8,567 nt of DNA from Candidatus Wukongarchaeum yapensis (GCA_016840425.1 JAEOSI010000085.1:1-8567), one strand, 5' to 3'. Shown: positions 1 through 8,567, numbered from the stretch's first letter. The notes: generated from the sequence alone by a model not told the origin. Made by a program: numbers and translations.

Positions 1-1170
1 ATGGGTAAGATAGAGTTATTACGCGGAAATTATGCAGCATCTTATGCTGCCAAACTTTCAAGGGTACAAGTAATAGCCGCATACCCTATAACACCTCAAA
101 CCTCTATAGTCGAGGTTTTAGCCAGCTATTGTACATCAGGGGAGTTGAAAGCGGCCTTTGTCCGGGTGGAAAGTGAACATTCAGCCATTTCCGCCGCTAT
201 TGGCGCATCGGCTACTGGAGCCCGAGTCTTCACAGCCAGCGGAAGTCAAGGCTTATTATACATGGCAGAAGGAGTGCATTGGGCTGCTGGCGCCCGTTTA
301 CCCATAATAATGGCAATAGTTAACAGGGCGTTAGCGGCCCCTTGGAGCGTTTGGACGGACCATCAAGATGCTATAAGCATGCGAGACTCTGGATGGATTC
401 AGTTTTTTGCTAAAAACAATCAAGAAGTTCTAGACACAATAATCCAAGCATACAAAGTGGCAGAAGACGTAAACGTTTGTCTCCCCGCCATGGTAAACCT
501 AGACGGGTTCATACTAAGTCACACTGTAATGCCCGTAGACATCCCAGAACAAGAAGAAGTAGACGACTTCCTACCACCAAGACCTCCAGGAGCCCCTTAC
601 GAACTTGACAGTAACAATCCACTAACCTACGGAAATATCGCAGATCCAACCTGCTACGATGAGTTCAGATTCAGTATGCACGAAGCCATGGAATATTCAA
701 AAGAAATGATTAGGAAAACAGCTAGAGAATTTGAACAAAAATTTGGCCGAAACCATGGTGCACTTTTAGAAGAGTACAGGTGCTCAAACGACGCAGAAAT
801 TCTAGTCTTTTCCATGGGAACCATGGCAGAAGAAGCAGAAATCGCAGTCGACCTTCTAAGAGACGAAGGAATCCGAGCAGGAAGCGTCAAAGTTCGTGTT
901 TTCAGGCCCTTCCCAGCAGAAGACATTATACGCATCTCAAACGGCTTGAAAGCAATATTAGTCCTTGACAGAAATCTAAGTTTCGGTTTAGGAGGAGCCC
1001 TAGCCTCTGAAATTAAAGCCTCCCTCTATCACGAAAAGCGCAAACCTTTCCTACGGGAACGAGTCATAGGTCTTGGGGGAAGAGATGTAACAGCGGAAAT
1101 TATCGCAGAAGAAATGCAAAAGACACTAAGAATGGTAGAAAAAGAGGAGGAGGTTGTTATATATGAGTAA
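1..1170 (+). CDS. porA: 2-oxoacid:ferredoxin oxidoreductase alpha subunit (PorA family; signatures resemble Thermococcales-type ketoisovalerate oxidoreductase VorA)
   Basis: 389-aa ORF with the alpha-subunit motifs GNYAA, YPITP, VESEHSA, SQGL, NRA (substrate Arg), LDGFILSH, VRVFRPFP, LDRN and GLGGRD. The ATG sits at position 1, so upstream context is not visible. Pyruvate versus branched-chain specificity cannot be settled from sequence. Confidence 0.93.
   Translation: MGKIELLRGNYAASYAAKLSRVQVIAAYPITPQTSIVEVLASYCTSGELKAAFVRVESEHSAISAAIGASATGARVFTASGSQGLLYMAEGVHWAAGARLPIIMAIVNRALAAPWSVWTDHQDAISMRDSGWIQFFAKNNQEVLDTIIQAYKVAEDVNVCLPAMVNLDGFILSHTVMPVDIPEQEEVDDFLPPRPPGAPYELDSNNPLTYGNIADPTCYDEFRFSMHEAMEYSKEMIRKTAREFEQKFGRNHGALLEEYRCSNDAEILVFSMGTMAEEAEIAVDLLRDEGIRAGSVKVRVFRPFPAEDIIRISNGLKAILVLDRNLSFGLGGALASEIKASLYHEKRKPFLRERVIGLGGRDVTAEIIAEEMQKTLRMVEKEEEVVIYE
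1149..1155 (+). promoter_or_regulatory. Shine-Dalgarno for the beta subunit, embedded in the Glu-rich 3' end of the alpha gene (translational coupling)
   Basis: GGAGGTT, 7 nt before ATG 1163, within the codons for EEEV. Confidence 0.7.
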
Positions 1171-2074
1171 AATAGTTCAAAAATTCGGAACTGATGAGTG
1201 GATTCTCCCAGGAAACGCTGCATGTCCCGGTTGTAGTGCAGTCCTTGCCCTAAGACACATACTAAAAGCCCTCGGAAAAGACACCTACCTAGTCATTCCT
1301 GCCAGCTGTGCTTCAGTTATTCAAGGCGTTTATCCGAGAACGGCTTCAAATGTTCCGTCCTTTAATGTCCCCTTTGCTTCTGCTGCTTCAGCAGCTTCAG
1401 GGATAAGACATGCTCTAAATGTATTGGGCAAAAAAGGCACTGTCCTTGCTTTCGCAGGAGACGGAGCAACCTACGACATCGGCTTATCCGCAGTTTCTGG
1501 AGCTGCAGAAAGAAATGAAGATATCGTCTATGTTTGTTATGATAACTCAGCCTATTCTAACACTGGCGTACAAAAGAGCGGGGCAACACCTATAGGAGCT
1601 TGGACAACCACCACGCCCACAGGAAGGGAAGGATGGCCCAAAGATTTGCCGTTAATAATGGCTGCCCACCAAGTACCTTACATGGCTACGGCTTCCGTAG
1701 GTTATCTAAACGATCTTCAAAGGAAGATTAAAGAAGCTAAAGATATCGAAGGTTTCCGCTATATTCACGTATTAGCGCCTTGCACCACAGGATGGCGTTT
1801 TCCTCCTGAAAAAACCATTAGAGTTGCAAAAATGTCCGTTTTAACAGGGTTTTGGATACTGTTTGAAGCAGAAAGGGGAATGATAAGGCTCACAGGCCCG
1901 AGCAAAAGGCTAAAAGATCCTTCAAAACGGGAACCTCTTGACGAGTTTTTAAAACTCCAAGAAAGATTCAAAGGCATAACCCCTGAGCAAAAGAAAGCCT
2001 TGCAAGAATGGATAGATTTTCAATGGACGATAATGCACTGGAAAATGATAGAATATCTGGAGAAGCAACCTTAA
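1163..2074 (+). CDS. porB: 2-oxoacid:ferredoxin oxidoreductase beta subunit (TPP-binding, [4Fe-4S]; PorB/VorB-like)
   Basis: ACPGC, IPASC and APCTTGW supply four cluster Cys. TPP/Mg motif GDG (1457-1465) ... YDNSAYSNTG (DN..NTG at 1541-1567). The start is more likely ATG 1163 than TTG 1154 because GGAGGTT (1149-1155) lies 7 nt upstream. The gene overlaps the alpha stop by 8 nt (ATGAGTAA). Confidence 0.93.
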   Translation: MSKIVQKFGTDEWILPGNAACPGCSAVLALRHILKALGKDTYLVIPASCASVIQGVYPRTASNVPSFNVPFASAASAASGIRHALNVLGKKGTVLAFAGDGATYDIGLSAVSGAAERNEDIVYVCYDNSAYSNTGVQKSGATPIGAWTTTTPTGREGWPKDLPLIMAAHQVPYMATASVGYLNDLQRKIKEAKDIEGFRYIHVLAPCTTGWRFPPEKTIRVAKMSVLTGFWILFEAERGMIRLTGPSKRLKDPSKREPLDEFLKLQERFKGITPEQKKALQEWIDFQWTIMHWKMIEYLEKQP

Positions 2075-2161
2075 GAAAAAAAGAAAGAACCGGAACTCTG
2101 ATAAAAACAATTCTTCCCCTTTTTTTAGCGGGTCTTTACTATTTTTTCTAGAACTTGAAAC
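2075..2161. terminator. Convergent intergenic region with oligo-T tracts on both strands
   Basis: T7 on + (2120-2126) downstream of porB. A7 on + (2076-2082) reads as T7 on - downstream of the glycosyltransferase. Oligo-T termination is established for archaea. Confidence 0.45.
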
Positions 2162-3373
2162 TCAACTTCCACTTCCCCGAAAAAAATCTAATATTTTTTC
2201 AACTAAAATTTTAGTCCCGCTATATTTGGCTATAACTTTTTGAACTTTTTTTACGGACCTTTTCACCTCTTCGCTTGTCATTAACTCATCTATTAACGGG
2301 TTTACTTTTTCAGGTTTTAACAGCGTTTCACTATATATGACGCGGGCAATCTCCAGCCTAGCAGCAGTTCTAGCTATGTTCTCATACTCAGTATTTCCCT
2401 TGGTAGGTATGGCCAAAATAGGTTTCCCATAAACAATTGCCTCGCTCACTGTGTTATGCCCTGGACGCGCTATCAATAAATCACAAGCCTTAAGATATTC
2501 AAAAGGAGACGCCAACCAGCCTAAAATCCTAACATCCCCCTTATCCACGAAAAGCTTTTCTCTCCAAGGATCTCCAAGGGAAACAACCCACTGATAATCT
2601 CGTTTAAAATTTTTTATGGTGTGAAAGATTTTCCTTTCAAGATCGATCTTCACCTTCGGGTTCCCGCTTATCAGTACAAAAATTAAGGGTCGATTCCTAT
2701 CAAAGCCAAGTTCTTTCCTCAACTCATCCTTTGTCGGCAAATCCTCTGGAATCTTATCAACAACATGTCCTACATAGTCCAGCTTATCTTCAATCCTAAA
2801 AGGAACATCCAAAGTAACAGGTGACAAGGTATAAGGAGGAGGAAAATCTGGGACAAAAATACCCTTGGCATGCTTCCAAGCAAGATTCCATAGAGCCCAT
2901 ATTATAGCAATCTCATAAGCCCTAGTATACGCTCCCAAAGGTATAAGATCAGGATTAGGCATAGGAACCCTGAAAACATGATTTATCAAAAAGTAAGGTT
3001 TCTTAGTAATTTTGGCGGTTATAGCAGTAGATAGTCTACTATCAGAAATAATGAAATGGGGGTTTACACGCTTTATATACTGAGCTTCAAGCCTTAGCTG
3101 TTTTTGAAAGTTGTAAAAAAGCCTCGGCATACTGGTTATAGAACGCCTAATATCTACGTTACCTTCCACATCTTCCTCCCAAAAAATAGGGGGAACCGTG
3201 TAAACTTCAAACCCCTGTTGGGCCAAAATCTCTGCGTTTTCATTATTATACGTTGTAAAAGTGACTTCAAACCCTAACTTTCTCAACAATTTCGCCACAG
3301 TCAAACTCCGTTTGCTATGCCCCATACCGATACCGCAAACACCGAAAAGAACTCTTTTCCCTGTTTTCAGCAA
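2162..3373 (-). CDS. GT-B fold UDP-glycosyltransferase, MurG/GT28-like archaeal family (MJ1255-like)
   Basis: N-terminal GIGMGHSKRS (G-x-G-H motif), IISDSR, PDFPPPYTLS, and a C-terminal nucleotide-sugar binding region DLLIARPGHNTVSEA..YGKP...IP....EYENIA. The ORF track starts at 3397, but TTG 3373-3371 lies 7 nt after an AGGTGA SD (3386-3381), giving 403 aa. Confidence 0.85.
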   Translation of the reverse strand: MLKTGKRVLFGVCGIGMGHSKRSLTVAKLLRKLGFEVTFTTYNNENAEILAQQGFEVYTVPPIFWEEDVEGNVDIRRSITSMPRLFYNFQKQLRLEAQYIKRVNPHFIISDSRLSTAITAKITKKPYFLINHVFRVPMPNPDLIPLGAYTRAYEIAIIWALWNLAWKHAKGIFVPDFPPPYTLSPVTLDVPFRIEDKLDYVGHVVDKIPEDLPTKDELRKELGFDRNRPLIFVLISGNPKVKIDLERKIFHTIKNFKRDYQWVVSLGDPWREKLFVDKGDVRILGWLASPFEYLKACDLLIARPGHNTVSEAIVYGKPILAIPTKGNTEYENIARTAARLEIARVIYSETLLKPEKVNPLIDELMTSEEVKRSVKKVQKVIAKYSGTKILVEKILDFFRGSGS

Positions 3374-3397
3374 AATGTCTTCACCTAATAAAAACAA

Positions 3398-3494
3398 ACA
3401 CTTTCTCTAAATAAGTCAAAAACCTTTTAGCTTTTAAAACCTTTAAAAGATTATAAAGTAATCGCTAAAAGCTTAAGAATAGGAAAGGTTAAAA
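3398..3494. promoter_or_regulatory. Divergent promoter region for the glycosyltransferase (-) and the 134-aa orphan (+)
   Basis: AT-rich. TATA-like TTATAAAG at 3451-3458 (+) and palindromic TTTTAAAA at 3432-3439. An 8-bp inverted repeat CTTTTAGC (3424-3431) / GCTAAAAG (3464-3471) brackets both. SD-like AAAGGTT precedes ATG 3495. Confidence 0.45.
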
Positions 3495-3899
3495 ATGCCA
3501 AGAGCTCGGGATTTTCCCTTTGAAAAAAATAAAAAGCTCCGTTTACAAGACCTTGAAGAGATATCACCAATAAAGTTCCTCCGAGCCCTAGTCTACGTAA
3601 ACCAATCCCACATAAGAAAATACCTAGAAGAACACATAAAAGGAGCAGGAGGCGAGCTACCCCTTGAAATCTTCAGCGAATCAGAAAAGTTCTTCTCATG
3701 CAGCTTCATAAACTCAGGCTACCGCGTATTCATAACCATTGAAGATGAAAGAAAAGTAGAAGTTGAAATCGCTTACTCTCCCCTATACTGGAGTCAAAGC
3801 CAAGCCCTAGAAATAGCAAGACTCTGGAATGATCTCCTCTCACAAAGCCTCCCAATATGGAAAATAATCCTTGGCAACGTCTTAGAGTATGCCCACTAA
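3495..3899 (+). CDS. Hypothetical protein, 134 aa, soluble alpha+beta
   Basis: ATG start with SD-like AAAGGTT. Wobble bases are mostly A/C, as in the other + strand genes. It fills the gap between flanking genes without overlap. No family recognised. Confidence 0.75.
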   Translation: MPRARDFPFEKNKKLRLQDLEEISPIKFLRALVYVNQSHIRKYLEEHIKGAGGELPLEIFSESEKFFSCSFINSGYRVFITIEDERKVEVEIAYSPLYWSQSQALEIARLWNDLLSQSLPIWKIILGNVLEYAH

Positions 3900-3950
3900 A
3901 AAACAAAAGAAAAATGGGGATAAATTCCACCCTTTTGAATCCTTTTCTGG

Positions 3951-4946
3951 TTAAATTTTTTCATTTTTCCTTTCTATCTCTTCTAAGAGTATGAAGAGTA
4001 TAGCAGAACCTATCAGGATTCCCCCACTCACAATAAAAAAGCTTATTTTTTCACTAAGTAACAAAACGGATAAAATTACAGCAAAAACGATCTCTAAAAG
4101 AAGCCAAACAGCAGAGGTAGTAGCTTCCATCTCCTCAAGACTTACATACCAAGCACCAAAAGCCAAAACCGTACAAAAAAGACCCAAATAAACTATTACG
4201 CAAACCTCTTTCCATTCAAGTTTTAAAACATCCCCAGTATCGGTTAAAGGAAGCAATAAAAGAAGAAACAATGTCGTGATAATTATAACCCAAAGATTGG
4301 TTATCAAACCCCCTTGAGCAGAACTGTTTTCTCTTGGATTATCAAGCCATTTTTTAGACATTATTATAAAAACAGCCCAGAGAAAGCCTGCAGAAAGAAC
4401 CATCATGTCCCCTAAAAACGTTTTAGAACTCACGGTTTCAAGCTTTCCCTCAGTGGTTACTAAAATTGCCCCAAAAACCCCTATAAAAACTGATAAAACC
4501 TTCTTAAAGCTGAAACTCTCCCCTAAAAATTTGTAAGAGATAATAGCAACGAACACTACGTTGAGATTTATGAGTAAAGCAGACTTCCCAGCGGTAGTAA
4601 GCTCCATACCATAAAACTGAAAAATTAAAGCTAAAGCGTTTAAAAGACCTAAAATCAAAAAGGCAGAAGAAAAACTTTCAAAAAATCCCTTCCCCTTCAA
4701 AAGATAAATTAAAAGCGGTAAAGCTACAATAAACGCCACTAAAAACCTAAAAATAACAAAAAACAACGGATCCAAACCTAAATTCAACCCCCATTTTACT
4801 GCAGGAAAAGAAGAACCCCAAATTAAACTAGCAGAAAACACTAATAGCGTAGCCCTATAAGCCGAAAAATTACGCTCCTCCTCCCCTCTATTACCGCCAC
4901 CATCTCCATCATCAAAACCCATAACATCTTCCACAACAATACACAA
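3951..4946 (-). CDS. EamA/DMT family transporter, paralog 1 (two EamA repeats, about 10 TM)
   Basis: SLIWGSSFPAVK, FRFLVA, KSALLIN..VF..IISYKFLGE.....K, GDMMVLSAG.LWAVF..MSK, LGLFCTVLAF..W...L, LLLSE. The start is uncertain: TTG 4946, GTG 4934 or ATG 4922. Confidence 0.92.
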   Translation of the reverse strand: MCIVVEDVMGFDDGDGGGNRGEEERNFSAYRATLLVFSASLIWGSSFPAVKWGLNLGLDPLFFVIFRFLVAFIVALPLLIYLLKGKGFFESFSSAFLILGLLNALALIFQFYGMELTTAGKSALLINLNVVFVAIISYKFLGESFSFKKVLSVFIGVFGAILVTTEGKLETVSSKTFLGDMMVLSAGFLWAVFIIMSKKWLDNPRENSSAQGGLITNLWVIIITTLFLLLLLPLTDTGDVLKLEWKEVCVIVYLGLFCTVLAFGAWYVSLEEMEATTSAVWLLLEIVFAVILSVLLLSEKISFFIVSGGILIGSAILFILLEEIERKNEKI

Positions 4947-5005
4947 TCCTATTTACAAACATTAGAATAAACAGAAAGTAAGGAAAGGGGGGAATCTCTA
5001 CGCTT

Positions 5006-5950
5006 TTAAACAATGTGGGGTAAAACTTCTTTACTTTTCTCTATATCTTCTAAAACGACAAAGAGTATAGAAAATCCTATAAGGCTTCCCCCACTCGCAA
5101 TGAAAAAGGTTATGCTTTCATCAAGAAATAAAGCGGCTAAAAACACAGCAAACACGATACTTAAAAGAAGATAGACCACAGAAACAGTAGCCTCCATATC
5201 TTCAAGACTCACATACCAAGCACCAAAGGCCAAAACCGTGCAAAAAAACCCTAAAAAAACTATAACAAGAAACTCCCTCCATCCAAGTTCTAAAGCCTCC
5301 CCTGTGTCAGTGAAAGGAAGCAACAGAAAAAGAAACAATGCCGTGATAATTATAACCCAAAGATTGGTTATCAAACCCCCTTGATCGAAGCCATTTTCCT
5401 CCGAATAGTCAAGCCATTTTTTAGACAATACTATAAAAACAGCCCAAATAATCCCCGCAGAAAGGACCATCATGTCCCCTAAAAACGTTTTAGAACTGAC
5501 AGTTTCAAGCCTTCCTTCAGTGGTTATAAAAACCGCTCCAAAACCCCCTAAAAAAACCGCTAAAACCTTTTTCAACCCGAAGCTCTCCCCTAAAAACTTG
5601 TAAGAAATAATGGCGACAAATACAATGTCAAAATTTATAAGCAAAGCAGACTTCCCAGCAGTAGTAAGCTCCATCCCATAAAACTGGAGAACAAAAGCTA
5701 AAGCGTTTAAAAAACCTAAAACAAAGAAAACAAAAGAGAAACTTTCAAAAAAACCCCTACCTCTTAAAAGAAACTTTAAAAGCGGTAAAGCTACAATAAA
5801 CGCCACTAAAAACCTAAAAATAACAAAAAACAACGGGTTCAGCCCTAAATCCAATCCATATTTTATTGCAGGAAAAGCAGAACCCCATAATAAACTAGCA
5901 GAAATCACCAAAAATCTAGCCCTTATTGCTGAACCCACAACAAACCACAT
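5006..5950 (-). CDS. EamA/DMT family transporter, paralog 2
   Basis: Same motif set as paralog 1. Colinear with it at a constant 1067-nt offset. 224 of 304 core residues are identical by hand alignment. Start is ATG 5950, or possibly GTG 5938. Confidence 0.92.
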   Translation of the reverse strand: MWFVVGSAIRARFLVISASLLWGSAFPAIKYGLDLGLNPLFFVIFRFLVAFIVALPLLKFLLRGRGFFESFSFVFFVLGFLNALAFVLQFYGMELTTAGKSALLINFDIVFVAIISYKFLGESFGLKKVLAVFLGGFGAVFITTEGRLETVSSKTFLGDMMVLSAGIIWAVFIVLSKKWLDYSEENGFDQGGLITNLWVIIITALFLFLLLPFTDTGEALELGWREFLVIVFLGFFCTVLAFGAWYVSLEDMEATVSVVYLLLSIVFAVFLAALFLDESITFFIASGGSLIGFSILFVVLEDIEKSKEVLPHIV

Positions 5951-6004
5951 TCCTGCTATAAAAAAACATTAAGAACAAAAAAGAAAGGATAAAAATAGGA
6001 TAAA

Positions 6005-6065
6005 ATAAAGGGATTATAAAAACCTACCTTATTAAATCAAAAAAATTCCTTTGTGAGGTTTAATA
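6005..6065 (+). promoter_or_regulatory. Candidate BRE/TATA promoter and SD for the dehydratase
   Basis: Purine-rich AAAGGGA followed by TTATAAAA (6014-6021). GAGGTT at 6055-6060 lies 5 nt before ATG 6066. Confidence 0.5.
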
Positions 6066-7826
6066 ATGGAAAAATTAAAAAGTCAAATTATGCGAAAAAA
6101 AGGACCAGAAATAGACGCCTTAAAACTGGCAGCAGGGTGGGATAAAGAAGACCTCGAAAAACCATGGGTTATGATAGAATCTGCCTACGGTCATGCCTCC
6201 CCGTGCAGTTATTTCCTCGACCAAATAGTAAAAAAGGCAGAACAAGGTGTCTGGGAAGCAGGAGGCGCCCCCTCTCTATACTTCTTTTCTCATGTTTGTG
6301 ACGGCGTAGCTCAAGGAACCGAAGGAATGCGCTACAGCCTACCTATGAGAGACATCTACTCTTTTGGAGTAGAAGGCCACTTTCACATGGGCCACTACGA
6401 CGCCTTAATCCTAATATCAGGAGGCGATAAAGACCTCCCAGGTTTCATGATGGCAGCAGCAAACCTCAAAGTTCCCACCATATTCATCCCAGGAGGCTCC
6501 ATGGCGGAAGGACCAGACATGAGAAGAAATATGGGCCCAATGACCCTCGAACGTGTCGGAACAATCTACTCCATGCTCAAAAGAGACGAAATATCCCAAG
6601 AAGAATACGAGTTCCTAAGAGAAAGCTCATGCCCCACATGCTACGGAACCTGCGCCTTTCTCGGAACCGCTCACACCATGCAAATAATGAGCGAAGCCTT
6701 AGGCCTTGCTTTACCCACCTCCGCCTCTTGTCCTACCCACCAAAAAGAGATCCTTTTCCTTGCAAAAAAAGCAGGAAGACAGATCATAAACCTCATAGAA
6801 AACGGCATCACCGCAAAACATATTCTCACCCAAGAAGCCTTCGAAAACGCGATAATGATCCACTCCGCAATATCAGGATCAACAAACACTCTCCTACACC
6901 TCCCAGTCATCGCAAAAGAAGCAGGCGTAAAAATCACCATAGAAGACTTCGACAGACTCCACAGAAAAATACCCTTCATAGTAAACTGCAGACCAACAGG
7001 CTTCCACCCCATCCCCGCCTTCTGGTACGCAGGAGGCGTCCAAAGAGTAATAAAAGAGTTAGAAAACCACCTCCACATGGACGCCCTAACAGCCACAGGA
7101 AAAACCGTGAAAGAAAACCTCGAAGAACTGGAAAAACAAAGATACTTCCAAAAAATGGAAAGATACCTCACAAACTACAAGCTAAAAACAGAAAATGTCA
7201 TAAGACCTATAAACAACCCCCTAACCGAAACAGGCGCCATAGCCATCCTAAAAGGAAACCTTGCCCCCGAAGGCTCGGTGATAAAAATTTCAGCCCTAGA
7301 CACCTCAATGTTCGTCTTCGAAGGAACAGCCAAACCCTTCGACGGACAAGAAGCTGCAATAAACGCCGTATTCTCGGGAGAAATAGAGACAGGAGACATA
7401 ATGATAATCCGATACGAAGGTCCAAGAAGAGGATGCCCAGAACAATACTACGTAACAGAAGCCATAGCAAGCAGCGAAAAACTAAGCAAAACAACAGCCC
7501 TAATAACCGACGGTAGATTCTCAGGAGCAAGCAGAGGCCCATGCATAGGACACGCCTCCCCAGAAGCCATGGCAGGAGGCCCCATAGCCGTCATAGAAGA
7601 AGGAGATATGATCAGCATAAACATCTCGAAAAGAACCCTAAACATCACAGGCACAAAAGGAGAAAAACAAACAGAAGAAGAGATAACACAAACCCTAAAA
7701 AACCGCTTAGAAAAATGGACCCTACCAGAAGAACTAATCCCAAAAAACGGCCTATTATCACTCTACTCAAAAACAGCCGCAAGTGCAGCAAAAGGAGGAT
7801 ACATCGAAAGAAACTTCCTCTTCTAA
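6066..7826 (+). CDS. ilvD: IlvD/Edd-family dehydratase (dihydroxy-acid or sugar-acid dehydratase-like) with non-canonical Fe-S motif
   Basis: CDGVAQG, xDK (G120-D121-K122), PGGSM, CPTCYGTC..LGTA, EALGLALP, AISGSTNTLLHL, AGG, LKGNLAPEGSVIK, IRYEGP, LITDGRFSGA (catalytic Ser486) and IGHASPEA..GGPI. The family call is firm; the substrate is not. Confidence 0.9.
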   Translation: MEKLKSQIMRKKGPEIDALKLAAGWDKEDLEKPWVMIESAYGHASPCSYFLDQIVKKAEQGVWEAGGAPSLYFFSHVCDGVAQGTEGMRYSLPMRDIYSFGVEGHFHMGHYDALILISGGDKDLPGFMMAAANLKVPTIFIPGGSMAEGPDMRRNMGPMTLERVGTIYSMLKRDEISQEEYEFLRESSCPTCYGTCAFLGTAHTMQIMSEALGLALPTSASCPTHQKEILFLAKKAGRQIINLIENGITAKHILTQEAFENAIMIHSAISGSTNTLLHLPVIAKEAGVKITIEDFDRLHRKIPFIVNCRPTGFHPIPAFWYAGGVQRVIKELENHLHMDALTATGKTVKENLEELEKQRYFQKMERYLTNYKLKTENVIRPINNPLTETGAIAILKGNLAPEGSVIKISALDTSMFVFEGTAKPFDGQEAAINAVFSGEIETGDIMIIRYEGPRRGCPEQYYVTEAIASSEKLSKTTALITDGRFSGASRGPCIGHASPEAMAGGPIAVIEEGDMISINISKRTLNITGTKGEKQTEEEITQTLKNRLEKWTLPEELIPKNGLLSLYSKTAASAAKGGYIERNFLF

Positions 7827-7852
7827 AAAAATCAAAAAAACCCTTTTTTTAT
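7827..7852. terminator. Bidirectional oligo-T terminator between the convergent dehydratase and cyclase genes
   Basis: A7 (7834-7840), CCC, T7 (7844-7850) gives each strand a T7 tract shortly after its stop codon. A further A run lies at 7825-7831. Confidence 0.55.
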
Positions 7853-8557
7853 TTATTGCTCTATAAGACATGCTATAACGCGGGCAGGTCCTCCATCAAC
7901 ACCTTTAAGCTTTAAAGGTAAACAGATAACAAACACCCTATTACCCACCAACTCTCCCATCACTTTCGAAAGCGACTCAATCAAGGGCACACCACTTCCA
8001 AGCAACAAACGATGAACAACAGGTTCAGAAAACCCAAACTTCTCAACACTCATACAATCAATACCCACCATCTTAACATCCTTCTCCAAAAGCCACATGG
8101 CCCCAGAATCCTCAATATAAGTAAATCTTCTATAATCCCATCCCTCCTCTCCCCAATGATCACTTGTGCCCGTATAAATAAGCACAATATCCCCTTCTTT
8201 CACCAAAGAAGAAAATTTCTCAAAATCCTCCCAAGAAAGTCCAGTCCCCACTTCCCTGTAACTCAGATCCAGAACCACACCCTCTCCCATCAAAGTGGAA
8301 AGCGGAATCTCATCCAAAGAAGAACCACCCTCAACAAAATGAATAGGTGCATCAATATGAGTGCCCACATGAGACCCCATAACAAGCCTCGTCAAATTAA
8401 CACCCTCCTCATCAAGACTCGCCACCCTCTCAACAGAAGGCTCAGGATCACCTGGATAAACAGGCATACCATTCTCAATCACATGAGACAAATCAAAAAA
8501 ACGAGAAACATCAACCTTCACTTCATCAAAAGAAACAATAAAAGACCCCAAATCCAT
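7853..8557 (-). CDS. Cyclase-family metal-dependent hydrolase (kynurenine formamidase KynB-like)
   Basis: FDLSH..ENGMPVYPGDP, diagnostic HVGTHIDAPIHF (HxGTHxDxPxH), GDIVLIYTG, GIDCMSVE, H..LL, IE (metal Glu) and PLKL.GVDGGPARV. ATG 8557 follows GGAG (8567-8564) at 6 nt, giving 234 aa. True kynurenine specificity is not shown. Confidence 0.92.
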   Translation of the reverse strand: MDLGSFIVSFDEVKVDVSRFFDLSHVIENGMPVYPGDPEPSVERVASLDEEGVNLTRLVMGSHVGTHIDAPIHFVEGGSSLDEIPLSTLMGEGVVLDLSYREVGTGLSWEDFEKFSSLVKEGDIVLIYTGTSDHWGEEGWDYRRFTYIEDSGAMWLLEKDVKMVGIDCMSVEKFGFSEPVVHRLLLGSGVPLIESLSKVMGELVGNRVFVICLPLKLKGVDGGPARVIACLIEQ

Positions 8558-8567
8558 CAAAAACTCC

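Follow-up and report, generated by a model that had tools for sequence, protein, structure and literature searches.

The window, i.e. the whole 8,567-nucleotide stretch of Candidatus Wukongarchaeum yapensis DNA that was analyzed, carries a gene for a dehydratase of the IlvD/Edd family, flanked by transporter genes on one side and by a hydrolase gene on the other. Its features are:

3951..5950, minus strand: two tandem EamA (DMT) transporter genes (PF00892), divergent from the dehydratase gene, from which a spacer of 115 bp separates them; they may be linked to the dehydratase
6066..7826, plus strand: IlvD/Edd-family dehydratase paralogue P0001, 586 aa (PF00920, 1.5e-98; PF24877, 1.3e-58), below all NCBIfam curated cut-offs
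6204..6206, plus strand: C47, the 'PC' cysteine (PCSY), where [2Fe-2S] members have a ligand of Fe1
6297..6302, plus strand: C78 and D79 of the CDG motif (VCDG), a putative Edd-type ligand followed by the Mg ligand Asp
6423..6425, plus strand: codon GGC for G120, replacing the Cys of the CDK signature (read from the DNA and the alignment)
6426..6434, plus strand: D121 and K122 (Mg ligand and putatively carbamylated Lys), followed by the clade-specific D123
6651..6653, plus strand: C196, the universal GxC cluster ligand (reading GTC)
7428..7442, plus strand: R455-G-C457-P-E459, a remodelled loop in which the Mg-binding Glu is preceded, at a distance of two residues, by a clade-specific Cys
7521..7523, plus strand: S486, the catalytic serine of signature 2 (GRFSGAS; role as described in PMC5770437)
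7853..8560, minus strand: PF04199 'cyclase'-family hydrolase gene (Pfam, 8.6e-35), convergent and separated from the stop codon of the dehydratase gene by 26 bp; a candidate pathway partner

The dehydratase and its motifs

The protein matches PF00920 with 330.3 bits (cut-off 27) over positions 1–316 of 316 and PF24877 with 198 bits (cut-off 27.7) over positions 1–190 of 191. The two-domain DHAD fold is present in the AF2 model (pLDDT 96.2, pTM 0.95), for which Foldseek gives TM scores of 0.86–0.91 to the solved enzymes 6ovt and 5ze4. All motifs were found where the original prediction had placed them (PCSY, VCDG, GGDKD, GTC, TAH with H203, GCPEQ, GRFSGAS and EGHFHMGHYD at residues 103–112), and it was also right that the residues for Mg binding and catalysis are retained, D79, D121, K122 and S486 being invariant in 111 homologues. 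C196 is equally invariant in these sequences and E459 is conserved in at least 90% of them. The Mg2+ ligand set of the IlvD/Edd superfamily is represented by D79, D121, K122 and E459, the carbamylation of K122 being putative. The second PROSITE signature of the family, T-D-[GA]-R-x-S-[GA]-[GAV]-[ST], is found at residues 478–489 (ALITDGRFSGAS). The first one, C-D-K-x2-P-[GA]-x3-[GA] as quoted in PMC5770437, is absent, since the dehydratase reads G-D-K-D-L-P-G, and pairwise HMMER alignments with the solved DHADs 6ovt and 6nte place G120 opposite their CDK cysteine. Candidate cluster cysteines in the window protein are C47, C78, C196 and C457, three being needed for an Fe-S cluster.

The CDK cysteine has been stated to be a fully or strictly conserved, indispensable ligand (PMC5770437, PMC9543379), the PROSITE signature of the family begins with it (PMC5770437) and the 2022 superfamily classification comprises CDK-bearing classes only (PMC9314677). 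Fe1 of [2Fe-2S] enzymes is bound by both the PC and the CDK cysteine, and Fe2 by the GxC cysteine (PMC5770437), with the ligand role of the PC position being known from Cys60 of CcXyDHT and Cys66 of AtDHAD (PMC5770437, PMC9543379). Our literature search, which covered few subscription journals, did not bring up any natural member described as lacking the CDK cysteine.

It is very improbable that the gene encodes the organism's branched-chain amino-acid dihydroxy-acid dehydratase in a merely divergent form, even if its best NCBIfam matches are IlvD models, its public relatives have been automatically named 'dihydroxy-acid dehydratase' and a VOR/POR-like 2-oxoacid oxidoreductase is encoded 4 kb away. 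Both IlvD models are missed at their curated cut-offs (NF002068, the best NCBIfam match, with 515.9 bits against 644; the IlvD equivalog TIGR00110 with 511 against 618.15), and a second IlvD gene, split across the ends of contigs C13 and C273, shows the canonical GPGMREM and GRFSGGT motifs; this canonical, CDK-bearing type of ilvD is also found in other Asgard genomes. Furthermore, the window gene stands apart from the IlvD branch of the tree described below with 100% support, and a Pfam/NCBIfam scan detected no ilvB, ilvC or leu genes within the window, as had been predicted. We thus rejected the housekeeping identity on account of the scores, the canonical copy and the tree position. The models for other members of the family are missed as well: YjhG/YagF D-xylonate dehydratase (TIGR03432) scores 338.5 against 808.15, phosphogluconate dehydratase Edd (TIGR01196) 239.5 against 708.25 and L-arabinonate dehydratase (NF009559) 340.2 against 882.

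Integrity of the glycine codon

As GGC is only one base off TGC, G120 could be an assembly or sequencing artefact, and the codon had been singled out for a check against reads. We compared the gene with Logan contigs from four public runs belonging to four studies (marine sediment, seawater and marsh). Over positions 6066–6670 the contigs of X1 and X2 match the window without a difference, and run X3 represents a variant strain whose contig, covering 6138–6718, differs at three sites, none of them in codon 6423–6425. The homologue P0002, which is 93% identical and comes from an independent ENA assembly, likewise reads GGDKD. With GGC present in the contigs of three runs that belong to different studies, one of them representing a variant strain, and in P0002, a sequencing error is refuted; since a cysteine at this position is also missing from the entire 13-member clade described below, the probability of an artefact is practically negligible.

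The original prediction had also held that the gene is not decayed, with which a codon-by-codon comparison with the P0002 gene agrees (dS 0.385, dN 0.036, dN/dS 0.093). The two proteins differ at 42 amino acids, and none of these differences affects C47, C78, G120, D121, K122, C196, C457, E459 or S486. Together with the run contigs and the GGDKD of P0002 this identifies a real, inherited gene under strong purifying selection.

A clade without the CDK cysteine

In order to place the protein within the family, a phylogenetic tree was reconstructed from a sample of 231 full-length homologues, drawn from the best 120 sequences of a 90%-cluster database, 150 representatives of a 50%-cluster library and IlvD, Edd and YagF from E. 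coli (NC_000913.3). Two main branches, separated with 100% support, make up the tree. The first comprises Edd, E. coli IlvD and the [2Fe-2S]-type DHADs, and the second includes E. coli YagF and many proteins from Clostridia, Methanocella, Asgard and other archaea that carry 'dihydroxy-acid dehydratase' as an automatic name. The window protein is located in this YagF-side branch. Six sampled members of the branch all score below every NCBIfam cut-off, showing that the subfamily is not covered by a model. Its usual pattern at positions 47, 78, 120, 196 and 457 is G-C-C-C-M, meaning that the PC cysteine is missing and the CDG, CDK and GxC cysteines are present.

Among the characterized enzymes, E. 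coli YagF and YjhG (D-xylonate dehydratases, TIGR03432) share this side of the tree (100% branch) as well as the CDG and GxC cysteines with the window protein. A further likeness is that the dehydratase genes of its relatives follow a DHDPS-type aldolase gene, as yagF follows yagE, in line with an aldonic-acid dehydratase role. In contrast to the window protein, YagF keeps the CDK cysteine, has a glycine at the PC position (GCCCM) and sits on a very long separate branch. The [2Fe-2S] DHADs and pentonate dehydratases (M. tuberculosis 6OVT, A. thaliana 5ZE4, RlArDHT 5J84 and CcXyDHT 5OYN) have the same fold (TM 0.81–0.91), Mg ligands and catalytic serine, and their marker, the PC cysteine, corresponds to C47. 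However, they share 28–36% identity with the window protein, belong to the other main branch and use the PC, CDK and GxC cysteines with Ser, Thr or Glu before the Mg-binding Asp or Glu, whereas the window protein has the CDG motif and no CDK cysteine. Edd, a [4Fe-4S] enzyme (2GP4, TIGR01196), resembles it in the CDG cysteine, which has been proposed as the corresponding ligand in Edd (PMC5770437), and in an Entner–Doudoroff-type role, but keeps the CDK cysteine, lacks the PC cysteine (ACCCM) and is a weaker structural match (TM 0.62–0.75).

Within the YagF-side branch the window protein pairs with P0002 in a clade of 13 sequences, which is supported with 100% by both FastTree and IQ-TREE (57 sequences). 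None of the 13 has a cysteine at the CDK position, which is occupied by Glu in 11 and by Gly in two of them. The occurrence of the other residues in the clade and in the rest of the YagF-side branch is as follows:

C47 (PC): clade 13/13, rest of the branch 9/120
C78 (CDG): clade 4/13, rest of the branch 120/120
D123: clade 13/13, rest of the branch 0%
C189: clade 13/13, rest of the branch 119/120
C196 (GxC): clade 13/13, rest of the branch 120/120
C457 (GCPEQ): clade 12/13, rest of the branch 0/120

Position 78 is an Asn in nine members of the clade, and D79 is invariant. The signature of the clade thus consists of C47, D123, R455, C457 and an Mg-loop that is one residue shorter, to which a common C-terminal tail can be added. 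Given that the window protein is part of such a small group in which other cysteines are present, it probably coordinates its metal cluster in a different way. The changes E120G and M82A and an inserted Tyr, which creates a C-x2-C-x3-C stretch, are specific to the window lineage. The cysteine combination had been called unusual, and indeed PC, CDG and GDK occur together in only three of the 231 sampled sequences. H76, H203 and the His-rich stretch, by contrast, had been regarded as part of the remodelling and turned out to be features of the window lineage that vary within the 13-member clade. From the claim of an active enzyme with swapped ligands it therefore stands that the gene looks live and that its ligand set is altered, as seen from dN/dS, residues, fold and clade, but not that the histidines are a conserved redesign.

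Beyond P0002 the closest public relative is 59% identical and labelled Bathyarchaeia. A genome of the same genus (G001, 87% complete) yielded no match at E<=1e-100 and thus no orthologue, and the CDK cysteine is retained in the best Asgard relatives, whose identity is 53%, so that vertical inheritance in the lineage finds no support. A search of the genome-contig collection with the single dehydratase protein returned zero relatives.

The loss of the CDK cysteine is not confined to this clade. The best IQ-TREE tree implies 10 changes of its state across the subfamily, or at least six if only strongly supported branches are counted, with Ser, Gly, Ala, Asn and Glu as replacements; G-C-S-C-M and S-C-A-C-M are other patterns at the five positions in the sample. 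In the YagF-side branch the PC cysteine is present in 20 of 28 CDK-less sequences and in two of 105 CDK-keeping ones, an association that rests on these raw counts. Phylogenetically independent-pairs tests of CDK loss against gain of the PC cysteine (about two informative pairs, p ~0.5) and against gain of the GCPE cysteine were not significant, because the informative pairs are too few. Eight CDK-less sequences keep only the CDG and GxC cysteines, which argues against a single replacement rule: in these, either two cysteines at canonical positions suffice or other ligands exist.

Gene context and proposed function

The PF04199 hydrolase gene is the downstream neighbour of the dehydratase gene in the P0002 contig as well, and lies within 7 kb of a dehydratase gene in four further loci (L006, L010, L011 and L055). 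For the CDK-less homologues P0005, P0008, P0012 and P0013 a DHDPS-type aldolase gene is located directly upstream, comparable to yagE-yagF in E. coli, and genes for a glucoamylase (GH15), an aldehyde dehydrogenase, a glycerate kinase (MOFRL) and a PF04199 protein are found nearby. In Odinarchaeia a glucose-dehydrogenase-like gene, the dehydratase gene (P0018, with GDK; locus L054) and a PF04199 gene follow each other in an apparent operon, in which the PF04199 gene overlaps by 4 bp. The Thermoplasmata cluster around P0089 (with SDK) encodes glycerate kinase, aldolase, dehydratase, aldehyde dehydrogenase, a glucose-dehydrogenase-like protein, GH15 and PF04199, which is the gene set of a non-phosphorylative Entner–Doudoroff pathway. 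The genes of two members that retain the CDK cysteine, from Vallitalea and Methanocella, showed no such sugar context. Next to the window gene there is neither an aldolase nor a dehydrogenase gene, and its two nearest EDK relatives, P0003 and P0004, lie on short contigs without sugar genes, next to genes for cupredoxin and thioredoxin-like proteins.

Other contigs of the same genome carry a GH15 gene overlapping a glucose-dehydrogenase-like gene (C171), a DHDPS-like gene adjoining a KDG-kinase-like PfkB gene (C159), and an F420-dependent G6PDH-family oxidoreductase gene together with a second PF04199 gene and a DHDPS-like gene (C162). The PF04199 protein from C162 is 51% identical to that of the window, and the DHDPS-like genes are about 31–33% identical to the clade-linked aldolases, a level that does not support orthology. 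As neither an enolase-superfamily match above cut-off nor a UxuA dehydratase was detected in this 92%-complete genome, the window gene is the only candidate acid-sugar dehydratase found.

A loss of the Fe-S cluster, leaving a pseudoenzyme or binding protein or a dehydratase that uses the divalent metal site alone, has to be weighed, as the CDK cysteine is deemed indispensable in the literature cited above and the degenerate homologues P0146 and P0173 lack any cluster cysteine. We regard it as quite improbable for the window protein, in which three cysteines at canonical positions and a fourth, clade-specific one are conserved and whose Mg and catalytic residues are invariant at a dN/dS of 0.09. 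Moreover, CDK-less relatives fill the dehydratase slot of complete sugar-oxidation clusters.

The window protein is best placed within the IlvD/Edd family as a new variant, most likely an aldonic-acid dehydratase that manages without the CDK cysteine in holding its Fe-S cluster. Judged from its sequence and the comparisons above, there is a good chance that it is a working Mg2+- and Fe-S-dependent 2,3-dihydroxy (aldonic) acid dehydratase and as such a second, non-housekeeping paralogue. From the observed substitution and its conservation, the purifying selection, the fold, the phylogenetic placement and the gene context we infer how it may bind a cluster, by which ligands and of which type, and on which substrate it may act. 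Following the chemistry established for the family, in which an Mg2+ site and a serine base act along with a cluster iron that takes the C3-OH (PMC5770437), Mg2+ would be bound by D79, D121, carbamylated K122 and E459 and would contact the carboxylate and the C2-OH of the substrate, S486 would take the C2 proton and one cluster iron would take the C3-OH. The thiolates would probably be provided by C47 and C196, plus C78 and/or C457. In the enzymes of solved structure the PC and the CDK thiolate are attached to the same iron, so C47 may be the natural stand-in for the lost CDK cysteine. The third thiolate could then come from C78, which is ancestral in the branch, or from C457, which arose alongside the loss of the CDK cysteine and lies on the shortened loop. 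A likely role would be the conversion of gluconate or a related aldonate into the 2-keto-3-deoxy acid in an Entner–Doudoroff-like oxidative route, for which the other genes (glucose-dehydrogenase-like, PF04199 hydrolase, DHDPS-type aldolase and KDG-kinase-like) are adjoining or located on other contigs.

An active, re-wired Fe-S dehydratase might also act on a substrate other than an Entner–Doudoroff-like aldonic acid, e.g. D-glycerate or an unknown metabolite moved by the EamA transporters. This would fit the two EamA genes divergent from the dehydratase gene, the absence of an aldolase neighbour like that of the NDG/EDK subclade, the cupredoxin and thioredoxin-like genes beside P0003 and P0004, and the changes E120G, M82A and the Tyr insertion with its C-x2-C-x3-C stretch in the window lineage. 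We nevertheless consider it unlikely, since the PF04199 neighbour is common to the sugar-cluster relatives and the genome holds the remaining Entner–Doudoroff-like genes and no other candidate acid-sugar dehydratase that we could find. Of the new substrate suggested by the original prediction, it thus stands that the protein is not the branched-chain amino-acid enzyme, but the gene context points to an ordinary class of substrates, the aldonic acids.

Tentatively, and with distinctly less confidence than in the aldonic-acid dehydratase itself, we propose that one IlvD/Edd subfamily, whose members come largely from uncultured archaea, has repeatedly abandoned the CDK cysteine and reassembled the Fe-S site with residues elsewhere in the protein. 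Along with PF04199 'cyclase'-family proteins in the role of lactonases, these enzymes would constitute an undescribed archaeal variant of the non-phosphorylative Entner–Doudoroff pathway that uses an IlvD/Edd-type instead of an enolase-type gluconate dehydratase. In the clade of the window protein the rebuilt site would consist of the PC cysteine and the new cysteine (GCPEQ) that the Mg-binding loop of the C-terminal domain carries, and cluster type or oxygen tolerance might have changed.

In summary, natural and selected CDK-less enzymes would mean that the cluster site of the family is more plastic than assumed. They could serve as test cases for how ligand position relates to cluster type ([2Fe-2S] versus [4Fe-4S]) and to oxygen stability, which restricts the use of IlvD/Edd dehydratases in cell-free and engineered sugar-to-chemical pathways. 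Furthermore, judging from the gene neighbourhoods, archaea, an Asgard archaeon among them, would oxidize sugars with an acid-sugar dehydratase of the IlvD/Edd type and possibly with a new family of lactonases, and the repeated loss of an 'invariant' cysteine in an archaeal-rich subfamily at the dehydratase slot of sugar clusters may outweigh the single gene in importance.

Cysteine variation among the homologues

Ligand patterns are given here as the residues at positions 47, 78, 120, 196 and 457 of the window dehydratase. In two IlvD-side homologues from the representative library, P0146 and P0173 (patterns P-S-G-G-M and E-T-G-V-M), all cluster cysteines are absent although GPGMREM and GRFSG are retained. 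Both may be paralogues that work without a cluster or are dead. The subfamily members P0070 and P0090 possess all four cysteines (PC, CDG, CDK and GxC) and may represent an intermediate state of ligand turnover. A Tyr insertion found only in the window lineage creates C189-x2-C192-x3-C196 (CPTCYGTC, window 6630-6653), with C192 being present in two of the 13 members of the clade with Glu or Gly for the CDK cysteine and absent from all others sampled. The canonical ilvD of the window's genome (G000) is broken over two contig ends, and therefore its middle part including the CDK motif is unassembled.

C13:1-981 and C273:4-87, canonical ilvD of G000, in two pieces

Other genes of the window

1-2074 (+), 2-oxoacid:ferredoxin oxidoreductase alpha and beta subunit genes
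3495-3899 (+), 134-aa ORF between glycosyltransferase and EamA genes

The top matches of the oxidoreductase subunits were PorA_Arch and the VOR beta subunit, each slightly below the curated cut-off. The alpha-subunit ORF starts at contig base 1. No gamma or delta subunit gene is present within the window; these may be located upstream, beyond the contig end. For the 134-aa ORF, Pfam and NCBIfam searches gave no matches.

Sugar-pathway genes and PF04199 neighbours

An Entner-Doudoroff-like gene set is present in G000, scattered over three other contigs:

C171 (L058:1489-3611), GH15 gene overlapping a glucose-dehydrogenase-type MDR gene
C159 (L051:3922-5661), DHDPS-like gene adjoining a KDG-kinase-like PfkB gene
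C162 (L050:1631-4401), F420-dependent G6PDH-family oxidoreductase, PF04199 and DHDPS-like genes, consecutive

On soil-metagenome contigs the EDK-type (Glu) dehydratase is accompanied, a few kb away, by another IlvD/Edd paralogue, this one of the [2Fe-2S] type with the pattern C-S-C-C-M, so that two distinct members of the family occur in one sugar cluster. In both loci this paralogue adjoins aldehyde dehydrogenase and GH15 genes.

L004:1098-2837 and L011:1207-2898, on soil-metagenome contigs with EDK-type dehydratase and second [2Fe-2S]-type paralogue

CDK-less dehydratases repeatedly have a PF04199 gene adjoining them or at most 7 kb away, in at least four lineages, and at one locus it is co-operonic with the dehydratase and a glucose-dehydrogenase-like gene.

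PF04199 'putative cyclase' (arylformamidase-like) genes
Window 7853-8560 (-)
L054:7758-8375, Odinarchaeia
L055:12528-13166, Thermoplasmata
L006:15343-15981, relative's locus
L010:7162-7794, relative's locus
L011:582-1199, relative's locus
L050:2824-3501, G000 contig C162

These proteins might supply the aldonolactonase step that is missing from such pathways; to our knowledge, no function of this kind has been described for the PF04199 family.
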